In this document: one piece after another, positions 1 through 64,000 of the stretch
Position numbering within the stretch: the stretch's first letter is position 1
How the letters are laid out: each line of letters starts with the position of its first letter
Assembly (NCBI GenBank): GCA_965217045.1
Contig: OZ244228.1
Span: forward strand, 507,914-571,913
Length of the DNA stretch: 64,000 nt
Direction of reading: 5' to 3'
Origin: Vicinamibacterales bacterium
Lineage (GTDB): Bacteria; Acidobacteriota; Vicinamibacteria; Vicinamibacterales; UBA8438
Translations under genes and position numbers: made by a program
Notes under the pieces: generated by a model
Database searches by the model: none
What the model was told of the DNA's origin: nothing
Seen by the model: the letters and a program-made list of their open reading frames with translations, nothing else

Positions 1-57
1 CAATCAGGCCAGAATTGCGGCATCATTACGAAATCTGAAGTTCGTAATGATGCCGCA

Positions 58-1764
58 ATGAGACCAACCCAGTTCTCCGCCGACACCGTCGTCGCCCTGC
101 TCCGCAAGCAGACCGTCGTCTCCCTGACCGACGTGATGGCCGCGTTCGGCCCCCGAGTCAGCAGGCGCACCGCGTTCCGCAAGCTCAAGGACCTCGACGC
201 CCACACCAGCTACTCCCATCGCGGCGGCTACTACACCCTCGACGAGCTCGCCGACTTCGAGGCTTTCGAACACGGCCTGTGGGCGTTCGGCCGGCGTCCG
301 CTTCTCCCGGGCCGGCACTCTCGTCGCAACCGCCGAGGCGTTCGTCAACCACGCCGAGGCCGGACACTTCGTCGACGAGCTCGACAACCTCCTCGGTGTC
401 GGCACCCAGGACGCCCTGCGCAAACTCGTCGGCGACGGGCGGCTGACGCGGCACAAGCTCGCCGGCCACTTCCTCTACTGCGCGACCGACCACGCGCACC
501 AGACGCATCAACTCCGCGCCCGACGGCTGCTGATGGCCACGCCCGGACTCGGGCGGCCCCTGCCCGACGCCGACCTGATGCCCGAGGAGTTGCGCGCCGC
601 CATCGCCTTGTTCGCCAGCCTGCTCGACGAGCGCCAGCGCCGGCTGTTCGCCGGACTCGAATCGCTCAAGTGCGGGTGGGGCGGCGACCGGCGCATCGCC
701 AGCCTGCTCGGCGTCGACCCGTCCACGGTCGCCACCGGCCGCCGGCAGCTCGTCGAGCGCGATGTCGAGGTCGACCGGGTGCGGCGCGCGGGCGGCGGAC
801 GAACACGGACGGAAAAAAAACGCCCGAAGTCTGCGCCCGCCTCGAAGCCCTGATGGCTCACGAGACGGCCGGCGACCCCGTCAGCGGCCTGAAGTGGACG
901 CGCCGCACCACCGCCAAACTCGCCGACGAACTCCACGGGCTCGGCATCGACGTCTGCCCCCCAGACGGTCGCCCGACTGCTCAAGGCAATGGGCTATTCG
1001 CTGCGCGTCAACCACAAGAAGCTCGCCGGCGCCTCGCATCCGAACCGCGACCAGCAGTTCCGGCACATCACCCAATTGCGCAAGCGCTGCGCCGCCGACC
1101 ACAGCCCCCTCATCAGCGTCGATACGAAGAAGAAGGAGCTCGTCGGCACGTTCCGCAATCCCGGCGCCAAGTGGGACCGCAGCCCCGAACTCGTCAACGA
1201 CCACGACTTCCGCTCCGATGCCGACGGCCTCGCCGTGCCCTACGGCATCTACGACCCCCGCGCCAATGCCGGCACCGTCTTCGTCGGCCGAACCGCCGAC
1301 ACCCCGGCGTTCGCCGTCGACTGCATCGAGAAGTGGTGGCGCACCGAGGGCCGCAAGCACTATCCCGAAGCCAAGACCCTGCAGATCCTCGCCGACGGCG
1401 GCGGCAGCAACAGCTGCACAGCGCGCGCCTGGAAGTTCAACTGCAACATCGCCTCTGCAACCGGCACGGCTTGCGGGTGAGGGTGGCCCACTACCCGCCC
1501 GCCACGTCGAAGTGGAATCCCATCGAACACCGCCTGTTCTGCGAGATCAGCAAGAACTGGGCCGGCCGACCCCTCGACAGCTACGAGACCATCCTCAAAT
1601 ACCTGCGCACCACACGCACCTCCACCGGACTGCGTGTGCGCGCCCACCTGGTGCGGAGAACCTACAAGACCGGGGTCAAGGTCACCGACGCCCAAATGCG
1701 AGAGCTGCGCATCACACCGAACCGCGCCATGCCCAAGTGGAACTACACCATCGAACCCATGTAA
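58..1764 (+). pseudogene. ISAzo13-family transposase (Rhodopirellula-type DDE) with long N-terminal extension, broken by several frameshifts
   Basis: Pieces in three frames (58-~290, 533-853, 989-1480, then to 1764) carry ISAzo13 motifs ISVDTKKKELVG, PYGIYD, ADGGGSN, SKWNPIEHRLF and WNYTI. A8 tract at 813-820. Confidence 0.85.
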
Positions 1765-1799
1765 CCGAAAAACGGAATCTATTCTTGCGTCGACCCCAA

Positions 1800-2155
1800 G
1801 AATGGGGGTCCCATTTCACGTGGCCACAAAGGTCCCTTTTCTAGTTGCCATTTCCACCTCAGGTGGAAGCGATGGCGAAAGGGAGCAGGCTCACGGGAGT
1901 GGCCGAACGGCCTATCACCCCGGAGATGAGCAGGAATGCCGGATGTCATCACATGCACAAGCGAAGGGGACGACCCGAGCGGTCGCCGTCGCCAGGGCGT
2001 CAACAGGCCTGACGACGCACCGGCCGGCCGGCTCAAGGGTGCGAGCCTGGTGCCAGGGCTCGCGAGACCCGTCCGCTGGTCGTGACCGGGAAGCCCGTGC
2101 GCGAGCCGCATGATTCCACTGGAGAGCCCGGTGCCGGAAATCGGCCCGCCGGGTT
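1800..2155 (+). ncRNA. Fragment of an apparently ORF-less group II intron ending in the first part of domain V (outer intron, 5' end lost)
   Basis: GAGAGCCCGGTGCCGGAAATCGGCCCGCCGGGTT at 2122-2155 is a domain V with the AGC triad and GAAA loop, interrupted at 2155/2156. No RT-like ORF precedes it. Confidence 0.6.
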
Positions 2156-2773
2156 GTGTGTCCAGCCAAGGCTGGCCTGTTCAGCGGGAGACAGCCCCGC
2201 CGGGGCAAGAATCAGGAGCCCCGTAGCTTGGATAGCAGGGAGGAGGGAAACCAAATTCCTGAAGCCTATCGACAGGGTCTCCCTTGGGGAGATTGCGAGT
2301 CATCGGGCCGTAACGTGAAGTGAACGCGGAGGTGGCCTCGAAAGTGTATTCCGAAGGCCGAGCCTGCAACCTGAAGGCGAAGGCAGCATGGGCGGTCGAA
2401 ACCTGATTGACGCGGCTGACCCACTTCGGCGGGGTGGTAGCGACAGCACGATGACAAGGACAGGCTGAGCAACTGGAGAAGCCCTCCTCGCCCCGGCGCG
2501 AAATCGCCGGAGCAAGGTAGGCTCTATAACCGGCAACACCGGGAAGTGAGCCGAAGGCGAGAGGGTGGCGGAGGGGCGTGTAGTAGCGTTGAGGCGGTGT
2601 AACTCCCGCGGAGCAAAGGCGCCCTGCTGTTGAACAGTTCTCCGACAACAAGGGAGGCAAGGACGGGATGACAAAGCCGTCCATTGGTTTGCAGGACCTG
2701 CGACGGAGAATATATCTCAAGGCGAAGGCTGACCAGAAATGGCGCTTCTGGGGGCTGTACGTTCATGTATGTA

Positions 2774-4070
2774 AGGCCACTGGCGGCAATTAACTTGCTA
2801 TCTTCTGGGTTTCGTAGTCTATTTCGGTTGCATGCAGCGCAACGTGGAATTGGAAGCCACCATCGTCGCGAAGTACGCGGTGGTCTCGCCCGTGTTGGAT
2901 GAGCGCAGTCGCCGCCGGTGGGCGGCCACCGAGTCTTTGTTCATCGGCTATGGCGGGGACGCGCTGGTCTCGTCGGCCACGGGTCTGGCCCGGGAGACGA
3001 TCCGGAAGGGTCGCCGGGAGATCTCGCAAGGCCAAACGCCGACAGACCGGGTACGACGTCCGGGCGCCGGGCGGCCCCGTCTCGAACAGAGCCAGCCCGG
3101 TCTGCTGGCCGCACTCGAAGCGCTGGTGGACCCGCTGACGCGCGGAGACCCGACCTCGCCGCTACGCTGGACAGGCAAGAGTCGGGCGAAGCTGGCCGCG
3201 GCGCTGACACAACAGGGGTGGCGAGTGAGTTCGACCACCGTCGGCCGGATGCTGCATCAACTGGGCTACCGGCTGCAATCGCCCCGCAAGCGCCAGGAGG
3301 GAGCGAGCCACCCGGACCGTAACGCGCAGTTCGAGCACATCAACGCGACCGCGGACGCGTTTCTGGCCGAGGGGCGGCCGGTGATCTCGGTCGACACGAA
3401 GAAGAAAGAGCTGGTCGGAAACTTCAAGAACGGCGGGCGGGAATGGCAGCCGAAGGGCACGCCGCCGGCGGTGTTGGTCCATGATTTCCCAACCGACGCC
3501 GAGGGCAAGGCGATTCCGTACGGCGTCTACGACATGGCGCGCAACGAAGCCTGGGTGAGCGTGGGATGGGACCACGACACACCGACGTTCGCGGTGGCGT
3601 CGATTCGCCACTGGTGGCGCCAGATGGGCTGCGGCGCCTACCCCGACGCCACCGCCCTGTTCGTCACGGCCGATGCGGGCGGGAGCAACGGGTATCGGTC
3701 TCGCGCCTGGAAGCATGAGCTTCAACAGTTGGCCGACGAGACCGGACTGACCATCCAGGTGAGTCATTTTCCACCCGGCACCAGCAAGTGGAACAAGATC
3801 GAACACCGGCTCTTCTGTCACATCACGGCGAACTGGCGCGGCACCCCGCTGACGACCTATGAGACTATCGTCGACCGCATCGGGAACACCCGGACGGCGA
3901 CCGGGCTCCGGGTCCTGGCCGAACTCGACGCCGGGCAGTATCCCACGGGCGTTACGGTGACCAAGGAACAGATGGACGCAATCGCGCTGGTCCGCGATAC
4001 GTTCCATGGGGAATGGAATTACAAACTGTTACCCCGATGAAGTTGATAACTTTATATCGATCACTGTCCT
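2774..4070 (+). mobile_element. ISAzo13-family IS inside intron A RT
   Basis: Encloses an intact transposase; imperfect IRs AGGCCACTG.. and ..CACTGTCCT; adjacent RT sequence deleted. Confidence 0.75.
2832..4040 (+). CDS. ISAzo13-family transposase (intact, 402 aa)
   Basis: ISVDTKKKELVGNFKN, PYGVYD, TADAGGSNG, TSKWNKIEHRLF and GEWNY motifs. Confidence 0.92.
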   Translation: MQRNVELEATIVAKYAVVSPVLDERSRRRWAATESLFIGYGGDALVSSATGLARETIRKGRREISQGQTPTDRVRRPGAGRPRLEQSQPGLLAALEALVDPLTRGDPTSPLRWTGKSRAKLAAALTQQGWRVSSTTVGRMLHQLGYRLQSPRKRQEGASHPDRNAQFEHINATADAFLAEGRPVISVDTKKKELVGNFKNGGREWQPKGTPPAVLVHDFPTDAEGKAIPYGVYDMARNEAWVSVGWDHDTPTFAVASIRHWWRQMGCGAYPDATALFVTADAGGSNGYRSRAWKHELQQLADETGLTIQVSHFPPGTSKWNKIEHRLFCHITANWRGTPLTTYETIVDRIGNTRTATGLRVLAELDAGQYPTGVTVTKEQMDAIALVRDTFHGEWNYKLLPR

Positions 4071-4413
4071 TACGGGTACCGGCCAAAACGCACGGCCCAT
4101 CGGGCGGTGCACCGGGTGACGACGGCGGTCGTAAAGAACAAGACCACGGTGATAGACGTGGACTTGGCGTCGTATTTCGATACGGTTCGACACGACATCC
4201 TGCTTGGAAAAGTGGCGATTCGGGTAGACGACGACGAAGTTTTACGGCTGTTGAAGCTCATCCTCAAGGCTGGAGGCAAGCGGGGCGTTCCCCAGGGTGG
4301 GGTTATTACTCCCCGAACGCAAAAGGCAACTTTCTGTTCGATCGGGTGATCACCGGCTGGCGAGACCGACCGGTACTTGATCTACGTCTCAAGAGGTAAT
4401 ATGTTTATGCCTC

Positions 4414-4746
4414 ATGGCGCGGGCCACCAAGGCCGACAAGGCGCGCTTGCTCAACGCCGCGTACCGCCTGCTCGGACAGCAGATGGAACGCGCCGAGGCG
4501 GCCCGGCAACTCGGTCGCGAGTGCGCGTTGTCGCGCCGGCAGGCCTACCGCTATCTTCAGGAAGCGGCCGGGCTGAGCGCTCCGCTGCCGGCGGTCGAGC
4601 CGACCGTCGCAGTCACCTTCAAGCTGCCGGTCAGCACCGTACGCGCAATCCGCGCATATGCCCGCCACAGCGGACTCTCCCTCGGACAAGTCGTCACCCA
4701 GGCGGTGACGGCGTTCCTGGACAACTTCCGTCAGCGACGTGGGTGA
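4414..4746 (+). CDS. Small putative DNA-binding protein (HTH-like N-terminus, ribbon-helix-helix-like C-terminus), LSR element orf1
   Basis: 110 aa; AEAARQL..LSRRQAYRYL and TFKLPVSTVRAIRAYA..SLGQVVTQAV patterns; overlaps the next ORF. Confidence 0.65.
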   Translation: MARATKADKARLLNAAYRLLGQQMERAEAARQLGRECALSRRQAYRYLQEAAGLSAPLPAVEPTVAVTFKLPVSTVRAIRAYARHSGLSLGQVVTQAVTAFLDNFRQRRG

Positions 4747-5041
4747 ACGACAACCACGAAGAGCTCCGCGGCAGGTGCAGCTCGATTGCACGTTCGATCG
4801 ACTTCGCGACAGCAAGATCGCCCAGGCGTACACGTTGTTGGTACCGGCCTGTATGCGTCCGGTTGCAGCCCACGGAATGGAGCGTCCACATGCAGATGGC
4901 GGCGATCTACACGCGCGTGTCCTCGAATCAGCAGCGCGAAGCGCACACGATCGCGAGCCAGACGGCGGCGCTGGTCGAATGGGCAGCGACGCTCGATCTG
5001 GAGGTGCCCCGGCAATGGGTCTTCGAAGACGAAGGCTATAG
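4739..5041 (+). CDS. Small hypothetical protein, LSR element orf2
   Basis: GTG start overlaps the orf1 stop; runs into the LSR start in another frame; true length uncertain. Confidence 0.4.
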   Translation: MGERQPRRAPRQVQLDCTFDRLRDSKIAQAYTLLVPACMRPVAAHGMERPHADGGDLHARVLESAARSAHDREPDGGAGRMGSDARSGGAPAMGLRRRRL

Positions 5042-6673
5042 CGGGGCGACGCTCGAACGGCCGGGATTGGAACAGGTGCGCGACCTGGCAGCCGCCGGCG
5101 ACATCCAGGTGGTGCTCGTGCACAGTCCGGACCGGCTGAGTCGGAAGTACGCCTACCAAGTCCTGTTGATCGAAGAGTTCGGACGTCACGGGGTCGAGAC
5201 CCGCTTCCTCAACGGCCCGTCGAACGCCACGGCCGAGGATCAGCTGCTGGTGTAGTTTCAGGGCATGATCGCCGAGTACGAACGCGCTCAGATCCTCGAA
5301 CGGTCGCGTCGTGGCAAGCGGCACCGCGCGCGAGCCGGCGAGATCAGTGTCCTGGGCGGCGCTCCCTATGGTTATCGCTACATTCGCAAGCGTGATGACC
5401 ACCCGGCGGCGTACGTCGTCATCGACGCCGAAGCGCGCGTTGTCCGCGACGTCTACGAGCACTACACCGTCACGGGCTGGAGCATCGCGGCGATCACCCG
5501 CTGGCTCAACGAGCAAGGTATGCCCACGCGGAAGGTCGGCACCCGTTGGGAACGCTCCACCGTATGGGCGATGCTGCGCAATCCGGCCTATCGCGGCACG
5601 GCGTGTTTCGGCAAGACGCGACGAGCCCAACGGCAGCGCGTGACGCGCCCACTACGGCTGCGTGGCGGCGCCGCCAGTCGCGACAGTGCGAACCACGAAC
5701 GGCCGCGCGAGGAATGGATCGAGATCCCGGTGCCGGCGATCGTGGACGAGTCGACCTTCGCGCGCGCACGAACTGCTGCACGAGAACAAGGTGCACGCCC
5801 GGCGGCGCACGATCGAACTGCACGAGAACGAGCCTCGTACAGGGGCTCGTGAGTTGCCAGAAATGTGGCTACGCGCTCTCGCGCGCGTCGGCCCGGTCGA
5901 GCGCCCGGAAGATTCACTACTACCGCTGCATCGGATCCGACGGATGGCGGCACCTCGGCGGCCCCCGGTGCGACACGCGCCCCGTGCGGCAGGACCTCTT
6001 GGACGAGGTCGTCTGGACCGAAGTGATACGGTTGCTTGAGGATCCGGCACTGATCCAACAGGAACTGGATCGCCGGCTGGCCGCCGCTCAGGCTGCTGAC
6101 CCTGCGAAGACCCGCACGCAGGCGGTGGAGCGGGACCTCACTCGAGTCGGGAAGAGCATGGAACGGCTGCTCACCGCCTACCAGGAGGATCTGCTGTCGC
6201 TCGAGCAGCTACGTGAGCGGATGCCGTTGCTGCGTCAACGTGAGCAGACGCTACGCTACGAGTTGAACGCTTTGGTCGAGCAGACTCGCGAGCGCGCCGC
6301 GCATCTGCGCTTGGCCGAGACCCTGTCGGCGTTTCTCACGCGCCTGCGCGCGACGGCCGAGACGCTCGACATCGTGGAGCGGCAGCGAATCGTGCGCCTC
6401 GTCGTCAAGGAGGTCCTCGTCAATGACGACAAGATCGTGATCCGCCACTGCATTCCCGTACCCTCGGGGCCACCGCCAACGAACGGTGGCGGACCGAACA
6501 ACGACGCCGACAACGCTGCGGACCCTCGAAGTTACCTTTTGCGTTCGGGGAGTAATTTCACCCTTGCTCAGCAATCTCTATCTCAACGAGGTGGACAAGA
6601 TGCTGGAGCGGGCGAAGGACGTCACCCGACAAGGACGCTACCACTACATCGAGTATGCTCGATTCGCCGATGA
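4890..6673 (+). pseudogene. Large serine recombinase (resolvase + recombinase + Zn-ribbon + coiled coil); in-frame TAG at 5253-5255 and indels at ~5770-5850
   Basis: AIYTRVSS catalytic motif, EDEGYSG, DRLSR, AEYERAQILERSRRGK, CQKCG..YYRC. The ORF reads through attR into host RT DNA. Confidence 0.9.
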
Positions 6674-6675
6674 CC

Positions 6676-7373
6676 GTGCGCCACGAAGGCGCAGAAGGGA
6701 GGCCGAGATGGCCGCCTAGCTGCAGCCATGCTGCACGAGGGATGAGGGTAGGCCCCTCGGAGCCGCCCGGCAGGGGGAGGCTCCAAACCGCCGTGCGCTG
6801 CTTCGGTCAAGAGCCGGGGTGGTAAGCGTCACGGAAACGGCGCGGCGCGACCGCGTCAGGTAGGGTGCAGGGAGACGAAGTGGATGAACCACCGGCAACG
6901 TGTCGAAAGCGTAGGGACGGTGTCGAAACCGGGGCGAGTCGTTAACCCGGGACGAGTCCAGTGGGAGCCTGCAGCTTGGCTGGGCGGCACCCGGCATAAA
7001 GGTGGCGTGACCCTGCACCAGGCCCTTGTGTGGAACGTGGGAACCTGTCGCCTCGATGTGAAGGGAGAAATCCAAGGGGCCGACCCCCAAGGATGAGAAG
7101 CCCGATGCGAGGCACAGGGGCGGAGCGACCCGTACGAGCGATGAAGTCGGGGAAACTCGATGGAGCAAAGGGGTCGCGTCATCCAGCGTGTCCCGACGGT
7201 CAACCGCGCGTGCGGGAGGAGCCGTCGAGCCACGCGAAGCCGTTCAGGCTGTTCGCCCATTGGCATCTGCTGGGGGTGACGCTGGCGGCTGGATGATGGG
7301 AGCTGTATGAGCGGAGACGTTCACGTACAGTTCTGCGAGCGCCCGGGGGTGAGATTCCCCCGGGCGACTCACC
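6676..7373 (+). mobile_element. Group II intron B, ORF-less deletion derivative, inserted 1 nt after the RT FADD codons
   Basis: GTGCG at 6676; domain V GAGCTGTATGAGCGGAGACGTTCACGTACAGTTC; ends ..GACTCACC. Removal restores TTC GCC GAT GAC C|TG (FADDL). Near-identical to 29753-29190 plus the 3' end of the full copy. Confidence 0.92.
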
Positions 7374-7840
7374 TGGTGATCCTGATCGACGGCTACCGCC
7401 GGTGGCGGTGGCTTGAGACGACCGTGTACAAGCGGCTTCTGGAGGAACTGGCCACACTCGACGTGGAACTCAATCGTGACAAGACGCGTCGCGTCGATCT
7501 CGCAAAGGGCGAGAGTTTCACCTTCCTTGGGTTCAGCATCCGCCGCGCCTGGACGCAGCGGGGCAAGTGGGGGGTTGCCTGTGTGCCGAAGATAGCGGCA
7601 CGCACCAAACTCCTGCGACGGCTCAAGGGGGTGATGCGACGACATTGCTCGCAACCGGTTGAAAGGGTCATTGCTCTCATCAACCCAATCCTGCGCGGAT
7701 GGACGAACTACTTCCGCATAGGACAATCGAGCCGATGTTTCAGTCACGTGAAGGACTGGGTCGAGAAGAAGGTACGGCGACACCTGATGCGACAGCGCGG
7801 GCGACTGGGGTTCGGCTGGAAGAGGTGGAGTAGGCAGAAG

Positions 7841-9624
7841 GTCTTCATTTAGCGGGTTCCGGGGCAGGTGTCAAAGTTTTGACTTGTACAAATTTCGGAA
7901 CTGTGGCATAACCTTGGCGTGAAGGTCGGGGACCGCAATTCGCACGAGAACCTGCAGGCCGAGGTCGAACGGCTCCGCACGGAGTTGACGCGGCGCGAGC
8001 GCGACACCAAGAACCAGCAACGCGAGAACGGTCGCCAGCAGCGTCAGATCGACGGCCTGCAAGGCCAGATCGAGCGTCAGAAGCGGGAGATCGAGCAACT
8101 GAGGGGGCAGTTGGCCGCCGCGCGCCGGGCGGGGTTCCGACAAGCCGCCCCCTTCGCCAAGGACCGACCGCAAGGACGCGGCCGGCGTCCCGGTCGACGG
8201 GCTGGTACGCAGTATGGTCGGAAGGCGTGCCGCCCGCGCCCGGCACGGGTTGACCAGACCCTGGAAGCGCCGGTGCCGACGGCGTGTCCCGACTGCGGCG
8301 GGTCGGTCGAAGTGACCCACGTGGCGTCGCAGTATCAGGAAGAAATCCCCGAAGTGCGCCCGGTCGTGCGCCGCTTCGACATCGAAGTGGGCCGCTGCTC
8401 ACAGTGTCGGCGGCGCGTGCAGGGCCGCCACGCGCTGCAGACCTCGGATGCGCTGGGAGCGGCCGGCGCGCAGCTCGGCCCCGGCGTCGTCGCGCTGGTC
8501 GTCGAGTTGCACACGGAGATGGGCGTACCGCTGGCGAAGGTCGCCCATGTGCTGCGGACCACGTTCGGCTTACACGTGACACCGGGCGGCCTCGCCCACC
8601 TGCTGCACCGCACGGCCCGCGACGCCGCGCCGACCTACACGGCGCTGTGCGAGCAGGTCCGCAACTCGCCCACGGTCACACCGGATGAAACCGGGTGGCG
8701 CGTCGGTGCCATCAGCCACTGGCTGTGGGCCTTCGTCACCCCGGAGACGACGGTCTACGCCATTTGCCCCGGCCGCGGGTTCGACGATGCCACCACGGTT
8801 CTGGGGGCCGACTTCGCCGGGGTGCTCGTGCGCGACGGGTGGGTGTCGTATCGTTGCTACCGCGAAGCGCTGCACCAATCCTGTCTGAATCACCTACTCC
8901 GACGATGCAAGGAACTGCAGGAAGATCATCCGCACAGTCTGTGGGCCGGGCAGGTGCAAGCGGTCTTGCAGACGGGCCTTGCCGTGCGTGACCGCTGCAA
9001 CGACGGCGAGCTGAGCGAGCACGGTCTGGCATCGATCCGCGGCCGACTCGTAGCCCGGCTCGGTCGGCTCATTGACGCACCGCCACCGCTGGACGACGCC
9101 GAGCGCTTTGCCCGGCATCTGGCCACCGAATTCGCTGCCGTGTTTCTCTTCTTGTGGGACCTGTCGATCGACGCCACCAACTGGCGCGCCGAACAGGCCA
9201 TCCGTCCCGCCGTCGTTATCCGAAAGGTCTGCGGTGGCAACCGCACCCGCCACGGCGCCGACAGCCAGCAGGTGCTGGCCAGCGTCGTGCGCACCGCCCG
9301 CCAACGCGACCTCGATCTACCTCCGCTGATCGCCACGATGTTGCGCGCCACCGGTCCCGTCGTCCCCGACGCCTTCGGGCTCCCCCCGCCGCCCGCCTGA
9401 GGGTGGGCGAGCATCGCTCCCTCGCGAGACGTGAAGATCGGCAACCCCGAGACGGTCGCTTCAACTGCGACCGACCCAGGCAGGTACCGTCACGCGCAGG
9501 GGTGAAGCACCAATAGAACCGATGCAGTTCACAGCTCCGTTGCCGTTCGGAACTTCAAGAGTCCCCAACCCATTTCTGCTATTTATGCCCGTATTTGTTG
9601 AGGAATCACCCGCTAAACGAATAC
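7841..9624 (+). mobile_element. IS66-family single-ORF element in the intron A RT C-terminus
   Basis: IRs GTCTTCATTTAGCGGGT / ACCCGCTAAACGAATAC; 8-bp target duplication GGCAGAAG at 7833-7840 and 9625-9632. Confidence 0.9.
7919..9400 (+). CDS. IS66-family transposase
   Basis: N-terminal coiled coil, CPDCGG/CSQC zinc finger, DETGW, VRDGW, TNWRAEQAIRPAV. Confidence 0.9.
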   Translation: MKVGDRNSHENLQAEVERLRTELTRRERDTKNQQRENGRQQRQIDGLQGQIERQKREIEQLRGQLAAARRAGFRQAAPFAKDRPQGRGRRPGRRAGTQYGRKACRPRPARVDQTLEAPVPTACPDCGGSVEVTHVASQYQEEIPEVRPVVRRFDIEVGRCSQCRRRVQGRHALQTSDALGAAGAQLGPGVVALVVELHTEMGVPLAKVAHVLRTTFGLHVTPGGLAHLLHRTARDAAPTYTALCEQVRNSPTVTPDETGWRVGAISHWLWAFVTPETTVYAICPGRGFDDATTVLGADFAGVLVRDGWVSYRCYREALHQSCLNHLLRRCKELQEDHPHSLWAGQVQAVLQTGLAVRDRCNDGELSEHGLASIRGRLVARLGRLIDAPPPLDDAERFARHLATEFAAVFLFLWDLSIDATNWRAEQAIRPAVVIRKVCGGNRTRHGADSQQVLASVVRTARQRDLDLPPLIATMLRATGPVVPDAFGLPPPPA

Positions 9625-9892
9625 GGCAGAAGCTATATGACCGACTCGGGCTGTTCTCCGAATACCGGGTCGTCTATCTGCCGAAAGCGCTCCCGGTTTG
9701 AACGGCCACATAACCCTTGAGACGAAGGCAACAGGAAAGCCCAGTGCCGGAAATCGGCATGCTGGGTTTGACGAGGCGGAGCTGGAAACGTGCCCACGGG
9801 AGCCGGACTGAGGCCCGGTGCCCACGGGAGCCGGCGAAAGCGCCGGAGGAGCCACCGGACCCTACCGACAGCGCGCCAGCTCTCGACCCTAC

Positions 9893-10010
9893 CGATGAGC
9901 GGCGACTGGAAACGGAGCCATGGCGAGGAGTGAGGCACCGGCATCAGCGAAAGCTGCCGGGAACAGCTACCCCCTACGCCTACCGCCACCGCGCCAGTCG
10001 TCGACTCTAC
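9893..10010 (+). ncRNA. Remainder of domain V and domain VI of the outer group II intron
   Basis: Matches the intron C 3' end at 26492-26608 (minus); ends ..CGACTCTAC and is followed by the same exon CCTGCTGACG. Confidence 0.85.
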
Positions 10011-10388
10011 CCTGCTGACGTCAGCCTCCCTGCACGACAGCTGCGGATTTCGCTGAAGTGGATCACCGATTCCGGGGATGTGGATCACGGATTTCGGTGA
10101 AGTGGAGCGCCCATCGGAGCGTAGCGACGTTCGTCGGTCAGTTGCCTCCCATCGGTGTCGTAGCGTCTGGTCGATATCCTACTCGTGCTGTCGTGTCAGT
10201 GAGCATCGATGAGGTTGCCTGTGGTTCCTGTGGGCGCCGCGTGCGGCGTCCAAGGTGCTGTGGGAAACGCGCTTTCGGCGACGGCGCAGTTGCCGCCGAG
10301 CGTATCGCGCGCGTTTTCCATGGCACCGCCAGGGTCCACAGGCTGTTCGCGCCCGGCGGGAGCGTCGGGCGTCTCGCGGACGTGATCG

Positions 10389-11147
10389 TCATGTCGTCTC
10401 CTTCCGGCGGTTGGCGGGTGCGTCGTGCGTGCGTCGCATCGAGCGGCCCTTGAGCTCGATGCGGTGCGCGTCGTGGAGCAGGCGGTCGCAGATGGCGTCG
10501 GCCTGGTTGGGGTCGCCGATGACGGCGTGCCAGTCGGTCACGGGCAGTTGGCTGGCGATGAGCGTCGAGGCGCGTTCGGCGCGGTCCTCGATCACCTCGA
10601 TGAGGTCTCGCCGCTCGGGGTCGCGCAGCGGCGCGAGCATCCAGTCGTCGATCGCGAGCAGGTCGAGCTTGGCCAGGCGGGCGAGCAGCCGGGTGTAGGA
10701 GCCGTCGCCGCGGCCGACGGCCAGCTCGTGCAGCAGGCGCGGCATGCGGACGTAGCGCGCGGCGAAGCTGCGGCGACACGCGCGTTCGACGAAGGCGCAG
10801 GCGATGAAGCTCTTGCCGATGCCGCACGGTCCCGTGACGATCACGTTGTGGCGCTCAGCGATCCACGCGCAGGCGCCGAGCGTGAGGATCTGCTGGCGAT
10901 TGAGCCGGCGCGAGTGGGTGAAGTCGACGGCCTCGAGCGTCGCCGGGTAGCGCAGCTTGGCCGTGCGGAGGCGCCGGTCGAGCTTGCGCTGCTCGCGGGC
11001 CGTCCACTCGGTGTCGACGAGCAGGCCGAGCCGCTCCTCGAAGCTGAGCGCGGCGGCCTGGTCGGTGTCGAGCTGCTTTTGGAAGGCGTCGGCCATCGCG
11101 CCGAGCTTCAGGGCGTTGAGCTTGTCGACGGTCTGTTCGATCAGCAT
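10389..11147 (-). CDS. istB: IS21 helper ATPase IstB
   Basis: GPCGIGKS Walker A, LLAIDDW, AICDRLLH. Confidence 0.93.
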   Translation of the reverse strand: MLIEQTVDKLNALKLGAMADAFQKQLDTDQAAALSFEERLGLLVDTEWTAREQRKLDRRLRTAKLRYPATLEAVDFTHSRRLNRQQILTLGACAWIAERHNVIVTGPCGIGKSFIACAFVERACRRSFAARYVRMPRLLHELAVGRGDGSYTRLLARLAKLDLLAIDDWMLAPLRDPERRDLIEVIEDRAERASTLIASQLPVTDWHAVIGDPNQADAICDRLLHDAHRIELKGRSMRRTHDAPANRRKETT

Positions 11148-12700
11148 CGGTCCTCCTCTGAGGTCGCGGCCGCGTAGTAGTTGGCGCCGCGGATGTTGGC
11201 GTGCATCGGTGTCGGGTTGGTCTCGGCCGGCGGCTCGAGGGGCAGCCGGTCCTGACCGGCGGCGAGGATGTTCTTGACGGTGTGGAAGCGGCACGAGCCG
11301 AGCGCCAGCGCGCGGGTGCTGGCGGCGTCGAGCCGGGCGTTGCCGTACTGGCGTCCCAGACGCATGATGCCTAACACGGTCCGATAGCCCTGCTCAGGGT
11401 GCGGGCGGCTGTGCAGGATCCGGGTGACGAGCCGAGCGGTCGCCGGTCCGACCGTCTCGGCCCAGCGGATGAGCCGCGACGGGGTCCACTCGGCATGTGC
11501 GCGGTGGGCGCTGGGCATGTGCTCGGCCACGGTGGACGGCTGTCGGTCGTAGCGCCGGCGGTGCGACGCCACGCGCTTGCCGCGATGGAAGATCTCGACC
11601 GTGTTCGTCGTGTGGCGGACCTCGACCTGCTCGCGGACGAGTTGGTACGGCACGCTGTAGACGTGGCGGTCGACCTCGACGTGGTAGTCGATGTTCACGC
11701 GGCACAGCTTCCAGTGGGCCAGGACGTAGCGGGTAGCCGGCAGGGGGCGTAGCGCCGGGCGGTCGAGCTGCTCATAGAGGGCGCGGCGGCTGACGCCCAG
11801 CTTCTTCATCGGGCGGTCGTTGAGCTCGTCGAGCAGGACGCGGATCGCCCGGTTCAGCGCGCCGAGCTCGAAGAAGGTCTGGTCGCGGAGCCGGGCCAGG
11901 ATCCACCGCTGGGCCACGAGTACGCTGGTCTCGACGACCGCCTTGTCGCGGGGCTTTCTGGGGCGCGCCGGGATGACGACGGCGCCGTAGTGGGCGGCCA
12001 GGTCCTCGTAGGTGCGGTTGACGTCGGGCTCGTAGCGGCAGGGGCGGGTGATGGCGCTCTTGAGCTGGTCGGGGACCCACAGCGTGGTGGCGCCCCCGCA
12101 GTACTCGACCATGTGGATGTGGGCGGTGACCCAGTCCGCCAGCTGCTGGGTCGCGGTCGCCTCGGCGTAGGTGAGGCTGCTGGCGCCGAGCGCGGCGACG
12201 AACAGCTCGACAGGCCGCAGCTCACCCGTGCGCCGGTCGACCAGAGTCGGCCGCTTGCCCGAGAAGTCGACGAAAGTCTTCTCGCCGGCGCGGTGCACCT
12301 GCCGCATCGACGGCCGCAGCCGCCGCGACCACTGCCGGTAGATCTCGCAGAATTGCGTGTAGCGGTAGCCGCCGGGATGGACCTGGAGGTACTCCTCCCA
12401 GAGCAGCTGCAGCGTGACCCCGTTGCGCTTGAGCTCGCGGTGGATGTGCGCGCAGTCGGGTCGGGCTCGGTTGGGCACTGGCGCCGGGCGGCGAAACAGC
12501 CGGGCCTCGAGCGCCGCGTCGTCCAGGTCGGCCGGCAGCGGCCAGCCCAGCCCGTACCGAGCCGCCCTCTGCAGATAGCGTGAAACCGAGCTCGGACCGA
12601 TGACGCAGGCTTGGGCTACCTCTCGGTGGGACAGGCCCTGTTCGTACCTGAGTCGTAGAATCTCCCGAATTTTCCTCACCAGAAGCCTCCGAGTCGGCAT
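11141..12700 (-). CDS. istA: IS21 transposase IstA
   Basis: HRAGEKTFVDFSG, VPDQLKS, PARPRKPRDKAVVE, SRPHPEQGYR. Confidence 0.95.
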   Translation of the reverse strand: MPTRRLLVRKIREILRLRYEQGLSHREVAQACVIGPSSVSRYLQRAARYGLGWPLPADLDDAALEARLFRRPAPVPNRARPDCAHIHRELKRNGVTLQLLWEEYLQVHPGGYRYTQFCEIYRQWSRRLRPSMRQVHRAGEKTFVDFSGKRPTLVDRRTGELRPVELFVAALGASSLTYAEATATQQLADWVTAHIHMVEYCGGATTLWVPDQLKSAITRPCRYEPDVNRTYEDLAAHYGAVVIPARPRKPRDKAVVETSVLVAQRWILARLRDQTFFELGALNRAIRVLLDELNDRPMKKLGVSRRALYEQLDRPALRPLPATRYVLAHWKLCRVNIDYHVEVDRHVYSVPYQLVREQVEVRHTTNTVEIFHRGKRVASHRRRYDRQPSTVAEHMPSAHRAHAEWTPSRLIRWAETVGPATARLVTRILHSRPHPEQGYRTVLGIMRLGRQYGNARLDAASTRALALGSCRFHTVKNILAAGQDRLPLEPPAETNPTPMHANIRGANYYAAATSEEDRC

Positions 12701-13507
12701 CGCTTCGCCCTCCGTTCAAAAGGCGAAGGATCCCGCGGTCAGGCTACCGATGAGCGCTCACGATCCCGGAAACTGGGTGATCCAGTTCGGCCGAAAGCGA
12801 TCCACTTCCGCCGAAATCGGTGATCCACTTCGACCGAAACAGGTGATCCACTTCCGCCGAAATCGGCGATCCACATCGTCCGAAATACGCAACAGCCAAG
12901 CCGCCATTCCGCTGGCGACCTTGTCGGCCGAGCGAACGACCAATCTGTATGACCTGATGGACGCCGCCTACGACGCGGAACCGATCCGCCAGCACAGCCG
13001 CTCACTCGGCCACGTCCCGTTGCTTGACACCAACCCCCGCCGCGACAAGGCGCTGGCGGAGGAATTGCGAACCGAAGCCCGGCGCCTGCAGCGTATCGGC
13101 TTTCAGCTTCCCGAGCAGGCTCGCTACAACGAGCGTACGGCGGGTGAGCGCGTCAATGGCCGACTCAAGGACGAGTTCGGCGGTCGCCATGTCCGGGTCC
13201 GGGGCGCCTCGAAAGTGATGTGCCACTGCATGTTCGGCGTGCTCGCACTCACCGCCGACCAGCTCGTGCGCCTCGTGACATAACCAGTGCACCGCCGGCA
13301 ACGCCCCTCGGCGCCCGACGGGCGTCAGTCACCCACGGGTGTCCCAACGCGCGGTCGAGAACACGTCGAAACATCCGACTTCTACCTCTGGCGTGCCGCC
13401 GGTTATCCCGACAAGATGTCCAGTCGGCGATCCAGGGCAATCGTGTTCACCAAGAGAGCTGAGGACTGCGCCCAGCCCCAATCCCCCGGGAGTTTTGCAA
13501 GCGGCTC

Positions 13508-13726
13508 CTGGGTTTGCCGGTGGAACGACTCGTTCCAGAGGGCGAAGAGCATGGCGCCCTTGAGGACGAAACGCAGACGGTGGGGGGAGCGGCCAAGACG
13601 GAAGAGGAATCGCTCGACCGCGTACCTCCAGAGGAGGAACTGAAAATCCTCACCCGTCTCCCGGCTGCGAGCGAGCAGCCGGGCGCGGACAGAAGCGCCG
13701 ACGTTCTTGAGCGGACGTGTCGTCAC
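13508..13726 (-). pseudogene. AbiEii-type nucleotidyltransferase toxin, N-terminal fragment
   Basis: KNVGASVRARLL..RYAVERFLFRL..FVLKGAMLF; cut at the IS end (13507); GTG overlaps the AbiEi stop. Confidence 0.8.
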
Positions 13727-14159
13727 GATAGAACCGCTTCGACGTAGGGTTCGAGGACCGTGCGGGCCCGGCAGACGCTGGCGGCGCGCATGATCTCGTC
13801 GACCGTGGTGAGCCGCTGGCGCAGGGCGTCGCGGAGCGCCTCGAGTGCGGTGTCGAGACCGAACTTGTTGCGGTATCGGAAGCAGTCGACGACCGTGCGG
13901 GCCGGCGACGTGATCGAAACCGGCACCCCGAGCATCCGGCGGCGAACGACGCCGTAGGTGAGCATCGCCTTCGAGAAGCGGACGACCCGAACCTGCGCCG
14001 GCGTTCGAGCGGGCCGGCGGGCCTTGCGGTCGATGGCGATCCAGACTTCGTGCGGGGACTCGGTTCCGATCTCGTGAACGCGGAGCGCCGTCATCAGGCA
14101 GACGACCGCGTGCGGCACGGCAGCAGCTACCATGGCGACGGTCTCCAGTTCCGTCGGCT
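13723..14159 (-). pseudogene. AbiEi-type antitoxin, 5'-truncated
   Basis: VVCLMTALRVHEI, ITSPARTVVDCFRYRNKFGLDTALEAL; N-terminus replaced by an IS3 end at 14160. Confidence 0.8.
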
Positions 14160-14653
14160 TGAGGCGCCCCCAGTTTTCTTGGACACGGATTAAGGGAGAA
14201 TCCGATGTCACAGGAGGTAGGGGGCATGGCTCGGTCGAGACGGACGGAGGGAGCCCGGAGGGCGACCGGAGTCAGCGCCGACGGCGCGGCGGTTGGGTTG
14301 GGGGCCTTGGCGCTCGGCCAGCGGTGGAGCGCAAGCCGGAAACGGGACGTGGTGTTGCGGCTGCTGCGCGGCGAGTCGCTGGATGCGGTCTCGCGAGAAG
14401 TCGGGGTGGAGGTCTATCGCCTGGAGGCGTGGAAGGCCCGGGCGCTGGCCGGTCTCGAGCTCGGTCTGAAGGCGCAGGCCGGTGAGCCACTGGCCGCCGA
14501 GTTGGATGCTGCCAAGCGACACATTGGCGAGCTGTCGATGGAGAACGAGCTGTTGCGGGAGCGTGCCCGTGGAGCGGAGCGTCGCCTCCCTTTGGCGACG
14601 CGGAGGTCGCGACGATGAGCGCAACGACCTCCGCGACGACGGGGCGGCGCTAT

Positions 14654-16144
14654 CAGCCCGTGGAAGAAGTCTGTTCGCTGAGCCCCGCTGTTCAGGCAAC
14701 TTGGCGATGAGCGATTGAGCCGACGAGCGCCGTCGGGGTCCATTTTAACCCCCAAGCGCGCCTCAGACGCCCCCAGCGGTCGATCAGACGCCCGATCAAG
14801 CGGCAAATCGCCGAAACAGCCCGCCCCTGCAGGCTCCGGGGCGTACCGACGCCGGTCTGGCGGCGCAGGAGCAGTCCGATGTTGCAGGCGGCCGCCTGGA
14901 TCAGCACGCGCTTGCGGACATTCTCGTGACCGCGCACCCACACGCGACGCATACCGCCCGTCTCATACAGGTGCGCGAAAGTCCGCTCCACCACCTCGCC
15001 CCGGCACCGTTGCAGGCGACGACCCCGCCGCCCGCGCACACGACGCCGGTTCCCATACAGAGCCTTCTGTGCAGCAGCCTTCTCCGGCGGCTTCTCTCCC
15101 GTCTTCTTGTCCTGCCAGCAGCGCCGGCCGCGCTCCGGCTCCGATACGTGACTCCGAACCCCTATCGTGTCGAGCGCCACCAGCGTCGCGTCGCTGTGAT
15201 AGCCCTTGTCGGCCACCACCTCTTCGACCCCCACGCCGTTCGGCTGCACCGCTTCAACCTGCTCGGCCGCCATGATCAGCGTCTCCGGCAGCGTCGCCGT
15301 GTCACCATCCGATGCATCCTGCACCGTCACCGCGACGATGGCCCCCGTGTCCATGTCGACCCCGTGCTCGGCGTTGTGGGCCAGGTGCGTCCGACCGTCC
15401 TTCATCTTCGCGATCTTCGCGTCCGGGTCCTGCGGCGATTTCCACTCCTTGTTCGACGTTTTCTTGTTCTTCCGCGAACGGTCGAACCGAGCCAGCTCCG
15501 CCCGCGTCGGCGTCTCAACACCCGACGCCTCCGCCAACCGCCGAATGAACGCCTCGTGGGATTCTCCCGTGTCCCGCCGCTCGATACTCCGCATCGCCGC
15601 GTTCGCTTCCAGCGTCGTCGCGTCAATGCCGACCGTCTTCCCCCGAACCAGACCCGCTGCGGACAGCCGCTCCAGAACCCACGTGAACACTGCCTCATGG
15701 GTCTCTACGTCGATCCGCCGCCGCGTGCGCGACAGCGTCGAGTGATCCGGCGCCGCCGCGGTCAACTCCAGGTCCAGGAACGACCGCAGACTCAGCGAAT
15801 CGGCCACCCGCCACGCAATCCCCCGCTCCGACGACAACCCCTCGAAATAGCCGATGAACAGCATCCGGAAATACCGACCCGGACGCAGACTCGGACGGCC
15901 CAGCCTGTCCGCGTAGAAAGCCGCGCACAACTCCTCGACGAACGCATCGAATCCGGAATCCGCCAGGACCCGGTTCAGCCGCTCGAAGTAAGGATGCCCG
16001 TCGCTCGTCGGAAGGTCCGCCGTGTCCACCCACATCGGCGACGCCTGGCGCGCCGCCGGTTTCTTGCCCATCGCCATGGCCGTTCAGTGTACGGGCTCGA
16101 TCGCGCCGGGGCCAGGCCGGATCCGCGACTTTCGCCACAGGCTG
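14654..16144 (-). mobile_element. IS5/IS1182-family element
   Basis: IRs CAGCCCGTGG.. / ..CCACAGGCTG; 4-bp duplication CTAT at 14650-14653 and 16145-16148. Confidence 0.9.
14692..16077 (-). CDS. IS5/IS1182-family transposase
   Basis: GRPSL..YFRMLFIGYFEGLSSERGIAW, PDHSTLSR, GIDATTLEANA, VADKGYHS, VERTFAH. Confidence 0.9.
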   Translation of the reverse strand: MAMGKKPAARQASPMWVDTADLPTSDGHPYFERLNRVLADSGFDAFVEELCAAFYADRLGRPSLRPGRYFRMLFIGYFEGLSSERGIAWRVADSLSLRSFLDLELTAAAPDHSTLSRTRRRIDVETHEAVFTWVLERLSAAGLVRGKTVGIDATTLEANAAMRSIERRDTGESHEAFIRRLAEASGVETPTRAELARFDRSRKNKKTSNKEWKSPQDPDAKIAKMKDGRTHLAHNAEHGVDMDTGAIVAVTVQDASDGDTATLPETLIMAAEQVEAVQPNGVGVEEVVADKGYHSDATLVALDTIGVRSHVSEPERGRRCWQDKKTGEKPPEKAAAQKALYGNRRRVRGRRGRRLQRCRGEVVERTFAHLYETGGMRRVWVRGHENVRKRVLIQAAACNIGLLLRRQTGVGTPRSLQGRAVSAICRLIGRLIDRWGRLRRAWGLKWTPTALVGSIAHRQVA

Positions 16145-17061
16145 CTATGGTCTCGAGCGGGTGTGTCGACTGTGGGAACGGTCGCGCTCGGCGCTCTACG
16201 CGCGGCGGGCTCGTTTGCAGCGCCCAGCGCGGGGTGCTGGCCTGGGGCGCCGCGGGCCGACGCCCGCGCTGTCGGATGCGCAGTTGCTGGCGGCCATTCG
16301 TAGCGACCTGGCCCGCTCCCCGTTCCGGGGCGAGGGCCATCGCAAGGTCCACGCGCGGCTGCGGATCCTCGACGGGGTGTGGGTCTCGCGGACGCGAGTG
16401 TTGCGCGTGATGCGCGCGAAGGGGTTGCTCTCGCCCCACCGCGGGCGGCAGGCTGACTCGAGGGCGCACGACGGCACGATTGTCACCTCGGCGCCCAACG
16501 TCATGTGGGGTACCGACGGCGTGCGGGTGTTCACGGCCGACGACGGCTGGGTCTGGACCTTCGCGGCGGTGGACCACTGGAACGCCGAGTGCGTGGGCTG
16601 GCACGTGTGCAAGGTGGGGAGCCGTTTCGCGGCCCTCGAGCCGGTCGCGCAAGGGCTCCGGCGACTCTACGGTTCGGTCGAGGCGGACGTGGCCCGCGGG
16701 CTGGCGCTGCGGATGGACCACGGCAGCCAGTATCTGTCGGACCACTTCCTCAACCAGCTTCGGTACTGGGGCATCCACCCCAGCTTCGGCTTCCTCGAAG
16801 AGCCGGAAACCAACGGGGTCGTCGAGCGCTGGAATCGCACGCTCAAGGAGCAAGCAGTCTACGGCCGGGTCTTTCGAAACTTGGCCGACGTGCGCGCCGC
16901 CGTCGCCAGGTTCGTCGAACGCTACAATCAGTGCTGGCGCCTCGAGAAGCTGGCGTATCGCACGCCGCTCGAAGCGCGCCATGAACACGAGCTGCGTCAA
17001 GCCGCGTAGCGTAAACGTGTGTCCAAGAAACCGGGTGCGGTACAACTAATGCCCTCCTTAA

Positions 17062-18243
17062 TATCAGCGCTTCGAGCAGATCGTTCTCGAGAATCCGCCA
17101 GCGAATCTCACTCTCGCCGCTGCCGGCGTCGCCGGTGAAGAGCGGCGACCCGTTCATGATGATGGCCACCCGCGAACCGCCCTGGGCGGGCTCCTTGACG
17201 TGCGCGAGCATGTGCTGCAGGAACAGGAGCTGCCCGTCGCTGATCCGCGGCAGGCCCGGCCCGAAGCGCCCGGCGGCGCCCCGGTCGTGCTCGTTCTGCA
17301 CGGCGTCCTGATCGCGCTTCCAGTCCTTGCCGTAGGGTGGATTGGCGATCATGTAATCGAAGGAGCCAGCGGCGTGCCGGTCGTTCGAGAGCGTGCTCCC
17401 GAAGAGGATGTTCTCCGCATCGCGGCCGTCTTCGGACTTCATAAAGAGGTCCGACTTGCAGATGGCGAAGGTCTCCGGGTTCACCTCCTGGCCGAACAGG
17501 TGGGTGTCGGCGTCCGGGTTCACGGCATCGCCGCAGCGTTCGCCGTCGCGGGTCTCTCCGGCGGTGATGTGCTCCTTGGCGATGGTGAGCATGCCGCCCG
17601 AGCCGCAGCACGGGTCGTAGACGCTGAGCACGACACCCTTCGTGCGCAGCTGTCTTTCGTCGCCGGCCAGCAACAGGTCGACCATGAGGTGGACGACGTC
17701 GCGGGGGGTGAAGTGCTCGCCGGGGTTCTCGTTCAGTGCCTCGTTGAACTTCCGGATGAGCTCCTCGAAGATGGTGCCCATCGTGGCGTTGTCGACCGCG
17801 TCCGGGTGCAGGTTCACCCGCGGATCGCCGAAGCGCTGCACGACCAGGAACAGCAGACCCGCCTCGTCGAGCTTCGCGATGGTGTTGTCGAAGTCGAACT
17901 TCTCGAGCACCTCGCGCATGTTGGGGCTGAACCCGGCGATGTAGTTCCGCAGGTTCTGCGCGATGTGGGGCGCGTCGGCGAGCAGCTTCTCCAAGTCGTA
18001 GCGCGACGTGTTGTAGAAGGCGAAGCCGGAGGCGCGCCGCAGCTGCGGGTCGAGGTTGTCGAGCTTGCCCTTGAACCGCGCCTGAACCTTCAGCACCTTC
18101 GTCTTGGTGGGGGCCAGCACGCAGTCGAGCCGGCGCAGCACGGTGAGCGGCAGGATCACGTCCTGGTACTTGCTGCGCTTGAACGTGTCGCGGATGAGGT
18201 CCGCCACGCCCCAGATGAAGCTGACGATCTGGCTGTGGTTCAT
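17062..18243 (-). pseudogene. hsdM: Type I restriction-modification N6-adenine methyltransferase, 3'-truncated
   Basis: FIWGVADLIRD, GEHFTPRDVV, VYDPCCGSGGML, IANPPYG, GSPLFTGDAGSGESEIR; stops next to the IS3 end. Confidence 0.88.
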
Positions 18244-18527
18244 GTTTCGCCCGTTCCGAAGTTGATCACCAGACGCGTGGCGGCTGGAGCAGCACGCGGA
18301 CCGGCGGTCGCCACACCGGTTGGGGGGGAATTCGAGTCGTCCGCTACGGCGGCACGTGAGGAGTCGATTTGGACGCGTATCGTCGCCAGCGCGATCCAAC
18401 GGCCCGGGCCTGCGGCTCGTCAAGACGGGCCGCAGGCAGAGCGGCGCCCTTGAGCGACCCGAGCGCCTATCGGAGGGCGACTCCGACGAGTCGAGGCGGC
18501 TGCGGGTCTGGCCGGCCCGCGGCGCCT

Positions 18528-19490
18528 TTAACGCGCGGCTGTCTCCCGCTCAACCGCCCGCGCGCCGGCGAGGATCCCCTCCATGCCGTAGTTGCCTTCG
18601 TGGCAGGCGAACTCGTACAGGTCGCCGTCCATCGGCGTCATCGTGATCGAGGCTGTCCACGGTCTCGCGTAGGTGGCCGGGTCGGAAACCGTGTAGACGT
18701 ACTCGAGCGTGTCGGTGCCGGTACGGGTGAACCGCTCGACGAGATGCATGCCGTCGGCGGAGCCCTGGTAGGCAGCCTTGCCGTTGAAATTGGTCGTCTC
18801 GACGACCAGCGTGTCGCCTTCCCACCGCCCGCGGGAATCGCCCATCCACTGTCGGATGGCGTCGGCGATCAGCGGCCGGCCGTCCATCGGAATGACGCGT
18901 GCGTCGTGGATCTGCTCGGTCCAGACGACGACGTAGCCGGGCGTCTGGAAGAGCCACAGGTGGTTATTGTAGCCGCCGGCGGACATGGGCGGTCCCGCCT
19001 TCGTGTGGTGCGCGCAGCGCTCGCCGGGCGTGCGGTCCTCAGGACCGTGGGCGGGACGGCGGAGCAGGGCTCGGCGGGCTTCCAGCCGTGCGCGCCCCTC
19101 CGGGGTGAACGGAATGCGGCCGTCCGGCGGATCGACGATGAGCGACGTGCGCCCGGTCGACTCGCCCCGGTCGAACCAGAATGCGTTGTAGGCACCCGTG
19201 TCGCCGGGCGGCGGCGGCTCGTCGCCGCGGGTGAGCGCGTCCTGGTTGAGCGTGGCGATTTCGGTGTCCGTCAGCCGGTCCCGCCCCGCGTACCGCTCGG
19301 GCCGCTCCAGCGGCGTGATCGTCGCGAACGACCAGACGCCCTGGAGATCCGGGTCGCCCCACGCCGTCCGGGACGCCGTCCAGCCGTCCGGCGCGGCCGC
19401 CTGCGTCTGGCCCGCGGCCCCCGCAGGCGCCAGCCACGCCGCCCCGATCACTAGGCACCACGCCGAGAGACTTTGACGTGTCATCTTCAT
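18528..19490 (-). CDS. Secreted hypothetical protein of the GDPDLQG..ACHEGNY family (paralog 1)
   Basis: Signal peptide; RTAWGDPDLQGVW, GDSRGRWEGDTLVVETTNF, EFACHEGNY. Confidence 0.8.
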   Translation of the reverse strand: MKMTRQSLSAWCLVIGAAWLAPAGAAGQTQAAAPDGWTASRTAWGDPDLQGVWSFATITPLERPERYAGRDRLTDTEIATLNQDALTRGDEPPPPGDTGAYNAFWFDRGESTGRTSLIVDPPDGRIPFTPEGRARLEARRALLRRPAHGPEDRTPGERCAHHTKAGPPMSAGGYNNHLWLFQTPGYVVVWTEQIHDARVIPMDGRPLIADAIRQWMGDSRGRWEGDTLVVETTNFNGKAAYQGSADGMHLVERFTRTGTDTLEYVYTVSDPATYARPWTASITMTPMDGDLYEFACHEGNYGMEGILAGARAVERETAAR

Positions 19491-19866
19491 ACCTCCCGAT
19501 GTTCATCAGCGGGTGCCCGCCCGCACACCCGAAACAACGCCCGGACGTCGTCGACGAGCAGCTCCGGCTCCTCGCCGGCGGCGAAATGGCCGCTGGTCGG
19601 CATGAGGGTGAAGCCGGCGAGGTTGTAGCGCGCCTCGAGCCACCGCCGCGGCGTGAAGATGAGCTCCTTCGGAAACGCCGCGCAGGCGGTAGGCACCTTG
19701 ACGCGCCCCGAGCCCGGCACGCTGCCGCCGTGCCGTCCCTCATGGTACTAATAGTAGCGCGCCACCGACGTCGCGGTCTGCGTGACCCAGTAGATCGTGA
19801 TGGTCGTGAGCAGATCATCCTTGCTGAACTTCGTCTCGGGATCGCCGACGCAATCGCAGCAGCTCC
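19487..19866 (-). pseudogene. Epoxide hydrolase-like alpha/beta hydrolase, C-terminal remnant
   Basis: FSKDDLLTTITIYWVT, VPTACAAFPKEL, GHFAAGEEPELLVDDVR. Confidence 0.7.
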
Positions 19867-19869
19867 GGT

Positions 19870-20239
19870 CGCATTCAATCCGACGACCGGCCTCATCTAC
19901 TCGACGACGTGGCACGTGCCACGCATCCAGCAACTCCTCCCGGAGCCGCCGGAACGGGTCCTCGGGGCCAGCTCCACGGGAGTCAGCAACCGCTTCCCGC
20001 CGGTCGAGCCGGGCGATCTGCTCGGTCACATCGTGGCAATCAATCCGCTGACCGGCGAGACGCTCTGGGAGTTCCAGACCGGCTCGAGCGTCAACGCGAC
20101 CGCGATTACCTACACGTTGAACGGCCGGCAGCAGGTGACGGTCGCGTCGGGGCTCGGGGGCGGTCTCGCCAACCGGTACGCGCGCGGTCTGGTGCCTGCC
20201 GGCGGCTCGATCTGGACGTTCGCGCTGATGCCCAAGTAG
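19870..20239 (+). pseudogene. PQQ-type beta-propeller dehydrogenase, C-terminal remnant
   Basis: AFNPTTGLIY, AINPLTGETLWEFQTGS, ITYTLNGRQQVTVASG. Confidence 0.7.
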
Positions 20240-20618
20240 CCCCGGCGCCCGGCGCCGGCCGCAGCCGCGGCATGCGCGCCGCCATCGTCTCGACCGAGCC
20301 GGAGCCGATCCTCGTCTGCGTCGACCGCGACGGCAGCGGGACGTCCACGCTGGTCGCTGCCGTCGATCTCTACGCGAACCTCGTGCGGGTCGAGGCGGAC
20401 GCCCGCGCCGGCCTGCTACGGGCGCGTAGCAACCCGATGCAGCGCGGATAGCCGACCGCCTCCCTTCGTGCTACGCCATTCGAGACACGCAGCCGACCCG
20501 TGATTCCGGTGATGCGCATCCCCGCGGAGTACGGCATCATGAGACGCGGCAGCCTGCGGGGCAGGCAGGGGGCCATGAGCTGCGTGCGGTGACCCCGGAT
20601 TGGAAGGGAGCGAACGCC

Positions 20619-22608
20619 ATGCTGAAGACACTGACCCCGGCGTGTGCGGGCACCGTCGTCGTACTCCTGTGGCTTTCCGGAGGCGGTCCGGCGGGACCCT
20701 GGGTGGAGATCGAGCTGGCCGCGGCCGGGCAGGATCAGGAATTCGTACCGATCACCGATGAGATGCTCCGCGATCCGGATCCCGCGGACTGGCTGATGGG
20801 CACCTACGACTTCCAGGCCTTTAGCCCGCTCGATCTCACACGCGAGAACGTCGCCAGCTCCGGCTCGCCTGGATGCGCGCGATGGACGAGGGGGACCAGG
20901 AGATCCGGCCGCTGGTCTACGACGGCGTGATGTACATCGCCAACCCCGGCTCCGATCACCTGCACTGGCTGATGGCATACCGCACCTACGACTTCCAGGC
21001 CTTTAGCCCGCTCGATCGATCACACGCGAGAACGTCGGCCAGCTCCGGCTCGCCTGGATGCGCGCGATGGACGAGGGGGACCAGGAGATCCGGCCGCTGG
21101 TCTACGACGGCGTGATGTACATCGCCAACCCCGGCTCCGATCACCTGCAGGCTATCGACGCCACCACCGGCGACCTGATCTGGGACTATGTGCGCGAGCT
21201 CCCCGCCGACCTGCGCCAGTACGCGCGGGTCGGCGGTCGCACGCGCCACCTGGCGCTGTACGGCAGCCACGTGTATCACCTGACGGCGGACGCGCACATC
21301 ATCGCGGTCGACGCCCGCACCGGCGAGCTGGCCTGGGAGTCGCGCACGGCGGACTACCGCGAGGGGATCAGCCACTCCTCCGGCGCGATGATCATCAACG
21401 GGAACGTGGTCAGCGGACGCACCTGCAGCTCCTCCAGCCTGGAGGCCCGCTGCTTCGTGGCCGCCCACGACGCGGACTCCGGAACCGAGCGCTGGCGGAC
21501 CTATACCGCGGCCGGGGCCGACGACCCGGGCGGCGAGACCTGGGGCACGCTGCCCACCGCCCGCCGGGTCCACGTCTCCCCGTGGGGCGTCCCCGGCAGC
21601 TACGACCCGGAGCTGAACCGCGTCTTCTGGGGCGTCGCAGTACCGCTGCCCTTTCCCCGGCTCGTGCGGCGCGGAACCTGGGACGTCGGCGATCGCTCGC
21701 CGTGCGAGCTGTACTCCAACTCGACCCTCGCCATGAACGCCGACACGGGCGCCATCGACTGGTACTATCAGTACCTGCCGTGCGACGACTGGGATCAGGA
21801 CTTCGTGCAGGAACGCACCCTCATCGACACGGTGGTCAACCCGGATCCGGAGGCGGTCCGCTGGATCAATCCGAAGCTGGCCGGAACGGCGGAGGAGCGC
21901 AAGGTGGTCGTGGTCCTGGGTGAGCCGGGCGGCCTGTTCGTCAACGACCGCGAGACCGGGGAGTTCCTCTGGGCCGACCCGTTCCCGTTTGACAGCACCG
22001 AGCGGTTCGTGATTTCGGACGTCGACGTGGAGACCGGCACCACCTGCATCAACATGGACCTGGTGGCGCGCGAGGAGGGCGACCAGTTCATCATCTGCGG
22101 CCACAACGTGAAGGGCTGGTGGTCGTGGTCGTACAGCCCGGTGACCGGGATGCTCTATGTCCCGATCAACCGCTCCTGTCTGAACCAGACTACGAACTCC
22201 CGCACGATCTCGGGGGCCAGCCCGCGGTTCTCGATTCCCGATCCGGACATCGGGCCGGACGGCGACCTGACCGAGGTGCGGGCGATCGACATCTCGACCG
22301 GCCGCGAGGTGTGGCGCTACAGTCAGCGGGCCCCCAACGCCGGCACGACGCTCGCCACCGCGGGGAACGTGGTCTTCTTCGGCGATTCGTATCGGCGATT
22401 TCGGGCCTTCGACGCGGAGACCGGCGACGTGCTCTGGGAGACGATCCTGGGCAGCCAGATCAGCGGCTATCCGGTGAGCTACGCCGTCGACGGCCGGCAG
22501 TACCTGACGGTGCCGGTGGGCGGCGTCGGCAACCGGCTGCAAACCTACGCGCCGGAAATGGAGGCGCCGACCGGGAGCAACATGCTGGTGACGTTCACGT
22601 TGCCATAG
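20619..22608 (+). CDS. PQQ-binding beta-propeller quinoprotein dehydrogenase-like protein (frame broken by a ~180-bp tandem duplication)
   Basis: Signal peptide, DPDPADWLM, repeated tryptophan-docking motifs (AIDATTGDLIW, WYYQYLPCDDWDQD, YAVDGRQY). Confidence 0.8.
20789..21149 (+). repeat. Tandem duplication (20789-20964 degenerate, 20965-21149 clean)
   Basis: Direct comparison; the first copy carries small deletions. Confidence 0.85.
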
Positions 22609-22613
22609 GCGGG

Positions 22614-23306
22614 GGTATTGTCAGGTTGAGGCGACGAGTGGCAGAGTAGGCCGATGAGGAGCCAGTCGGCCAGCTATCACGGATATCGATTCCCGCCCGA
22701 CCTCAATCAACCACGCGGTCTGGCTCTACCATCGGTTCTGCCTCAGCTTCCGCGATGTCGAAGATCTCCTCGCGCAGCGAGGCGTGACGGTCACCTACGA
22801 GACGATTCGGCAGTGGTGCCAGCGGTTCGGTCCGGTCTACGCGCTGCGGCTGCGGCGCCGGCCAGGGCCGCCAACAGTATCTGTGGCGCGCGGTCGACGA
22901 GGACGGTGACGTCCTGGACATCCTCGTGTAATCGCACCGGAATCGGCGAGCAGCCGTCCGATTCTTTCGGACGCTGCTGAAAGCCCAGGGCCGTGTCCCT
23001 CGACGACTGATCACCGACCAGCTGCGCTCCTACGCCGCCGCGGGCCGCACCGTGATGCCGTCCGTGGTCCACGTCACTGATCAGTACGCGAACAATCGAG
23101 CCGAGGTCTCCCACCAACCGACGCGTCAGCGGGAGCGCCAGATGCGGCGTTTCAAGTCGGCCGTTCAGCTCCAACGGTTCGCGTCGGTTCACGGTATCGT
23201 GCGGAATCTCTTCCGAGTCAGTCGACACCTCCTGCGGTCGGCTCACCACCGCCTGCTCCGCACCCGCGCGTTCGTTGAATGGGATGCGGTGACGTGCGCC
23301 TGCTGA
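22614..23306 (+). pseudogene. IS6-family transposase, frameshifted and internally deleted
   Basis: IR GGTATTGTCAGGTTG; YHGYRFPP, LWRAVD, ITDQLRSY, NNRAEVSHQPTRQRERQMRRFKS. Confidence 0.85.
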
Positions 23307-23641
23307 AAACGATCGGGAGCGTCGATTTCACGGGGCAAGAGCGCGGTGGCTATTTCGGTGAACGTGAACGCAGATTCCGACGAACGTGAACGCCCGTCGG
23401 AGCGCAGCGACGTTCGTCAGTCAGTTTTCTCCCATCGGTGTCGTACGGGTCTTCGATATCCTACCCGTGGTGTTCGCGTTCGAGAGTACAGAAGAGAGTG
23501 CCTGTGGAGCGTGTGGGCGCCGTCTGCGGCGTCCAAACGATGTGGTAAACGCGCTGTCGATGACGACCCAGTTGCGCTGGGCGTGGCGCGCGCGTTTTCC
23601 ACGCCGTGCCACGATCCATAGGCCGGCTGCCGGTCGCGTGC

Positions 23642-24409
23642 TCATGTCGTCTCCTTTGTCTTCTTCGGGCGGTTGTCCGGCGCGTCGTGTGTCCGTCGCA
23701 TCGAGCGCCCCTTGAGCTCGATGCGGTGCGCGTCGTGGAGCAGGCGGTCGCAGATGGCGTCGGCCTGGTTGGGGTCGCCGATGACGGCGTGCCAGTCGGT
23801 CACGGGCAGTTGGCTGGCGATGAGCGTCGAGGCGCGTTCGGCGCGGTCCTCGATCACCTCGATGAGGTCTCGCCGCTCGGGGTCGCGCAGCGGCGCGAGC
23901 ATCCAGTCGTCGATCGCGAGCAGGTCGAGCTTGGCCAGGCGGGCGAGCAGCCGGGTGTAGGAGCCGTCGCCGCGGCCGACGGCCAGCTCGTGCAGCAGGC
24001 GCGGCATGCGGACGTAGCGCGCGGCGAAGCCGCGACGGCACGCCCGTTCGACGAGGGCGCACGAGAGGAAGCTTTTGCCGATGCCGGTTGGGCCGACCAG
24101 GATCAAGTTGTGGCGTTCGGCGATCCACGCGCAGGTTCCCAGCGTGAGGACCTGCGGGCGGTTGAGTCGCCGGGGGTGGGTGAAGTCGACGGCCTCGAGC
24201 GTCGCCGCGTAGCGGAGCCTGGCCGTGCGGAGGCGCCGCTCGAGCTTGCGCTGCTCGCGGGCCGTCCACTCGGTGTCGACGAGCAGGCCGAAACGGTCCT
24301 CGAAGCTGAGCCCGGCGGCCTCGGCGGTCTTGAGCTGTTGCTGGAAGGCGTCGGCCATCGCGCCGAGCTTCATGGCGTTGAGCTTGTCGAGCGTCTGTTC
24401 GGTCAGCAT
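23642..24409 (-). CDS. istB: IS21 helper ATPase IstB
   Basis: GPTGIGKS, LLAIDDW; paralog of 10389-11147. Confidence 0.92.
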   Translation of the reverse strand: MLTEQTLDKLNAMKLGAMADAFQQQLKTAEAAGLSFEDRFGLLVDTEWTAREQRKLERRLRTARLRYAATLEAVDFTHPRRLNRPQVLTLGTCAWIAERHNLILVGPTGIGKSFLSCALVERACRRGFAARYVRMPRLLHELAVGRGDGSYTRLLARLAKLDLLAIDDWMLAPLRDPERRDLIEVIEDRAERASTLIASQLPVTDWHAVIGDPNQADAICDRLLHDAHRIELKGRSMRRTHDAPDNRPKKTKETT

Positions 24410-25849
24410 CGGTCCTCCGTGGTCGCGGCGTAGTAGTCGGCGCCGCGGATATTGGCGTGCGTCGGCGGTTCGAGCGGCAGTCGCTCCTGGCCGGCGGTGA
24501 GGATGTTCCTGACGGTGTGGAAGCGGCACGAGCCGAGCGCCAGCGCGCGGGCACTCGCCGCCTCGAGCCGGCTGTTTCCGTAACGCCGCCCCAGCTGCAT
24601 GATTCCCAGACAGGCGCGATAGCCCTGCTCGGGGTGCGGGCGGCTCTGCAGGATCCGGGTGACGAGCTGTCCGGTCGCCGGTCCAGCCTTCTCGGCCCAG
24701 CGGATGAGCCGCGACGGGGTCCACTCGGCATGCGCGCGGTGGGCGCTGGGCATGTGCTCGGCCACGGTGGACGGCTGACGGTCGTAGCGCCGCCGGTGCG
24801 ATGCCACGCGCTTGTCGCGATGGAAGATCTCGACGGTGTGGGTGGTGTAGCGGACCTCGACCTGCTCGCGGACCAGTTGGTACGGGACGCTGTAGACGTG
24901 CCGGTCAACCTCGACGTGGTAGTCGATGTTGACGCGGCACAGCTTCCAGTGGGCCAGGACGTAGCGGGCGGTGGGCAGGGGCCGCAGCGCCGGGCGGTCG
25001 AGCTGCTCGTAGAGGGCGCGGCGGCTGACGCCGAGCTTCTTCATTGGCCGGTCGTTGAGTTCGTCGAGCCCGACGCGGATCGCCCGATTCAGCGCGCCGA
25101 GTTCGAAGAAGGTCTGGTCGCGGAGCCGGGCCAGGATCCATCTCTGGGCCACGAGCACACCGCTTTCGACGACCGCCTTGTCGCGTGGCTTTCTGGGGCG
25201 CGCCGGGACGACGACGGCGCCGTAGTGGGCGGCCAGGTCCTCGTAGCTGCGGTTGACGTCGGGCTCGTAGCGGCAGGGGCGGGTGATGGCGCTCTTGAGC
25301 TGGTCGGGGACCCACAGCGTGGTGGCGCCCCCGAAGTACTCCACCATGTGGAGGTGGGCGTTGACCCAGTCAGCCAGCTGCTGGGTCGCGGTCGCCTCGG
25401 CGTAAGTGAGGCTGCTGGCGCCCAGCACGGCGACGAACAGCTCGACAGGCCGCAGTTCACCCGTGCGCCGGTCGACCAGCGTCGGCCGCTTGCCCGAGAA
25501 GTCGATGAAGGTCTTCTCGCCGACGCGGTGCACTTGGCGCATCGACGGCCGCAGCCGCCGCGCCCACTGCCGGTAGATCTCGCAGAACTGCGTATAGCGG
25601 TAGCCGCTCTGATGGACCTGCGCGTACTCCTCCCAGAGCAGCTGCAGGGTGACGCCATTGCGCTTGAGCTCGCGGTGGATGTACGCGCAGTCGGGCCGGG
25701 CCCGGTCGCGCACCGGCGCGGGGCGAGGAAATAGACGCGCCTCGAGCGCCGCGTCGTCCAACTCGGCCGGCAACGGCCAGCCGAGCCCGCACTGTGCCGT
25801 CCTCCGCAGATACAGCGTGACCGTGCCCAGGCCGATTGCGCAGACCTGG
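24403..25849 (-). pseudogene. istA: IS21 transposase IstA, N-terminus interrupted at 25850
   Basis: Paralog of 11141-12700; N-terminal HTH cut by the IS end. Confidence 0.88.
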
Positions 25850-26491
25850 GAGCCGCTTGCAAAACTCCCGGGGGATTGGGGTGGGCGCAGTCCTCAGCTC
25901 TCTTGGTGAACACGATTTGCCCTGGATCGTGGACTGGATATCTTGTCGGGAGAACCGGCGGCACGCCGGGAGGTAGAAGTCGGATGTTTCGACGTGTTCT
26001 CGACCGCGCGTTGGGACACCCGTGGGTGACTGACGCCCGTCGGGCGCCTCAGGGCGTTGCCGGCGGTGCACTGGTTATGTCACGAGGCGCACGAGCTGGT
26101 CGGCGGTGAGTGCGAGCACGCCGAACATGCAGTGGCACATTATTTTCGAGGCGCCACAGACCCGGACATGGCGACCGCCGAACTCGTCCTTGAGTCGGCC
26201 ATTGACGCGCTCACCCGCCGTACGCTCGTTGTAGCGAGCCTGCTCGGGAAGCTGAAAGCGATACGCTGCAGGCGCCGGGCTTCGGTTCGCAATTCCTCCG
26301 CCAACGCCTTGTCGCGGCGGGGGTTGGTGTCAATCAACGGGACGTGGCCGAGTGAGCGGCTGTGCTGGCGGATCGGTTCCGCGTCGTAGGCGGCGTCCAT
26401 CAGGTCATACAGATTGGTCGTTCGCTCGGCCGACAAGGTCGCCAGCGGAATGGCGGCTTGGCTGTCGTGCAGGGAGGCGGACGTCAGCAGG
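25850..26491 (-). mobile_element. 3' part of IS5/IS1182-like element, copy 2 (transposase C-terminus ~26074-26491)
   Basis: Near-identical to 10011-10041 + 12897-13507 in inverted orientation, without the IS21 insertion. Confidence 0.85.
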
Positions 26492-27172
26492 GTAGAGTCG
26501 ACGACTGGCGCGGTGGCGGTAGGCGTAGGGGGTAGCTGTTCCCGGCAGCTTTCGCTGATGCCGGTGCCTCACTCCTCGCCATGGCTCCGTTTCCAGTCGC
26601 CGCTCATCGAACCGGACGGGCGGATTTCCCGCATCCGGCTCTCGGGCGAGATCATGCCTTCGCCCACGGAAAGCTCGCCGTTCGCGGAACAAGGCGGGTG
26701 AGCCCGTACTCTTGCCAGAGTCGCTCATCCGGGAAGCGCACGTATTTCCCTAACTGCACCTTGTGCTTGCGACAGAGCCACTGGCGCAGCCGCCGCGTCG
26801 CGTGCCGGTCAATCGCAGCGTAGGCCGGGCTGACCTGCCCCAGGGTGAAGTAGTTCGCCCAACCGGTCAACAGCCGATTGATGCGCGCTACCACCACCGG
26901 CGGCGATAGGGGCCCGTTACGCCGCGTAGTCAGTTCGCTCACGCGACGGCAGATGCTCTGGACGTTCGACTGACTCGGCCGCGTGCCGATATAGGCGCGC
27001 CCCGTGTCCCGCCGGTAGTTGCGCCCAATCCGGTCGCCGAGGAACGTCATCGACTCCTCCGGCAACCGGCAGCAGCGGGTCTTCTCGGCGTTCATCGGCA
27101 GCTTCAGACGCTCCAGCAGGGTTTCGACCGCGGCCAGCATCACCGCTGCCGGCGCTCGGCCGAGCACCGCAA

Positions 27173-27884
27173 GGTGAGTCGCCCGGGGGAATCTCACCCC
27201 CGGGCGCTCGCAGAACTGTACGTGAACGTCTCCGCTCATACAGCTCCCATCATCCAGCCGAGCGTCAGCCCCAGCAGATGCCAGTGGGCGAACAGCCATC
27301 GACCACCGAGCCAGTGAATGGCGCGGCGGCGATGGCGCCGGAGCCTCTTGTATTTCCGCATGGCCCATCGAACCAACAGGCAGTGGCGAAAGACCGAATA
27401 CAGGGCCGACTTGTAGAAACGGCCGTAGAATTGAATCCAGCCACGAAGGCTTCCACATGCGGGCCAGGTCGTCGATGGCCTTGTCGCTGCGCCGAGGGAG
27501 GTGCCAACGTCGCATCTTCTGCCGCATCCGTGTCGCCGCCGCATTGCTCACCGCCGGTATGAAGCTGATGAAGTACTGACCCCATCGATTCTTTGCCCAG
27601 TATCCCAGGAAGGTGAACTGCTCCGTGGGATACTGCCCCGGCCGGTCGTCATCCTTGCAGTAGACGATACGCGTCTTCTCCGGATGTACTTCCAGCCGGA
27701 TTGCGCCGACGCCGTTTGATGTGCGCCAGGACCGCGTCTCCGTCCGACAGTGCGCGACGGCATCCGCATACCTCTCGAACGGAACGTCCGGGACCGCATC
27801 CAGTCGTCGAACGCGAGGTGCAGATATTGGCCAGGAGCGGGCTCGCGGCCCCCTTGGGGCGATCGTGCGCGGTACCAGGGTTCC
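27173..27884 (-). repeat. Degenerate tandem duplicate of the intron B 3' region (master 27885-28664)
   Basis: Same sequence with many small deletions. Confidence 0.85.
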
Positions 27885-27953
27885 GCCCGGGGGAATCTCA
27901 CCCCCGGGCGCTCGCAGAACTGCACGTGAACGTCTCCGCTCATACAGCTCCCA

Positions 27954-29204
27954 TCATCCAGCCGCCGGCGTCAGCCCCAGCAGATGCCAGTGGGCGAACA
28001 GCCGGGGCGCGCGACGCGCAAGACCACCGAGCCAGTGAATGGCGCGGCGGCGATGGCGCCGGAGCCTCTTGTATTTCCGCATGGCCCATCGAACCAACAG
28101 GTCGTTGAAGTGGCGAAAGACCGAATACAGGGCCGACTTGTAGAAACGGCCGTAGAATTGAATCCAGCCACGAAGGACAGGATTCCACATGCGGGCCAGG
28201 TCGTCGATGGCCTTGTCGCTGCGCCGAGGGAGGTGCCAACGTCGCATCTTCTGCCGCATCCGTGTCGCCGCCGCATTGCTCACCGCCGGTATGAAGCTGA
28301 TGAAGTACTGACCCCATCGATTCTTTGCCCGACGAGAGCGAAACGTGTATCCCAGGAAGGTGAACTGCTCCGTGGGATACTGCCCCGGCCGGTCGTCATC
28401 CTTGCAGTAGACGATACGCGTCTTCTCCGGATGTACTTCCAGCCGGCATTGCGCCAGACGACGTTTGATGTGCGCCAGGACCTGCTGCGCCTGCGTCTCC
28501 GTCCGACAGTGCGCGACGATATCATCCGCATACCTCTCGAACGGAACGTCCGGGTGCGTTGACCGCATCCAGTCGTCGAACGCGAGGTGCAAGAAGATAT
28601 TGGCCAGGAGCGGGCTCGCGACGCCCCCTTGGGGCGTTCCCATCGTGCGCGGTACCAGGGTTCCGTCTTCCTGCTGCATGGGAGCGGTCAGCCACCGCTG
28701 CACATAGAGCAGAATCCACCGGCACCGGGTGTACTTCCTGGCCGCACGCATGACGAGCGCGTGGTCCAGGTTGTCAAAGAAGCCGCGGATATCCAGATCG
28801 ATCACCCAGTCATAACGCCAGCATCGCTGCCGGGCCGTCGTGAGTGCGTCGATCGCGGACTTCCGCGGGCGATACCCATACGAATCGGGATGGAACTGTG
28901 GCTCCACGTCCGGTTCCAGGTACATCTTGACCACCGTCTGGGCAATTCTGTCGGCGACAGTGGGAATGCCCAAGCGTCGCTCGCTTCCGTCCTTCTTCGG
29001 TATCCCAACCGACCGGACCGGAGGCGGGAAGTACGTGCCCGACGACATCCGATTCCAAATCTTATAGAGATTGTTCTTCAGGTCCTGCTCGAACATCTCG
29101 ACAGACTCAGCATCGACGCCAGCTGCTCCGTGGTTCGCCTTGACCCGAGTGTAGGCCTCCCAAACCACCCACTTGGAAATACGAAACGGCTTCGCGTGGC
29201 TCGA
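27954..29204 (-). CDS. ltrA: Group II intron reverse transcriptase/maturase, intact, no endonuclease domain (class D / RmInt1-like)
   Basis: KPFRISK..GAAGVD, RRLGIPTVADR, YGYRP, DIRGFFD, GTPQGGVASPLLAN, RYADD, FTFLGY, LRGWIQFY. Start codon uncertain. Confidence 0.93.
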   Translation of the reverse strand, partial: SSHAKPFRISKWVVWEAYTRVKANHGAAGVDAESVEMFEQDLKNNLYKIWNRMSSGTYFPPPVRSVGIPKKDGSERRLGIPTVADRIAQTVVKMYLEPDVEPQFHPDSYGYRPRKSAIDALTTARQRCWRYDWVIDLDIRGFFDNLDHALVMRAARKYTRCRWILLYVQRWLTAPMQQEDGTLVPRTMGTPQGGVASPLLANIFLHLAFDDWMRSTHPDVPFERYADDIVAHCRTETQAQQVLAHIKRRLAQCRLEVHPEKTRIVYCKDDDRPGQYPTEQFTFLGYTFRSRRAKNRWGQYFISFIPAVSNAAATRMRQKMRRWHLPRRSDKAIDDLARMWNPVLRGWIQFYGRFYKSALYSVFRHFNDLLVRWAMRKYKRLRRHRRRAIHWLGGLARRAPRLFAHWHLLGLTPAAG

Positions 29205-29862
29205 CGGCTCCTCCCGCTCGCGCGGTTGACCGTCGGGACACGCTGGATGACGCGACCCCTTTGCTCCATCGAATTTCCTCGACTTCATCGCTCGTACGGG
29301 TCGCTCCGCCCCTGTGCCTCGCATCGGGCTTCTCATCCTTGGGGGTCGGCCCCTTGGACTTCTCCCTTCGCATCGAGGCGACAGGTTCCCACGTTCCGCA
29401 CAAGGGCCTGGTGCAGGGTCACGCCACCTTTATGCCGGGTGCCGCCCAGCCAAGCTGCAGGCTCCCGCTGGACTTGTCCCGGGTTAACGACTCGCCCCGG
29501 TTTCGACACCGTCCCTACGCTTTCGACACGTTGCCGGTGGTTCATTCACTTCGTCTCCCTGCACCCTACCTGGCGCGGTCGCGCCGCGCCGTTTCCGTGA
29601 CGCTTACCACCTCGGCTCTTGACCGAGGCAGCGCACGGCGGTTTGGAGCCTCCCCCTGCCGGGCGGCTCCGAGGGGCCTGCCCTCATCCCTCATGCAGCA
29701 TGGCTGCAGCTAGGTGGCCATCTCGGCCTCCTTTCCGCGCCTTCGTGGCGCACAGTCGTCTGCGTAGTTGACGATTTCCGCCTCGAAGCGCCGGGCGTAG
29801 CCCATTACCTTCCAGCCCAGAATGAAGCGACGCATGTAGACGTTGCTGAACAGCGGTGAACT

Positions 29863-30280
29863 TACTCCCCGAACGCAAAAGATAACTTCGAGGGTCCGCG
29901 GCGTTGTCGGCGTCGTTGTTCGGTCCGCCACCGTTCGTTGGCGGTGGCCCCGAGGGTACGGGAATGCAGTGGCGGATCACGATCTTGTCGTCATTGACGA
30001 GGACCTCCTTGACGATGAGGCGCACGATTCGCTGCCGCTCCACGATGTCGAGCGTCTCGGCCGTCGCGCGCAGGCGCGTGAGAAACGCCGACAGGGTCTC
30101 GGCCAAGCGCAGATGCGCGGCGCGCTCGCGAGTCTGCTCGACCAAAGCGTTCAACTCGTAGCGTAGCGTCTGCTCACGTTGACGCAGCAACGGCATCCGC
30201 TCACGTAGCTGCTCGAGCGACAGCAGATCCTCCTGGTAGGCGGTGAGCAGCCGTTCCATGCTCTTCCCGACTCGAGTGAG
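29863..30280 (-). mobile_element. Right end of a second copy of the LSR element (attR plus recombinase 3' end)
   Basis: Near-identical to ~6137-6554; arm at 29863-29888 joined via an AG core to TTCACCG (S-P) of intron C RT. Confidence 0.9.
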
Positions 30281-30371
30281 AACGGCGGAGCAAAAATAGA
30301 CCACAGCGCGGCGGTGTGTGACGTGGTCCCGGTGGTTTGGACAACTCGAGGGCTTGGTTAAGGTGTATTCC
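30277..30371 (+). mobile_element. Stacked IS-end fragments (IS21-like end 30277-30318, IS3-like left end 30319-30371)
   Basis: AACGGCGGAGCAAAAATAGACCAC resembles IS21 ends; TGACGTGGTCCCGGTGGTTTGGACAAC..TAAGGTGTATTCC resembles the IS3 end at 32114. Confidence 0.5.
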
Positions 30372-30727
30372 GATTGCGAAAGCACGCCCTCGTCGTCCTC
30401 GGCTCCTGCACTGACCGGCGGCTGCCACGGTTGGCACGAGGCCGGTTCGTATCCGGTTATCGATGATGATGATGCGCTGTGGAACTGTGGGAATCTCGCG
30501 GCCGGTGCGCAGGCATGGGCGGCGGCGCTCGCCCGCGAGATTTCCAACGGCCTGTGGGTGCCCGCCTCGCCTCCCTCCGGATTCAGCGCGACGGTGAGCG
30601 GGCGTCCACAGGCCGGGCAGGTCCACAGCGCCGGGTGGGACATGGTGCTCGGTCCGCTCATGCGCTGACGGCTTCCTCCTTCTCGATGAACTGGAACGGT
30701 GCTGGAGCCGGTCAACGAACGGCTCAC

Positions 30728-32114
30728 CGACGTGGTCCGGTTCTCCGGAAAGGTCCCGGACTTGGTCAAGGTGGACCCCGGTTGGTAAATCACGCCCCGC
30801 GTCGTCCCTTGCCTCCCATGCGCGCCGGCGGCTGGCACGGTCGTCACGGCGTCGGTCGTGGCCGCGATGCCCGCCGTGGTGGTCCCACGCCCCGCTGCCC
30901 GCGTGTTCACGCCGCCCGCTCCTCGCGGTAGGCTTCGGCCGGCGTGCGTCCGCCGAGCGCCGAGTGCGGACGCACGTCGCTGTAAAATGTCATCCATTCC
31001 GAGATCACCTGCTCGGCCGCAAACCCGTCCGCCAGCTCGTGAAGATACACCGCTTCATACTTCAGCGACCGCCAGAGCCGCTCGATGAAGACGTTATCCA
31101 GGCACCGACCGCGGCCGTCCATCGAGCACCGCGCGCCCGCAGCCTGGACACGGTCGGTGAACGCCGCGCTCGTAAACTGCGACCCCTGGTCGGTGTTGAA
31201 GATGCCGGGCGTCCGCGTCTGCAGCGCCGCCTCCAGCGCCTCGACGCAGAAGCTGCTATCCATCGTGTTCGACAGCCGCCACGACAGCACATGTCGGCAT
31301 GATCGGCCCAGTCCATGATGCACCGACCGCGGCCGCGACCAGGTCCACAGAAAGCCGGTCGTCACCGGGATGTACGTGATGTCCGCGCACCACACCTGGT
31401 CCGGACGGTCGATCTTCAGTTCGCGCAGCAGGTACGGGTAGACGTGGTGATCCGGCTGCGCGTCGCTCGTGCGCGGCTTGCGGTAGATCGCCTCCAGGCC
31501 CATCAGGCGCATCAGGCGCCGGACTCGAAGGCGCCCCGCCGCCACGCCCTCGCGCCGCAGGTGGCCCGCCATCTGCCGACTGCCGTAGAACGGGTACTGG
31601 AGCGACAAGGCGTCCATCCGCCGCATCAACGCCAGGTTCTCCGCGCTCTCTCCCCGCGGCGCGTAGTACACCGATGAGCGGCTGATGCTCAGCAGCACGC
31701 ATTGGCGCCTGATGCTCAACGCGCCGTCCCGGTCGACCAGGTTCCACCGCGCCGGCCGGCTCAGCGCTGCAACCCCCGCTGAAAAAAATCCCGTTCCATC
31801 GTCAACTCGCCGATCTTCGCGTGCAGGTCGCGGATCGTCGCCTCGTGCTCCGACGGGCCGGGCGATCCGCCGCGGGCGAACACCTCGTCCAACCCCTCGA
31901 CCGCCTGCCGCTTCCAGGTGCCCACCTGGTTCGGATGGACCTCGTGCTTGGCCGCGATCGCCTGCACCGTTCGGTCCCCCCGCAACGCCTCGAGCGCCAC
32001 CCGTTTCTTGAAGTCCGCCGTGAACCGGCGGCGCCGTTTCGTCATCATCCCAGTGCCTCCCCAAGGCCCTGGAATACACCTTAGCCGGTTGTCCGAAAAA
32101 CCGAGACCACCTCA
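30728..32114 (-). mobile_element. IS3-family element (orfA 31761-32048; orfB ~31765-30907 with indels)
   Basis: RRRFTADFKKRVALEAL orfA; T-rich slip site GATTTTTTT; WCADITYI, FNTDQGSQFTS, DNVFIERLWRSLKYE. Confidence 0.88.
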
Positions 32115-32863
32115 CCCCGCTTGTACGGCTGTCCGCCCTTCGGGTTCCGATCCTGGCCCGGCTGCCGCCCGCCCGCGTCGTCCGCCGCCCGCTGTGCCGC
32201 CTCCAGCCGCTCCTTCGCCGCCCGGATCGCCGCCAGGCGATCCTCCCGGCGGCGCAACTCCGACGGCAGCTCGTCGCCGCGTGCGTCCGGCCCAAAGCGC
32301 TTATCCTCAGCCGCGTCGGCGTCGCGTGCCGCCCGCACCAGCGCGTCAATCTCACCGGCCAAGCGCCGCTCTTCCTCCTGCATCCGACCGTAGCTCATCG
32401 CCTTGTGCTTGCTCGCGTTCGCACGAACCTTCGTGCCGTCGATCGACAGCTTGCCAAAGCGCGCCAACCCCAATTCCCGCGCCAGACGCACCACCTCGAC
32501 AAACAGCGCCTTGAAGTCCTCCAGGTGCCGACGCCGAAACTCGCAAACCGTCCGGTGCTGCGGAAAGTTGCCGGCCGCCAGCACCCGGAACGCCACGTCC
32601 TCCTCCAGCCTCCTCGCAATCCCCCGCGACGAAAACACCCCCGTCGCGTAGGCGTAGAGCAGCACCTTCACCATCATCCGCGGCGCATACGGCGCGTTGC
32701 GCCGACCATCCCCCGCATACGCGGCATAGAACGCCGTCAGGTCCAGGCCGTCTACCAGATCGCTGATGTGGTGCGCCAAATGGCCCTCCGGCAACCACGC
32801 CCGCACGTCGGGCGGCAACAGCAGCGATTGGTCCGGTGCGTAGCGGCGAAAAGTCGTCGACAT
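32115..32863 (-). pseudogene. IS1182-family transposase, 3'-truncated by IS3
   Basis: MSTTFRRYAPDQSLLLPPDVRAWLPEGHLA, PRMMVKVLLYAYATG.FSSR, IDGTKVRANASKHKAMSY; left end CTAGGAGTCTGCGCC near 32929. Confidence 0.85.
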
Positions 32864-32929
32864 CAAGTCCTTCCGGCGTCCGATCTCGCCTGCGATTGTC
32901 GCACCGTTTTCTGCGGCGCAGACTCCTAG

Positions 32930-35017
32930 CCCACGTTTAACAAGATGGCCGGTCATTTTGCCGATTTGCACGGCATTTCGAGCGTCTCATCTCCGTAAGT
33001 TATTAATTCCACAGGGCCGGGGTCTGGTTTCGCTAAATGTAGTGCCATAATCGTGTCGGCATGGTTGCGCTGTAGCGGGTCCACCCGCTATCGTGGCCCG
33101 TATGTTCGTTCGGCGCACCCAAACCCGGCGGACCGAGGACGGACAGCCCTACTACTCCCATCGCCTCGTCCACTCCGAGCGCGTCGGAAGCACCGTCCGT
33201 CAGCGCACGCTGCTCAATCTCGGAAGACACTTTGACATCCCCCGGGCACAGTGGCCGCTGTTGTGCATCCGCATCGACGACGTCTTGTCCGGCCAGGCGC
33301 CCCTGGTGGCCGATTGCCCGCCCGCCGTCGAACACGAGGCGCAGCGGATCGCGGCGCAGTTGGTCGCCCGCGGCGCACCGGGGGACGCGACGGCCGCCGG
33401 ACCGGCAGACGTGCAACGGGTCGATGTCGACTCGCTGCGCCTGGTCCGCCCCCGTAGCGTCGGGGTGGAGCAGGTGGGCCTGTGGGCGCTGGAGCAATTG
33501 GGGCTGCCGACCCTGCTGGCCGACTTGGGCGTCAACGGCGCGTTGCGCGCGGCGGCGGCCGGGGCCCTCGTCGGGCGCCTGGCCCAGCCGGCATCGGAGC
33601 GCGCGACGCACCGCTGGCTGCAAGCGCGTAGCGGCCTCGGGGAGTTGCTCGGTGTCGACTTCGAGACCGTCAGTGCGATGCAGCTCTACCGCGCCTCGGA
33701 CGCGTTGGTGAAGCATCGCGAGGCGGTCGAGGCGCACCTGTTCGACCGGGCCCTCGGGCTGTTCGACCTGCAGCCGACCGTGACCCTCTACGACCTGACC
33801 AACACCTATTTCGAGGGTGAGGCGAGCGAGCAGCCGCAGGCACAGCGCGGGCACTCGAAAGAGAAACGCAGTGATTGCCCGTTGTTGACCCTGGGGCTGA
33901 TGCTCGACGCCAGCGGCTTCGTGCGCCGCTCGCAACTGTTCGCCGGCAACATCCGCGAGCACTGGACGCTGGCCGGCATGATCGAGGCGCTGCGGGCGCC
34001 GGCCGGCGCCCTGGTGGTGATGGACCGCGGTGTCGCCACCGACGCCTGCATCACGTGGCTGCGGGAGCACGGCTACCGCTATCTGGTCGTCAGCCGGGAA
34101 CGCCACCGGCAATTCGATGCCGATGCCGCCGTGTCGGTCCGCACCCAGTCAAACCAGACCGTGCATCTGCACAAGGTCGTCTCCACCGACCCCGACGAGG
34201 TGCGCCTGTACTGCTACTCCGAGGAGCGAGCGGAGAAGGAACGAGGCATCGTCGAGCGCTTCGCCACCCGCTTCGAGGCCGCGCTCACCAAACTCAACGA
34301 CGGGCTGGCGCGCCCCCGCGCCCACAAGCGCCTCGCCCAGGTCTGGCAGCGCATCGGGCGCTTGAAAGCACAGCACTCCCGCGCCGCCGCGCACTACCAG
34401 ATCGCCGTCACCGCCGACGAGGCCGGCAACAAAGCCGTCGCCGTCACCTGGTCCCGCCGCCCGCAGGACGGCTCGATGGCCACCCATCCCGGCGTCTACT
34501 GCCTGCGCAGCAGCGAAACCGACTGGGACGAAGACGCCTTGTGGCGAACCTACACCACGCTCACCGACGTCGAAGCCGTCTTCCGCTCGCTCAAGTCCGA
34601 ACTCGGCCTGCGTCCCATCTACCACCACAAACCGCGGCGGGCCGACGGCCACCTGTTCCTCACCGTCATCGCCTACCAGCTCGTGCAGGTCATTCGCACC
34701 CGCCTGCGTGCGCACGGCGACCACGCCAGCTGGTCCACCCTACGCCGCATCCTCGACGGCCAGCAGCGCGTCACCGCCACCTTCCGGCGGCCGGACGGGC
34801 GCACCCTGCACGTGTGCACGACCACGCAAGCCGAACCCGAACAGCGGGCCATCTACGACGCGCTCGGCGTCGACCCGCAGCCGGGCGGCGTCCGAAAAAC
34901 GATCATCTGACCGACCTCTTCCCCGGTTGACGCGCGCTTGTAGTGCCACTTGCGCCATTCGACCGGCGTAAACTACTGATTCTAAAATGCCTTGGCTATG
35001 CCGTTGTTAAACTTGGG
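32930..35017 (+). mobile_element. IS1634-family element
   Basis: IRs CCCACGTTTAAC / GTTAAACTTGGG; CTAG on both sides (32926-32929, 35018-35021). Confidence 0.85.
33093..34910 (+). CDS. IS1634-family transposase
   Basis: RQRTLLNLG, LYDLTNTYFEG, RGHSKEKRSD, VMDRG, VEAVFRSLKSELGLRPIYH. Confidence 0.92.
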   Translation: MARMFVRRTQTRRTEDGQPYYSHRLVHSERVGSTVRQRTLLNLGRHFDIPRAQWPLLCIRIDDVLSGQAPLVADCPPAVEHEAQRIAAQLVARGAPGDATAAGPADVQRVDVDSLRLVRPRSVGVEQVGLWALEQLGLPTLLADLGVNGALRAAAAGALVGRLAQPASERATHRWLQARSGLGELLGVDFETVSAMQLYRASDALVKHREAVEAHLFDRALGLFDLQPTVTLYDLTNTYFEGEASEQPQAQRGHSKEKRSDCPLLTLGLMLDASGFVRRSQLFAGNIREHWTLAGMIEALRAPAGALVVMDRGVATDACITWLREHGYRYLVVSRERHRQFDADAAVSVRTQSNQTVHLHKVVSTDPDEVRLYCYSEERAEKERGIVERFATRFEAALTKLNDGLARPRAHKRLAQVWQRIGRLKAQHSRAAAHYQIAVTADEAGNKAVAVTWSRRPQDGSMATHPGVYCLRSSETDWDEDALWRTYTTLTDVEAVFRSLKSELGLRPIYHHKPRRADGHLFLTVIAYQLVQVIRTRLRAHGDHASWSTLRRILDGQQRVTATFRRPDGRTLHVCTTTQAEPEQRAIYDALGVDPQPGGVRKTII

Positions 35018-35189
35018 CTAGGAGCAGCGCCGCGACCTGCGCGAGGCGCTGCTCGGCGACGAGCCGGTCCGGCGACGAGCCGGAGCGCGCCCCAGGCGAG
35101 CCGGGCGATCCCCAGCGCGAGCATCGTGCCGGGGACGGCCAGCGCCCCGACCGGTTCTGTCACGTGCGGCGGTTCCTGGGAGGACGTCG

Positions 35190-37952
35190 CTACCCGCCGT
35201 CCAGCGACGTGCGTCCCGCGGGCCGGCCGACCATGGCGGGGCCGTAGAAGATCGCGTTGAACAGCAGCTTGAACGTACCCCAGGTCTGCCCGCGGTGCTG
35301 CACCCGGAAAGTGTGCAGGATGACGCGTCCCCTGCCCAGGGAGACCTCCATGACGGCGCCCGTGCCGTGGAGCCGCTCCTCGCCGATCAGCCAGCCGCTG
35401 CGGCGCAACGGCCCGTCCGGATACCGTGCGACCGTGCTGACCTCGACGTTCGGGTTGGCGCGGGTCGGCCGGTACCCGCCGTTGGCGACGAACATCGCGT
35501 CGGCGACAGGCGGCATGCCGTACCCGAGCGGATGCGTCGTGTCGATGCTCACGCGCAGGATCGATCCGGGGCAGTAGAAGGCATCGTCGGAGAGTCCGCG
35601 GACCACGTTTGCCAGCGGCACCCCGAGGTGCTCGATGGCGAAGGCCGCGGCGTTGCCGAGGGTGATCAGCGTCCCGCCGTCACGCACGAAGCGCACGAGG
35701 TTGTGGACGCCTTGGGCGCCGATGCCGCCGCGGTACTCCGGGCGCACGTTCGGTCCCAGCAAGCCCTGAATCAGCGCAACCGAGCTCGTCTCCGGCAGGA
35801 CGATGACATCGAAGCGGTCGTGCAGCCCGGATGTGCGGAGCTCGCCGCTTCGCACGCGGGTGTACCGGAACTCCTGCTGTTCGAGCACCCAGCGGGTCCA
35901 GCCGGCATCGATGTTGCCGCCCCAGGGTTCGAAGACCGCGAGCCGCGGCGCGTGTATCCGCAACCCGCCGAGGTCGTCGGGCAGGTCCGCCGCGGCGATG
36001 TTCAGCCGCAGCGTGCCGGCCAGCTCCTCCAGCACGGATCGGTCGACGCCGGTCACCAGCATGGCCCCGCGCCCATAGCGCCCCAGCGGGCCGAGGTCGA
36101 GCTCGTCGTGGGCCCAGCTCACGGAGGCGCCCGACGCGAGGAGCCGGTTCAGCGCCGTGAAGCTGCGGTTGGTGTCGTGCGAGATCACGAAGGTGTCGCC
36201 GTCGCCGACGACGCGGCCGGCCGGCGCGTCGGCCTCCGCCGCCAGCGGCCGCAACGACGCCTCGAACGGACGATCGATCCGTATCGTCTCGACTCCCATC
36301 AGCATGCCGAGCGTCCAGGCCGTGACGTCGTACGGCTTGTCGAGCGGAGCGTTGGAATATGGCCAGCGAATGTCCGGGTACGTCTGCGGCTCGAGGACGT
36401 CCTTGATCCAGCGGCCGAACGGTTGAGACAGCCGGGCGACGTACGTCCCGGACGAATAGACGTTCCCATCCGCCGTGAACGGTTCGTCGGCGATCTCGAT
36501 CTCGGCCGCCTCGGCCTGCAGCAGCCGCAGGAGCTGCGCGACGGCATGTGGATCGCGCTGCGCGGCCGGTATCACGAAGGCATAGGGCGCCCCCTCGGCG
36601 AACCGGTCGATGGCGCGTTGGTTCATCACGTAGAAGTTGCGCTTGAACGTCGCCCTGCCGTTGGCGACGCTCTCGAGCAGGCCCCGCATGGCCAGCGCGT
36701 TGTATTCGACGACGTCGCCGAACGTCCAGAGGCCGCCCAGCCATGGTCGCGGATAGTTCATCCGCGGCTGAATGTCGCGCGGGGGCGCAAGCGGCAGCCT
36801 GAACCCCCGCCGGATGCCGAGCGATCCGCCGCGAGCCAACCGCCGGCGCCGATAAGGGGAGATGCGCTGCTGCCGGACCGGCGTCGCAAGCTGCGTGCTC
36901 GCGACCTCCGTCAGCAGCCCCACCATGTTGTGCCACCACGGATTCGTGTTGTTGGCTCCCTGCCAGTAGCCGCTGTAGAGCTCGCCCCACAGGACGCCGG
37001 GCTTGCCGGCCTCGTGCAGCTTGCCCGCCATGGCCTGGCCCAGTTGGTTGACCTGCGACCAGACGAGGGGATCGACGTTCGGGTTCGGCGGATTCTTGAA
37101 CGGCGGCACGAAGATGCGCGCGTTGCTGTTGCCCATCTGGTGGCTGTCCAGATACACCTCCGGAAGCCACTGCCGGTACAGCACGTCGTTGAGGTGGCGG
37201 GTCTCGACCTGGGTCAGCATGTAGCTGTCGCGGTTGTTGTCGTGCCCGGCGTACTCGTGGTAGAGGTCGGGCAACGGCGACCCTTCGTACGCGGTGCCCA
37301 GGTTGCGCCTGTACCACTCGACGACCATGCGCTGGCCGTCGGGATTCTGGGAGGGGATGAGCAGCACGATCAGGTTGTCGAGCAGGTGATCCATCCACGC
37401 CGAGCGTTCCGTGGCGAGCTGGTGGATCAGGTCGTTCATGACCTGGTTGGTGCCGATCTCGGTCGCATGCACGTTGGCGCCGATCAGCACGACGGCCTTC
37501 CCGGTGCGCGCGATCTCGCCTGCCCGCTCCGGTGTCGTGCGCCGCGGGTCGGCCAGCTCCTGCTGCATGGCCTGGTAGCGCGGCAGCTCGGCGATCGTGT
37601 CCGGCGTCGAGACGACCGCGAGCAGGTACGGATGCCCGCCGGTGGACTTCCCGAGCTCGCTGACCACGACGCGCTGGGAGCGCTCGCCAACCAGGGTGAA
37701 GTAGTCGACCATCCGATCCCAGTGCGCGAGCTCGCCGTCCGCACCCATGGGGAAGCCGAAGAACTCCTCGGGGGTGGGGATACCGCGGGGTTGCTGGGCC
37801 TGGGCCGGAACGGCGAGTGTGAGCGCCGCGGCGAGTACGAGCAGCCCCGTGCGCAGGCGCGGACTATACACGGTTTTCAGTATATCGTGAATGCGTCGGG
37901 TGCCGGTGGCAGCAGTGTCGTAAGATGCCGTGCCAGCGGAGTTGTGAACCAT
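35190..37952 (-). CDS. M14 zinc carboxypeptidase-like protein with C-terminal glutamine-amidotransferase-like domain
   Basis: Signal peptide; HATE zinc motif, NPDG, GHDNNRD, DSHQMG. True start probably downstream of 37952. Confidence 0.88.
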   Translation of the reverse strand: MVHNSAGTASYDTAATGTRRIHDILKTVYSPRLRTGLLVLAAALTLAVPAQAQQPRGIPTPEEFFGFPMGADGELAHWDRMVDYFTLVGERSQRVVVSELGKSTGGHPYLLAVVSTPDTIAELPRYQAMQQELADPRRTTPERAGEIARTGKAVVLIGANVHATEIGTNQVMNDLIHQLATERSAWMDHLLDNLIVLLIPSQNPDGQRMVVEWYRRNLGTAYEGSPLPDLYHEYAGHDNNRDSYMLTQVETRHLNDVLYRQWLPEVYLDSHQMGNSNARIFVPPFKNPPNPNVDPLVWSQVNQLGQAMAGKLHEAGKPGVLWGELYSGYWQGANNTNPWWHNMVGLLTEVASTQLATPVRQQRISPYRRRRLARGGSLGIRRGFRLPLAPPRDIQPRMNYPRPWLGGLWTFGDVVEYNALAMRGLLESVANGRATFKRNFYVMNQRAIDRFAEGAPYAFVIPAAQRDPHAVAQLLRLLQAEAAEIEIADEPFTADGNVYSSGTYVARLSQPFGRWIKDVLEPQTYPDIRWPYSNAPLDKPYDVTAWTLGMLMGVETIRIDRPFEASLRPLAAEADAPAGRVVGDGDTFVISHDTNRSFTALNRLLASGASVSWAHDELDLGPLGRYGRGAMLVTGVDRSVLEELAGTLRLNIAAADLPDDLGGLRIHAPRLAVFEPWGGNIDAGWTRWVLEQQEFRYTRVRSGELRTSGLHDRFDVIVLPETSSVALIQGLLGPNVRPEYRGGIGAQGVHNLVRFVRDGGTLITLGNAAAFAIEHLGVPLANVVRGLSDDAFYCPGSILRVSIDTTHPLGYGMPPVADAMFVANGGYRPTRANPNVEVSTVARYPDGPLRRSGWLIGEERLHGTGAVMEVSLGRGRVILHTFRVQHRGQTWGTFKLLFNAIFYGPAMVGRPAGRTSLDGG

Positions 37953-39271
37953 GCAGACGTCACACCTGCGCGTCGCGATTGCCGGAGGCGCGGTCCTGCT
38001 GGCCGCGGGCGCGTTCGCGCTGCAGGAAATGCTGTCCGGACCGGGCGCGCGCGGGCCTCGGGGTGGTCTGCTTCGGGGCGCTCATCGTGTCGTGTTCGTC
38101 CAACATCCCCGCGATCCGCTGGCGGACGGTCGGCTGGGGGATCGGTCTGCAGCTGCTGATTGCCGTCCTCATCTTGCGCTTCGAGGTGGGCGGAGTGCGC
38201 CCTGGCTACCAGTTCTTCTCGGCGCTGGCGGCCATCGTGACCCGCTTCCTCGAGTTCACGAACGCCGGCTCGGGGCTGGTATTCGGCGTGCTCGCGGACC
38301 CGGAGGCGATGGGACGGGTGTTTCCCGACGGTCTCGTGCTCGCGTTCGCCGCCCTGCCGGTCATCATCTTCGTCTCGTCCGTGTTCACCGTGCTGCACCA
38401 CCTGGGGGTCCTGCCGCTGCTGGTGACGCTGATGGCCCGTCTCATGATGCCGCTGATGCGCACGAGCGGCGCCGAAACGCTGTCCGCCGCCGCCAGCGTC
38501 TTCATGGGGCAGACCGAGGCGCCCATCATCGTCAAGCCATACATCGCCAGCATGACCCGCTCCGAGCTGTTGACGTTGATGATCGGCGGACTCGCCACCA
38601 TCGCCGGCAGCGTGCTCGGCGTCTACCTCAGCCTCGGCGCTGACCCGGTGGCGCTGTTGACCACGAGCGTGATGGCCGCGCCGTGCGGCCTGTACCTGTC
38701 GAAGATCCTGATGCCGGAAACCGGCCGGCCGGCGACGGCCGGAGTGATCGCGCCGGCGGTGCGCCGCGATCACGTCAACGTCATCGACGCCGCAGCGGCC
38801 GGCGCGGCGGACGGCATGCGCGTCGCCATCAATGTCGCCGCGATGCTGATCGCCTTCCTGGCGTTCATCGCCATGATCGACTTCGCGATCGGGCTGATCA
38901 GCCCGGGCCTGTCGCTGGCCCGCATCTTCGCCGTGGCGTTCGCGCCGGCTGCCGCCCTGCTCGGCGTGCCCGCCGCCGACGTGCCCGCGGTGGCCGACCT
39001 GCTCGGCACGAAGCTGGTCGCCAACGAGTTCGTCGCGTACGTGAAGCTGGCCGGCGAGTACGAGGGCGTCATCAGCGGCCGGTCCCACACACTGGCGACG
39101 TTCGCGTTGACCGGCTTCGCCAACGTCGGCTCGATCGGCATCCTCATCGGAGGCATCGGCGGCCTGGCCCCGGATCGCCGCGGCGACCTGGCTCGCCTCA
39201 GCTCCAGAGCCTTGCTGGGCGGCTTCGCCGCGACGCTGATCAACGCCTCGATCGCCGGGGTCCTGCTCTGA
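37951..39271 (+). CDS. NupC/CNT-family Na+/nucleoside symporter (probable single indel near 38045)
   Basis: FMGQTEAP, GGLATIAGSV, GTKLVANEFVAY, FALTGFANVGSIGI. Confidence 0.88.
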
Positions 39272-39315
39272 GAGCGGGCGGAGCCGCGCCGCGTCCGAAT
39301 GTATGATCGGTCGCG

Positions 39316-40380
39316 ATGCTTCCGACCATCGAGTGGCAGGACGGCGCCGTGGTGATGATCGACCAGCGGAAGCTGCCGGCGGAGGAGAGGTACGTCCGTT
39401 GCCGTACCCCCCGGGAGGTGGCGCGCGCGATCAAGAGCATGGTCATCCGCGGCGCCCCGGCCATCGGCGTGGCGGCGGCGATGGGCCTCGCGCTGGGCGT
39501 GCAACGCAGCCGGACGAGGGGCTCCGGGCAACTGGCGGCCGAGTTCTACAAGCTGTGCGAGCTGATGGCGGCGACGCGGCCGACGGCGGTCAATCTGTTC
39601 TGGGCGATCGAACAGATGAAGGATCGCTTCGCCGCAGCCGTACGGGCCGGCCGGTCGCCCGCGGAAATCGCGGAGACGCTGGTTGCCGCGGCGCAGCAGA
39701 TACACGACGACGACGTGGCCAACTGCAAGGCGCTCGGCGCGCACGGCGCGGAGGTCGTGCCCTCCGCGGGGCGCGTGCTGACCCACTGCAACGCAGGCGC
39801 CCTCGCGACCGGCGGGTACGGCACGGCGTTGGGGGTCATCCGCGCGGCGGTCGAGCGCGGCAAGCAGGTGGCCGTGTTCGCGGATGAAACGCGCCCCGTC
39901 CTCCAGGGCGCCCGCCTGACGGCGTGGGAGCTGCTGCGCGACGGTATCGAGACGACCGTCATCACGGACAGCATGGCCGGTCCGCTGCTGCGGGACGGCC
40001 GAATCGATCTCGTCGTCGTCGGCGCCGACCGCGTCGCCGCCAACGGCGACGTCGCCAACAAGATCGGCACCTACACGGTGGCGGTGCTGGCCCGCGAGCA
40101 CGACGTGCCGTTCTACGTCGCGGCGCCCGTGTCCACCATCGACCTGTCGACCGCTTCCGGTGCGGACATTCCCATCGAGGAGCGGAGCGAGCGCGAGGTC
40201 ACGCACGTCGGATCGAAGCGGACCGCGCCGGAAGGCGCGCGGGTTTGGAATCCGGCGTTCGACGTCACGCCCGGGAGGCTCATCGCGGGGATAATCACCG
40301 AGCAGGGCATCTGCCGGCCGCCGTTCAGTGAGAGCCTGAGGGCCGCGTGCGAGCAGGCGGGCCGGGGCGCGGAACGATGA
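39316..40380 (+). CDS. mtnA: S-methyl-5-thioribose-1-phosphate isomerase
   Basis: [61 protein letters not shown]. Confidence 0.95.
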
Positions 40381-41486
40381 TCGTTCTCGGCATCGAGACA
40401 TCGTGCGACGAGACGGCGGCCGCCGTCGTGTCGGACACCGGCGACGCTGCGCGGCCCTGGCGTGTCGGGTCGAGCATCATCGCCTCGCAGGTCGAGATTC
40501 ACCGGGAGTGGGGCGGCGTCGTGCCGGAGCTCGCATCGCGCCAGCACGTCCGGGACATCTGCGGCGTGGTCGAGCGTGCGCTCGAGGAGGCCGGCGTCGA
40601 GTGGCCCGCGGTCGATGCCGTGGCGGTCACCCAGGGGCCCGGGCTGGTGGGGTCGCTGCTGGTCGGGGTGGCGTTCGCCAAGTCGCTGGCGGCGTCGCTC
40701 GGCGTTCCCCTCGTCCCGGTCCACCACCTGGCCGGCCACATCGAGTCGCTGGTCGTGGAGAACGGCACGCCGCCGTTCCCGGCCGTCGTCCTCGTCGTCT
40801 CCGGGGGGCACACCAGCCTCTATCACGTGCCGGCCGGGGGCGACTACCGCCTCGCCGGTCGGACCCGCGACGATGCAGCCGGCGAGGCGTTCGACAAGGT
40901 CGCGACGCTGCTCGGCCTCGAGTATCCCGGTGGACCGGTCATCGACCGTCTCGCCCGGGAAGCCAACGACCGGGCCGTGACGTTCCCGGTCGCACGCATG
41001 ACGCACGCCGATCGGAACGAGGGTCCGCCGCTCGCCCGCCCGGCGGGATTCGCGAGTGCCCTGCGCGGACGCACGGAGTTCAGTTTCAGCGGGCTCAAGA
41101 CCGCCGTCAAGCGGCACGTGGCCGCGCGGCTGCAGCAACGCGAAGGCGCCGCGCTGCCCGCCGCGGAGGTCGCGGACATCTGCGCCAGCTTTCAACGCGT
41201 GGTCGTCGAGGCGTTGCTCGACCGGACGTTCGAGGCCGCGCGCTGGTTCGGCGCGCGCAGCATCGGCATCGCCGGCGGGGTGTCGGCGAACAGCCGCCTG
41301 CGGGCCGCCGCCCGCCAGCGCAGCAACGAGGCCGGGCTGCCGCTCCTGCTCCCCAGCCTCGCGCTTGCCACCGACAACGCCGCGATGATCGCGGCGGCCG
41401 GGCTGCGCAACCTGCACGCCGGTCTGACCGCGTCCCTGGATCTGAGTGCCGACGCGTCGCTCGCGCTCGGCGGCAATGACCGCTGA
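40377..41486 (+). CDS. tsaD: tRNA N6-threonylcarbamoyltransferase
   Basis: [55 protein letters not shown]. Confidence 0.96.
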
Positions 41487-41510
41487 CGGAGGCACCTTCC
41501 GCATAGCACC

Positions 41511-42806
41511 ATGGCCTGGCACACGCAAGCACACTGGCGAATCCTCGTTGCCCTCGGCCTGGGCCTGCTGTACGGCGTCGTGGCCGCGGCCGCCGGCTGG
41601 GGCGAGTTCACGGGCGACTGGATCGCGCCGTTCGGCGCGATCTTCCTGCGCCTGCTGCTGCTCATCGCGGTCCCGCTCGTGCTGGCGTCGCTGATTACCG
41701 GGATTGCATCGCTCTCGGACCTGAGCCGGCTGTCCCGCATCGGCGGCCGGACTGCCGTCATCTACGTCGGCACGACGCTGGTCGCGTTGCTCATCGGCTT
41801 GACCGTCGTCAACCTGCTCGAGCCGGGCGGGACCGTGCCCGACGGCCTGCGCGGCCGTCTTCAGGAGGCGTACCAGGACGACCTGGACGCGCGCGAGACG
41901 GCCGCGGCGGACGCCCGGGCCCGCGGGCCGCTGCAGCCGCTGGTCGACATGATTCCAGCGAACATCATCGGCGCCGCGGCCGACAACCGCAACATGCTCA
42001 ACATGGTGTTCGTGGCGTTTTTGGTGGGCATCGCGCTGCTGCTGATCCCTCCCGGGCAGGCACAGCCGCTGCTCGACTTCTTTCGCAGCGTCAATGCCGT
42101 GATCGTCAAGATCGTCGAGCTGGTGATCGTCCTCGCGCCGCTCGGCGTGTTCGCGCTGATTGCCGACACGATCGCCTCGGTGGCCGGCGACAGCCCGGGC
42201 GACATCGGTCAGCTGCTGGCGGCCCTCGGCTTCTACTGCATGGCGGTCCTCGCGGGTCTGGTCATCCACGTGACCGTCACGTACTCGCTCCTGCTGAAGC
42301 TGTTTACGCCGCTCCGGGCGCGGGACTTCTTCCGCGGCGTTGCCCCGGCGCAGCTCGTCGCGTTCTCGACGTCGTCGAGCGCCGCCACGCTGCCGGTTAC
42401 GATGAAGGTGGCGGAGAGCAATCTCGGGGTCCCGAAGGACGTGGCGGCGTTCGTCCTGCCGCTCGGTGCGACGATCAACATGGACGGCACGGCGTTGTAT
42501 CAGGCGATCGCCGCCATGTTCATCGCCCAGACGCTGGGCATCGACCTCACGCTGGGGGCGCAGGCGACCATTGTCCTGATGGCGCTCCTCGCCTCGATAG
42601 GAACCGCGGCCGTCCCGAGCGCCGGCGTCGTGATGCTGGTCATCATCCTCGAGGCGATCGGCGTGCCGACGGCCGGTATCGCCCTGATCCTGGGTGTCGA
42701 CCGCATTCTCGACATGTGCCGGACGACGGCTAACGTTACCGGCGACCTGGCCGTCGCGTCCATCGTCGCGGCCGGCGAGCAGCGGCTGGCGGAGCAGGCC
42801 CGATGA
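41511..42806 (+). CDS. Dicarboxylate/amino acid:cation (DAACS) symporter
   Basis: AFSTSSSAATLP, LGATINMDGT, GVDRILDMCRT. Confidence 0.93.
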   Translation: MAWHTQAHWRILVALGLGLLYGVVAAAAGWGEFTGDWIAPFGAIFLRLLLLIAVPLVLASLITGIASLSDLSRLSRIGGRTAVIYVGTTLVALLIGLTVVNLLEPGGTVPDGLRGRLQEAYQDDLDARETAAADARARGPLQPLVDMIPANIIGAAADNRNMLNMVFVAFLVGIALLLIPPGQAQPLLDFFRSVNAVIVKIVELVIVLAPLGVFALIADTIASVAGDSPGDIGQLLAALGFYCMAVLAGLVIHVTVTYSLLLKLFTPLRARDFFRGVAPAQLVAFSTSSSAATLPVTMKVAESNLGVPKDVAAFVLPLGATINMDGTALYQAIAAMFIAQTLGIDLTLGAQATIVLMALLASIGTAAVPSAGVVMLVIILEAIGVPTAGIALILGVDRILDMCRTTANVTGDLAVASIVAAGEQRLAEQAR

Positions 42807-43375
42807 CGCCGACACGCGCCCAGGTCTGGTCGTTGCTGACCGAGTACACGGACGGCGACAGCTTGCGCAAGCATGCGCTGGCGGTCGAGGCGGCGATGCG
42901 CGGCTACGCCCGGCGCGCCGGGGCGGACGAGGAGGAGTGGGGCATCGTGGGCCTCCTGCACGACTTCGACTACGAGCGCTGGCCGAGCCTTGAGGACCAT
43001 CCCGTCCGCGGCAGCGAGATACTGCGGGCGCTCGACTATCCCGAGCCGATCATCCGGGCGATTCTGTCGCACGCCGACCACACCGGCGTGGTCCGGCAGG
43101 CGCAGGTCGAGCACACGCTGTTCGCCTGCGACGAGATGGCGGGATTCGTGACCGCGGCCGCGCTCGTGAGGCCCTCGCGGAGCATCCTCGACCTCGAAGC
43201 GCGTTCCGTGCGCAAGCGCATGAAGGACAAGGCCTTTGCGCGTGCCGTCAGTCGCGACGACCTGCGTCGCGGGGCGGAGGAGTTGGACCTGCCGCTCGAC
43301 GAGCACATCGCGAACGTCATCCGGTTCATGCGGGCGCAGGCCAACGCGCTCGGGCTGGCAGGCGACCTCGCGTAG
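42803..43375 (+). CDS. HD-domain (HDIG-like) phosphohydrolase
   Basis: KHALAVE, GLLHDFDYE, LFACDE, KDKAFAR. Confidence 0.85.
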   Translation: MTPTRAQVWSLLTEYTDGDSLRKHALAVEAAMRGYARRAGADEEEWGIVGLLHDFDYERWPSLEDHPVRGSEILRALDYPEPIIRAILSHADHTGVVRQAQVEHTLFACDEMAGFVTAAALVRPSRSILDLEARSVRKRMKDKAFARAVSRDDLRRGAEELDLPLDEHIANVIRFMRAQANALGLAGDLA

Positions 43376-43438
43376 CCACCCCCCTCGCGGACGAGCAGCC
43401 GGCCCGCCGGCAACGGCCGGTGGCCGGCTGCCTAGGCG

Positions 43439-44428
43439 CTACGGGTCTTGCGCCCTCGCGCCCCTCAGGACGTTGCCGATCGCGTAGTTTCCCTCGTGGC
43501 AGGCGAACTCGAAGAGATGGCCCGCCGCCACGCCGCGCTCCGACTGATCGGCGGACAGCGGAAAGCGCACCGTCCACGGCCGCGTGAAGCGCAACGGGTC
43601 GGTGATGGTCGCCTCGAATTCGATGGTGGCGGCGTCGACGCGGGTGAACCGCTCGACCATGTGTAGCGTCGGCGTCGGGGTGCGCCACGTGTTGTTCCAC
43701 CGGTCGTGCGGCCGGGCGGGGAAGTCGCGCGACTCGACCACGAGGGTGTCGCCCTCCCACCGCCCGCGCGGCTCGCCGTTCCACTGCGGGATGCCGGTGT
43801 GCGAGCGGCCGTCGAGCGGGATGATCCGGCGCTGGTGGAACATCTCGTGCACGATGACGACGTGCGTGGGGCTCTGGAAAATCTGGTGGTTCGGGTTGTA
43901 GCCGAACCAGATCTGCGGCAGGCCGTCACCCAGGCAGCGCTCCCCCGTGTCGAGGTCGAAGTGGGAGTCCCAGGGGCCCGCCCCGTGCGGCCGGTAGCCG
44001 TCCTGCGCGTCGGCCGTGTAAGGGATCCGGCCGTCGGGCGGGTCGACGATGAGCGACGTCCGGCGGCTCGGCGCCCACGCCGTCCCGTTGTCGAGCCAGA
44101 AGTTGTTGTAGAAGCCCGGCGAGCCGTCGGCCCGCCAGTCGACACTGCCGCCCGCCGTCGCCCGCTCGGCGGGCCGCTCGAAGAGCGCCTCGTCCTGGGC
44201 GACGGCCGCACCCTCGAGTGCTGCGACCTCCGCCTCGGTCAGGAACTCCCGGCCTTCGTACTGCGCCGGCCGTTCGAGCGGGGTCAGGGTCGAGCCGACC
44301 CAGATGCCCTGGAGATCCGGATCGCCCCACGGCGTCCGGAGCGCCTCCTGTCCGGCGGCGGATGCGCCGCCCAGCGCCACGGCGACGGCCAGCGCCACGG
44401 CCGCCTGCAGCCTAGTCAGACTCTCCAT
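43439..44428 (-). CDS. Secreted hypothetical protein, GDPDLQG..ACHEGNY family (paralog 2)
   Basis: Signal peptide; RTPWGDPDLQGIW, WEGDTLVVE, EFACHEGNY. Confidence 0.8.
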   Translation of the reverse strand: MESLTRLQAAVALAVAVALGGASAAGQEALRTPWGDPDLQGIWVGSTLTPLERPAQYEGREFLTEAEVAALEGAAVAQDEALFERPAERATAGGSVDWRADGSPGFYNNFWLDNGTAWAPSRRTSLIVDPPDGRIPYTADAQDGYRPHGAGPWDSHFDLDTGERCLGDGLPQIWFGYNPNHQIFQSPTHVVIVHEMFHQRRIIPLDGRSHTGIPQWNGEPRGRWEGDTLVVESRDFPARPHDRWNNTWRTPTPTLHMVERFTRVDAATIEFEATITDPLRFTRPWTVRFPLSADQSERGVAAGHLFEFACHEGNYAIGNVLRGARAQDP

Positions 44429-44703
44429 CTTGCGCCTCCTCAGGACTTTAGATCGATGTGGATTTGCCGACTTCAATGGGACGCAGCCCATGATTTCGGC
44501 CCCGGCATGCACGGGACACGGCAAGGTGATTTCCGTCAGTGTCCTCAGGAGTGGGGCGATGTGCCGGACACCCCCGGGTTGCCGCGGCGAGCCTGGATTT
44601 CCGGCGACGCGCGCCGCCCGCCGCTCCGCTTCCGGGCGGAGGGGCGGGCGGACGCACAAGGACATCACGTTCAACGCGTGACCGGCCGCGGCGGGGCGAC
44701 AGG

Positions 44704-45669
44704 TCAGCGAGAGCCGGTCGCCTGGGTCAACTCTGCGGAGCGGGCGCCCGCCAGGATGTTGTGCAGCCCGTAGTTCCCCTCGTGACAGGCGTACTCGAAG
44801 ATTTCCCCCCCGAGTGGCACCATGGGGATCTCCGCGGTCCACGGGCGCTCGTAGCTGGCCGGGTCGGTCAGCGTGAAGCTGTAGTCGATCCGGTCCGGGG
44901 CGACGCGCGTGAACCGCTCGACGACGCGGGCCTCCGCGCTCGCCGCATGCACCAGGTTCCGCACGCGTTCATCGCCCTTGGGCGTCAGGTTGGTCGTTTC
45001 GATGACCAGCGTCTCCCCCTCCCAGTGGGCGCGCGAGTCGCCCATCCACTGGTTGAGCCGTGACGGCAGATGCCCGCGCCCGTCGAGCGGGATGATCCGC
45101 GCGTCGTGGATCATCTCCACCAGGATCGCGACGTGATCCGGCGTCTGCAGAATCTGATAGTTGTGGTTGTAGAAGCCGGGGACCATGGCGCCCGGCATGC
45201 CGCGCGTGATGCACCGGTCGTAGAGGTTCAGATCCTCCCACGTGTCGAACTGCGTGCCGTCACGCTGGGCCGCGAACGCCGCATCGCTCTCCCGGACGCG
45301 ATCCGTCTTCGCCGGGTACCTGCCGTTGGGCGGATCGACGATGAGCGACGTCCGGTCGGTCCGCAGGCCGCGGTCGAGCCAGAAGCTATTGTAGGCGCCG
45401 GTCCGTCCGGGCGGCGGCGGGCGGTCGTTGTTCGCCTCGGCCTGCGCGTCGAGCTCACTCCGCTCCTCCGCGGAGAGCACATCCTGCCCCTCGAAGTCGT
45501 CGGGCCGCTCGATCGGCGTCGTCGTCCGGTTCGTCCAGACTCCCTGCAGGTCGGGGTCGCCCCACGGCGTGCGCGATGTCTCCTGCGCTGCGACGGATGC
45601 GACCCCGAGGGCCGCCACGACCGCCGCGACCGCCGCCAACTGCAACAGATTGATTCTCAGACGCTTCAT
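44704..45669 (-). CDS. Secreted hypothetical protein, GDPDLQG..ACHEGNY family (paralog 3)
   Basis: Signal peptide; RTPWGDPDLQGVW, DRCITRG, EYACHEGNY. Confidence 0.8.
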   Translation of the reverse strand: MKRLRINLLQLAAVAAVVAALGVASVAAQETSRTPWGDPDLQGVWTNRTTTPIERPDDFEGQDVLSAEERSELDAQAEANNDRPPPPGRTGAYNSFWLDRGLRTDRTSLIVDPPNGRYPAKTDRVRESDAAFAAQRDGTQFDTWEDLNLYDRCITRGMPGAMVPGFYNHNYQILQTPDHVAILVEMIHDARIIPLDGRGHLPSRLNQWMGDSRAHWEGETLVIETTNLTPKGDERVRNLVHAASAEARVVERFTRVAPDRIDYSFTLTDPASYERPWTAEIPMVPLGGEIFEYACHEGNYGLHNILAGARSAELTQATGSR

Positions 45670-45810
45670 GTCACGCCTCCTTGCCGGCGGGATTCCACTC
45701 GGTGGGGATTCTTTCCACCCTGAAGGTTCCATTCTTGGCGGGCATCGCCCTGTTTGTCAACGGTGGCAGCGGCGAGGGCAGCGCCGGCCATCGGGTAGGA
45801 TGAGCACGCC

Positions 45811-46332
45811 ATGGCGCTCCCCGATCCCGGCCACATCTTCTTCTACGGCACACTGATGTCCGGCTTCGGTCTGCGGCGGCGGGCGGCGATCGAGCCCTTC
45901 GTGCGCTTCGTCGGGCCGGGCGCCGTCCGGGCGGCGCTGTTCGACCTCGGCCCGTATCCGGCCGCCATCCGGGCGGAAGGGACGGTGCGGGGAGAGCTGT
46001 ATGCGGTGACCTGTGCGGACAGGCTCATACCTCGCGTCGACGCCATCGAGGGTTGCGTGCCTGGAGACGTTCTGCGCAGCGAGTATGTCCGTGAGGCTGT
46101 TGAGGTCCGCCTCGATCGAGGTCTGCGGCAGTGCGCCTGGATGTACTTCTACGCCCTATCGCTCGGCGCTGCGGCCTGGATACCGGCGGGCGACTACCGG
46201 GCGCACCTGGCCCGCCGGTCGACCGCCGTCGTGCCCGGCCCGGCCAGGGCGTGCGCCGTCCCTTACGGGATGCATCGCCGCTCGAACGCAGCGCGGCCTT
46301 TTGCCACGGGCTCCTGGCGCGGGCTGGTATGA
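45811..46332 (+). CDS. Gamma-glutamylcyclotransferase (AIG2-like) family protein
   Basis: FFYGTLM, GELY, DAIEG, AWMYFY, WIPAGDY. Confidence 0.85.
   Translation: MALPDPGHIFFYGTLMSGFGLRRRAAIEPFVRFVGPGAVRAALFDLGPYPAAIRAEGTVRGELYAVTCADRLIPRVDAIEGCVPGDVLRSEYVREAVEVRLDRGLRQCAWMYFYALSLGAAAWIPAGDYRAHLARRSTAVVPGPARACAVPYGMHRRSNAARPFATGSWRGLV
46258..46313 (+). repeat. Right half of a MITE-like repeat
   Basis: Matches 59925-59980 (TTACGGGATGCATCGCC..GGCCTTTTGCCACGGGCT). Confidence 0.7.
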
Positions 46333-46387
46333 TCGACCGGATGTACGCGGCGCCGGCGGCGGCGGCGCCGAAGGGTCGGGGGTGCCG

Positions 46388-47230
46388 ATGCGGACGGTAG
46401 GCGTGTTGGGATGCGGCTTGATGGGATCGGGCATTGCCCAGGTCTGCGCGCAGTCGGGCTACCGGACCATCGTGCGGGAAGTGGATCGGACGCTCGTCGA
46501 CCGGGGGCTGGGCCGCATCGAGAGCTTCCTGGCGGCGGGCGTCGAGCGCGGCAAGGTGACTCCGGAGGCGCGCGACGCGACGCTGGCGAACCTGTCGGGT
46601 ACGACCGAGGTTGCCGATCTCGCCGCGGCGGACATCGTCGTCGAGGCCATCGTGGAAGACCTGGGCGCCAAGCGCGAGGTGTTCGCCGCACTCGACGCCG
46701 TCGTGGGGGAGGACACCCTGTTCGCCTCCAATACGTCGTCGCTCTGCATCACGGAGATGGCGTCGGCGACCCGGCGTCCCGACCGGTTCTTCGGCCTGCA
46801 CTTCTTCAGCCCGGTTCCCGTGATGAAGCTGGTCGAGGTGATTCGCGGATTGTCGACCAGCGACGACACCTATCGGCGGGGGATGGAGTTCGCCGGCTCG
46901 CTCGGGAAGCAGCCGGTGACCGCACCCGATCGACCGGGGTTCATCGTCAACCGCCTGCTCATCCCGTACCTGCTGGATGCCATCCGCGCCTACGAGTCCG
47001 GCGTCGGCACGCTCGAGGACATCGACAAGGGAATGGCGCTGGGGTGCGGCCACCCGATGGGTCCCTTCACCCTCCTCGACTTCGTCGGGCTCGACACGAC
47101 CTACTACATTGCCAACATCATGTACGACGAGTTCCGCGATCCCGCGTACGCGGCCCCTCCGCTGCTGAAGCGGATGATGGCGGCGGGCCGCCTGGGCCGC
47201 AAGACCGGGCGCGGCTTCTACACCTACTGA
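46388..47230 (+). CDS. hbd: 3-hydroxybutyryl-CoA dehydrogenase
   Basis: [47 protein letters not shown]. Confidence 0.92.
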
Positions 47231-47258
47231 GCGGGTGCGTCCGGCGCGAGGGCAGGAG

Positions 47259-47876
47259 ATGAACGAGAAGCGGGTACGCGACGCGGTGGAGGTATTGCTG
47301 GCGGAGGTGGGGGAGGATCCGACCCGCGAGGGGCTGGCCCGCACCCCGGCTCGCGTGGCGAGCGCCCTGCGGTTTCTGACGAGCGGGTACGACGCCGACG
47401 TCGGGGCGGTCGTCAACGACGCGCTGTTCACCGTCGATTGCAACGAGATGGTCATCGTCAGGGACATCGACTTCTACAGCTTGTGCGAGCATCACCTCCT
47501 GCCGTTCTTCGGGAAGTGCCATGTCGCCTACCTGCCACGCACGCACGTGATCGGCCTCAGCAAGATTCCCCGTCTCGTCGAGATGTTCAGCCGACGCCTG
47601 CAGGTGCAGGAGCGGCTGACGAATCAGATTGCGACGACGCTGTCGGATGCCCTGAATCCGCTGGGGGTGGGGGTGGTGATCGAGGCGACCCACCTGTGCA
47701 TGCTGATGCGCGGCGTCGAGCAACGGAACTCGTTCGCGGTCACCAGCGCGATGCTGGGCGGCTTTCGTGACGATGCGCGTACGCGGATGGAATTCCTGGA
47801 GCTTCTCAAGCAGCGGGGCGGGATGCGGGCCGCGCTCGACCCGGCCTCGCTGGCCTTGGGCGTCGAGACGCGGTGA
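47259..47876 (+). CDS. folE: GTP cyclohydrolase I
   Basis: [44 protein letters not shown]. Confidence 0.96.
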
Positions 47877-48475
47877 CGATGTTCTTCCGCACGCTGCTCG
47901 TCGTGCTGGTGGCGGCCGCGACGTCCGGGGCCGCGGCGCAGACGCTCACGGACGAACCGGTCGAGGTGCGCTGCCCGTCGGTGCTCGGCGTCGGGATCGT
48001 CACCCAGATTCCGTTCTGCGACATCGAGGTGCAACGCGACCCCGCGCTGGGGATCCTGGTGGTGCTGCCACGCCGCGGCGGCGAGGCGACCCTGTCGTTC
48101 AACCTGCACAACCGTCACACGTACTCCGGGCAGGCCGCGCGCAGCGGAGGCGCGTATACGCAGTATGTGGCGTCGATTGCGGTGGCCACGCTGGAAGGCG
48201 AGGTCGTCGCCCGCGGGGCTGTGCTCAGCGAGTTCAGGTCCGCCGCGGATCTCGTCGACCGCATCGGCGGCGGCGCGGGTCCGCTGGGCATCAAGGCGAT
48301 TGCCCCGCTCGGATCCGAGCGGGTGTTCGTCACCCTGCCGGCCGGACTCGACCAGGTGTCCATCGTCGGCCAGAGCCTGGAAGTGGTGCGTTCCGACAGC
48401 CGCGACACGTTCCGGTCCGTCGGGAGGCCGATCGCCGTCCTCAGCGACGCATTGGTCTCCTATCGTCCACGCTGA
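47873..48475 (+). CDS. Secreted hypothetical protein
   Basis: Signal peptide; overlaps the folE stop and has coding-like composition. Confidence 0.7.
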
Positions 48476-48500
48476 TTTCCCCGGCCGCTACCCACCTGTG

Positions 48501-49514
48501 ATGCACTGCCACGATCTCATCGTCATCGGCGCGGGCCCCGCGGGACTGGCCGCCGCGATAGCCGCCCGCCAGGCCGGCCTGGATTTCCGGGTGTTCGAGA
48601 AGGGCGTGCTGGTCAACTCGCTCTTTCATTTCCCGGGCCAGATGGTCTTCTTCACCACCCCCGAGCTGCTCGAGATTGGCGGGCTGCCGTTCGTCTCGCC
48701 CCGGGACAAGCCGACGCGGGACGAGACGCTGCGCTACTATCGGCGGGTCGTCGACACGTATCAGCTGGAGATCGCGTTCTCGCACGCCGTCACGGCAATG
48801 GACAGGGCCCGGGGACAGGCCGGCGGTCCGTTCACCCTGCGGACCCGCGACGGAGAGGGGCGCGAAGCGGCGTGGCAGGCCCGCACGGTGCTGCTGGCGA
48901 CCGGAACGTACGACCATCCCAACCGTCTGCGCGTGCCGGGCGAGGACCTGCCCCACGTGTCGCACTACTACACCGAGCCGCATCCGTTCTACCGCAAGCA
49001 GGTCGTCATCGTCGGGGGCAAGAACTCGGCGGCGGAAGCCGCGCTGGACCTGCACCGGGCCGGCGCACACGTGACCCTCGTCCACCGGCGTCCGGTCCTG
49101 GGCGCGTCAATCAAGTACTGGGTCAAGCCCGACATCGAGAACCGGATCAAGGAGGGGTCGATCGCCGCGCGCTTCGAGACGCAGGTCGTCGAAATACGGC
49201 CGACGGAGGTGGTCGTCGAGCGGATCGCGGCCGACGCCGCGGGCGTCCGCGAAATGCTCGCGGCGGATGGCGTCTTCCTGTTGACCGGCTACCTGGCCGA
49301 CCTGGAGTTCCTCGAGGCCTGCGGTGTGGCGGTCGACCGTGCGACGAACGTGCCGCAACACGACCCGGAGACGTACGAGACCAACGTGGCGGGCCTCTAT
49401 CTCGCAGGCTCCGTGGTGGCCGGCGCCAACCGCGGCGAGGTCTTCATCGAGAACGGCCGCTTCCACGGCCGGGTGGTCGTGGAGCACATCGCGCGCCGGC
49501 TCGGAAGCGGCTGA
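48501..49514 (+). CDS. YpdA-family FAD-dependent (putative bacillithiol) disulfide reductase
   Basis: IGAGPAGL, FFTTPELLEIG, SHYYTEPHPF, YWVKPDIENRIKEG, FIENGRFHG. Confidence 0.88.
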   Translation: MHCHDLIVIGAGPAGLAAAIAARQAGLDFRVFEKGVLVNSLFHFPGQMVFFTTPELLEIGGLPFVSPRDKPTRDETLRYYRRVVDTYQLEIAFSHAVTAMDRARGQAGGPFTLRTRDGEGREAAWQARTVLLATGTYDHPNRLRVPGEDLPHVSHYYTEPHPFYRKQVVIVGGKNSAAEAALDLHRAGAHVTLVHRRPVLGASIKYWVKPDIENRIKEGSIAARFETQVVEIRPTEVVVERIAADAAGVREMLAADGVFLLTGYLADLEFLEACGVAVDRATNVPQHDPETYETNVAGLYLAGSVVAGANRGEVFIENGRFHGRVVVEHIARRLGSG

Positions 49515-49531
49515 CGCGAACGGCCGGCCCG

Positions 49532-50146
49532 CTACTGCGCGTGGGTCACCCGGAAATTCCCGTTCTCGATGAACGCCTTCATCTCCATCAGATCGCCGAG
49601 CGACTGACAGCGCTCGAGCAGGCCGTCCCGCTCAAGCAGCGCCTGCTTCTCGAGCGGGTCGAACTCGAGATACTGGGAGAGCGCGTTGACGAGGTCCGCG
49701 TCGTCCATGCCGGACGGTACCTTCGAGTCCGATCCCAGCACCTCCGGCCGGCTCGCAAGCAACCGTTCCAGCCGCTGCCGCGCCTCGAGCAGCCCTTCCG
49801 GGGCATCGGGTTCGGCCAGGGTCTCGACCCGCGCCCGGCGATAGGTCCGCGAGTGATCCTCCTCGAGTAGGCGGAACTTGTGGAGGCCGCGGAGCACGAT
49901 GTTGAAGCGGCCGTCCTGAAGGCGCTCGCGGTGCGTGATCAGCCCGGCGCAGCCGATGGGGTATACGGGAGGCACCGGCTCGCCGGCGGTCGCGCGCGTG
50001 TCCCGCAGCAGCACCATCCCGATGATCCGGTCGCCGGCCAGCGCGTCGCGCACCATCTCGCGGTACCGGGGCTCGAAGATGTGCAGCGGCAGGAAGACGT
50101 TCGGGAACAGCACGATGTTGGGCAGCGGGAAGATGGGGAGCAGCAT
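49532..50146 (-). CDS. Stand-alone LON substrate-binding (N-terminal) domain protein
   Basis: LPIFPLPN.VLFP...LPLHIFEPRYR.M, DGRFNIVL.G, EKQALLE. Confidence 0.88.
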   Translation of the reverse strand: MLLPIFPLPNIVLFPNVFLPLHIFEPRYREMVRDALAGDRIIGMVLLRDTRATAGEPVPPVYPIGCAGLITHRERLQDGRFNIVLRGLHKFRLLEEDHSRTYRRARVETLAEPDAPEGLLEARQRLERLLASRPEVLGSDSKVPSGMDDADLVNALSQYLEFDPLEKQALLERDGLLERCQSLGDLMEMKAFIENGNFRVTHAQ

Positions 50147-50161
50147 GGGATCGCGGCTTCG

Positions 50162-51442
50162 TCAGTGCACCGTGCGCGTCTTCTTGTCCATGTAGTCCAG
50201 CAGCACGTAGCGGCCGAGGGTGTGGGGCGTGGTGAAGTACGCCTTGCCGCGGCAGATGGACGCGACGCGCCGCACGAAGCTCACCAACTCGTAGTCGCGG
50301 GCCAGCATGAACGTGTTGATCATGATCCCGGCCTTGCGGCAGGTGGCCACCTCCGCGAACGTCGCCGCGAGGATGCGGGGGTCGAGGCCGAACGCGTTGC
50401 GGTAGATCTGCCCGTCGGGCCCCGTGAGGGCCGACGGCTTGCCGTCGGTGATCATCACGATCTGCCGCATGTCCTTCCGTTGGCGCTCCAGGATGCGTCG
50501 GGCGAGGCGCAGCCCGTCGCGGGTGTTGGTGTAGTAGGGGCCCACCTGGACGCGCGCCAGCTGCTTGATGGGGATCTCCTCGGCCGAGTCGTGGAACAGC
50601 ACGACGTTCAGCGCGTCCCCCGGATACTGGCAGCGTATCAGGTTGGCCAGGGCGAGAGCGACCTGCTTGGCCGGGGTGAAGCGATCCTCTCCGTACAGGA
50701 TCATGCTGTGGCTGCAGTCGAGCATCAGCACCGTGGCGCAGGAGCTCTGATACTCGCCCTGCGCCACCATCAGGTCGGAGTACTGTACATCGATCGCCGC
50801 GCCGTGCTCGCCCTGCGCCAGGCCGCCGCGCCGCACCGCGTTGAGAATCGTGCCGCTCGCATCCAGGTTGAGCGTGTCTCCGAACTCGTACGGCTTGGAC
50901 GTCCCGCTGGCCTCGACGCCGGTCGATACGTCGCGGGTGTCGTGGCGGCCCACGCTCCCCCGACCGACCGAGCCCAGCAGGTCGCGCAACGCCCGGTAGC
51001 CGAGGAAGTCGAGGCTCTTGTCCGTGATCTCGAACGTCGCGGGCGGAAGGTCCAGGTCCGGTCCGAATCCGCCGGCCTGCCCCCCGGTGCGCTCCCCGTC
51101 GTCCTGCACCGTGATGTAGCCCTGCTGCGCCAAGCGCTCGACGACGTCCCGGATCAGCTGCTCGATCCGCGACGGTTCGGTGTCCTGGTCGGCGTCGGCC
51201 GGATCGCCGAGCAGCCGCGACAACGCGTCGTCCGAGAGCAGGCCCCCGTTGAGCAGCGCGTCGAGGATGGCGTCGTGCAGCGCCTGGAGCGTACGGTCGT
51301 CGCCTCCGTCCGCGCCGTGCCGGTCGCCGTGCGGATGGGCGAACCCGCTCGACAGCAGCAGATCGGAAAGCTTCGAGACCAGCTCCTCGAGGTCGAGACC
51401 CTCGAGATCGTCACCGGTGAAGCGTGTGTAGCGATACCGCAT
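50162..51442 (-). CDS. von Willebrand factor A domain protein
   Basis: MIDAS-type [20 protein letters not shown]. Confidence 0.88.
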
Positions 51443-51468
51443 GCGAGTCCCGCGTCGGGGACGGACCG

Positions 51469-52980
51469 TCAGTTGTAGTACTTCTTCTTGCTCGACCCCG
51501 GCAGTGAGGCGTTCGGATCGAAGCGCTGCTCGGCGGAACGCACGGTGCGCCGCGCCGGTTCGGCCGCCCGGTACTCGCGCTCGTCGGTACGCGTGATCTT
51601 CTTCTGCGCGTACAGCCCCTCGAGCACGAAATCGACGGCGGCGGCCATGGCCGCCGCAGGGTCGGTTGGCTTGACGCCGGCGTGCTCGACCAGCTCGTCC
51701 AGGCCCTGGATATCGCGGACCTGCTGGAGTAGCTCGCCCGCGGGCGTCGTATCGGCGACCTGGAGCGATCCGCCCATCTCGAACCACTCGACGACCGGGC
51801 TGCTGTCGACGCCGTCGAACCAGCCGTCGAACACGTGCCGCACGGCGGCGCGAATGAGGTCGCGCGCCACCTGATCGGCCCCGCGGAGCTCGCCTTCGTA
51901 CTCGAGCTCGAACTTGCCGGTTATGGATGGCAGCGCCGCGTACACGTCGGTGACGCGGGCCACCACCGGTTGCTCGCCGGCCGCGAGCGCACGGCGCTCG
52001 GCATTGGAGACCACGTTTTCCAGGCAGGTGATCGGCAGCCTCTGGCTGACGCCCGACCGGCGGTCGATCTTCTTGTCGGCGCGGGCCTGGAACGCGATCT
52101 CCTCGACGACCTCGCGTACGAACGGCAGCACCATGACGCCGTCGGTCGGCTTCCGGTCCGGCGCACGGTCGACCCAGGCCTCCTGCCGCGTGATGGCGAT
52201 GGCGTCACGCCGGGTCTGCGGATAGTGGGTTCGAATCTCGGAGCCGATGCGGTCCTTGAGCGGCGTGATGATCTTGCCCCGCGCCGTGTAGTCCTCGGGG
52301 TTGGCGGTGAACGCCATCAGCACGTCCAGCTGCAGCCGCACCGGGTAGCCCTTTATCTGGACGTCGCCTTCCTGCAGGATGTTGAACAGCCCGACCTGGA
52401 TCTTGCCGGCGAGGTCCGGGAGCTCGTTGACGGCGAAGATGCCGCGGTTGGCGCGCGGCAGCAGGCCGTAGTGCACGGTCAGGTCGTCGGACAGTTGCCG
52501 TCCGCTCCGCGCCGCCTTGATCGGGTCGATATCGCCGATCATGTCCGCTATGGTGACGTCGGGCGTCGCGAGCTTCTCGACGAACCGCAGTGAGCGCGGC
52601 AGCCAGGCGACCGGCAGGCCGTCACCCTCCTCTCGCAGCCGCTCGCGGCAGGCGCCGCACAGTGGCGCCTGCGGATCGTCGTTGATCTCGCAACCGTCCA
52701 CCACCGGCAGCTCGTCGTCGAGCAGGTCGACCAGCGCGCGCAGCATGCGCGTCTTCGCTTGGCCACGCAGCCCCAGGACGATGAAGTGGTGTTGCGAAAG
52801 GACGGCGTTGCAGATCTGCGGGATCACCGAGTCGTCGTAGCCGATGATGCCGGGAAACAGGGTCTCCCCCCGGCGCAGCTTCGCGATGAGGTTGTCACGC
52901 AGCTCCCGGCGGACGCTGCGATGCGGGAGCCGGCCGGCGTCAACCGCGCGGCGCAGATCCCCCAGGACGGTGGGCCGCAT
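51469..52980 (-). CDS. AAA+ ATPase (Mg-chelatase subunit I-like)
   Basis: LGLRGQAKTR, EKLATPDVT, NELPDL, TANPEDYT.RG.I.TPLKDR. Confidence 0.88.
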   Translation of the reverse strand: MRPTVLGDLRRAVDAGRLPHRSVRRELRDNLIAKLRRGETLFPGIIGYDDSVIPQICNAVLSQHHFIVLGLRGQAKTRMLRALVDLLDDELPVVDGCEINDDPQAPLCGACRERLREEGDGLPVAWLPRSLRFVEKLATPDVTIADMIGDIDPIKAARSGRQLSDDLTVHYGLLPRANRGIFAVNELPDLAGKIQVGLFNILQEGDVQIKGYPVRLQLDVLMAFTANPEDYTARGKIITPLKDRIGSEIRTHYPQTRRDAIAITRQEAWVDRAPDRKPTDGVMVLPFVREVVEEIAFQARADKKIDRRSGVSQRLPITCLENVVSNAERRALAAGEQPVVARVTDVYAALPSITGKFELEYEGELRGADQVARDLIRAAVRHVFDGWFDGVDSSPVVEWFEMGGSLQVADTTPAGELLQQVRDIQGLDELVEHAGVKPTDPAAAMAAAVDFVLEGLYAQKKITRTDEREYRAAEPARRTVRSAEQRFDPNASLPGSSKKKYYN

Positions 52981-52990
52981 GTCGTCGACC

Positions 52991-53878
52991 TTACATGAAC
53001 TCGCGGATCAGCCCGCTGCGAGTCTCGGGAGCGATCGTGTAGCTCTGGTGCACGAGCGCCTCGCCGCCCAGGGCCGGGTCCAGCTTGTCGATCGACGGCC
53101 GTGGGTCGGGGTTGCGGTAGATCAGGCCGATCGGGATCCGCTCACCCCACTCGAGCGCCCTGTCCATCGCGCCGTGGAAGCTCGTCGGGTCGTGATCGGT
53201 CTCTTCCACCTTGTAGACGCGCTCGCGGAACCAGGGATAGGTTTGCACCTTGTTGAAGGTGACGCACGGGCTGAACACGTCGATCAGCGCGAAGCCCTTG
53301 TGCTCGATGCCCTGCCTGTAGAGCTCCGTGAGGTGCTTGGGCTGGCCGCTGAAGCCGCGGGCAACGAAGCCGCAGCCCGAGGCCAGGGCCAGGGCGAGCG
53401 GGTTGAGCATCCCTTCGAGGTTGCCCAGCGGCGTCGTCTTGGTCTTCATCCCGGTCTCGCTCGTCGGGGAGACCTGGCCGGTCGTCAAGCCGTAGATCTC
53501 GTTGTTCATCACGATGTACGTCACGTCGATGTTGCGACGCATCGCCTGAATGAAATGATTCAGCCCGATGCCGTAGCCGTCACCGTCGCCGCCCGTCGCG
53601 ATCACGGTCATCGAGGTGTTGGCCAGCTTGGCGCCGGTGGCGAACGGCAGCGCCCGCCCGTGCAGGCTGTGCACGCCGTAGGAACGGAAGAATCCGGGCA
53701 GGTTCGACGAGCAGCCGATGCCGGATACCATCAGCACCTGCGACGGCTCGAGCGCCAGGTCGGCGCAGACCTGGAACAGACCGTTCAGCACGCCGAAGTC
53801 GCCGCACCCCGGACACCAGTCGGGCGGAATCTCCGGCTTGAAATCCTTGGCTTCGAGTACGGGAGCTGCCATGGCCAT
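52991..53878 (-). CDS. korB: 2-oxoacid:ferredoxin oxidoreductase beta subunit
   Basis: WCPGCGD, SGIGCSS, LHGRALP, GGDGDG, MNN.IYGLT.GQ.SPT, SPCVTFN. Confidence 0.93.
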   Translation of the reverse strand: MAMAAPVLEAKDFKPEIPPDWCPGCGDFGVLNGLFQVCADLALEPSQVLMVSGIGCSSNLPGFFRSYGVHSLHGRALPFATGAKLANTSMTVIATGGDGDGYGIGLNHFIQAMRRNIDVTYIVMNNEIYGLTTGQVSPTSETGMKTKTTPLGNLEGMLNPLALALASGCGFVARGFSGQPKHLTELYRQGIEHKGFALIDVFSPCVTFNKVQTYPWFRERVYKVEETDHDPTSFHGAMDRALEWGERIPIGLIYRNPDPRPSIDKLDPALGGEALVHQSYTIAPETRSGLIREFM

Positions 53879-53918
53879 GTGTCTGCGTCTCCTGTGCCTG
53901 TCTCGGGCGCGCCCGCGA

Positions 53919-55775
53919 TCAGGCGAGTGCCTTCGATTCGCTGTCGATCCGGAGGCCAGCCCACGGTCCGGTCGTCCCGGTCGGATGGTCCGTCCGCCAG
54001 CCCCGCTCCGAGGACAGCACGTCGACGACCTTCGCACCCGCGAGGATGTCCTTCACGCCGGCCACGATGTGCTTCGGCTCGAACGGCTCGCCGTCGTACT
54101 TGCGAATGTGCCCGTGCGCGACGATGCCGGTCTCCGCGCGCAGGTGACGGGCGAACTGTCCGCTCTGGTTGTTCTCCACCATGATGATGCGCGTGCTCGC
54201 ACCGAGGATGGCGGTGATCTCGTCGACGTGCAGGGGGACCAGGAACTTGATGTGCAGGTGATTGGTCGTGATGCCTTCCTGCCGGAGCCGCTCGGCGGCC
54301 TCGACGATGGTGCCCCAGGTCGAGCCCCAGCCGACGAGCGTCACCTCCGCGGCGGCCGGACCGTCCAGCTCCGGCGCGGGCAGGTAGCGGGTCACCGTCT
54401 CCATCTTGCGGACCCGCTTGTCGACCATCTTCTTGCGCCGAACCGGATCGGTGAAGACGTCGCTGAGCAGCACGCCGTCTTCGTCGTGCTCGTCCGTCCC
54501 CGATACGTACAGATGGTTCCTGAGACCCGGCAGGGCGCGCGGCGAGATTCCCGAGGCGGTGTTCCGGTAGCGCAGATAGGGCTCGTCGCTGCCGGTCGGC
54601 TCGGTGATCATCTCGCCGCGGTCAATCGGGAAGTCGACGTCGAGCAGCGCCGGATCGACCGTCTCGCTGCCCTCGCACATGAGCAGATCCGAGAGGATGA
54701 TGACCGGAATCTGATACCGCTCCGCCACGTTGAACGCCTGGTGGGGCGTGTTGAAGCAGTCCGTCATGCTGGTCGGCGCGATGATGACCCGCTGGAAGTC
54801 GCCCTGGCTGGCGCCGAACGCCTGATTGAGATCGGCCTGCTCGGTCTTCGTCGGCACGCCGGTGGAGGGGCCGGCCCGCATCACGTTGATGGCGACGACC
54901 GGCGTCTCGATGATGCCGGCCATGCCGATCGCCTCCGTCATCAGCGCGAACCCGCCGCCCGACGTGGCGCACATGCTCCGGACGCCCATGTGGCCGGCGC
55001 CGATCGCCATGTTGATGACCGAGATCTCGTCCTCGACCTGTCGCACGCAGATGCTCAGGGGCTGCGCGTGCGCCGCGAACCACTCCAGGATGTGCGTGGC
55101 CGGGCTCATCGGATACGCGACGTAGAACTTGCAGCCGGCCAGCGCGGCGCCCATCGCGAAGAGGTAGTTGCCCGACGTCTGGGCCCACTTCTGGTCGGTC
55201 GGCTGCAGCTGCGTGGCGAGCGCTCGGAAGTTGGCCTTCGCGTAGTCGTACCCGGCCTGCGCGGCATCGATGTTCGACGCCACCACCGCCGGCTTCTTGG
55301 CGAAAGTCGACTGGAGCACCGACTCCAGGCCGCGGGTCTCGAGCCCCATCAGCTGCATCAGCGCCCCGACCGCCACCGTGTTCTGCATGACCGGCAGCCG
55401 TTGCGATCCCGGCGCCAGTTCCGGCACGGGCAGCGGGCAGAGCTGGACGCCCGGCGGGGGGTCGTAGCTCGGGCTCAGCTTCGCGCCGTTGTACAGCACG
55501 AGGCCGCCGGGCTGCAGCTCCTGCAGGTGGCGATCGAGCGTGTCCTGGTTCAGCGCGACGACGGCATCGACCTGATCGCCGTGGTTCAGCGGCTTCCTGG
55601 CCGAGAACCGGAGCCGCAGCCAGGAGTGCCCGCCGCGGATTACGGACTGATAGCTGTTGTAGCTGTAGGCGGCGAGACCTTGGCGAGCGAGCGAGAGAAC
55701 CAGCGTGTTGCCGGCCGAGGCGACGCCGTCCCCCGCTGCGCCTCCGATGCCGACGATGATTTCCGGTTGCGACAT
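53919..55775 (-). CDS. korA: 2-oxoacid:ferredoxin oxidoreductase alpha subunit (gamma-alpha fusion)
   Basis: IGGAAGDG, IRGGH, YPMSPAT, VEDEI, ATSGGGFALM, R.GPSTG.PT. Confidence 0.93.
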   Translation of the reverse strand: MSQPEIIVGIGGAAGDGVASAGNTLVLSLARQGLAAYSYNSYQSVIRGGHSWLRLRFSARKPLNHGDQVDAVVALNQDTLDRHLQELQPGGLVLYNGAKLSPSYDPPPGVQLCPLPVPELAPGSQRLPVMQNTVAVGALMQLMGLETRGLESVLQSTFAKKPAVVASNIDAAQAGYDYAKANFRALATQLQPTDQKWAQTSGNYLFAMGAALAGCKFYVAYPMSPATHILEWFAAHAQPLSICVRQVEDEISVINMAIGAGHMGVRSMCATSGGGFALMTEAIGMAGIIETPVVAINVMRAGPSTGVPTKTEQADLNQAFGASQGDFQRVIIAPTSMTDCFNTPHQAFNVAERYQIPVIILSDLLMCEGSETVDPALLDVDFPIDRGEMITEPTGSDEPYLRYRNTASGISPRALPGLRNHLYVSGTDEHDEDGVLLSDVFTDPVRRKKMVDKRVRKMETVTRYLPAPELDGPAAAEVTLVGWGSTWGTIVEAAERLRQEGITTNHLHIKFLVPLHVDEITAILGASTRIIMVENNQSGQFARHLRAETGIVAHGHIRKYDGEPFEPKHIVAGVKDILAGAKVVDVLSSERGWRTDHPTGTTGPWAGLRIDSESKALA

Positions 55776-55974
55776 GGTGACCTCGCGATAGCGCGTGGAT
55801 GTGCCCCGCGCGGCCGGTGCCGCGTGGCGGGTGTGCCCGCCATTATAGGCATTCCGTCCGCAAGCGCGCCAGAGCGTGCTGGTGCCGGCGCTACGGTGCT
55901 CCGGGCTTCATGAGCCGGACTTGTAGTACCTTGGTCTGCTTGGAGTGCGGCCGGGGCTCGCGAGCAGACAAGGG

Positions 55975-57399
55975 ATGTCGGAACCGACGCGCGTCGCGGT
56001 GATCGGCGCCGGTCCGGGCGGCTACGCTGCGGCGTTTCACGCCGCCGATCTCGGCATGCGCGTGAGCCTCGTCGACGAGGCTCCGCGGCCGGGCGGCGTC
56101 TGCCTGCACCGGGGCTGCATGCCGTCGAAGGCGCTGCTGCACGTCGCCCGCGTGCTGGGGGAGGCCCGCAGCGCCAGTGCCTGGGGAGTGGCCTTCGGCG
56201 AGCCGCGCATCGATCTGGCGCGCCTGCGCGCGTGGAAGGACGGCGTGGTCGACACGCTGACCGGCGGGCTGGCCCAGCTGTCGCGGCAGCGCGCCGTCGA
56301 CTACGTCCAGGGCCGCGCGGCGCTGGTCGACGCGCACACGATCCGGGTCGCCAGGCCGGACGGCGCGACGGATACGGTGCCGTTCGACTTTGCCGTCCTG
56401 GCCACCGGGTCCTGTCCGGCGCGGCCGCCCGCGCTGGCGGTCGCCGCCGAGCGCGTGCTGGACTCGACGGCGGCGCTCGAACTGCGGCGCGTGCCCCGGA
56501 CGCTCCTGGTCGTCGGGGGCGGCTATATCGGGCTCGAGCTGGGCACCGTGTACGCGGCGCTCGGGTCGGCGGTCACGGTGGCGGAGATGACCTCCGGGCT
56601 GCTGCCGGGCGTCGACCGCGACCTCGTGGCCGTCCTCGCCCGCCGGCTGCGCGAGTGCACGGCGGCGATTCATCTGGACACGAAGGTGTCGGAGCTGAAC
56701 CCGGTCGAGGACGGCGTGGAGGTCGTCCTCGACGGACCGGACGTCGAGACGCCGCGTCAGGTGTTCGACACCGTCTTGGTGGCGGTCGGGCGCGTGCCGA
56801 ATTCGCGCATCGACGGGCTCGAGCGGACGGCGGTCGTCCTCGACGAGCAGGGCTTCGTGCAGGTCGACGCCCAGCGCCGGACGGCCGAGCCGTCGTTGTT
56901 CGCCATCGGCGACCTGGCCGGCGAGCCGCTGCTCGCGCACAAGGCGATGCACGAAGGACGCGTCGCGGTGGAGGCAATCGCCGGGCGCGCGGCGGCGTTC
57001 GAGCCCGCCGCGATTCCGGCCGTCGTCTTCACCGACCCGGAGGTCGCGTGGTGCGGCTTGACCGAAACGCAGGCGGCTCGCGACGGGCGCCCCGTGGAAG
57101 TGTCGCGTTTTCCGTGGGCCGCCTCCGGCCGCGCCGCCACGCTGGACCGGCCGGGCGGACTGACGAAGCTGGTGATCGACCCTGACACCGAGCAGGTCGT
57201 CGGCGTCGGGATTGCCGGTGCCGGCGCCGGCGAGCTGATCGCCGAGGGGGTGCTCGCCGTCGAGATGGGTGCGACGGCCGGGGACCTGCAGTTGACGATT
57301 CATCCCCATCCGACCCTGTCCGAAACCGTGTCGGAGGCCGCCGAGGTCGCTCTCGGGCAGAGCACGCACGTCTACCGTCCGAAGCGGCGTCCCGCATGA
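55975..57399 (+). CDS. lpdA: Dihydrolipoyl dehydrogenase
   Basis: IGAGPGGY, GGVCLHRGCMPSK redox disulfide, GGGYIGLE, HPHPTLSE. Confidence 0.93.
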   Translation: MSEPTRVAVIGAGPGGYAAAFHAADLGMRVSLVDEAPRPGGVCLHRGCMPSKALLHVARVLGEARSASAWGVAFGEPRIDLARLRAWKDGVVDTLTGGLAQLSRQRAVDYVQGRAALVDAHTIRVARPDGATDTVPFDFAVLATGSCPARPPALAVAAERVLDSTAALELRRVPRTLLVVGGGYIGLELGTVYAALGSAVTVAEMTSGLLPGVDRDLVAVLARRLRECTAAIHLDTKVSELNPVEDGVEVVLDGPDVETPRQVFDTVLVAVGRVPNSRIDGLERTAVVLDEQGFVQVDAQRRTAEPSLFAIGDLAGEPLLAHKAMHEGRVAVEAIAGRAAAFEPAAIPAVVFTDPEVAWCGLTETQAARDGRPVEVSRFPWAASGRAATLDRPGGLTKLVIDPDTEQVVGVGIAGAGAGELIAEGVLAVEMGATAGDLQLTIHPHPTLSETVSEAAEVALGQSTHVYRPKRRPA

Positions 57400-57415
57400 G
57401 GGGCCGCCGCCCGGA

Positions 57416-58099
57416 TCACGACGCGGCCAGACGTCGGGCCTTCTCGAATACGGCGGCCAGCATGTCCGGCGTCAGCCGGCCGGTGTTGGTGTTCTGCCGG
57501 CTCGGATGGTACGACGCGACGAGCGAGCTGACCCCGGCGGCCTGGAAGACGAGCCCGTGCGCGAAGCGCGGCCGCGGCCGTGGCCGCCGCGCGGGACCGG
57601 CGACAACGCGCCAGTACGCATCGAACGCGATCTTCCCCAGCGCCACGATGACGCGCAGGTTGGTGAGCGCCCGCAACTCGGCCTCGATGTGCGGCAGGCA
57701 GTTGGCGATCTCCGCGGGCGTCGGCCGGTTCCCGGGCGGCGCACAGCGCACGACCGCCGCGATGTAGGCGTCCGTCAGGGCGAGCCCATCGCCCCGGGCG
57801 CGCGAGGCGGCGATGTTGGCGAAGCCGGCTCCGTGCATCGCCCGCATCAGAAAGTCCGCGGATCCGTCGCCGGTGAACACCCGTCCGGTGCGGTTCGCGC
57901 CGTGGGCGGCGGGCGCCAGTCCGAGCACCAGCACGCGGGCCCGCCGATCGCCGAAGCCCGGCACCGGTCGGCCCCAGTACGGTTGATCCCGATACGCCGC
58001 GCGCTTGTCCCGTGCGACCCGGGCGCAGTGCGCCCGCAGCCGCGGGCAGCGTTCGCAGGCGATGATCTGCCGGCGGATCGCGACCAGGGAGGTGGTCAT
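57416..58099 (-). CDS. Uracil-DNA glycosylase (family 5-like, Fe-S)
   Basis: CERCPRL, GLAPAAHGANRTGRVFTGD, VRCAPP.N.P, SYHPSRQNT. Confidence 0.9.
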   Translation of the reverse strand: MTTSLVAIRRQIIACERCPRLRAHCARVARDKRAAYRDQPYWGRPVPGFGDRRARVLVLGLAPAAHGANRTGRVFTGDGSADFLMRAMHGAGFANIAASRARGDGLALTDAYIAAVVRCAPPGNRPTPAEIANCLPHIEAELRALTNLRVIVALGKIAFDAYWRVVAGPARRPRPRPRFAHGLVFQAAGVSSLVASYHPSRQNTNTGRLTPDMLAAVFEKARRLAAS

Positions 58100-59055
58100 C
58101 GCCCCCGGGCGTTGTCGAAGGCGTCGGTCTGCTCGCGGGCGTGGTACGAGCTGCGGACCAGCGGGCCGGCTTCCACGTGCGCGAACCCGAGCTCGACCGC
58201 CGCAGCGCGGAGCTTGCCGAACTCGGCCGGCGTGTAGTAGCGGTCGACCGGCAGGTGGGCGCTCGACGGACGCAGGTACTGGCCAATCGTCAGCAGCTCG
58301 CAGCCCGCGCGCCGCAGGTCCGCGAGCGTGTCGAGCACCTCCGGCCAACGTTCGCCGAGTCCGACCATGAGACCGGACTTCCTCGGGATGTCGGGCGCGC
58401 AACGGCCGGCCCGGGCAATCAGCTCCAGGGCGCGGGCGTAGCGCCCGCCGGGACGGGCGACCCGGTACAGTCGCTCGACCGTCTCGATGTTGTGGTTCAG
58501 GACGTCCGGCCGGGCGTCGAGAACCGTCTGGAGGTCGGCGGCGCGCCCCGCGAAGTCGGGGATCAGCACCTCGACGCGACAGGCCGGGGCCTGGCCGCGG
58601 ATCGCCTGGATCGTGCGGGCGAAGGCGGACGCGCCGCCGTCGGGGAGATCGTCCCGGTCGACCGAGGTCACGACCACGTGGCGCAGCCCCAGGTGCGCGA
58701 CGGCCGCGGCCAGTCGCCCTGCCTCGGCCGCATCGACCGGCCCGGGCCGCCCGTGGACCACGTTGCAGTAGCCGCACGAGCGCGTGCACACGTCGCCGAG
58801 GATCATGAATGTCGCGGTACCGCCGTCCCAGCATTCTCCGATGTTCGGACAGGCGGCTTCCTCGCAGACCGTGTGCAGCGCCAGCTCTCGCATGAGCCGC
58901 TTGAGCTCGATGTACCGCGGGCTGCCGGGGGCTCGCACGCGGAGCCAGCGGGGCTTCGGCTGCCTGGCCTGGGCCGCGAGGGGCTTCCGTCCCCGGATCA
59001 GTCCGATCGGAATGGGGGTGCTCGTCGCCACGGCCGCAGGCAATGTTATCGTCAT
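58096..59055 (-). CDS. lipA: Lipoyl synthase
   Basis: CEEAACPNIGEC, CTRSCGYC, TSVDRDDL, HNIETV, GQYLRPS, VRSSY. Confidence 0.96.
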   Translation of the reverse strand: MTITLPAAVATSTPIPIGLIRGRKPLAAQARQPKPRWLRVRAPGSPRYIELKRLMRELALHTVCEEAACPNIGECWDGGTATFMILGDVCTRSCGYCNVVHGRPGPVDAAEAGRLAAAVAHLGLRHVVVTSVDRDDLPDGGASAFARTIQAIRGQAPACRVEVLIPDFAGRAADLQTVLDARPDVLNHNIETVERLYRVARPGGRYARALELIARAGRCAPDIPRKSGLMVGLGERWPEVLDTLADLRRAGCELLTIGQYLRPSSAHLPVDRYYTPAEFGKLRAAAVELGFAHVEAGPLVRSSYHAREQTDAFDNARGR

Positions 59056-59090
59056 TGCGGCCGGGACCGGAAGCCTTGTGGCGCCAGCCC

Positions 59091-59797
59091 ATGGACCAGC
59101 GACTCGCCATCACCTGGATCGGGCACGGGACGTTCCTGCTGACGTCCCCGGGTGGGAAACGCATCCTGCATTGATCCCTGGCTCGAAGGCAATCCGGCCT
59201 GCCCCGCCGAGTGGCGACGGATACGTCAGGCCGACCTGATTCTCGTCACGCACGGCCACTTCGACCACGTCGGAGACCTCCTCCAGGCAGCCCGGGACAC
59301 CGGGGCTCCGGTGGTGGCGAACGTCGAGATCTGCCGCTGGCTCGAAACCTGGGGGGTGCGGCATCTGCTGCCGATGAACAAGGGCGGCCTGCTGGCGGTC
59401 GACGGCCTGCGGGTGAGCATGGTGCCGGCCGAGCACAGCAGCAGCCTGGTCGAGGACGGTCTGCCGGTCTACATGTGGAGAGGCAGTGGGGTACGTGCTG
59501 CGGTTCGAGGACGGCCTGTGCGCGTACTTCGCCGGCGACACGGCCGTGTTCGGCGACATGCGCCTGATACGCTGGATGCATGCGCCCGACTTGGCCTTCC
59601 TGCCGATCGGCGACCGCTATACGATGGGGCCGGACGCCGCGGCCGTCGCCTGCGAACTGCTGGGCGTGCGGCGGGTGGTGCCGATGCACTACGGCACGTT
59701 TCCGGAGCTGACGGGCACGCCGGACCGTCTCCGCCGGCTCGTCGAGCCGGCGGGAGTCACGGTGATCGAGCTGCGGCCCGGCGAGACCGCGGGCTAG
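59091..59797 (+). CDS. Metallo-beta-lactamase-fold hydrolase (two apparent single-base indels, ~59170 and ~59473)
   Basis: WIGHG, IDPW, THGHFDH, AEHSS, YFAGDT, LPIGD.YTM, PMHYGTF. Confidence 0.85.
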
Positions 59798-59980
59798 CAG
59801 CCCGTGGTGAAACCCCGCGTCGCACACGAGACGCGGTCGTGACAATGCCGCGCACGGCCAGAACAAGGCGTGACGAGGGAGCATATTGGCCATATTCGAC
59901 CCCGCTGAGGAATGGTCCAGCGCGGTCCTTTACGGGATGCATCGCCCGTCGAATGCAGCGGGGCCTTTTGCCACGGGCTG
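59798..59980. mobile_element. 183-bp MITE-like element
   Basis: Perfect 10-bp IRs CAGCCCGTGG / CCACGGGCTG; flanks CTAG / CCAG; no transposase. Confidence 0.75.
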
Positions 59981-60132
59981 CCAGGCGCCCGCGCCGGAGC
60001 ACGGCGCGGACGCCTGGCGGGTTGGTTGGGCGGCAAGCGGAGCCGCAGGCGACGATTTCCGGGCCGGGAGTCCGTGGTGAGACCGCCGGGTCGCACCTCA
60101 GATTGCCGCGGGTTCGTGGTGAGAGCCCGCGC

Positions 60133-60162
60133 TTGCACGGGTTCGCGGGGCCGGTGTATGCT
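60133..60162 (+). promoter_or_regulatory. Putative sigma70 promoter
   Basis: TTGCAC-N18-TATGCT in the intergenic region upstream of the ferredoxin. Confidence 0.45.
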
Positions 60163-60171
60163 GGGCACCGG

Positions 60172-60328
60172 CCAGCACCTGATTCACCCGGTGGAACGGG
60201 TGCATGGTCGTGAATCGGTCATCGGGCCCCGCCTAAGGTTCACTTCGGTCGTTACGGCCCAGGCGGTCCGTGAGCGTTGCGCGCCCGACCCGCGGATAGA
60301 AGGGCCGTTGGCCGGGACAGGGGGCTGG
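60172..60328 (+). ncRNA. Candidate structured RNA (rod with central bubble; 6S-like or leader)
   Basis: Hand-found nested pairings CCAGC/GCTGG, CCTG/CAGG, CCCGG/CCGGG, AACGG/CCGTT, CGGGC/GCCCG, CCGCCT/AGGCGG. Confidence 0.35.
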
Positions 60329-60353
60329 TAGGGTTCGTGAGACGGAGGACGTA

Positions 60354-60617
60354 ATGGCGTACACAATCTGCGAGCCGTGCATCGGTACCAAGGACACTGC
60401 GTGCGTGGACGTATGCCCGGTCGATTGCATCCACCCGCGCAAGGATGAAGAAGCGTTCGAGGCGGCCGAGAAACTCTACATCCATCCGGACGAGTGCATC
60501 GATTGCGGCGCGTGCGTCCCGGCGTGTCCGGTCGAGGCGATCTTCGCGAACGACGAAGTGCCCGACGAGTGGAAGAACTACATCGACGTCGACGCGGAAT
60601 ACTACGTGGATAAGTAG
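60354..60617 (+). CDS. Ferredoxin (FdxA-like, two Fe-S clusters)
   Basis: C..C.....AC..VCPVDCI and [12 protein letters not shown]. Confidence 0.93.
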
Positions 60618-60682
60618 CAGGCGGCACGGCGGCGGCCGGGTGCTTCCGCTCCCGGTCTTGCAGTTGCACGCGGGGGTCTGCG

Positions 60683-61219
60683 ATGGGGCTGATTGATCAC
60701 CGGTTCTCGGACAACTTCATCACGACGAACGTGGACCAGGTGTTCAACTGGGCGCGGCAGTCGTCGCTGTGGCCGATGGGGTTCGGGTTGGCGTGCTGCG
60801 CAATCGAGATGATTGCGTCCTCGACCTCGCGCTACGACATCGCCCGTTTCGGCGCCGAGGTGTTCCGTGCATCGCCGCGACAGGCGGATCTGATGATCGT
60901 CGCCGGCACCGTCACCAAGAAGATGGCGCCCGTGCTGCGGCGGCTGTACGATCAGATGCCCGAGCCCAAGTGGGTCATTTCGATGGGCAGTTGCTCGAAC
61001 GCCGGCGGGCCGTTTCCGACCTACAGCGTGCTGCAGGGCGTGGATAAGATCGTCCCCGTCGACGTGTACGTCTCGGGTTGTCCGCCCCGTCCGGAGGCTT
61101 TGCTGTACGGGCTCATGCGGCTGCAGGACAAGATCCGCAAGGAGAGCACAGTGCTGCGGCAGGAACGCGTCATCATGGCGGGGCAAACGGAACCGGTCAT
61201 GGTTGCGGATCGGGGGTAG
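60683..61219 (+). CDS. nuoB: NADH-quinone oxidoreductase subunit B
   Basis: [40 protein letters not shown]. Confidence 0.95.
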
Positions 61220-61222
61220 GGC

Positions 61223-61693
61223 GTGCAGTCACTGACCAGGCTATTCCAGCGCATCTTCCTGATCGACCTGCTGAAGGGGCTCTTCGTCACCCTCAAGTAC
61301 ACGTCGCGGCCGGCCTTCACCTTCCAGTATCCGGCCGAGCGCCGGCCGGTCGCTCCCCGTTTTCGCGGTGTGCTCCGCCTGCAGGTCGAGCCCGAGACCG
61401 GCGCGCAGACATGCATCGTGTGCGATCAGTGCGCCAAGGTCTGCCCCGACGACCTGATCGACTTGGGTGGACACCGGGAGCCCGGACACAAGATCAAGGT
61501 CCTCGACTACTTCGACTTCAACCTGTCCCGGTGCAGCTTCTGCGGGTTGTGCGCGGAGGTCTGCCCGACCAAGCCGGTCAAGGCGCTCATCATGAGCGAA
61601 GACTACGAGCTGGGTACCTACAGCCGTCGTTCGCAGATTCTGCGTGTCGACGAGATGTACGACGGGGTGCCGATTCAGCAGTACAATCGGTAA
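61223..61693 (+). CDS. nuoI: NADH-quinone oxidoreductase subunit I
   Basis: T.QYP.E, FRG, CIVCDQCAKVCP, CSFCGLCAEVCP; GTG start. Confidence 0.9.
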   Translation: MQSLTRLFQRIFLIDLLKGLFVTLKYTSRPAFTFQYPAERRPVAPRFRGVLRLQVEPETGAQTCIVCDQCAKVCPDDLIDLGGHREPGHKIKVLDYFDFNLSRCSFCGLCAEVCPTKPVKALIMSEDYELGTYSRRSQILRVDEMYDGVPIQQYNR

Positions 61694-61756
61694 CCGCCTG
61701 CCGCCGGGACTAGCGGCGGAAGCGGTTCTACTTGCCGTCGCCGCAGGGTTGGACAT

Positions 61757-63292
61757 ATGCCGTTCACGGGAAGCCGTCGGCGAATCGGTGCTCGCGGATA
61801 TCTATGCGTGCTCGCGCTCGCGGCCGTGCTGTCGGCAGCGGCCGGGGCGAGCTCCACACCCGACTCCGCGCGCAGCGAACTGCAGTTGGAGCTTGCGGAC
61901 CTGCTCCTCGGCGACGAGCGCTACTGGGAAGCGCTCGTCGCGTACGAGCGGGCCAAGGCCGGCGCCACGCCGGCCCAGACGCTGCGCGCCTCGGTCGGCC
62001 TGCTCCGCTCGCTCCTCTATGTCGCCGAGTTCAGCCGCGCACATCAGGAGGCGCTCTTCCTGGGCGGGTTGGGCTCGCCCGATCCCGAGATCCGCTCGCT
62101 GCAGGCCGATGCGTTCTGGGCATATGGACTGTTTGACGAGGCTGGGGAGATGTATCGCGACATCCTGGCCGAGCACCCGGCGAGCCGCGCGGCGCGGCAC
62201 GGCGTGGCCCGCAACCTGGCGGCGCGGAACCGACTCGAGGAGGCCCTGGTCGAGGCTCGGGCCGCGATTGGGGCGGGCACGGCGCGCGGCGAGTTCTACC
62301 ACACCCTGGGGTCGATCTACCGCCGGCTCCGCAGGTACCCGGAGGCGGGCGATGCGCTGGAGCAGTACGTCGAGCGGCTCCCCAACGTGAGGCGTGACCG
62401 GCGCACCGAGTGGGCAAGGTCCGAGGTGCTGCTGCTCCGGTCTTTCGGGGACCGCGTACCGTTCGAGATCGCGACGGATTCCGAGCGGCTGCACACCATT
62501 CCATTCCGCCTGGAGCAGGACAAGGTCGTCGTGCGCGGCCGTGTCAACGGTGGCGAGGTGCTCGATCTCGTGGTCGACACCGGGGCCGAGCAGATGGTGC
62601 TGTCGCAACAGACGGCCGAGCGGATGGGCGTGTCGGCGGTCACCACGACGATCAGCGCCGGCGTCGGGGAGGTCGGCGTGCGGGGACTGGAGATAGGGCG
62701 TGTCGACGCACTCGAGATCGGCTCGCTGGAAGTCCGCAATCTGCCGGCCATCATCAAGAACCCGCCGCTCACTGATCTCCCGGTCCGCCGCGTCCGTGAC
62801 AGCATCTCCCCGGTTGCGCTCGGGTTGTCTGCTGAGCTCGACTACGAGATCCGGCAACTGACGCTCGCCCGGCGGCTGCCCGACCGTCCGGCGGACATCG
62901 AGCTGCCACTGCGCATCAACCGTCTGGCGCTGGTGCGGGGTGTGGTCAACGAGGAGTTTCCGCGGAGCTTCGTGGTCGATACGGGCGGGGAAGCGGTCTC
63001 GCTCAGCATCGGCACGGTCGGGAGCATCGGCCTGACGCCGCCGCGTCACATCCCGCTGCAGGTCTTCGGCACGTCGGGCTGGGACAAGGACGCGTTCCTG
63101 CTGCCTGGCGTGCGGCTGGCTTTCAGTGACCAGATCCGGTACGACAACCTGGCGGTCATCGTGCTCAACCTGCACCGGCCGAGCGCCCTGCTCGGCTTCC
63201 ACATCGGCGGGATCGTCGGTCACACGTTCCTGCGCAACTACCGGGTCACGCTCGACATGGAGCGTGCGCTGCTGCGGCTCACGCGCCTGTAG
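61757..63292 (+). CDS. Secreted TPR-repeat protein with two retropepsin-like aspartyl protease domains
   Basis: N-terminal TPR helices; two VVDTG motifs; GGIVG near the C-terminus. Confidence 0.82.
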   Translation: MPFTGSRRRIGARGYLCVLALAAVLSAAAGASSTPDSARSELQLELADLLLGDERYWEALVAYERAKAGATPAQTLRASVGLLRSLLYVAEFSRAHQEALFLGGLGSPDPEIRSLQADAFWAYGLFDEAGEMYRDILAEHPASRAARHGVARNLAARNRLEEALVEARAAIGAGTARGEFYHTLGSIYRRLRRYPEAGDALEQYVERLPNVRRDRRTEWARSEVLLLRSFGDRVPFEIATDSERLHTIPFRLEQDKVVVRGRVNGGEVLDLVVDTGAEQMVLSQQTAERMGVSAVTTTISAGVGEVGVRGLEIGRVDALEIGSLEVRNLPAIIKNPPLTDLPVRRVRDSISPVALGLSAELDYEIRQLTLARRLPDRPADIELPLRINRLALVRGVVNEEFPRSFVVDTGGEAVSLSIGTVGSIGLTPPRHIPLQVFGTSGWDKDAFLLPGVRLAFSDQIRYDNLAVIVLNLHRPSALLGFHIGGIVGHTFLRNYRVTLDMERALLRLTRL

Positions 63293-63316
63293 GCTGCAGC
63301 GCAGCGGCAGTCCGCC

Positions 63317-64000
63317 TCAGAAATCGAAGCCGATCCAGAGCGACAGGCGCACGCGCCTGAAATCTTCGCTGCCGCCGATCGAGGCGAAGACGATATCCTC
63401 CCACGGCTTGTTGAACAGCGTCCGCCACGACCAGTCGAGGTGGATCGGGATGCCGATGGCCAGCGTCGACAGGCTGAACCCGTACGACGCGCGGGCGTTC
63501 ACGAGCCGGAATCCATCGATGGCCACGGGCGAGCTGAACACCTCGTTGTACGCGCCCGTGTCGGGGTTCTGGACGTAGCCGACCACCGGCCGTACGATGC
63601 TCGGGCTGCTCGACCACCCGTTGAGCGGCACGTTGTTGAAGCCGGCCATCCCGAAGTTGAAGAAGAACGCGCCGCGGACGCCGCCGAGTATCCCGATCGG
63701 CGTTGCCATCGCCTCGATGAGCGGGAAGCGAAGCTCCATGTTGCCGAAGAACGACTGGTGCCCGAGAAACTCGAGATAGTCGTATCCCCGCATGTCGGAG
63801 TTGCCCCCGAAGTAGAAGAAGTCGGGGAACTCGCCCCAGCTCTTGAAGCCCCGGCCGCGGAATGCGAGCACGCCTGTCTCGGCGATGCGCAGGTAGTAGC
63901 GGGCGTCGATGTCCAGGGTCTGCCGCGACAGCAGGCCGGCGAGCGGCGGCGCGTACTCGTACGCGACGCGGACCGTGTTGCCGGCAATCGGGCCGAATTC
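63317..64000 (-). CDS. BamA/TamA-like outer-membrane beta-barrel C-terminus (continues beyond the window)
   Basis: MRGYDY loop motif, ELRFPL, terminal aromatic ..WIGFDF. Confidence 0.75.
   Translation of the reverse strand, partial: EFGPIAGNTVRVAYEYAPPLAGLLSRQTLDIDARYYLRIAETGVLAFRGRGFKSWGEFPDFFYFGGNSDMRGYDYLEFLGHQSFFGNMELRFPLIEAMATPIGILGGVRGAFFFNFGMAGFNNVPLNGWSSSPSIVRPVVGYVQNPDTGAYNEVFSSPVAIDGFRLVNARASYGFSLSTLAIGIPIHLDWSWRTLFNKPWEDIVFASIGGSEDFRRVRLSLWIGFDF

Follow-up and report, generated by a model that had tools for sequence, protein, structure and literature searches.

A widespread bacterial group II intron lineage that very probably homes to domain V of other group II introns

In a 64,000-nt stretch of DNA from a Vicinamibacterales bacterium (GCA_965217045.1, OZ244228.1:507914-571913; called the window in its full length) we found a group II intron, A, that is inserted into the catalytic domain V (DV) of another group II intron. 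From the copies of A, their flanks and their relatives in other genomes we consider it highly probable that A is a mobile bacterial intron without endonuclease (En) domain, that its natural homing site is the DNA for the DV 3' strand of other group II introns, and that it belongs to a widespread lineage of intron parasites. That A targets the DV of other introns had been proposed in a first-pass annotation of the window, and this proposal is now borne out by 21 of 21 copies in the genome and by a strict DV hairpin in 31 of 64 family flanks. For the homing of one intron into another, one protein-coding target is known: the YADD codons of reverse transcriptases (RT). Intron A would add to this a lineage that homes to the catalytic hairpin of a ribozyme, the most conserved RNA element of the group II class.

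Intron A and its host introns in one genome

Intron A starts with GUGUG at position 2156, directly after GGGTT (2151-2155) in the 3' arm of a DV, exactly as the first-pass annotation had noted. This DV is of the X type and is present without its last nucleotide (2125-2155, plus strand, AGCCCGGUGCCGGAAAUCGGCCCGCCGGGUU; the stretch 2122-2155 reads GAG-AGCCCGGUGCCGGAAAUCGGCCCGCCGGGUU). It folds at -19.4 kcal/mol into a hairpin with the AGC triad at its foot, an 8-bp lower helix, a 2-nt bulge in the 3' strand and a 4-bp upper helix, and its 3' strand bears IBS1 (CGGGUU, 2150-2155) together with the IBS2 region. The hairpin belongs to a 3'-ward part of host intron X (1856-2155, plus strand), which is 100% identical over 300 nt to other X copies and is cut upstream by an ISAzo13-family element. 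At its other end, intron A terminates at 9892 with ...CTCGACCCTAC (= ..CUCGACCCUAC, CCCUAC; short form ..CGACCCUAC), and from 9893 on the sequence CGATGAGCGG... (= CGAUGAGCGG...) brings the C that closes a DV, followed by a linker and by a domain VI (D6) ending at 10010. Both boundaries were set to the single base by comparing filled and empty sites within the same genome, for which the assembly (6.45 Mb, 12 contigs) was searched. The empty X site reads GCCGGGTT|CGGAGAG, and the filled sites read GCCGGGTT|GTGTG and CCCTAC|CGGAGAG; the comparison shows A to be inserted behind the last U of DV, directly before the closing C.

The termini of A have the form GUGYG...AY (GUGUG at 2156, CCCUAC at 9892). 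Its first segment in the window (2156-2775, plus strand, A positions 1-620) comprises GUGUG, domains I-III and the start of the ORF for the intron-encoded protein (IEP; ATG at 2668). This segment is 99.8% identical to a full copy at C2:543822-546514 and is matched at 2182-2318 by RF02003 (group-II-D1D4-4; 119 bits, E = 4e-26). The last segment (9625-9892, plus strand) contains, by fold, A's own DV (9738-9768, ..UGGGUU) with AGC triad and 2-nt bulge and with U 9769 as the next nucleotide, followed by A's own long D6, in which a bulged A at 9886 sits 7-8 nt from the 3' end, and by the 3' end itself. RF00029 makes no call on this DV and D6, probably because the D6 is about 120 nt long. The ribozyme amounts to 1,986 nt and the full-length genomic copy to 2,693 nt. 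After removal of a nested intron, C, the IEP is an RT/maturase of 431 aa (RVT_1 107 bits, GIIM 65 bits); it has no En domain and stops 23 aa past GIIM. The one indication of splicing or retrohoming activity is the 99-100% identity of the 21 A copies.

All 21 of the A 5' ends found in the genome stand in a DV context. Thirteen of them follow the DV of X, five the DV of a second host intron, O, and two A's own DV, while the remaining one is interrupted by an IS; the 3' continuations are X-type in 11 copies and O-type in nine. Empty DVs are present as well, 18 of X (next to the 13 filled ones), three of O (filled in 5 of 8) and 22 of A. The remaining copy, at C2:483064, was considered as an ectopic, non-DV insertion and rejected, since a 33-copy IS ends 3 nt upstream of its junction and ..GTT|GTGTG remains.

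Host intron X is complete and ORF-less (867 nt, 5' GUGCG, 41 copies), and its uninterrupted DV and D6 match RF00029 at 45 bits, above threshold (locus L121). X was also considered as a remnant that had lost its 5' part and become fused to an IS, an idea that was discarded, since the copy used as query (C12:852xxx) is interrupted around X position 55 by a further insert and 41 copies keep GUGCG. Host intron O encodes an RT. Its part in the window behind A (9893-10010, plus strand) consists of the last DV nucleotide (C), the linker and a domain VI ending ..GUCGACUCUAC, and an uninterrupted O-type DV with D6, thus an empty homing site, is located at 26492-26643 on the minus strand (RF00029 42.6 bits, above threshold), where GUCCGGUU|CGAUGAG is contiguous. 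At C1:316490-320083 and C2:543822-546514 the flanks of A rejoin to the empty X sequence, which makes both loci twintrons.

Two features of X itself were seen along the way. Head-to-tail X arrays with a period of 867 nt occur at C2:3180218-3182818 and also at C1:404897 and C1:503112, with the junction ..CUCGACUCUAC|GUGCGCC..; the upstream "exon" is here X's own 3' end, which is mismatched to the normal X IBS (UUAUUCC). The G run with which the X D6 starts (CGGAGAGCGGGG..AGGAAACG) varies from 6 to about 17 G among the copies (e.g., C6:12521, C10:309117, C2:372985).

The homing site of X is conserved and lies 16 nt inside the end of a multicopy 1.7-kb IS. The 13 filled X copies share identical flanks over at least 60 nt, and a SNP comparison of the X+IS units did not separate filled from empty copies, so that a part of these 13 may have been multiplied by transposition of the X-carrying IS and not by separate homing. 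Pushed to its limit, this would mean that the DV position goes back to one or a few accidental insertions that were passively amplified with their host, be it X on the IS or O, and that A has no DV specificity at all. We regard this as very improbable. Already in this genome three distinct DV types are occupied, and the X lariat would be unable to carry A, because X needs an intact DV for its own splicing. The guide sequences and the hosts in other phyla, described below, speak against it as well.

Guide sequences and the domain V strand

A stem of GCCU (2362-2365) and AGGC (2375-2378) presents the loop GCAACCUGA, in which AACCUG (2368-2373, plus strand) pairs with CGGGUU including one G-U. 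The first-pass annotation had described this pairing, which we confirmed in the sequence, and had read the loop as EBS1, a reading that is upheld by covariation with the last 6-7 exon nucleotides. Loops AACCGU, AUCCGU, AACCGG and AACCGA are found with the exons ACGGUU, ACGGAU, CCGGUU and UCGGUU, respectively, and the loops GCACAA and GGGUCU with UUGUGC and AGACCC. The covariation extends to retargeted lineages, in which GAUCAU faces AUGAUC and CGUCGUG faces CACGACG. For a count we took seven EBS1 pairs plus EBS3 in 43 distinct EBS/exon combinations and compared them with 500 shuffles. Of the cells, 89% were paired versus 66% in the shuffles, and none of the 500 shuffles came as high; cells with a double change numbered 79 versus 21. 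Sliding the partner by 1-3 columns lowered the paired fraction to 29-52%. On the basis of this covariation over 43 distinct combinations, the loop at 2368-2373 is EBS1.

The EBS2 loop (AAAGUGUAUU, 2341-2350, plus strand; stem 2334-2340/2351-2359) covaries with exon positions -13 to -9, as seen in the relatives with the combinations GUGAG/UUCAC, GUGCG/CGCAC and ACAAU/GUUGU. In A itself, EBS2 is shorter and makes a poor match to both X and O. EBS3, assigned to G2437 (plus strand), pairs with the first 3'-exon nucleotide; in the family, EBS3 and the +1 base are combined as G:C 29 times, A:U 15 times, C:G three times and U:A once, with one clade excepted. Taken together, these guide pairings reach along the DV 3' strand from its bulge down to its foot and include the closing base. 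The EBS1 of A makes an internal U-C mismatch with the O target CCGGUU, although 5 of 8 O DVs are filled. Because of this mismatch and of the poor EBS2 pairing, pairing alone does not fully explain the choice of targets here.

The covariation shows that EBS2 pairs with about -13 to -9 of the DV, EBS1 with the last 6-7 nt of its 3' strand (consensus ACGGUU, here CGGGUU) and EBS3 with its closing C. Given the positions of these three pairings, reverse splicing would take place between the last two DV nucleotides (..GGUU|C). Since the IEP is without En domain, cDNA priming from the strands of the replication fork is expected, a route that is established for RmInt1-type and IIC introns. The DV 3' strand should be functionally constrained in every group II intron, which has been shown in part, so that one EBS1 would fit most host introns. 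This would offer A a perpetual homing site that is harmless to the cell, together with a wide host range. The IBS sequences sit in a stable hairpin that needs to be opened for homing and for splicing, a point that speaks against this reading. The family may provide a natural system for studying how an intron RNP invades such a structure.

The insertion of A would split the catalytic hairpin of its host, which could then splice only from RNA already freed of A. Ordered splicing with the inner intron first, as the first-pass annotation had suggested, may reasonably be expected from twintron biology and from the split DV. Thus, obligatory inner-first splicing in bacteria is predicted; for the window copy the matter is moot, because this copy is dead.

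The family across genomes and related systems

A search with A's RT against one genome per species gave 316 relatives, of which the best 80 (65-89% RT identity) were examined. All of these 80 start with GUGYGUCCAG, and the 3' end ..CGACCCUAC is kept in all of them. They yielded 64 non-redundant members with readable 5' flanks, A included. Our strict test called a DV when the flank had an xGC foot, a lower helix with 7 or more of its 8 pairs and an upper hairpin, and ended exactly at the junction. It was preferred to a fixed template of 34 nt and to two tests based on RNAfold, by which DVs were called too rarely or overlooked. A strict DV hairpin was detected upstream in 31 of the 64 members, as compared to a background of 0.13% (628 of 477,759 positions in the same loci, taken as controls), and about seven further flanks are degenerate or partial DVs. 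This flank survey of the RT family, which the first-pass annotation had suggested as a check, hence shows DVs to be enriched. Because all 21 genome copies stand in a DV context and 31 of 64 members pass the strict test, a chance association of the A family with DV is excluded.

The 3' flanks of the DV-inserted relatives consist of a C or U, then a linker and then the host D6. Upstream we detected host D1-D4 of the Rfam classes D1D4-2, -3, -4, -6 and -7, at distances that suit ORF-less as well as ORF-containing hosts. The DV-homers come from at least 10 phyla, so that the broad host range anticipated in the first-pass annotation is indeed found, and a DV target would explain how one guide sequence reaches five structural classes in so many phyla. 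The same arrangement is present on the finished plasmids pBb323S2b of Bradyrhizobium barranii, pBPHY02 of Paraburkholderia phymatum STM815 and pSBC2-3 of Caballeronia sp. SBC2, the latter with an intact ltrA in the host intron. Intact examples for experiments are thus at hand in cultured Caballeronia sp. SBC2, P. phymatum STM815 and Bradyrhizobium. It is at this level that passive amplification of an accidental insertion fails: dozens of unrelated host DVs from five Rfam classes are occupied in other phyla, and EBS1 tracks the variants of the host DV (ACGGAU/AUCCGU, UCGGUU/AACCGA, CGGGUU/AACCUG).

The hairpin directly adjoins the intron in about half of the relatives, and circularly permuted group II introns do exist (PMC8637638). 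One could therefore ask whether the hairpin is a part of the A-family element itself, as a 5' leader or through a permuted domain order, with no separate host involved. This is the least credible of the alternatives that we weighed. Empty DV sites run straight into the host D6, D1-D4 of another class are present upstream and a host D6 downstream, and the sequence of the hairpin is specific to the host and not to the family. Moreover, about 25 relatives have no hairpin at the 5' flank and yet possess EBS-matched exons. We therefore continue with insertion of A into the DV of separate host introns. DV-homers are present in every subclade of the RT tree and the other targets form tip clades, and for this reason DV homing looks ancestral in the family. 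The relative in Bacillus mycoides (50% RT identity) is inserted outside a DV, which suggests that the DV habit is confined to the sampled clade above about 65% identity.

Among the relatives with other targets, a sublineage from one uncultured proteobacterium MAG (L088-L099), together with L085, occupies a palindromic repeat, UUGUCCACGACG|GGGACCCGUCGUGGACA, in at least 11 copies; its EBS1 is CGUCGUG and its EBS3 is unmatched to the +1 G. Another sublineage (L081, L082 and L087, Pseudomonadales MAG) targets a perfect hairpin that is not a DV, AUUCCUGC-UUGC-GCAGGAAU|, and sits at its 3' foot, where EBS1 AUUCCUG matches the site and EBS3 is C against a +1 G. A member in a Desulfobaccales MAG (L049) has a non-DV 5' flank that matches its EBS1 (AUGAUC/GAUCAU) and a typical host D6 on its 3' side, a flank chimera like that of the window. 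On the B. barranii plasmid pBb323S2b (L125) an A-family 3' end abuts at position 4934 GUGUGUCCAGG, the start of another copy, in an arrangement that represents a second insertion, tandem or truncated.

The nearest known systems are the YADD-homing "B-like" introns M.a.I5 of Methanosarcina acetivorans, UA.I3, P.l.I2 and B.th.I3 (PMC2504315, summarized in PMC4424553). Like them, A is without endonuclease, has its IBS1 and IBS2 in a functionally frozen sequence of another retroelement, and makes twintrons and nests that are then reshuffled by homologous recombination. The difference lies in the target, which is the protein-coding stretch of RT active-site codons for the YADD-homers and the catalytic RNA hairpin of a ribozyme for A. 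The lineages are also distinct: A's RT is 30% identical to that of the window's YADD-homer, and the RNAs belong to RF02003 (A) and RF01999 (YADD-homer). A member of the YADD-homer lineage, intron C, even resides inside A at 6676-7373.

Copertino and Hallick reportedly described in 1991 a twintron in the chloroplast psbF gene of Euglena gracilis, in which an internal group II intron lies in the DV of the outer one. Here too the inner group II intron interrupts the outer DV and must leave first; this is, however, a single organellar case of degenerate introns, with no mobile RT-encoding lineage, no evidence for DV homing and no EBS/IBS covariation across hosts. Nesting of one bacterial group II intron in another, as seen with A, is known from the cyanobacterial twintrons of Thermosynechococcus elongatus (PMC2882425) and Trichodesmium (PMC4649490), with sequential splicing shown for the latter, whose inner intron lies in domain I of the host (PMC4649490). 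These are single-genome cases, in contrast to the A family with its cross-phylum distribution and its one homing site in DV.

Class C (IIC) introns insert after terminator or attC hairpins (PMC4424553), and they share with A the missing En domain and the position of the insert at a DNA hairpin's 3' foot. For IIC introns it is the structure of the hairpin that is recognized, with a short IBS1 downstream and without EBS2, whereas in the A family, which is of another RNA class, EBS1 (6-7 nt) and EBS2 pair with the 3' strand of the hairpin itself, and retargeted relatives insert at hairpin-less sites. In a search of the full-text literature we found no published description of a bacterial DV-homing lineage; older intron papers or the Zimmerly database may mention one. 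Annotation pipelines that locate intron ends by DV will miss or mis-bound both partners, and one such DV-based pipeline sets twintrons aside (PMC4028801).

Self-insertion and the window copy

Within the family, EBS1 pairs on average at 5.5 of 6 positions with the member's own targets and at 5.0 of 6 with the host DVs of other members (77% at 5/6 or better), versus 3.3 of 6 with the member's own DV and 3.4 of 6 with the DVs of other members (7.7% of the EBS1/family-DV combinations at 5/6 or better). The family DVs read ..GCGUU, ..ACGUU or ..GGGUU just above the AGC triad, where the hosts have ..CGGUU. In terms of predicted pairing, self-avoidance through IBS1 mismatch in the own DVs is hence shown at the family level, and A has lost this escape. 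In A, EBS1 is AACCUG, as against AACCGG in the nearest relatives (L041, L112). The A version suits both X, with its kin-type CGGGUU, and A's own DV; with the latter it pairs 6/6, two pairs being G-U. The first-pass annotation had noticed that A's own DV (TGGGTT|T) differs at +1 and had suspected self-avoidance there. The sequence is as described, but the suspected effect does not hold, since EBS3 G2437, the partner of C at +1, is still able to form a wobble pair with the U behind A's own DV, since EBS1 finds all six partners, and since two 5' junctions of A in A's own DV (C10:346745 and C10:349318) are present.

These self-insertions are seen as 5' junctions only; junctions of the type A-end|A-D6, which should accompany them, occur nowhere in the genome. 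In the tandem array at C10:342835-355978 (L123), two units A(1-2582) are followed by a full A and then by the D6 of X, and the upstream units stop at the GGGUU of A's DV. A possible reason for the missing junctions is that the tandem D6 repeats of 111 nt have collapsed, either in the cell or on assembly.

One may see in the A family, speculatively, a hyperparasite of group II introns that spans phyla and is engaged in an arms race over the sequence of DV. Its members would be immune through a compensated change in the base pairs just above the AGC triad, by which complementarity to the family EBS1 is lost, and A would have broken this truce when AACCGG became AACCUG, which opened kin-type DVs to it and began its self-invasion. 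We offer this scenario tentatively and give it somewhat less than an even chance. If it is true, DV-homers would be copy-number brakes on other introns, and the variation of bacterial intron DV sequences would partly be an escape from them. The present data suggest that DV variation can be shaped by conflict between introns.

When we mapped the full copy C2:543822-546514 onto the window, 2156-9892 proved to be one colinear, interrupted copy of A. This copy is a dead, recombinant relic, whose ORF is destroyed and which carries four inserts, counting the nested intron C. The first is an ISAzo13-family IS in the RT ORF (2776-4068, plus strand; DDE_Tnp_ISAZ013 464 bits in Pfam, ORF 2832-4040), at which A positions 621-915 were lost according to the colinearity map. 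It is followed by the second segment of A (4069-4304, plus strand, positions 916-1151, 100% identical to the full copy) and by a 2.25-kb serine-recombinase element in the RT ORF (4305-6555, plus strand; Pfam Resolvase and Zn_ribbon_recom), placed between A positions 1151 and 1153. The third segment (6556-7840, plus strand, positions 1153-2446, 99.2% identical to the full copy) contains intron C, and an IS66-family insertion (7841-9624, plus strand; Pfam DDE_Tnp_IS66) then separates it from the last one, with A positions 2439-2446 duplicated at both ends of the IS in the overlap of the A map.

Intron C itself, on the plus strand, is a group II intron without ORF (RF01999 at 6744-6861, RF00029 at 7298-7373), nested in A's RT ORF just past the YADD-type codons (FADD|LVILIDG); its excision in silico gives the 431-aa RT. 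It is present in 21 of 21 A copies, and an A without C does not occur in this genome. There are two ways to account for this: A and C retrohome together as a composite, A[C], or every copy has been invaded by C.

The first-pass annotation had let the interrupted DV resume at 9893. A closing C, a linker and a D6 are indeed found there, but they belong to a different host. On the 5' side stands the X-type DV, which would normally run on into CGGAGAGCGGGGGG, and the 3' side is O-type, with 99.3% identity to the uninterrupted O copy of the minus strand (26609-26461). The flanks are therefore halves of two different host DVs and not of one, and a removal of A from the window would leave a hybrid with X-type 5' and O-type 3' DV/D6. 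The same pairing of an X-type 5' with an O-type 3' flank is found at C2:709563-715682. Homologous recombination between dispersed A copies is probably the simplest cause, and such reshuffling of nested introns has been described for Methanosarcina (PMC4424553); the chimera may also stem from a misassembly across the repeat.

These two loci with flanks of two host types, the 21 near-identical A copies in the genome and the C10 array without the expected 3' junctions raise the question whether the DV junctions as such arose by homologous recombination between conserved DVs or by misassembly across repeats, and not by reverse splicing. We judge this even less probable than passive amplification. 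The junctions lie exactly at GUGUG and ..CUAC in every copy, and the same is true of other assemblies, finished plasmids among them; recombination accounts for the chimeric pairing of flanks, not for the junctions. Reverse splicing into DV is hence retained as the origin of the junctions, with recombination as the probable cause of the chimeric flanks. Behind the chimeric flank, the 3' exon of the plus-strand O is interrupted by a 2.85-kb rve/Mu-type transposase element (10042-12891), and an 88%-identical copy of this element (23373-25850) adjoins the minus-strand O copy.

Follow-up and report, generated by a model that had tools for sequence, protein, structure and literature searches.

Structure of the Element and Its Host Gene

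What kind of mobile DNA interrupts the gene of another mobile element at one exact codon, and by what means would it get there? In the 64,000-nucleotide stretch of a Vicinamibacterales genome that was analyzed here (referred to as the window), a 2.25-kb unit at positions 4305-6556 splits the reverse transcriptase (RT) gene of a group II intron. Our analyses indicate that this unit is very probably an IS-sized, cargo-free, site-specific transposon that has a large serine recombinase (LSR) as its sole enzyme and moves via a circle into a motif of RT genes. Insertion at a conserved codon of a group II intron RT gene makes it a parasite of a different mobile element, and the earlier note's reading of the locus as a hyperparasite specialised on a conserved retroelement motif is backed by the mapped flanks of homologs described below. 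A full-text literature search found this element type nowhere described, and RefSeq gives its genes generic labels.

The unit contains orf1, orf2, the LSR gene and zero other genes (Table 1); domain and codon evidence agree with the earlier claim that it is free of cargo, there being no further gene between the arms. Its inverted arms (4305-4332 and 6529-6556) comprise 28 nt including the AT, with 27 of the 28 bases complementary, for which the chance expectation is ~5e-9 per 3 kb. Leaving out the AT gives the 26-nt arms with 25/26 identity that had been noted before. Both 26-nt ends are near-identical inverted copies of a single LSR half-site. A DDE-type transposon with a TA/AT duplication was also considered and ruled out, as the unit has no DDE gene and its ends fit an LSR half-site in length and symmetry.

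Table 1. Coordinates of the element, the two halves of its host gene and a second, truncated copy in the window.
Feature	Position	Strand	Remarks
Upstream half of host group II intron RT gene (attB left half)	4107..4304	+	RVT_1 match; identical to uninterrupted sister copies; ends ...CCC CAG GGT GGG GTT
AT dinucleotide, left copy, putative 2-bp crossover core	4305..4306	.	First two bases of Ile codon ATT; once in empty, twice in occupied sites
Left arm (P' half-site), TACTCCCCGAACGCAAAAGGCAACTT	4307..4332	+	Inverted repeat; family-wide conservation
Tail-coding stretch, 30 codons and TAA at 4397-4399	4307..4399	+	Extends the LSR frame only across joined right and left ends
orf1, 110 aa	4414..4746	+	Predicted N-terminal three-helix HTH and C-terminal ribbon-helix-helix domain
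orf2, ~100 aa	4739..5041	+	Overlap with the stop of orf1 and with ~50 codons at the LSR start
LSR gene, pseudogene in the window copy	4890..6556	+	Pfam Resolvase, Recombinase, Zn_ribbon_recom; frame crosses the right arm, stop-free inside the element
Right arm (P half-site), AAGTTACCTTTTGCGTTCGGGGAGTA	6529..6554	+	Inverted repeat; also codes LSR residues SYLLRSGS
AT core, right copy	6555..6556	.	Inverted repeat; occupied vs empty sites
Downstream RT half (attB right half), TTCACCCTTGCTCAGCAAT... to (F)ADD codons	6557..6675	+	Sister-copy comparison
Truncated second copy, right-hand 420 nt	29861..30280 (C1:537774-538193)	-	Abuts TTCACCGCTGTTCAGCAAC of a different RT family; junction dinucleotide AG

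The host was identified as a group II intron by an Rfam match (RF02003 at 2182-2318, 119 bits) together with GIIM and RVT_1 domains. Deletion of positions 4307-6556 yields GGG GTT ATT TCA CCC, the codons that the earlier note had expected excision to restore and that are found in empty sister genes; about 17 uninterrupted sister RT genes in the same genome carry exactly CCC CAG GGT GGG GTT ATT TCA CCC TTG, and the empty-site joint (4304 to 6555) is also present in public contigs. In the window copy the RT is destroyed by the insertion, and its intron holds further insertions. The flanks of the host introns are nests of other repeats, and the host intron copies are near-identical, with a single informative difference that gives no resolution for hitchhiking on retrohoming. 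No clear dyad symmetry was detected in attB, where the left half and the reverse-complemented right half shared 6.5/22 identities, no better than shifted controls; a dyad in attB was dropped as the cause of the two insertion orientations because its symmetry was at this control level.

Copies in the Source Genome

The source genome carries eight full copies of the element (the window copy and seven others) at about 99% identity, in addition to one truncated copy. The LSR frame is open in six of the seven other full copies and is broken in the remaining one (C2:2068566) by a 1.5-kb insert. All eight full copies and the truncated one lie at the same codon boundary (PQG-x-x/I-SP, the slash marking the insertion point) in three RT families that share 30-40% identity, the flanks reading ..GCA CCG AT/T TCA CCG in family A, ..GGG GTT AT/T TCA CCC in family B and ..CCG CT/T TCT CCC in family F. 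AT stood at both junctions in six of the eight full copies, and a single AT was found in empty sites. Of the sites in this genome, the element with its AT core fills 8 out of some 30 that have AT, against 0 out of 27 that have GC or GT (p=0.005). The sites GTC GCG AGC and GTG GTT TCG were never hit here.

Copies occur in both orientations, also within one intron family, and fall into two element haplotypes, each of which is common to different intron families and orientations. Since the haplotypes cross both intron families and orientations, at least 4-5 separate insertions must have taken place. Together these copies show a recent multiplication of the element in the source genome.

Relatives, Target Site and Core Dinucleotide

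Two scans of other genomes confirmed 561 and 494 LSR relatives, and the more than 500 relatives come from Acidobacteriota, Gemmatimonadota and Proteobacteria. Their units measure 2.2-2.27 kb and are bounded by terminal inverted repeats of 19-37 nt, or up to about 50 nt in a sister subfamily. The flanks of homologs were mapped as the earlier note had proposed, with insertion at the PQG-x-x-x-SP codons as its expectation, and 60 of 72 unique loci were cleanly oriented at PQG../..SPLLxN; among the other 12, the ten that were read by eye look like RT sites, either degenerate or rearranged. The host ORFs of other genomes, once joined, contained RVT_1 in 5/5 cases and GIIM in 4/5. Homologs at unrelated sites, which had been named beforehand as evidence against this reading, turned up in the sister subfamily (82-84% identical, ~50-nt ends), whose insertions lie outside RT genes. 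RT targeting therefore characterizes the main lineage but does not extend to all close homologs.

The element is also present in cultured strains. In Telmatobacter bradus DSM 23630, two different RT genes are each interrupted by a copy; the two copies are 100% identical, and their LSR frames are open. A plasmid of Bradyrhizobium elkanii USDA 76 has one copy, annotated only as a recombinase, a CopG protein and a split RT. The copies in T. bradus and B. elkanii are likely live.

The 60 oriented insertions at the RT motif in other genomes were divided into 29 forward and 31 reverse. It had been predicted that a self-complementary core would permit either orientation, and matched AT and GC cores indeed occurred 10 times forward and 12 times reverse; matched non-palindromic cores were polar, GT being forward in 4/4 and CT reverse in 5/5 (Fisher p=0.008), in a small sample of nine polar loci from 8 different MAGs. 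As the arms are symmetric, only the core would determine polarity. These counts show core-dependent polarity, target specificity and insertion in both orientations. The two junction dinucleotides of an oriented locus were identical in 31/60 and different in about 40% (for example, GT at one and AT at the other), mostly by one base. Such differences are not predicted by a strict identical-core rule and need mismatch-tolerant exchange or later mutation.

The Recombinase Gene and Its Reading Frame

The window copy of the element is dead. Its LSR gene is interrupted by a TAG (5253-5255), lacks 2 nt after 5766 and has 10 nt duplicated at ~5819-5828. An intact sibling LSR from the source genome (P0001, 553 aa) has the AIYTRVSS motif at residues 5-12, placing the nucleophilic serine near residue 10, as in LSRs. 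The resolvase catalytic domain (PF00239 at 2e-23), which matches the catalytic domains of gamma-delta, Tn3 and TP901-1, is followed by the Recombinase domain (PF07508 at 1e-21) and then by a zinc ribbon (PF13408 at 1e-9). In LSRs a coiled-coil motif inserted in the zinc ribbon governs synapsis and direction; the one sign of such a motif here was a weak match to an SbcC-like coiled coil (residues 408-467). Over its full length the LSR matches the integrase family phrog_95 at 4e-100, and Resolvase, Recombinase and zinc-ribbon domains were precomputed for 120/120 of the relatives listed.

In 57 of 58 family members, the LSR frame runs to the last base of the element without a stop codon. Once the right and left ends are joined, the frame continues into a conserved, basic peptide, YSPNAKGNF.F.RV.TGWR...LDLRLKR (also ..GNFQFERV.TGWR...LDLRLKR), and this trans-junction tail is 30-32 aa long in 55/57 copies. 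In integrated copies the length of the tail is set by the flank and ranges from 0 to over 130 residues. Codon-position conservation of the tail outside the arm was 0.83/0.88/0.66, that is, with wobble at codon position 3; by this pattern, a coding constraint is shown to span the junction. Given that the stop-free frame is completed only across the attP junction, the native full-length LSR would be made only from a circle (or a tandem). We infer catalysis by the LSR and a role for its tail.

Accessory Genes

Both orf1 and orf2 are real genes, as seen in the third-codon-position wobble among 74 relatives. The orf1 gene is intact in 69 loci and its product was modeled by AF2 with a pLDDT of 89. 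In a fold search its C-terminal domain could be placed on CopG/Arc with TM scores of 0.6-0.77, these being local superpositions with E-values that are not significant; it also matches phrog_3887, a transcriptional regulator, and its RefSeq name is 'ribbon-helix-helix protein, CopG family'. The orf1 product is a candidate repressor or accessory DNA-binding protein.

The orf2 product has a conserved motif (F-D-R-L...K-L-A-Q-A-Y..L-V-P) and was found in about 70 loci, with a codon periodicity of 0.80/0.79/0.60. It gave no family match in Pfam, NCBIfam or PHROGs, and its low-confidence AF2 model (pLDDT 55) has no recognisable fold, so that its role is a guess; we consider it a candidate directionality factor. 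The two genes encode conserved accessory proteins that may act as regulator and/or directionality factor.

Circle or Tandem State

The junction that a circle would contain, also put forward in the earlier note, was found as attP-type junctions in public contigs of relatives and not for the element of the source genome, for which no joined-ends (back) junction was present in the Logan contigs of 8 runs, a search of low sensitivity since it covered contigs only. The sole joint found in these 8 runs was the empty site, which is accounted for by the sister introns anyway. Viral contigs gave no match to the element. Among the contigs of relatives, one (L105) has the left end of the element joined to its own right end over 96/96 nt, another (L102) has the right arm joined to left-arm-type sequence, and two more (L101, L106) hold head-to-tail pairs of diverged elements. 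L102 was rejected as a circular contig, as its 42-nt terminal repeat is the arm only, one of its ends being a joined-ends junction and the other an integrated flank. The joined ends in these contigs of relatives may stem from tandem copies instead of free circles. For the copy family of the source genome, we infer circle formation.

Proposed Mechanism and Alternative Explanations

In the mechanism that we propose, the element would excise as a 2.25-kb circle, and joining of its ends would create a palindromic attP of 54 bp centred on a 2-bp core (AT in this lineage). This attP would then be recombined by the LSR with an attB consisting of the DNA for the RT domain-4 motif P-Q-G-x-x-(I/A/V/L)-S-P-L-L-x-N in group II intron RT/maturase genes, where the staggered cut would span positions 1 and 2 of the I/A/V/L codon. 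AT and GC cores would permit either orientation and GT and CT cores only one. As the target lies within a multicopy, horizontally moving element, many neutral landing sites would be available across many phyla.

The near-identity and multiple copies of the host introns also bring to mind a passive origin, in which one ancient insertion was spread by intron retrohoming or segmental duplication and the specificity was inherited rather than enzymatic. Some pairs of copies share both family and orientation (for example, C1:512218 with C2:828090, and C1:183149 with C2:2068566), and some copies may have spread in this way. As the sole explanation, however, passive spread is already contradicted, and we regard it as extremely unlikely: the 99% identical elements sit in three RT families with 30-40% protein identity, their haplotypes cross these families, two orientations occur inside one intron family, unrelated RTs of several phyla are hit at the same codon boundary, and exact empty sites exist. 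No more credible is a developmental or conditional excision element of the XisF fdxN or SpoIVCA skin type, which would switch the RT on for the benefit of the intron or host. Precise excision would restore the RT frame, and XisF is the top NCBIfam match of the LSR, but the score against that model (NF041201) is 112.8 bits where the cut-off is 375; moreover, the element is multicopy, in both orientations and across phyla and RT families, whereas its sister RT genes are mostly uninterrupted and many of the host introns are dead.

A third explanation is that the LSR acts on integrated ends without a free circle, by inversion or exchange between resident copies in the manner of a resolvase or invertase, and that the insertions arose by another route. 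The lack of a circle of the source-genome element in the contigs examined would fit, as would copies flanked by two identical RT halves (C1:843045 and, in other genomes, L041, L070, L079, L094 and L097), but the latter fit homologous recombination between inverted 2.2-kb repeats equally well. Conservative serine recombination needs an excised donor to make a new insertion, coding constraint acts on the frame that crosses the joined ends, and contigs with joined ends exist, which makes this explanation quite improbable compared with movement through a circle.

Within the proposed circle mechanism, we also considered, as a tentative and rather doubtful extension, that the topology of the element gates the direction of recombination and that the core is a codon-matched 'host-range' determinant. 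The tail could be needed for attP x attB integration, or could block attL x attR; in that case one LSR gene would supply two isoforms, one for excision and one for integration, made from linear-integrated and circular DNA, respectively, and orf1 and orf2 would be helpers and not a classical directionality factor. The core would direct AT elements to Ile, GC to Ala, GT to Val and CT to Leu introns.

Comparison With Known Systems

A close likeness in mode of movement is to the clostridial transposons Tn4451/Tn4453 (TnpX) and Tn5397 (TndX), in which an LSR also serves as the transposition enzyme, a 2-bp sequence common to the att sites flanks the integrated element on each side and is single in the empty target, and movement is via an excised circle like the one proposed here. 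The Tn4451/Tn5397 elements have a GA core, and the circle junction of Tn4451 activates tnpX expression; in our element the circle would complete the LSR reading frame, where in Tn4451 it completes a promoter. Elements of that type are 6-20 kb long, with resistance, mobilisation or conjugation genes and imperfect ends, whereas the one described here is 2.25 kb long and cargo-free, with near-perfect 26-nt inverted ends, codon-matched AT/GC/GT/CT cores and a single target motif inside a mobile element. TnpX requires no other element protein, and Tn4451 has low target specificity (PMC5704250).

Phage serine integrases (phiC31, Bxb1, A118/LI) have the same domain architecture and an attP of ~50 bp with a dyad around a 2-bp core. 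According to Ghosh, Kim and Hatfull, the polarity of Bxb1 and phiC31 is reportedly set only by the core dinucleotide, a rule that is mirrored by the pattern of both versus one orientation in the element. In contrast to the phage systems, there is no phage or island genome here, attP is palindromic almost throughout and is spanned by the integrase gene, and the cores are often self-complementary, giving natural insertions both ways. An attP within a coding frame, with different C-termini in the integrated and excised states, is a likeness to integration-dependent immunity in mycobacteriophages, said to have been described by Broussard et al. in 2013, where attP lies inside a gene and integration changes the C-terminus. 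That system uses a tyrosine integrase and affects a repressor gene, whereas here it is the LSR's own gene.

The IS607 family likewise consists of IS-sized elements moved by a serine recombinase. Its TnpA is small, with an N-terminal HTH before the catalytic domain, and its members lack long inverted ends and show little target specificity; membership was rejected, as the match to NF033518 reached 32.4 bits (cut-off 110) and covered the catalytic core only. With respect to the choice of target, IS1111-type elements and group II introns target integron attC sites. IMEs integrate into the oriT nic site of ICEs (PMC5704250). What our element has in common with these IMEs, IS1111-type elements and introns is that a conserved mobile-element sequence offers a landing site that is neutral and portable; it differs from them in enzyme class and in target. 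We know of no case in which the RT-coding motif of a group II intron is the target, and to our knowledge this would be the first element dedicated to the RT coding sequence of a retroelement, a clear instance of parasitism between mobile elements.

Few transposable elements are moved by serine recombinases, and this one would enlarge their number by an abundant family that crosses phyla; it also accounts for many 'split RT + CopG + recombinase' annotations in RefSeq. By inactivating intron RT genes it may limit the spread of introns in soil bacteria, and it creates inverted repeats that rearrange genomes. For recombinase biology and engineering, the relatives form a naturally occurring set of compact LSRs whose attP is short and symmetric, whose target is defined and conserved and whose cores vary in nature; a topological switch of enzyme isoform may be built in.

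In the GC-core subfamily, the outer 22-nt arms were compared with known repeats. An origin as an IS630 end was rejected, as the IS630-like homology ends 25 nt short, and so was a genome-wide palindromic repeat, there being only six half-sites in the genome. The core palindrome of this subfamily also occurs uninterrupted twice, adjoining tyrosine-recombinase genes.

Anatomy of the Window Copy

The 2.25-kb unit is very probably a mobile element driven by a large serine recombinase (LSR), specific for one motif of group II intron reverse transcriptase (RT) genes and free in its orientation. The window instance is unusually informative because its near-identical copies (eight in all) cover three target families and both orientations, and empty sites are available too. 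The inverted arms described in the earlier note as bounding a cargo-free unit were borne out (chance expectation for such arm pairs in 3 kb, about 5e-9), and the gene content between them is three: orf1, orf2 and the LSR. The flanks are two RT-gene pieces, the upstream one ending ...GVPQGGV and the downstream one restarting ISPLLSNLYLNEVDK, and the interrupted RT is part of a group II intron (Rfam RF02003 at 2182-2318; GIIM domain downstream). As that note had proposed for excision at AT, the codons GGG GTT ATT TCA CCC are regained once 4307-6556 is taken out of the window, and this product is not a mere reconstruction because about 17 uninterrupted sister RT genes of the same genome read exactly so. 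The window copy of the element is dead: its LSR is stopped by a TAG (5253-5255), lacks 2 nt after 5766 and has 10 nt duplicated near 5819, and LSR versions unbroken at these sites were found in other copies and in public contigs. The insertion destroys the RT itself; it can plausibly be called harmless to that gene only insofar as the target lies inside another parasite. Host intron copies are almost identical and are nested among other repeats.

Coordinates and composition of the features discussed (window positions unless a contig or locus is named; a slash marks the element boundary)
Feature	Location	Description
Inverted arms	4305-4332 and 6529-6556	28 nt counting AT, 27/28 complementary
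orf1	4414-4746	Between arms
orf2	4739-5041	Between arms
LSR gene	starts 4890	Resolvase, Recombinase, Zn_ribbon_recom domains
ORF-less intron, RF01999	6744-6861
ORF-less intron, domain V/VI (RF00029)	7298-7373
ISAzo13-family gene	2832-4040
IS66-type TnpC-like ORF	7919-9400
Truncated element copy	29861-30280
Sister subfamily, own genome (G000)	C2:957548-959797, C12:546363-548552, C11:313601-315020
Sister subfamily, other loci	L028-L030, L044
Family A site		..GCA CCG AT/T TCA CCG CTG TTC AGC AAC
Family B site		..GGG GTT AT/T TCA CCC TTG CTC AGC AAT
Family F site		..CCG CT/T TCT CCC TTG CTG GCC AAC
Joined ends	L105	RT flank, AT, whole element, GT, own right end again (96/96 nt)
Joined ends	L102	Right arm, GC, sequence of its own left-arm type
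Joined ends	L101, L106	Diverged elements paired head-to-tail
Joined ends	L103, L104, L107	Element joined to 36-nt end remnant, then unrelated DNA

Further interruptions of this intron copy are the gene for an ISAzo13-family transposase (PF07592, 2.5e-139) and an IS66-type TnpC-like ORF. Another locus of the genome, C2:828090, has the LSR element seemingly without the ISAzo13 insertion, the corresponding gap being about 1 kb shorter. An ORF-less group II intron (6676-7373) sits directly after the (F)ADD codons of the interrupted RT, whose frame picks up again at about 7374 (LVILIDG...); this insertion appears to be common to the RT family, because its sister copies, as listed, continue as ...ARFADDRA. 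Metatranscriptome assemblies of RNA runs X6, X11 and X15 contain 59-68% of the words sampled from 4000-6900 (the element and roughly 300 nt on either side), and contigs of X6 span most of the element, with DNA carry-over possible in these runs.

Target Sites and Orientation

The genome assembly (12 contigs, 6.45 Mb) holds eight full element copies at about 99% identity, one with a 1.5-kb insert, and three copies of a sister type (82-83% identity). The 553-aa LSR frame is open in six of the seven full copies other than the window's. All near-identical copies lie next to RT codons, at one shared boundary, in three RT families (A, B and F) that share only about 30-40% protein identity, and A and B are each hit in both orientations. 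Two element haplotypes were distinguished, haplotype 1 in A and F and haplotype 2 in A and B in both orientations; this spread takes no fewer than four or five separate events of insertion or inversion and cannot be due to inheritance of position alone. The element has been recently active in this genome. With its AT core (the dinucleotide beside each arm), it is present at one CT site and at 8 of the genome's roughly 30 AT sites, and the 23 GTC-GC-G AGC sites and four GTG-GT-T TCx sites are all free of it (p = 0.005); in other genomes the GC-type site is taken by GC-core relatives (L026). Site choice tracks the core dinucleotide.

Both flanks of the copy at C1:843045-845289 are the F-type RT downstream half, inverted (about 103 nt, 94% identity), with altered junction bases, which looks as if two copies in opposite orientation had recombined; a search for the reciprocal product found none. 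Same-half flanks also occur elsewhere, as two downstream halves in L041, L070 and L079 and two upstream halves in L094 and L097. At C2:2068566-2072306 the 1.5-kb insert breaks the element at about its position 1064, and the joint contains 7 additional bases (CTGGCTG).

Confirmed LSR relatives (69-96% identical) numbered at least 561 and at least 494 in two scans of contigs from one genome per species; they come from Vicinamibacterales, other Acidobacteriota, Gemmatimonadota and Alpha-, Gamma- and Deltaproteobacteria. At E<=1e-30 the LSR matches over 7999 protein clusters, all generically named. Fetched loci are units of 2.2-2.27 kb with terminal inverted repeats of 19-37 nt (up to about 50 nt in the sister subfamily). 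Mapping of homolog flanks, anchored on the arms, upheld the proposed insertion at the RT motif: 60 of 72 unique loci show a clean orientation, with ..T-P-Q-G-x-x codons on one side and S-P-L-L-x-N codons on the other (29 forward, 31 reverse), and 10 of the remaining 12, the ten of the first fetch, are RT sites by eye, degenerate or with the same RT half twice. Joined host ORFs matched RVT_1 in 5/5 and GIIM in 4/5 cases. In Telmatobacter bradus DSM 23630, two different RT genes each contain one of a pair of 100% identical copies, both having perfect 30-nt ends and an open LSR frame. Other copies are plasmid-borne, in Bradyrhizobium elkanii USDA 76 (on its conjugative plasmid) and on several Rhizobium plasmids, where RefSeq labels read only 'recombinase family protein' and 'ribbon-helix-helix protein, CopG family', and the surrounding RT is given as two 'reverse transcriptase domain-containing' fragments.

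The dinucleotide beside the arms is single in empty and double in occupied sites, a doubling that reads as the footprint of a 2-bp staggered exchange. In Bxb1 and phiC31 the central dinucleotide alone determines the polarity of serine integrase recombination, and under this rule, with equivalent arms, the orientation pattern seen is the predicted one. Insertion in either orientation through a self-complementary core, as earlier suggested, was indeed found at matched AT or GC junctions (10 forward, 12 reverse), and matched GT junctions were all forward (4/4) and matched CT all reverse (5/5; Fisher p = 0.008), these nine polar loci coming from eight different MAGs. Junction dinucleotides are unequal at about 40% of loci, nearly always one base apart, and the unequal classes include GT/AT (six) and AT/GT (four). 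Single-mismatch exchange followed by heteroduplex segregation would yield exactly these reciprocal classes; later mutation is an alternative source.

Joined Ends of the Element

Of 58 family members, 57 have an LSR frame that stays open through the final base of the right arm. The flank of an integrated copy adds between 0 and more than 130 unrelated residues. When right arm, core and left arm are joined, the extension is 30-32 residues in 55 of 57 copies and closes at a conserved TAA within the conserved AGGTAATA. The resulting tail peptide is conserved, (Y/H)SP(N/Y)AKGNFQFERV.TGWR...LDLRLKR, with codon-position wobble outside the arm of 0.83/0.88/0.66, the third value being position 3. In the window the RT is read in a different frame from the tail, and neither there nor in the tail peptides listed does the tail have a conserved start codon. 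The simplest reading of these frames is that the joined-ends form would be translated. The left end's most conserved stretch outside the arm, AAGAGGTAATATG (4391-4405, element positions 87-101), includes this TAA, lies just upstream of the orf1 start and is similar to AAAAGGTAAC of the arms.

A junction of the attP type (joined ends), as anticipated in the earlier note, was recovered for relatives: a degenerate arm-NN..-arm pattern matched one MAG locus and six metagenome contigs. No joined-end contig of the genome's own element was present among the assembled contigs of 8 runs. A fold-back artefact is excluded at L102, since the left arm there is of that locus's own type. Arm-core-arm junctions therefore exist in public DNA, and circles and tandems both fit them. 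At L103 (2668-5978; also L104 and L107) the element's left end leads through AT into a 36-nt copy of the right end, which in L103 gives way to 3.3 kb of unrelated sequence that has long open frames; this points either to a second-copy remnant or to arms that may border other DNA.

Relation to Known Systems, Accessory Genes and Sister Subfamily

The LSR is a standard large serine recombinase; assignment as an equivalog of XisF or CcrB, or as IS607-like, was rejected by NCBIfam comparison. The closest known elements by mode of action are the LSR transposons Tn4451/Tn4453 and Tn5397, which have a 2-bp shared core and a circular form and for which TnpX alone is sufficient (PMC5704250). The present element shares the 2-bp core and, by inference, the circle, but is set apart by its minimal size, near-perfect palindromic attP, codon-matched variable core, a recombinase reading frame completed only at the attP junction, and one conserved target, which lies within the RT genes of group II introns. 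No description of it was found in the full-text literature, including a large LSR survey in which RT and introns are nowhere mentioned (PMC10083194).

Both accessory genes are intact in about 70 loci (orf1 108-110 aa, orf2 about 97-102 aa), with third-position wobble (0.77/0.84/0.58 and 0.80/0.79/0.60, respectively). The predicted fold of orf1 (pLDDT 89) has a three-helix HTH domain and a strand-helix-helix domain that superposes on the ribbon-helix-helix proteins CopG, Arc and VapB; orf1 also matches a PHROG transcription regulator. The orf2 gene extends over the orf1 stop and about the first 50 codons of the LSR and has an invariant motif F-D-R-L..K....Y..L.P; searches gave no family match, and its predicted structure shows only one helix. 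We infer that the two act as repressor and directionality factor.

The GC-core sister subfamily (82-84% identical to the main type) has an additional outer inverted arm of 22 nt (GAAGTTGCCCCGGCTATGCGGA-GC-inner arm), which brings its ends to about 50 nt; the outer arm of the C12 copy contains the LSR stop (TAG). None of its copies is in an RT gene; one lies 25 nt past an IS630-like fragment. The palindrome formed by its joined outer arms, CTATGCGGAGCTCCGCATAG, occurs uninterrupted twice (C12:139653-139672 and C2:926671-926690), both about 170 nt from a tyrosine-recombinase gene start (MTSLRQRMLEDMQVRRLSP...); of 200 genomes from this order, 9 contain it. On a different type of mobile element, the palindrome may serve as the site into which the sister subfamily inserts.

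Follow-up and report, generated by a model that had tools for sequence, protein, structure and literature searches.

The question raised by this locus is where the gene of a recombinase ends. The window, a stretch of 64,000 nucleotides, contains a 2.25-kb element whose recombinase frame passes the element's right boundary without a stop and is finished by the DNA into which the element was inserted. Our main reading, to which we assign a probability of about 0.75 as a whole, is that this is a cargo-free large serine recombinase (LSR) element with attP inside the recombinase gene, and that the full enzyme is encoded only where the two element ends are joined.

The element (4305-6554) is IS-sized and, according to the listing of open reading frames (ORFs) in the window, carries no cargo. 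Its boundaries were set independently from public contigs of 8 runs in which 4304 is followed directly by 6555; 2250 bases are missing, 3 bases (ATT) overlap, and these contigs represent the empty site. This overlap (4305-4307) is common to attL and attR. Comparison of copies and relatives showed insertion in either orientation, precise ends and multiple copies. The features of the integrated copy were as follows:

4305..4306, + strand: crossover dinucleotide AT at attL (from the sequence and the empty-site joint)
4307..4332, + strand: left terminal inverted repeat, the P' arm of attP, TACTCCCCGAACGCAAAAGGCAACTT
4307..4399, + strand: 30 codons and a TAA, finishing the LSR only if joined behind 6556, YSPNAKGNFLFDRVITGWRDRPVLDLRLKR and stop
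4414..4746, + strand: small DNA-binding protein of 110 aa (ORF found in all copies)
4890..6556, + strand: LSR body, a pseudogene in the window (from domains and fold matches)
6528..6554, + strand: right terminal inverted repeat, the P arm of attP, GAAGTTACCTTTTGCGTTCGGGGAGTA, coding for the conserved ..SYLLRSGS
6555..6556, + strand: crossover dinucleotide AT at attR (from the sequence, the arm comparison and the empty site)
6557..6673, + strand: integrated-state tail of 38 codons (FTLAQQ..SIRR), then stop

The two 26-bp terminal arms are kept in about 55 relatives, and joining them gives attP as a palindrome of about 54 bp. The left arm doubles as code for tail residues 1-9 (YSPNAKGNF). At the other end, the last codons encoded by the element are AGT (6551-6553) and AAT (Asn, 6554-6556), the latter made up of the right arm's final base (A6554) and the AT core; it is the final codon ahead of the divergence of the tails. 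The ATG of the small gene lies 14 nt past the tail's stop codon, and its product has an HTH-like N-terminal part and a ribbon-helix-helix-like C-terminal part. No Pfam match above cut-off was obtained for the 110-aa protein; a homologue on a public contig (L093) carried a weak RHH_1 mark. A sigma-70 promoter scan of 4250-4950 returned no match. The frame 'orf2' (4739-5041), proposed as a further gene in the original prediction, had no family match and no other support, and is not retained.

In the recombinase, Resolvase (PF00239) was matched at residues 4-151 (E = 4.7e-34), with an invariant AAIYxRVSS motif in the region of the Ser nucleophile, as were Recombinase (PF07508, DBD1) and Zn_ribbon_recom (PF13408, DBD2). 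The structural model has long helices at 365-502 and then a β-hairpin, corresponding to the inserted coiled coil and DBD2, and the best fold matches were the SPbeta, phiC31, Bxb1 and LI integrases. The crossover falls downstream of all three Pfam domains, and only residues past about 553 are exchanged. The dinucleotide varies between elements and was the same at attL and attR in 36/56 relatives (20 mismatched); the precise empty site, without target duplication, fits a conservative exchange at a 2-bp core. On this evidence the enzyme meets the definition of an LSR, with its catalytic activity and the circular product being inferred.

The same genome contains eight near-full copies at 99% identity (the window copy counted, one copy split by an insertion) and three further copies at about 82-83%. 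Among the seven 99%-identical sister copies at least five have an intact recombinase frame, and in intact copies the LSR body comprises 552 residues up to ..SYLLRSGS. Every copy in the genome reads through the right arm without a stop. The LSR of the window is a pseudogene with three lesions, identified by comparison with an intact sister copy and in agreement with public contigs:

5253..5255, + strand: lesion 1, an in-frame TAG where the sister copies and public contigs have CAG
5769..5828, + strand: lesions 2 and 3, loss of 2 nt after 5769 and duplication of 10 nt (5819-5828), with a joint frame shift

The claim that the LSR has no stop before attR holds for the last frame of the window gene only, and fails upstream, where the lesions lie. 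Because the window's own copy is dead, a scheme in which the tail acts as a switch is not operating at this locus.

The last frame of the window copy (5546..6673) reads ..PRSYLLRSGS-NFTLAQQSLSQRGG..VCSIRR with its stop at 6671-6673. As had been described, the tail is borrowed from an intron: 6557..6673 is part of the gene of a host group II intron RT, read out-of-frame. A second copy in the window, on the opposite strand, was made up of the following parts:

29861..30280, − strand: C-terminal part of the LSR and right arm, core AG
29684..29860, − strand: integrated-state tail (FTAVQQRLHAS..MLHEG)

Its minus-strand frame (29684..30997) reads ..SYLLRSGS-KFTAVQQRLHAS..MLHEG, which confirms the ending ..SYLLRSGS-KFTAVQQ..MLHEG given for this copy beforehand. 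Copy 2 is a stump that consists of the element's last ~420 nt (30280..29861), cut off by other insertion sequences. It sits in another intron RT, at the motif that the window copy also occupies, and its tail is drawn from intron RT DNA and a second nested intron.

If 6556 is joined to 4307, as in the predicted circle, the frame does continue into the element's left end, giving NYSPNAKGNFLFDRVITGWRDRPVLDLRLKR and a TAA at 4397-4399, and the predicted joint between right and left end reads ..GGGGAGTG-AT-CACTCCCC... More than 500 loci were seen in the search for relatives. Related elements of 2.2 kb, about 60 in number, were compared from Acidobacteriota, Gemmatimonadota, Proteobacteria and Chloroflexi, and in none of them does the LSR frame meet a stop before the element ends. 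The integrated tails range from 0 to >500 unrelated residues and are different in every insertion; of the 120 best database relatives, 117 carry 1-228 unrelated residues behind ..YLLR(S/T)G(S/R). When the ends are joined as predicted, a tail of 29-31 residues was read in 58/60 elements, with the consensus (H/Y)(S/A)P(Y/N)(A/T)KGNF(Q/E)FERVV.GWR..VLDLRLK(R/K) and then a stop, and the LSRs of elements with this tail are as little as ~66% identical. Since the last 29-31 codons and the stop sit at the left end, the full enzyme of about 583 residues can come only from joined ends. That attP lies inside the recombinase ORF, and that integration swaps the C-terminal tail, is thus valid for the whole family; judged from the aligned sequences, the split-gene architecture is a family-wide property and not one of the window copy only.

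Excision of a circle is an established mechanism of serine recombinases. For this element an excised circle is inferred by analogy, and no circle was seen. Logan contigs of 9 runs, of which 5 were DNA or unlabelled and 4 were metatranscriptomes, were compared with the segments 3900-7000 and 6420-6600; they contained the empty site and no joint from right end to left end. Assembled contigs drop rare forms and cannot show absence, so the missing circle joint is a null result and not a refutation. One RNA contig that resembled the junction was rejected, as it came from a copy inserted in the opposite orientation.

A metagenome scan for joined arms matched seven contigs. Natural right-end/left-end junctions were present in ORFs of 582 aa (L093) and 609 aa (L099), both terminated by the tail, and right-arm/core/left-arm joints also occurred in L094 and L097. 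Where they could be resolved, the natural junctions were chromosomal tandems of diverged copies (80-84% identical), not circles. L094 (2284 bp) was considered as a closed circle and rejected; it is a tandem or a graph path, because RT target DNA flanks its left end and there is no terminal overlap. Three other contigs (L095, L096 and L100) contained a perfect 54-bp palindrome without a recombinase upstream. Among the best 120 database relatives no circle-type tail was found, and a database search restricted to the tail yielded one real case, again a tandem (P0122).

The mechanism that we propose starts from this division. The right end provides the first 552 codons and the crossover codon, and the left end the last 29-31 codons with the stop, just upstream of the small DNA-binding gene. 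Joined ends, in an excised circle or, rarely, in a head-to-tail tandem, encode the complete enzyme of ~583 residues; every integrated copy encodes the same catalytic and DNA-binding body, followed by whatever the flank supplies, from 0 to >500 arbitrary residues. We infer, with no functional difference shown, that the capabilities of the enzyme depend on whether it has the tail, and the tail swap may be the way in which the element senses its own state.

The structural models bear on how this could work. An AlphaFold2 model of the full-length enzyme was built from the body alignment, and a 93-residue C-terminal construct was modelled with the tails aligned; the tail strand reached a pLDDT of ~75 in both. 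As the construct contains no other strands, the last hairpin must be the partner of the tail strand. The models are of moderate quality (mean pLDDT 58-65), and the tail rows were not paired with their own bodies. We infer from them, with moderate confidence, that the conserved tail strand NF-x-F-E/D-R-V-V docks against the final β-hairpin of DBD2, the zinc-ribbon domain, beside the coiled coil's base. The published anchoring site of directionality factors is the junction of DBD2 and coiled coil, and this site may be blocked in LSRs whose C-terminal extensions add β-strands, unless these strands are another route to directionality (PMC12286644). The idea that the two forms of the enzyme differ in stability or directionality gains plausibility from the predicted docking and the published RDF site, in the absence of functional data.

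The functional reading that we consider most likely, held tentatively and at somewhat less than even odds, is that the tail-bearing form made from the circle integrates and the tail-less chromosomal form acts on attL x attR, so that the topology of the element sets the direction of recombination and replaces or supplements a directionality factor. A structural version of this proposal, on which we would place slightly less weight, is that the tail clamps the DBD2 hairpin at the site used by RDFs in phage integrases and locks the enzyme in integration mode, and that its loss on integration frees attL/attR synapsis. The chromosomal copy would make the form that synapses attL with attR because integration takes the tail off the gene. 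In each DNA state the isoform encoded would then be the one that catalyses departure from it, giving a self-contained two-state machine in 2.25 kb.

The reading next in likelihood, possible and only a little behind, is that the enzyme requires its tail to fold or to be fully active, whichever reaction it performs, and that integration changes the activity of the enzyme and not its direction, a 'parking-brake' or 'semi-suicidal' arrangement. The tail-less form would simply be weak: integrated copies would stay put because they make a crippled enzyme, excision would be rare, and the fully active enzyme of the circle would re-insert quickly; what movement there is would come from residual excision, a rare event, or from full-length enzyme that a circle or a tandem copy provides in trans. 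The strong conservation of the tail is compatible with this, as are the natural tandem junctions that restore the full ORF. The tail is also predicted to complete the β-sheet of DBD2, and its loss could destabilise that domain. A parallel exists in the SSV-type archaeal integrases, which are inactive after integration, where attP splits the gene (PMC7253208). However, only 30 of ~583 residues are lost here and all recognised domains stay intact, and the element is clearly mobile, with seven more 99% copies in this genome and two identical copies in Telmatobacter bradus. The latter two copies, 100% identical, belong to the cultured strain DSM 23630 and lie at about 2,818,039-2,820,274 and 3,729,390-3,731,626 of NZ_CP184532.1. 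The altered integrase of phage Mx8, moreover, is still active with changed specificity (PMC6070905).

A different doubt concerns whether the tail matters as protein at all. The 93 bp of the left end could have been kept only as a binding arm and as promoter/operator of the small gene, with the tail functionless as protein and its openness a by-product of high G+C. An open stretch of 30 codons is indeed not significant by itself, as 68% of 30-codon stretches in the window (67.9% G+C) are free of stops; open frames of this length being common here, the significance of the tail rests only on the family comparison. Codons 1-9 are the recombinase's own binding arm in the inverted repeat and are also constrained as DNA. 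CTTGA(C/T) and GTAATATG are near-invariant as DNA, which would also fit a promoter of the small gene, and codon 26 is CTT in 49/49. Against this, the variation sits at third codon positions: mean column entropy past the arm was 0.63/0.49/1.26 by codon position (permutation p = 1e-5 for the periodicity), and dN/dS was 0.16 in the tail frame versus 1.3 (1.33) and 2.2, both above 1, in the other two forward frames. Invariant residues change codon family, with six codons of both the CGN and AGR type at R13, six at L28 and switches between CTN and TTR at invariant Leu positions; G18 uses four codons, and W19 is invariant. Length changes in the tail are whole codons (the 30- and 31-residue forms differ by one), and the frame is open to the same stop in 47/50 distinct relatives, the remaining 3/50 stopping one codon earlier. 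Conservation of the frame after attL was the check that the original prediction had named for itself, and with 47/50 frames open and a dN/dS of 0.16 it was passed. Binding sites and promoters do not give such a pattern, and constraint on the DNA alone, which we now regard as very improbable, is largely refuted. As far as sequence comparison can establish it, the tail is under strong selection at the protein level.

Least credible of all is translation of the tail frame in the integrated state as another product, be it a small peptide, a fusion to the host RT or an antisense ORF, for which a host-side ORF entering the left end in the tail frame (P0121, from the tail-restricted search) and an antisense 'mirror' frame that is open in 39/50 relatives with a pN/pS of 0.36 could be cited, but the tail frame has no conserved start codon, flank sequence, frame and orientation vary between insertions, the RT frame of the window, on reaching the element, is in another register than the tail and hits a stop after 15 codons (ORF 4107..4349), and the antisense frame has stops in 11/50, would run out of the element and is expected to show a low pN/pS because its wobble positions are shared with the true coding frame.

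What decides between integration and excision by LSRs is under active study. The family is a natural experiment on this question, in which circular and inserted DNA encode one enzyme body, respectively with and without a conserved C-terminal strand, and the sequence directly gives both enzyme forms and all four att sites. Should the tail set the direction, it would be a very small, factor-free and state-dependent switch, of interest for genome engineering with serine integrases, and would explain the transposon-like behaviour of cargo-free LSR elements. For annotation, thousands of 'recombinase family protein' entries (550-780 residues) carry spurious tails, and the true C-terminus is nowhere annotated.

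A full-text literature search found no account of this element family or of an LSR gene spanning attP, and the known systems were compared one by one. In the IS607 family the serine recombinase is small, its DNA-binding domain is N-terminal, and terminal inverted repeats are lacking. This family is excluded, as the enzyme here has 552+ residues with C-terminal DNA-binding domains and the element has 26-bp inverted arms. Tn4451/Tn4453 (TnpX) and Tn5397 (TndX) are LSR transposons with a circular intermediate, and carry cargo. In Tn4451 the joined ends form a promoter and recombinase expression changes (Lyras & Rood 2000, cited in PMC13023037). The Tn4451/Tn5397 elements have their own ends and targets and their circle alters transcription, whereas the joint described here completes a coding sequence in an element without cargo. 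In SprA, an 'extreme C-terminal element', and in the SCCmec Ccr recombinases, extra C-terminal β-strands, place a short element beside DBD2 that has been linked to directionality or to blocking of the RDF site (PMC12286644, citing Abe et al. 2021). There the C-terminal element is always in the protein, whereas the tail of the present enzyme depends on circular versus integrated DNA.

Genes split by attP are known from other settings. In mycobacteriophage BPs and relatives, attP lies inside a gene and the proteins of the free and integrated state differ at the C-terminus, forming a switch (PMC4557955). The gene split in BPs is the repressor, and an ssrA-like degradation tag is lost; here it is the recombinase, and its tail ends ..LDLRLK(R/K) (..LDLRLKR in this element), is neither Ala-rich nor ssrA-like and is predicted to form a β-strand. 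The 'suicidal' SSV-type integrases of archaeal viruses and plasmids have the recombination site in the ORF, and integration splits the gene (PMC7253208). They are tyrosine recombinases split mid-gene into two inactive halves, whereas in the present element the exchange affects just the final ~5% of the protein, and every catalytic and DNA-binding domain is kept. The nearest precedent is IntP/IntX of myxophage Mx8, in which the crossover likewise lies inside the recombinase ORF: attP is part of the integrase reading frame itself, the gene formed on integration is recombinant with a new 3' end, and the altered protein is active with changed properties (PMC6070905, citing Tojo 1996 and Magrini 1999). 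Mx8 is a 50-kb phage with a tyrosine recombinase, and hence another chemistry, and one target in a tRNA region, whereas the element is a 2.25-kb, cargo-free and multi-copy LSR element whose integrated tail is arbitrary (0 to >500 residues) and whose arrangement is kept in a family across several phyla. It works like the IntP/IntX type and is not a member of it, since its enzyme is not a tyrosine recombinase.

A large serine recombinase (LSR) gene completed by the joint between its element's own right and left ends is a well-supported architecture in this family; a role as a switch is only proposed. The limits of the 2.25-kb element (4305-6554) were fixed independently by contigs from eight public runs containing the empty site, in which 4304 is joined straight to 6555 and 2250 bases are skipped, with 3 bases (ATT) at the joint assignable to either side. 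The element ends in 26-bp inverted arms (TACTCCCCGAACGCAAAAGGCAACTT.. and ..AAGTTACCTTTTGCGTTCGGGGAGTA), which when joined form a near-perfect 54-bp palindrome centred on a 2-bp core, the expected attP. Resolvase, Recombinase and Zn-ribbon domains were identified in the recombinase, whose best fold matches are the SPbeta, phiC31, Bxb1 and LI integrases. Also within the element lies:

4414-4746: gene of a small DNA-binding protein (110 aa)

The ORF at 5546..6673, the C-terminal part of the recombinase, reads ..NNDADNAADPRSYLLRSGS and, past the element's right end, enters out-of-frame DNA of a group II intron reverse transcriptase (RT; NFTLAQQ..VCSIRR), with its stop at 6671-6673. At the right end of copy 2, a partial second element (30280..29861, minus strand), the reading is ..SYLLRSGS-KFTAVQQ..MLHEG. 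With base 6556 joined to base 4307, the frame continues as NYSPNAKGNFLFDRVITGWRDRPVLDLRLKR and ends in TAA at 4397-4399. The three tails (C-terminal residues past the joint) claimed in the original prediction for the integrated, copy 2 and predicted-circle forms were all found in the sequence. Its read-through of the window LSR past the right end also held, strictly for the last frame only, but it had overlooked that this recombinase is dead: 5253-5255 is TAG where the intact version has CAG, 2 nt are deleted after 5769 and 10 nt are duplicated at 5819-5828, with intact versions at all lesion sites in public contigs. Copy 2, likewise overlooked, is a 420-nt stump. Of the 30-codon windows in this DNA (67.9% G+C), 68% are stop-free, which makes one open 30-codon stretch unremarkable here. 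In several copies (window 4377-6556; element copies c5, c6, d1 and d2) the recombinase frame is additionally open from element position ~51 across the small gene, reaching as many as 784 codons, and there is an ATG at 4402 preceded by AAGAGG. This long frame is closed in other copies and, judging by composition, is probably meaningless, off-frame read-through of G+C-rich DNA.

Relatives of the recombinase with at least 78% identity number in the thousands (annotated lengths 538-780 residues), and 117 of the 120 best relatives continue past a conserved ..YLLR(S/T)G(S/R) with 1-228 residues that are unrelated. For family comparison, 80 loci were fetched from named genomes of Vicinamibacterales and other Acidobacteriota, Gemmatimonadales, Gamma- and Alphaproteobacteria, a Chloroflexi MAG and the cultured Telmatobacter bradus DSM 23630. 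About 55 of these were 2.22-2.27-kb units with arms like those of the window element, nearly all inserted in the RT motif, in both orientations. The recombinase frame passes through the right arm in every unit, and integrated tails range from 0 to >500 residues. When the reading was instead carried over the predicted joint, 58/60 had tails of 29-31 residues that end in an identically placed stop and share one consensus, (H/Y/D)(S/A)P(Y/N)(A/T)KGNF(Q/E/R)F(E/D)R(V)(V/I).GWR....(V)LDLR(L/R)K(R/K); the exceptions were one frameshifted copy and one locus cut by a contig end.

A single group II intron RT motif (PQGG-x-x-SPLL-x-N) is the family target in several phyla (window 4290-4320 and 6540-6580; loci L014-L090). 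The 2-bp core varies among elements (AT, GC, GT, AG, TT, CT, AA). Cores of attL and attR, the element's left and right ends, were equal in 36 of 56 elements (tabulated by hand count); at roughly one locus in three they disagreed, a mismatch without explanation given a serine recombinase. T. bradus (locus L056, NZ_CP184532.1) carries two intact copies that are 100% identical, pointing to recent movement, and this cultured strain offers a laboratory system for the family.

Eight near-full copies, 99% identical, lie in the host genome (G000; 6.45 Mb, 12 contigs, C1-C12), including the dead window copy and one split by another insertion; their target is the codons of the RT motif PQGG-x-x-SPLL, in both orientations. 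Copy c3 (C1:843042-845285) has the same RT-target half on both flanks in inverted orientation, the pattern expected after inversion between two copies lying in opposite directions. In both interrupted RT genes of the window another group II intron (GTGCG..) starts right behind the YADD codons (6674-7300; 29753-29300, minus strand), so that each host intron bears two different parasites ~120 nt apart. Three further copies form a subfamily of ~82-83% identity, also present at loci L022 and L023:

C2:957550-959795: subfamily copy
C12:546365-548550: subfamily copy
C11:313603-315020: subfamily copy

Two of these interrupt a perfect palindrome of 46 bp at its midpoint, and the third retains its right junction alone, in similar DNA. 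The subfamily target is the AGCT centre of the palindrome (ctgaagttgccccggctatgcgg-AGCT-ccgcatagccggggcaacttcag), not the RT motif, and the integrated tail there is just SSA, then a stop.

Conservation of the frame past attL, proposed originally as the check, was confirmed: among 50 distinct sequences 47 were open to a common stop and 3 stopped one codon sooner, with dN/dS (Nei-Gojobori) of 0.16 in the tail frame; the two remaining forward frames gave 1.33 and 2.2. Mean column entropy at codon positions 1, 2 and 3 was 0.63, 0.49 and 1.26, leaving out the nine tail codons that are the arm itself, and a column permutation test gave p = 1e-5. Codon choice varies widely at near-invariant residues (R13 as CGG/CGC/CGT/CGA/AGG/AGA, L28 with six Leu codons, G18 with all four, R20 with five); W19 is invariant, and 30- and 31-residue tails are separated by a clean 3-nt indel. 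The antisense mirror frame was open in only 39/50 with a ratio of 0.36, a value that would be expected of a frame sharing wobble positions with a true coding frame. No conserved start codon was found in the tail frame among family elements, and flanks vary in sequence, frame and orientation, so the element's own right end is the sole constant upstream partner of the tail. Two blocks in the tail region, CTTGA(C/T) and GTAATATG, are also fixed as DNA and could additionally serve as promoter elements for the small gene, which starts with an ATG 14 nt past the tail's stop codon; a sigma-70 scan of 4250-4950 found no promoter.

Joined ends were found in nature. A tail-restricted protein search returned P0122, a 582-residue recombinase ending ..SYLLRSGSARSPNAKGNFCFDRVVPLNRSRSVLDLRLKR from a 2568-bp metagenome contig, and seven further contigs came from screening 241 million metagenome records for a right arm separated by 2 nt from a left arm. 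In two of them, L093 (ERZ27257246 k141_8628359) and L099 (Ga0208077_1001564), two family members that have diverged from each other (84% and 80% identity, respectively) lie head-to-tail, and the upstream recombinase crosses the joint into the downstream left end, giving complete ORFs of 582 and 609 residues. Here an incomer seems to have recombined with the end of a resident copy instead of the RT target, and the upstream recombinase has its full tail again while chromosomal. L094 and L097 contain the joint, with tandem and circle origin indistinguishable. The remaining three (L095, L096 and L100; one sequence from three JGI samples) show a perfect 54-bp palindrome, the left arm and its exact mirror, where an intact element begins on its left side, and the DNA upstream lacks a recombinase; this could be a solo arm or remnant.

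The excised circle was not observed and is inferred from the established serine-recombinase mechanism. Its joint was absent from contigs of nine runs, four of them metatranscriptomes covering the element, in which the empty site was present; because rare forms are lost from contigs, this is an evidence gap and not counter-evidence. In the four metatranscriptomes, word depth was tens of times greater on flanking intron/IS sequence (3900-4110, 6700-7000) than on the element, and the element's last ~550 nt (5980-6600) were about 5-20 times deeper than its remainder.

P0122 was modelled at full length with AlphaFold2 using an alignment of 45 family bodies. The model was mediocre overall (mean pLDDT 65), with tail residues 560-568 (NFCFDRVVP) predicted as a β-strand (pLDDT ~76) behind a disordered linker. 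A 93-residue construct of last hairpin, linker and tail, with tails correctly aligned, contained only the hairpin strands (E13-19, E23-30) and the tail strand (E72-79, pLDDT ~74), so that in this model the tail strand must pair with the last hairpin. This hairpin ends the zinc-ribbon domain (DBD2), immediately past the coiled coil. Directionality factors bind at the DBD2/coiled-coil junction (PMC12286644; cryo-EM, PMC11722253), and in some LSRs C-terminal extensions with extra β-strands may block the factor site or be 'an alternate solution to directionality' (PMC12286644). We tentatively propose, with a probability of roughly 0.4, that the tail-bearing form made from the circle integrates, and that the tail-less chromosomal form is competent for attL x attR. 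The chief alternative, in which the tail-less form is merely weak and excision therefore stays rare, is a serious possibility, if short of probable. A difference in stability between the two forms is possible, but the tail is unlike an ssrA-type tag.

Full-text searches of the literature yielded no account of this element family or of a joint-completed LSR gene. That integration rewrites an integrase C-terminus is a known idea; its LSR version was not found described. The Mx8 myxophage tyrosine integrase (IntP/IntX) has its own C-terminus rewritten by integration (PMC6070905), and SSV-type archaeal integrase genes are split upon integration (PMC7253208). Mycobacteriophage BPs places attP inside its repressor gene (PMC4557955), and the circle joint of Tn4451 builds a promoter for its own LSR (cited in PMC13023037). 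Unlike all of these, the family described here has a serine recombinase whose coding sequence itself is completed by the joint.

Follow-up and report, generated by a model that had tools for sequence, protein, structure and literature searches.

Why should one intron be found at precisely the same codon position in two different reverse transcriptase (RT) genes? The window, i.e., the whole 64,000-nt stretch of DNA from a Vicinamibacterales bacterium analysed here, contains a group II intron, termed intron B, at two loci directly behind the codons for the (Y/F)ADD motif of the RT active site. The original prediction attributed this to a guide-RNA-like specialisation of the exon-binding sites (EBSs) on the active-site codons, a reading that is supported by the EBS positions and by a survey of insertion sites.

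Intron B and its host genes

The features of the two loci are listed in Table 1. The first locus carries an ORF-less copy, and the second, from 29753 to 27173 on the minus strand, comprises an ORF-bearing copy followed by a decayed partial copy. At the first locus, the 5' exon terminates in ...CGA TTC GCC GAT GAC C with its last base at 6675, followed by an intron starting with GTGCG and ending with ...GACTCACC at 7373, while the exon of the minus-strand locus terminates in ...AAC TAC GCA GAC GAC T at 29754. Joining of the exons opens the frames ...RFADD/LVILIDG... in host A and ...NYADD/FAVLG... in host C (the slash denotes the junction), both of which run on through RT motifs 6-7 into the maturase domain. 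The predicted insertion one base past (Y/F)ADD at both loci, with restored frames, thus agrees with the junctions and joined frames, while the 3' boundary, formerly set at 7380, is placed at 7373, where the RF00029 match stops.

Table 1. Positions of intron B, its recognition elements and its host genes in the window.
Feature	Position	Strand	Basis or details
Host intron A RT 5' exon, RT motif 4 (ISPLLSN) to FADD	6548..6675	+	blast to an uninterrupted host A copy; RVT_1 + GIIM
Host A target, codons (R)FADD + 1 nt	6662..6675	+	read from sequence; IBS2 ATTCGC 6662-6667, unpaired C 6668, IBS1 GATGACC 6669-6675
Intron B copy 1, 698 nt, delta-ORF: 5' GTGCG, domains I-III, domain IV stub, domains V and VI	6676..7373	+	Rfam
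EBS2 GCGUAG	6909..6914	+	11-nt terminal loop (intron nt 230-240) of a domain I hairpin
EBS1 AGUCGUU	6937..6943	+	12-nt terminal loop, hairpin CCGGG/CCCGG (intron nt 254-275)
Domain V, AGC triad, GAGA loop	7300-7333	+	helices by reading the sequence; RF00029
Domain VI, bulged branch A at 7367, 7th nt from the 3' end	D5+D6: 7300..7373	+	read from sequence
Host intron A RT 3' exon, LVILIDG... via RT motifs 6-7, maturase domain X	7374..7840	+	
Host intron C RT 3' exon, FAVLG... to stop codon	26650..27172	-	
Decayed partial second intron B copy, long-form nt 1089-1877	27173..27885	-	RF00029 at 27248-27173
Intron B long form, ORF-bearing, nt 1-1870 of 1877	27884..29753	-	Rfam, sequence comparison
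RT/maturase, open frame of 460 codons from first ATG	27954..29336	-	TIGR04416, E 4e-126
Host C target, codons (N)YADD + 1 nt	29754..29767	-	read from sequence; IBS2 CTACGC 29767-29762, unpaired A 29761, IBS1 GACGACT 29760-29754

The Rfam model RF00029 (D5/D6) stops exactly at both 3' junctions, 7373 (match 7298-7373 in copy 1, 55.7 bits) and 27173, and the RF01999 model (D1-D4) matches 6744-6861 and 29685-29568 with 107 and 103 bits. A 3' end at ...CAC (7372) was rejected, since only 7373 and 27173 restore both frames, in agreement with the Rfam ends. With GTGCG at 6676 and 29753, the domain V triad and the branch A of domain VI, intron B is, judged by its sequence, a mobile group II intron of the IIB type.

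The long form in the window, with a further RF00029 match at 27952-27889 (-), is 99.8% identical to the commonest long copy in the genome. The 698-nt form consists of long-form nt 1-569, 2 nt and nt 1751-1877, the retained parts being 97.4% identical by blast, so that the domain IV ORF was removed by a clean internal deletion of nt 570-1750. The decayed copy shares 89% identity with the long form with 76 gap positions, and its intact 3' end is joined to the host C 3' exon.

In the intron-encoded protein, TIGR04416 spans residues 57-421 of 460, leaving a C-terminal remainder of 39 residues; a DNA-binding/endonuclease domain is absent, and no further domain family was matched in the 460 residues. 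The protein ends with ...RLFAHWHLLG..., which may correspond to the C-terminal motif of class D and is shared with B.th.I3 from Bacillus thuringiensis (...KLFAHWKYG...). The active site of this RT is itself encoded by AGG TAT GCG GAT GAT A, and the intron's own site is GTATGCgGATGATA/T.

Both hosts are group II introns with ribozyme parts of their own, and both loci are therefore twintrons: host A features RF02003 at 2182-2318 (Rfam, blast map), and in host C domains V/VI follow the RT 3' exon, with RF00029 at 26643-26492 (-). The spliced host A and host C proteins both match RVT_1 and GIIM. Hence, the two host RTs, formerly described as unrelated, are both group II intron RT/maturases from divergent lineages, with 33% identity over 103 aa. 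The host A 3' exon is broken at 7841 by an IS66-family element.

Exon-binding sites and target pairing

The motifs AGTCGT (6937-6942; 29492-29487) and GCGTAG (6909-6914; 29520-29515) lie at the predicted coordinates, and in the long form EBS2 and EBS1 extend over 29520-29515 and 29492-29486 (-). Folding of domain I, as the original prediction had proposed, located both motifs in EBS positions, in the terminal loops of two hairpins with covarying stems that are adjacent in the MFE fold with the EBS2 hairpin preceding. Among 42 relatives, the EBS1 stem is 100% paired at 4 bp with GC/AU and GC/CG exchanges in ratios of 28:14 and 30:11, while the outer stem of the EBS2 hairpin covaries and its loop is invariant. 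These covariation results are pair counts on helices read from the alignment, as the RNAalifold consensus of the EBS region was poor.

In the 5' exon, EBS1 pairs with positions -7 to -1 and EBS2 with -14 to -9, leaving a gap at -8. This arrangement matches that of RmInt1, for which IBS2, an unpaired base at -8, a 7-bp IBS1 and a single-base IBS3 were established experimentally (PMC4075523), and corresponds to IIB-type exon recognition. The predicted complementarity is perfect at the intron C exon (CTACGC a GACGACT; site CTACGCaGACGACT/T); pairing with the intron A exon also holds but is weaker, as IBS1 GATGACC is mismatched at -1 and wobbles at -5 and IBS2 ATTCGC forms 4/6 pairs. EBS3 was sought by covariation of the +1 exon base with every domain I column, and no column tracked +1; this base is T in 35/44 relatives and G, C or A in the others.

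Occupancy of RT active sites in the genome

In total, about 55 copies of intron B (55 5' ends and 55 3' ends) were counted in this MAG of 69% G+C and 12 contigs, amounting to roughly 0.8-1% of the genome. At 44 occupied loci the junctions are base-exact and the reading frames are restored. The site is of the xADD type in 40 of the 44, the other four being two copies of one IS site, one intron copy with a truncated 5' end and one locus without site class. Intron B resides in 38/41 non-self RT active sites from at least five RT lineages and in only 2/25 sites of its own RT. By exact site, 10/10 positions are occupied in host C, 20/21 in host A, 3/4 in host E and 4/4 in hosts D/F/K, as counted by exact patterns, the blastn-short classes being unreliable for host C ('other' 19). 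The same insertion sites are found in the sister genomes G010 and G004.

Pairing and occupancy do not run in parallel. The host A site is 95% filled despite the -1 mismatch and the 4/6 IBS2, and the own site, differing mainly by a wobble at -2, is 8% filled. Pairing strength alone thus leaves occupancy unexplained, and there must be a contribution from further determinants or from co-propagation with host A.

The association of intron B with YADD sites is far beyond chance, because the 19 identical 698-nt copies (of 23 clean ones) and the long form, 97% identical to them, share the same codon position in host RTs (RVT_1 + GIIM proteins) whose identity around the active site is just 31-45%. The genome has at least 11 site types and the relatives 44, and their flanks diverge beyond -14 and past +1. 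Additionally, a few non-RT genes bearing matching ADD codons (...GCGGACGAC...) are hit, including a PP-loop ATPase gene at HHADD/F (CACCACGCGGACGACT) and a non-RT protein at QFADD. Arrays of as many as four copies in head-to-tail order also occur, in which the two forms are mixed.

Could these numbers have arisen by passive hitch-hiking, with few entries per host RT and a copy number raised by the spread of host introns A and C as twintrons? Both sites are multicopy and near-identical over the flanks examined, their occupancy of 95-100% is well above the pairing-based expectation relative to the self site, and co-mobility of twintrons has been thought possible in Thermosynechococcus elongatus (PMC2882425). 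Yet the 698-nt and 1877-nt forms both reside at host A and host C sites as well as side by side in arrays, and identical 698-nt copies occupy at least seven different sites, namely RT lineages A, C, D/F/K and J, the own RT (5'-end match only), the PP-loop gene and the own long form. Moreover, the sole empty host A site carries the IBS1 mutation GATAAC, as expected if homing had filled all competent sites. Hitch-hiking is thus unlikely to account for the pattern and is at most a contributing process, not an alternative to homing into YADD codons.

Relatives across phyla and RNA-guided recognition

The same EBS1 and EBS2 are kept in 53 relatives from many phyla, with RT identities of 60-95%. The survey of homolog insertion sites, also proposed originally, returned overwhelmingly RT active sites: ADD is encoded at 42/44 distinct sites, and the flanks are recognisable as RT genes for at least 34/42. 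A mismatch at -1 is frequent at these real targets (22/44). The signature of DD codons, one nucleotide and GTGCRCCACGA is present on at least 119 contigs from bacterial phyla, CPR bacteria and archaea, which suggests that the lineage is far commoner than its four published members imply. Matches on an S. meliloti plasmid with 59% RT identity were rejected as RmInt1, as the one locus examined is an arrayed intron inside another RT/maturase gene, and were therefore dropped as evidence for class D.

One relative, L101, has changed its specificity: with EBS2 CAUUAG and EBS1 UAGCUUG, it sits in the complementary non-YADD sequence ...TAATG g CAAGTTA. This concerted change of EBS1, EBS2 and target, the covariation of the -1/-2 exon bases with EBS1 in three further relatives (L070, L072 and L090), the unrelated flanks outside -14 to -1 and the restriction of common sequence to IBS1/IBS2 in the published members (PMC2504315) all make it very improbable that the protein rather than the RNA recognises YADD-coding DNA and that the EBS complementarity is incidental, even though base pairing leaves occupancy partly unexplained and contacts of group II proteins with distal exon positions, such as T-15 and G+4 in RmInt1, are known (PMC4075523). 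Retargeting in L101 and the non-RT ADD hits indicate that target recognition is RNA-guided.

An assembly artefact, in which mis-joined repeats of a long-read metagenome give apparent insertions and arrays, can practically be dismissed. The genome is indeed a MAG of 12 contigs, and read errors or the collapse of a repeat could account for the 76 gap positions of the partial copy, but the 44 loci have base-exact junctions with restored frames, and junctions of the same types are also seen in independent assemblies from other species and phyla as well as in finished plasmids (B. thuringiensis, S. meliloti).

Proposed homing mechanism

Homing into RT active-site codons is thus the preferred reading: intron B is very probably an endonuclease-less mobile IIB intron of the B.th.I3-type lineage, retrohoming into (R/N)(Y/F)ADD-coding DNA. 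EBS2 GCGUAG and EBS1 AGUCGUU are complementary to sense-strand C-TAC-GC n GAC-GAC-T, and the excised lariat with the RT/maturase would reverse-splice into this DNA. The intron lies in sense orientation, one base downstream of the second Asp codon, and its removal by splicing therefore restores the frame of the host RT. Given the missing endonuclease domain, replication forks probably provide the primer for cDNA synthesis, as demonstrated for RmInt1. YADD is near-universal in RTs and mostly encoded as TAC GCN GAC/GAT GAC/GAT at 69% G+C, so any other retroelement is a potential target. We infer splicing and retrohoming activity from the identical copies, the intact frames of 15/19 long copies in the genome and the base-exact junctions.

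The 698-nt derivative retains the ribozyme together with both EBSs. Presumably, the long-form protein mobilises it in trans, and with its 19 identical copies it is the latest burst. Recognition lies almost wholly in the 5' exon, so that an occupied site would remain a target, which would explain the head-to-tail arrays.

Implications for retroelement competition

The many independent insertions in one genome and the cross-phylum survey confirm that the two guide loops of this lineage read the codons of the most conserved motif of RTs, which makes the lineage a parasite of other retroelements. A bolder reading, which is conceivable though doubtful, is that of a near-saturating hyperparasite of all other retroelements, as the occupancy of 38/41 non-self against 2/25 own sites might suggest, with evolved self-avoidance, a cost to competitors and natural arrays in several phyla. 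If so, self-avoidance would have evolved via GAT-GAT plus a purine after DD, a configuration universal in the own RTs of 44 relatives; the activity of competing introns would be truly affected, because synthesis of the host RTs requires prior splicing of the inner intron; and repeated re-homing at the 5' junction would generate natural head-to-tail arrays in several phyla. Self-avoidance was rejected as a firm result, as the relatives have a common ancestry and real targets often show -1 mismatches.

Intron B is a new and unusually prolific member of this lineage, with a biology that is itself known. The genome provides a rich natural experiment, with 44 occupied loci, autonomous and ORF-less forms, tandem arrays, saturated sites distinguished from spared ones by one or two pairs, an IBS1-mutated resistant site and off-target hits in non-RT genes, and it could be used for studying the target rules of endonuclease-less IIB introns and the competition among retroelements.

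Comparison with known introns

The specialisation on RT active sites is not new but was published between 2003 and 2008: Tourasse & Kolstø 2008 (PMC2504315), citing Dai & Zimmerly 2003, describe the YADD specificity of B.th.I3, M.a.I5, UA.I3 and P.l.I2, hosted by Bacillus thuringiensis israelensis, Methanosarcina acetivorans, the uncultured archaeon GZfos32G12 and Photorhabdus luminescens, with only IBS1/IBS2 common to the target sites and whole-element homology of 58-67%. B.th.I3 (B. thuringiensis HD-789 plasmid NC_018509.1, L245, 2517-4382) was located at AGGTATGCTGATGACT/GTGCG, as published. It is collinear with intron B (1866 vs 1877 nt, alignment length 1883), with identical EBS1 and EBS2, 52.7% RT identity over 421 aa and a nucleotide identity of 1068/1860 aligned positions (57.4%), which is marginally below the published range.

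With (R)YADD codons as IBS2 plus IBS1, an endonuclease-less protein and conservation limited to IBS1/IBS2, intron B belongs, as far as sequence comparison can tell, to this already described RT-active-site-homing lineage, the comparison being direct for B.th.I3 and by published description for M.a.I5, UA.I3 and P.l.I2. Intron B and the four named introns have in common the site after the RYADD codons plus 1 nt, a length of about 1.8-1.9 kb, a B-like (IIB) RNA, an RT/maturase without endonuclease domain and a twintron lifestyle in the RT ORFs of other introns, with non-intron RTs also hit. Intron B differs from them in the Acidobacteriota host, the copy number and filling of non-self RT sites given above, the high-copy 698-nt ORF-less derivative, the arrays of up to four and the non-RT ADD hits, some of which may already have been described for Methanosarcina.

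Similar to intron B, RmInt1 of Sinorhizobium meliloti (class D/IIB3) has an endonuclease-less protein and the same target layout, resides in other mobile DNA and uses fork-primed retrohoming, a route presumed for intron B, whereas its target is the IS element ISRm2011-2 instead of RT genes and its EBS sequences are different; intron B is likened to class D/IIB3 by this exon-recognition layout. TeI3/TeI4 from Thermosynechococcus elongatus also proliferated genome-wide with recognition mostly by base pairing, and they share the ORF-less derivatives mobilised in trans and the identical inner introns in diverged outer introns, but the insertion site in their twintrons is between the first and second ATG of the ORF and they belong to class CL2/IIB2 (Mohr et al. 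2010, PMC2882425). The IIB1 intron EcKTE56.groEL likewise combines a specialised conserved target with head-to-tail copies, and its tandem integration by re-homing at the junction of 5' exon and resident intron was demonstrated experimentally (Gomes et al. 2025, PMC12584367). Different from intron B, it targets the groEL stop codon, and a wobble between EBS3(U) and IBS3(G) accounts for its tandem integration (PMC12584367).

Boundaries and anatomy of the two copies

Intron B, a group II intron, interrupts the reverse transcriptase (RT) genes of two other group II introns, host A (copy 1) and host C (copy 2), immediately behind the active-site codons. Copy 1 begins with GTGCG directly after CGA TTC GCC GAT GAC C and ends in ...GGGCGACTCACC, and copy 2 follows AAC TAC GCA GAC GAC T and has the same 3' end sequence. 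In Rfam, RF01999 (D1-D4) was found in both copies with 107 and 103 bits, and RF00029 (D5/D6) ended exactly at the last nucleotide of each; the interval 6640-7380 of the original prediction does contain the intron, but its 3' end is 7373, not 7380. As predicted, removal restores both frames: the joined flanks read ...YARFADD/LVILIDGYRR... and ...IVNYADD/FAVLGRAP... (slash, insertion point), continue without a stop codon across RT motifs 6-7 and on through the maturase domain, and both spliced proteins are scored by RVT_1 and GIIM. The host RTs, previously taken for unrelated, both belong to group II introns; they are divergent, with 33% identity over 103 aa.

Copy 1, 698 nt long and without an ORF, derives from the 1877-nt long form: it consists of nt 1-569, 2 nt and nt 1751-1877, the retained parts being 97.4% identical to the long form. 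In copy 2, nt 1-1870 of the long form come first, with 99.8% identity to the commonest long copy in the genome. Behind them lies a repeat of nt 1089-1877 that has decayed to 89% identity with 76 gap positions (small deletions) but is intact at its 3' end, where it meets the host exon. This repeat represents either an old array member gone to decay or a local assembly problem. The long-form protein is a group II RT/maturase, and as TIGR04416 (E 4e-126) spans residues 57-421 of 460, there is no room for a DNA-binding/endonuclease domain.

Both hosts carry further insertions. An element of ~2.24 kb that codes for a large serine recombinase occupies the same RT motif 4 codon in host A and host C (before TTCACC of ...ISPL...), with intron B about 105-120 nt downstream, and is absent from most other copies of both hosts. 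Host A has two more insertions, an ISAzo13-family element, beside which about 295 nt of host A are missing, and an IS66-family element whose flanks overlap by 8 nt at 7840/9625.

Coordinates of intron B copies, associated elements and selected loci (C1 to C12, contigs of the surveyed genome)
Feature	Location	Strand	Remark
Intron B copy 1	6676..7373	+	
Intron B copy 2	29753 to 27173	-	
Decayed repeat in copy 2	27173-27885	-	
AGTCGT motif, copies 1 and 2	6937-6942; 29492-29487		
GCGTAG motif, copies 1 and 2	6909-6914; 29520-29515		
Own RT active site of intron B	28505-28545	-	AGG TAT GCG GAT GAT A
Serine-recombinase element in host A	4308-6547	+	
Serine-recombinase element in host C	about 29866-30290	-	
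ISAzo13-family element	2776-4068		next to host A 2118-2775; transposase 2832-4037
IS66-family element	7841-9624		transposase 7919-9397
Unoccupied IS transposase target	26437/26436	-	...CCGCTGGCGACC/TTGTCGG
Empty host A site	C2:804784-804832		
D/F/K hosts	C1:344; C11:246151; C1:792278; C2:3186371		
PP-loop ATPase insertion	C12:661747-661050	-	
Array	C2:380724-385891		
Array	C2:257067-251918	-	
Array	C9:120275-117006	-	
Array	C1:185501-188075		
Retargeted relative (L101)	CAZLRL010000132.1, 1511-3375		MAG, uncultured Desulfobacterales; RT identity 65%

Guide loops and target layout

In the minimum-energy fold, the hairpin CCGGG/CCCGG (intron nt 254-275) carries AGUCGUU (EBS1) in its 12-nt terminal loop, and the hairpin before it carries GCGUAG (EBS2), also in the terminal loop. 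Four positions of the EBS1 stem are paired in all 42 distinct relatives, with exchanges of GC to AU (28:14) and GC to CG (30:11); in the EBS2 hairpin the outer stem covaries as well, and both loops are nearly invariant. The motifs proposed to pair with YADD codons were found at the predicted positions, and the fold places them as guide loops, whose sequences are complementary to the exons; for EBS1 the motif AGTCGT stands, but its full length is 7 nt, with a G-U pair at -7. Counted back from the insertion point, the target comprises IBS2 (-14..-9), an unpaired base (-8) and IBS1 (-7..-1). No assignment of EBS3 was reached for intron B.

Occupancy of RT active sites

In the genome to which the window belongs (6.45 Mb, 69% G+C, 12 contigs), Blast located 55 5' ends of intron B and an equal number of 3' ends, with 23 clean 698-nt copies, of which 19 are identical, and 19 clean long copies, of which 15 keep the 491-codon frame intact. 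Counting sites by exact patterns, intron B interrupts 38 of 41 non-self RT active sites: host C (NYADD-T, 10/10), host A (RFADD-C, 20/21), host E (SYADD-T, 3/4), the paralogous RT family D/F/K (RY(C/A/S)DD-T, 4/4), the RT-like gene J (RYVDD-T, 1/1) and a further site (RYADD-A, 0/1). Its own RT (RYADD-A) is occupied at 2 of 25 sites. The active sites of the D/F/K hosts that hold intron B are RYCDD, RYADD and RYSDD; the active-site Ala codon is thus mutated in two of these three paralogues, which are still occupied, a change that the IBS region tolerates. The sole empty host A site bears a G-to-A change inside IBS1 (GATAACC, RFADN) and looks like a naturally resistant site.

Pairing alone does not predict occupancy, as the host A site, with a mismatch at -1 and 4/6 pairs in IBS2, is yet 95% filled, whereas the own site of intron B, which differs mainly by a wobble at -2, has an occupancy of 8%. 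Occupancy beyond pairing may be due to twintron co-propagation, to contacts that the protein makes beyond the paired region, or to selection against copies that are interrupted by intron B itself. In the own RTs of relatives, a purine follows DD in 44/44 and GAT is the second Asp codon in 41/44. This own-site pattern and the low self-occupancy may reflect self-avoidance; shared ancestry is another possible account.

Insertions outside RT genes, arrays and mobility

A PP-loop ATPase gene (TtcA/TilS-like, SGGKDS) is split at ...ALGHHADD/FVETLLLN (CACCACGCGGACGACT/T) by a 698-nt copy in sense orientation; this probable housekeeping gene must depend on splicing. A protein without a Pfam family is interrupted at QFADD, and a weakly matching IS transposase site (GCGACC/T), with ~57 copies in the genome, holds the long form in two; an unoccupied copy of this target lies in the window. 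These off-target insertions show that intron B reads nucleotides rather than the RT identity of a gene.

At several loci intron B forms head-to-tail arrays of up to four copies, with 698-nt and 1877-nt forms mixed and ...CTCACC/GTGCG junctions. Such arrays also occur in relatives (L052, L109, L121 and L126), among them Bryobacterales, Chloroflexia and a S. meliloti plasmid. They are consistent with re-homing at the junction of 5' exon and resident intron; tandem re-integration at this junction has been demonstrated by experiment for a IIB1 intron (PMC12584367).

In the proposed mechanism, a lariat-protein particle would reverse-splice into DNA, with priming presumably at replication forks since the protein has no endonuclease domain; the 698-nt form would be moved in trans, and re-homing would give rise to the arrays. 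In T. elongatus, ORF-less derivatives are known to be moved in trans (PMC2882425).

Relatives across phyla

Copies with 97% identity are present in two sister genomes from the same genus, at NYADD, at VRYADD, in the intron's own RT and as arrays; one of the sites is LAGD rather than ADD. When 185,579 species genomes were searched with the protein as seed, 79 loci with an RT identity of 59-95% emerged; they belong to Acidobacteriota, Chloroflexota, Bacillota, Myxococcota/Desulfobacterota, Pseudomonadota, Nitrospirota, Bacteroidota and archaea. Of the 53 introns whose 5' end was mapped, nearly all have EBS2 GCGUAG and EBS1 (A/G/U)GUCGUU, ADD precedes 42 of 44 distinct sites, and most flanks run on into RT motifs 6 and 7. 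Scanning for DD codons followed by N and GTGCRCCACGA matched at least 119 contigs of many phyla, including CPR bacteria and Thermoplasmata.

RT-active-site targeting is conserved across the lineage, and intron B has inserted independently into divergent RTs and non-RT genes. The relative L101 has both guide loops changed (CAUUAG, UAGCUUG) and sits at a complementary, AT-rich, non-RT site (...TAATG g CAAGTTA/), a natural retargeting away from YADD by EBS change. L070, L072 and L090 show smaller covariations, at positions -1 and -2. The observation behind the original prediction is confirmed, and its reading as a guide-RNA-like specialisation on RT active-site codons is supported, the phenomenon having been published before.

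Comparison with known introns

B.th.I3 was reported to insert into an RT gene at AGGTATGCTGATGACT, with the RYADD codons forming IBS1 and IBS2 (Tourasse & Kolstø 2008, PMC2504315, section 13). The RT-active-site-homing introns that include B.th.I3 share 58-67% identity over 1.8 kb, a B-like RNA structure and the absence of an endonuclease domain, and IBS1/IBS2 is the only shared part of their target sites (PMC2504315); Dai & Zimmerly 2003 is the work cited there for these introns. Methanosarcina nests are described alike in reviews (PMC4424553; PMC2882425). B.th.I3 from the B. thuringiensis HD-789 plasmid NC_018509.1 (1866 nt) lies at exactly the published site and aligns collinearly with intron B (1877 nt), with 57% nt identity and 53% RT identity over 421 aa. 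Its EBS1 and EBS2 are identical to those of intron B, in equivalent hairpins with compensatory stem changes. The collinear alignment and identical guide loops make intron B a new member of the B.th.I3 lineage. RmInt1, whose protein likewise has no endonuclease domain, shows the same target layout, mapped by experiment (PMC4075523). The insertions could serve mainly as a natural resource for working out target rules and studying how retroelements compete. Compared with these known systems, intron B is a new and exceptionally prolific member, from a new phylum, of an already described phenomenon.

Follow-up and report, generated by a model that had tools for sequence, protein, structure and literature searches.

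The window analysed here, a 64-kb stretch of DNA (64,000 nt), carries two copies of an element that encodes a large serine recombinase (LSR), both lying in reverse transcriptase (RT) genes of group II introns. Copy 2 is a truncated remnant found with its flanking RT sequence at 29754-30280, and the features at and around it are as follows.

26652-27176, minus strand: remaining, maturase part of the intron C RT, which resumes beyond the intron B copies; GIIM match on ORF 26652-27551 and alignment
27885-29753, minus strand: full-length copy of intron B (Rfam RF01999 and RF00029), present in dozens of copies in the genome
27954-29336, minus strand: RT ORF of intron B (Pfam RVT_1 and GIIM)
28602-28625, minus strand: intron B's own motif-4 site, intact, read from the sequence as GGC GTC GCG AGC CCG
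29755-29860, minus strand: intron C RT fragment SPLFSNVYM...NYADD, 106 nt; its arm is found ten times in the genome, five empty and five occupied
29836-29860, minus strand: attB B' arm of intron C, 25 nt, the first part of the intron C RT fragment
29861-29862, minus strand: junction (crossover) dinucleotide AG, read from the sequence
29863-29889, minus strand: right 27-bp inverted end (P arm) of the remnant, part of the LSR element remnant
29863-30280, minus strand: 3' remnant of the LSR element, 418 nt, with the last ~139 recombinase codons and the right 27-bp inverted end
30281-30318, plus strand: repeat end of ~40 nt with ~28 copies in the genome, which cuts the LSR element at 30280
30319-32115: 1.8-kb insertion sequence next to the ~40-nt repeat end

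Read along the minus strand from 30280 to 29754, the C-terminal codons of the LSR are followed by AAGTTATCTTTTGCGTTCGGGGAGTA^AG^TTCACCGCTGTTCAGCAACGTCTACATG...AACTACGCAGACGAC^T^GTGCGCC (carets mark the joints), or, in short form, ...GCGTTCGGGGAGTA^AG^TTCACCGCTGTTCAGCAACGTCTAC...AACTACGCAGACGAC^T^GTGCGCC. The 106-nt piece of intron C translates to SPLFSNVYMRRFILGWKVMGYARRFEAEIVNYADD, part of a third RT, and the SPLFSNVYM...NYADD motifs, the GIIM domain downstream and the domain V/VI Rfam matches further downstream in the intron C region (26492-26643) identify the target as a group II intron RT. The element sits in RT domain 4 of intron C, at bases 1 and 2 of the Ile codon that comes before S-P-L-F-S-N. 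Intron B is inserted one base past the YADD codons of intron C, and the RF01999 match at 29568-29685 is its 5' end. Copy 2 lacks its left junction, the element being truncated at 30280, and a search of the whole 64-kb window found no intron C B arm.

The complete element, copy 1, lies in the RT of a different intron, intron A, where the codon hit is at the position homologous to that hit in intron C:

4290-4304, plus strand: attB B arm of intron A, CCCCAGGGTGGGGTT
4307-6554, plus strand: complete element in the intron A RT, with ends TACTCCCCGAACGCAAAAGGCAACTT and its reverse complement
6557-6674, plus strand: intron A RT fragment SPLLSNLYL...RFADD, 118 nt, between the element and an ORF-less intron B copy
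about 6676-7369, plus strand: ORF-less intron B copy beside copy 1

Here the core is AT on both sides (4305-4306 and 6555-6556), the right junction reads ...GGGGAGTA^AT^TTCACCCTTGCTCAGCAATCTCTAT, and the 118-nt piece of intron A translates to SPLLSNLYLNEVDKMLERAKDVTRQGRYHYIEYARFADD. The remnant at 29863-30280 corresponds to window positions 6137-6554, in copy 1. The tails of the two copies are 99.3% identical over 417 nt, the repeat arms including the first 24 nt of the RT arm are 98% identical, and the remnant is 99.0-99.5% identical to eight other copies in the genome. As the earlier note described, the same right end abuts TTCACCG CTG TTC AGC AAC GTC TAC in intron C and TTCACCC TTG CTC AGC AAT CTC TAT in intron A. 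The same note called the two RT segments between the att site and YADD unrelated. They do share little beyond the first 24 nt, 19 of which match, with only 36 matches in the remaining 70-82 nt to YADD and little in common between the peptides from SPLxSNxY to ADD, but they are homologous RT domains of different families: the N-terminal halves of the RTs are 49% (A/C), 52% (A/D, intron D being described below) and 57% (C/D) identical in amino acid sequence.

The element is 2.25 kb long and carries no cargo: a small HTH-like ORF and the LSR gene lie between two 27-bp inverted ends. Its main subfamily is represented in the 6.45-Mb genome (12 contigs) by eight complete or near-complete copies and the window remnant, all 99.3-99.9% identical; three further copies form a subfamily at 82-85%. 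Intact copies encode a recombinase of at least 552 aa and, upstream of it, a conserved 110-aa ORF that is a candidate, but only a candidate, for a directionality factor. In the recombinase, which has the motif AIYTRVSS near its N-terminus, Pfam identified Resolvase (PF00239, E 1e-32, residues 4-151), Recombinase (PF07508, E 2e-22) and the zinc ribbon Zn_ribbon_recom (PF13408, E 2e-9). When compared with solved structures, it gave its best matches to the catalytic domains of the gamma-delta and Tn3 resolvases; the sole full-length LSR match, a distant one (E 6e-9), was SPbeta SprA/YokA. The recombinase frame contains no stop inside the element and exits its right end in every copy, including those of the 82-85% subfamily (6530-6556 and 4307-4400 in the window); in a circle, the frame would run for about 30 further codons into the left end. 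Copies differ chiefly by indels of 1-11 nt, with substitutions below 0.7%, and the frameshifts in the recombinase of copy 1 may be long-read assembly errors rather than real decay.

Empty and occupied target sites were found in three RT families. Intron A has 20 sites, 17 of them empty (GGGGTT-AT-TTCACCC) and three occupied (two direct, one inverted); in intron C, five of ten sites are empty (GGCACCG-AT-TTCACCG) and five occupied (three direct, including the window copy, and two inverted); and intron D (GGCCCG-CT-TTCTCCC, B' arm TTCTCCCTTGCTGGCCAACGTGTA) has two empty and two occupied arms among four. In families A and C, the pattern is a single AT at empty sites and AT on both sides of the element at occupied ones, as illustrated by intron A with GGGGTT-AT-TTCACCC when empty, GGGGTT-AT-TACTCCCC at attL and GGGGAGTA-AT-TTCACCC at attR. 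As expected of an LSR element, the junctions share the 2-bp core with the empty site, and the target duplication is no longer than this. All eight RT-borne main-subfamily copies with readable junctions, together with the window remnant, sit at the same codon position in the three RT families, a pattern that chance cannot explain.

The presence of both orientations in A and in C, together with the insertions in D, requires at least five events (two each in A and C, and one in D). At the level of sequence comparison, these empty sites and sites occupied in both orientations in A and C support the view of the earlier note that copy 2 stems from an integration separate from that of copy 1, into another intron but at the same RT motif. 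Two full-length sister copies in intron C (C1:183153-185389 and C2:2072302-2068570) have intron C sequence on both sides, which indicates precise exchange into intron C and not carry-over from intron A. We also considered a diversity-generating retroelement with a hypervariable patch; this was ruled out, the patch being a different RT family with its own empty copies.

How many of the intron C copies arose independently of each other is a different matter. Copy 2 and the two other direct intron C copies may go back to a common origin, the element having entered intron C once and the composite of intron C, element and intron B having then been copied by intron mobility in trans or by segmental duplication. 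We give this account a real chance, though one short of even. It would fit with the identical junction position and orientation of the three direct copies, with the presence of intron B at YADD in all ten intron C copies, which implies that composites multiply or are re-invaded, and with the location of several intron C copies at one and the same point of an IS5-like repeat, as homing predicts. The intron B subfamily at YADD, however, varies among the direct copies, being ORF-less at C1:185484 and full-length at C2:2068474 and in the window, a difference that speaks for more than one event; AG is unique to the window copy among the B' arms of the intron C copies, and the inverted intron C copies require a separate event anyway. 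Such copying bears solely on independence from the other intron C copies, not on independence from copy 1.

A chimeric assembly joining reads of copy 1, or of another copy, to an unrelated RT appears very improbable. The genome is admittedly rich in repeats (dozens of intron B copies and nine element copies), the copies differ mostly by small indels as in long-read assemblies, and a partial intron B copy full of short deletions lies downstream at 27163-27884. Against this, the element is joined to intron C in the same way at two other loci, where it is complete and has both junctions, and the joint recurs in other genomes (L003, L004, L007, L014 and L023). Copy 2 has two private substitutions, lacks the private variant of copy 1 and is followed by an intron B of the full-length subfamily instead of the ORF-less one found at copy 1, so it is no assembly echo of copy 1. 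Equally hard to sustain, and if anything less credible, is a single integration followed by gene conversion or recombination that swapped a short RT patch between composites. Repeats of 97-99% identity do bracket the variable patch on both sides, but a donor with intron C between the element end and intron B could itself have arisen only if the element had integrated into intron C. The genome also has empty intron C sites, and the sister copies show left junctions in intron C; the exchange of a patch was therefore rejected.

Taken with the junctions described above, the locus at 29754-30280 is thus read, with high confidence but from sequence comparison, as the putative attR of a truncated 2.25-kb LSR element that integrated separately at an RT motif by means of a palindromic attP. 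The element would excise as a circle whose joined ends, as deduced from the junctions, form the attP GGGGAGTA-AT-TACTCCCC, a perfect palindrome; the predicted circle junction is GCGTTCGGGGAGTA-AT-TACTCCCCGAACGC. The recombinase would then exchange strands at the 2-bp core with an attB whose codons are those of the RT stretch ...P-Q-G-x-x^(I/L)-S-P-L-L-x-N. How the two sites align in serine integrases is decided by the central dinucleotide, and when this is not palindromic only half of the synapses are productive (PMC5062993). The self-complementary AT core of the element would set no polarity and allow entry in either orientation, so that a palindromic attP and a palindromic core together would explain the two insertion orientations. 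At copy 2, the left 1.83 kb of the element and the 5' half of intron C would have been lost later to other insertion sequences.

The core dinucleotide of copy 2 departs from this scheme. The earlier note read the core as AG here and AT in copy 1, which is correct as to the letters; AG is nevertheless not an alternative target core, as the other intron C sites have AT. AT precedes the B' arm at all five empty and the four other occupied intron C sites, and the AGT (Ser) at the insertion codon is an unnatural residue for that position of the RT; the G of AG is consequently not derived from the target. It came either from the element, as the core of a variant attP, or from a later change that locked the copy in place. 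The combination of AT on the left and AG on the right is also found in an inverted copy of the same genome (C2:380616) and at loci L007 and L015, and an empty site in the genome of L015 reads AT. Inheritance of AG with an old insertion common to L007 was ruled out, the window tail being 99% identical to the local copies and 84% to L007. The CT core of intron D equals AG in the sense of an inverted element, and AG stands at the left junction of the intron D copy at C1:845285, which together indicate that a form of the element with an AG/CT core has existed in this genome. A base error is unlikely, as AG recurs elsewhere. The possibility of a random substitution is weakened: AG stands at two of the nine local right junctions, against a divergence of ~0.5% elsewhere (binomial p about 9e-4, post hoc test). 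The remaining readings are that a circle with an AG core recombined with an AT site despite the mismatch, or that a mutation of the core blocks excision and AG copies persist.

Cores of partner sites must match in serine recombination according to the textbook rule. The junctions of relatives of the element in other genomes, whose cores are GC, GT and CT as well as AT, have unequal dinucleotides in about one third of cases, some at both positions, which point mutation alone explains poorly; these unequal dinucleotides and the AG junction do not fit the rule. One tentative interpretation, to which we give well under an even chance, is that AT/AG junctions are the footprint of recombination between mismatched cores or of lock-in mutations, and mark a route by which the core changes (AT, AG/CT, GT/AC, GC). 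If so, a change of core would let the family move among RT families that have Ile, Leu, Val or Ala at the start of the motif, and the enzyme would be a natural serine recombinase tolerant of core mismatch; to our knowledge, the model serine recombinases do not tolerate it.

Core identity may also bear on the RTs that escape. Intact motif-4 sites of intron B are occupied in none of 25 cases in this genome (Fisher p=0.003 against A, C and D together). The earlier note had pointed to GCG AGC CCG in intron B as an uninvaded site, and the site is indeed intact and free here, but a near-identical RT has been invaded in a related MAG. At that locus (L006), the element lies inside a near-identical intron B RT with GC at both junctions (...CCCCAAGGGGGCGTC-GC-GAGCCCGCTCCTGGCCAAC...), and it has ends identical to those of the local element and an LSR 94% identical to the local one. 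The intron B sequence is therefore not refractory. Likewise, a local E-type RT with a GT core is occupied at none of four sites, and the same type has been invaded at L002, with AC at both junctions. Overall, the local AT-core element occupies 8 of 30 AT sites and none of 29 GC or GT sites, yet intron D, with CT, is occupied. Judging from these site counts, the escape of intron B in this genome is most likely due to the core dinucleotide and not to the GCG AGC CCG arm.

Intron B itself shows a number of peculiarities. It is present at YADD in each of the ten intron C copies and in almost every intron A copy; the intron A copy at C2:804690 has a YADD site without intron B, which reads GATAAC instead of GATGAC. 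Head-to-tail arrays of full-length and ORF-less copies occur, for example at C2:252047-257084 and C2:381292-385884. In the window, a second, partial copy (27163-27884, minus strand) adjoins the full-length one, which lacks its last ~6 nt at the joint. The partial copy spans from ~37 nt upstream of motif 4 to the 3' end and shows no substitutions relative to the full copy and about ten deletions of 2-15 nt, a deletion-only pattern that is odd for decay and could reflect an assembly problem or template switching.

A scan that covered a single genome for each species revealed at least 561 relatives of the element, 80 of which were examined; with the copies of the present genome, 90 loci were surveyed. 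The 80 relatives come from Vicinamibacterales, Bryobacterales, Terriglobia, Gemmatimonadota and Alpha-, Gamma- and Deltaproteobacteria, are 69-96% identical in amino acid sequence and are nearly all elements of 2.21-2.25 kb with the same type of ends. The same RT motif, ...G-T-P-Q-G-x-x^(I/V/A/L)-S-P-L-L-(A/S)-N, was hit at 60 of the 90 loci (32 direct, 28 inverted); B' arms on both sides were found at three loci, B arms on both sides at another three, and a non-RT palindrome site at five. The logo of attB sites from homologs that the earlier note had suggested could be built from 73 unique B' arms and reads N-TC-N-CC-N-N-TG-Y-T-N-R-S-N-AA-Y-N-T-N-TA, but what it keeps is codon positions 1-2 only of S-P-L-L-(A/S)-N-x-(Y/F), the wobble position being free. 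Part of this conservation stems from the RT itself and from the classifier, not necessarily from the recombinase. The half-site proposed in the note, TTCACCNNTGNTCAGCAANNTCTA, is real as a special case of the 73-arm logo, but it is too strict, since the element also uses intron D (TTCTCCCTTGCTGGCCAACGTGTA). When six other genomes were searched with a degenerate motif for empty sites, there were only two matches, one of them useful (G002, AT core).

Tn4451/Tn4453 and Tn5397 are clostridial transposons of 6-21 kb with cargo, a GA core and loose targets. They resemble the present element in having an LSR (TnpX and TndX, respectively) as the sole transposase, an implied circular intermediate, a 2-bp dinucleotide at both junctions and ends that resemble the target. 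The present element differs from them in its size of 2.25 kb, its lack of cargo, its perfectly palindromic 27-bp ends, its palindromic AT core and its target, which is one protein-coding motif. DUF4368, which is common in the multi-targeting LSR clade (PMC10083194), was not found in its recombinase by Pfam search, and this absence, together with a core that is AT and not GA, sets the element apart from the TnpX/TndX-type clade. With the multi-targeting LSRs of that survey (PMC10083194) it shares the occurrence of one LSR cluster (copies >99% identical) in several target gene clusters (A, C and D); its targets, however, are one conserved motif of one protein family and not AT-rich relaxed sites, and RT targets are unmentioned in the survey (Durrant et al. 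2022, PMC10083194). The integrases of phages such as Bxb1, phiC31, A118 and SPbeta (SprA) have the same domain architecture, recombine attP with attB at a central dinucleotide and can integrate within genes, A118 in comK and SPbeta in spsM (PMC3556126, PMC5499854). Phage integrases use a single site per genome, with a non-palindromic core and in one orientation, in contrast to the palindromic core, both orientations and many sites in a multi-copy mobile target seen here. The IS607 family likewise comprises minimal IS-like elements moved by a serine recombinase, in this case TnpA, a small enzyme with an N-terminal DNA-binding domain; its members lack terminal inverted repeats and show little target specificity (PMC6188088). 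Group II introns that home to YADD, the lineage of intron B, also parasitise a conserved RT motif of other retroelements, but they do so by RNA-guided retrohoming, whereas the present element would use protein-guided DNA recombination; the two parasites lie 106-118 nt apart in the same RT.

With a second, separate integration at that codon in another RT, what had been one curious insertion becomes a defined target rule. It appears to show a protein recombinase specialised on the DNA sequence for a conserved enzyme motif of another mobile element, and in the open-access literature we found no serine recombinase elements described from the RT genes of group II introns. In these soil bacteria, group II introns bear a parasite layer of their own, which inactivates the RT. 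Owing to the empty sites, the sites occupied in both orientations and the dozens of relatives, both attB and attP can be spelled out and put to a direct test; attP and its core, both palindromic, offer a natural example of orientation-free serine integration, and the family supplies many natural arm and core variants for studies of LSR specificity.

Some copies depart from the common arrangement. The same RT half is found, mirrored, on both sides of the element at C1:843044-845288, at L021, L049 and L058 (B'-B') and at L057, L072 and L077 (B-B), the copy at C1:843044-845288 also missing two bases at its left end; such copies would be expected from inversion between opposed copies, or if the wrong pair of sites had been joined. 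The 82-85% subfamily lies outside RT genes (C2:957550-959795, C12:548550-546365 and C11:313603-315020, and loci L008, L009 and L011). Its target is a perfect palindrome with a GC core, CTATGCGGA-GC-TCCGCATAG, extended to ~50 bp, and one empty palindrome site for it is present in the genome (C12:139653).
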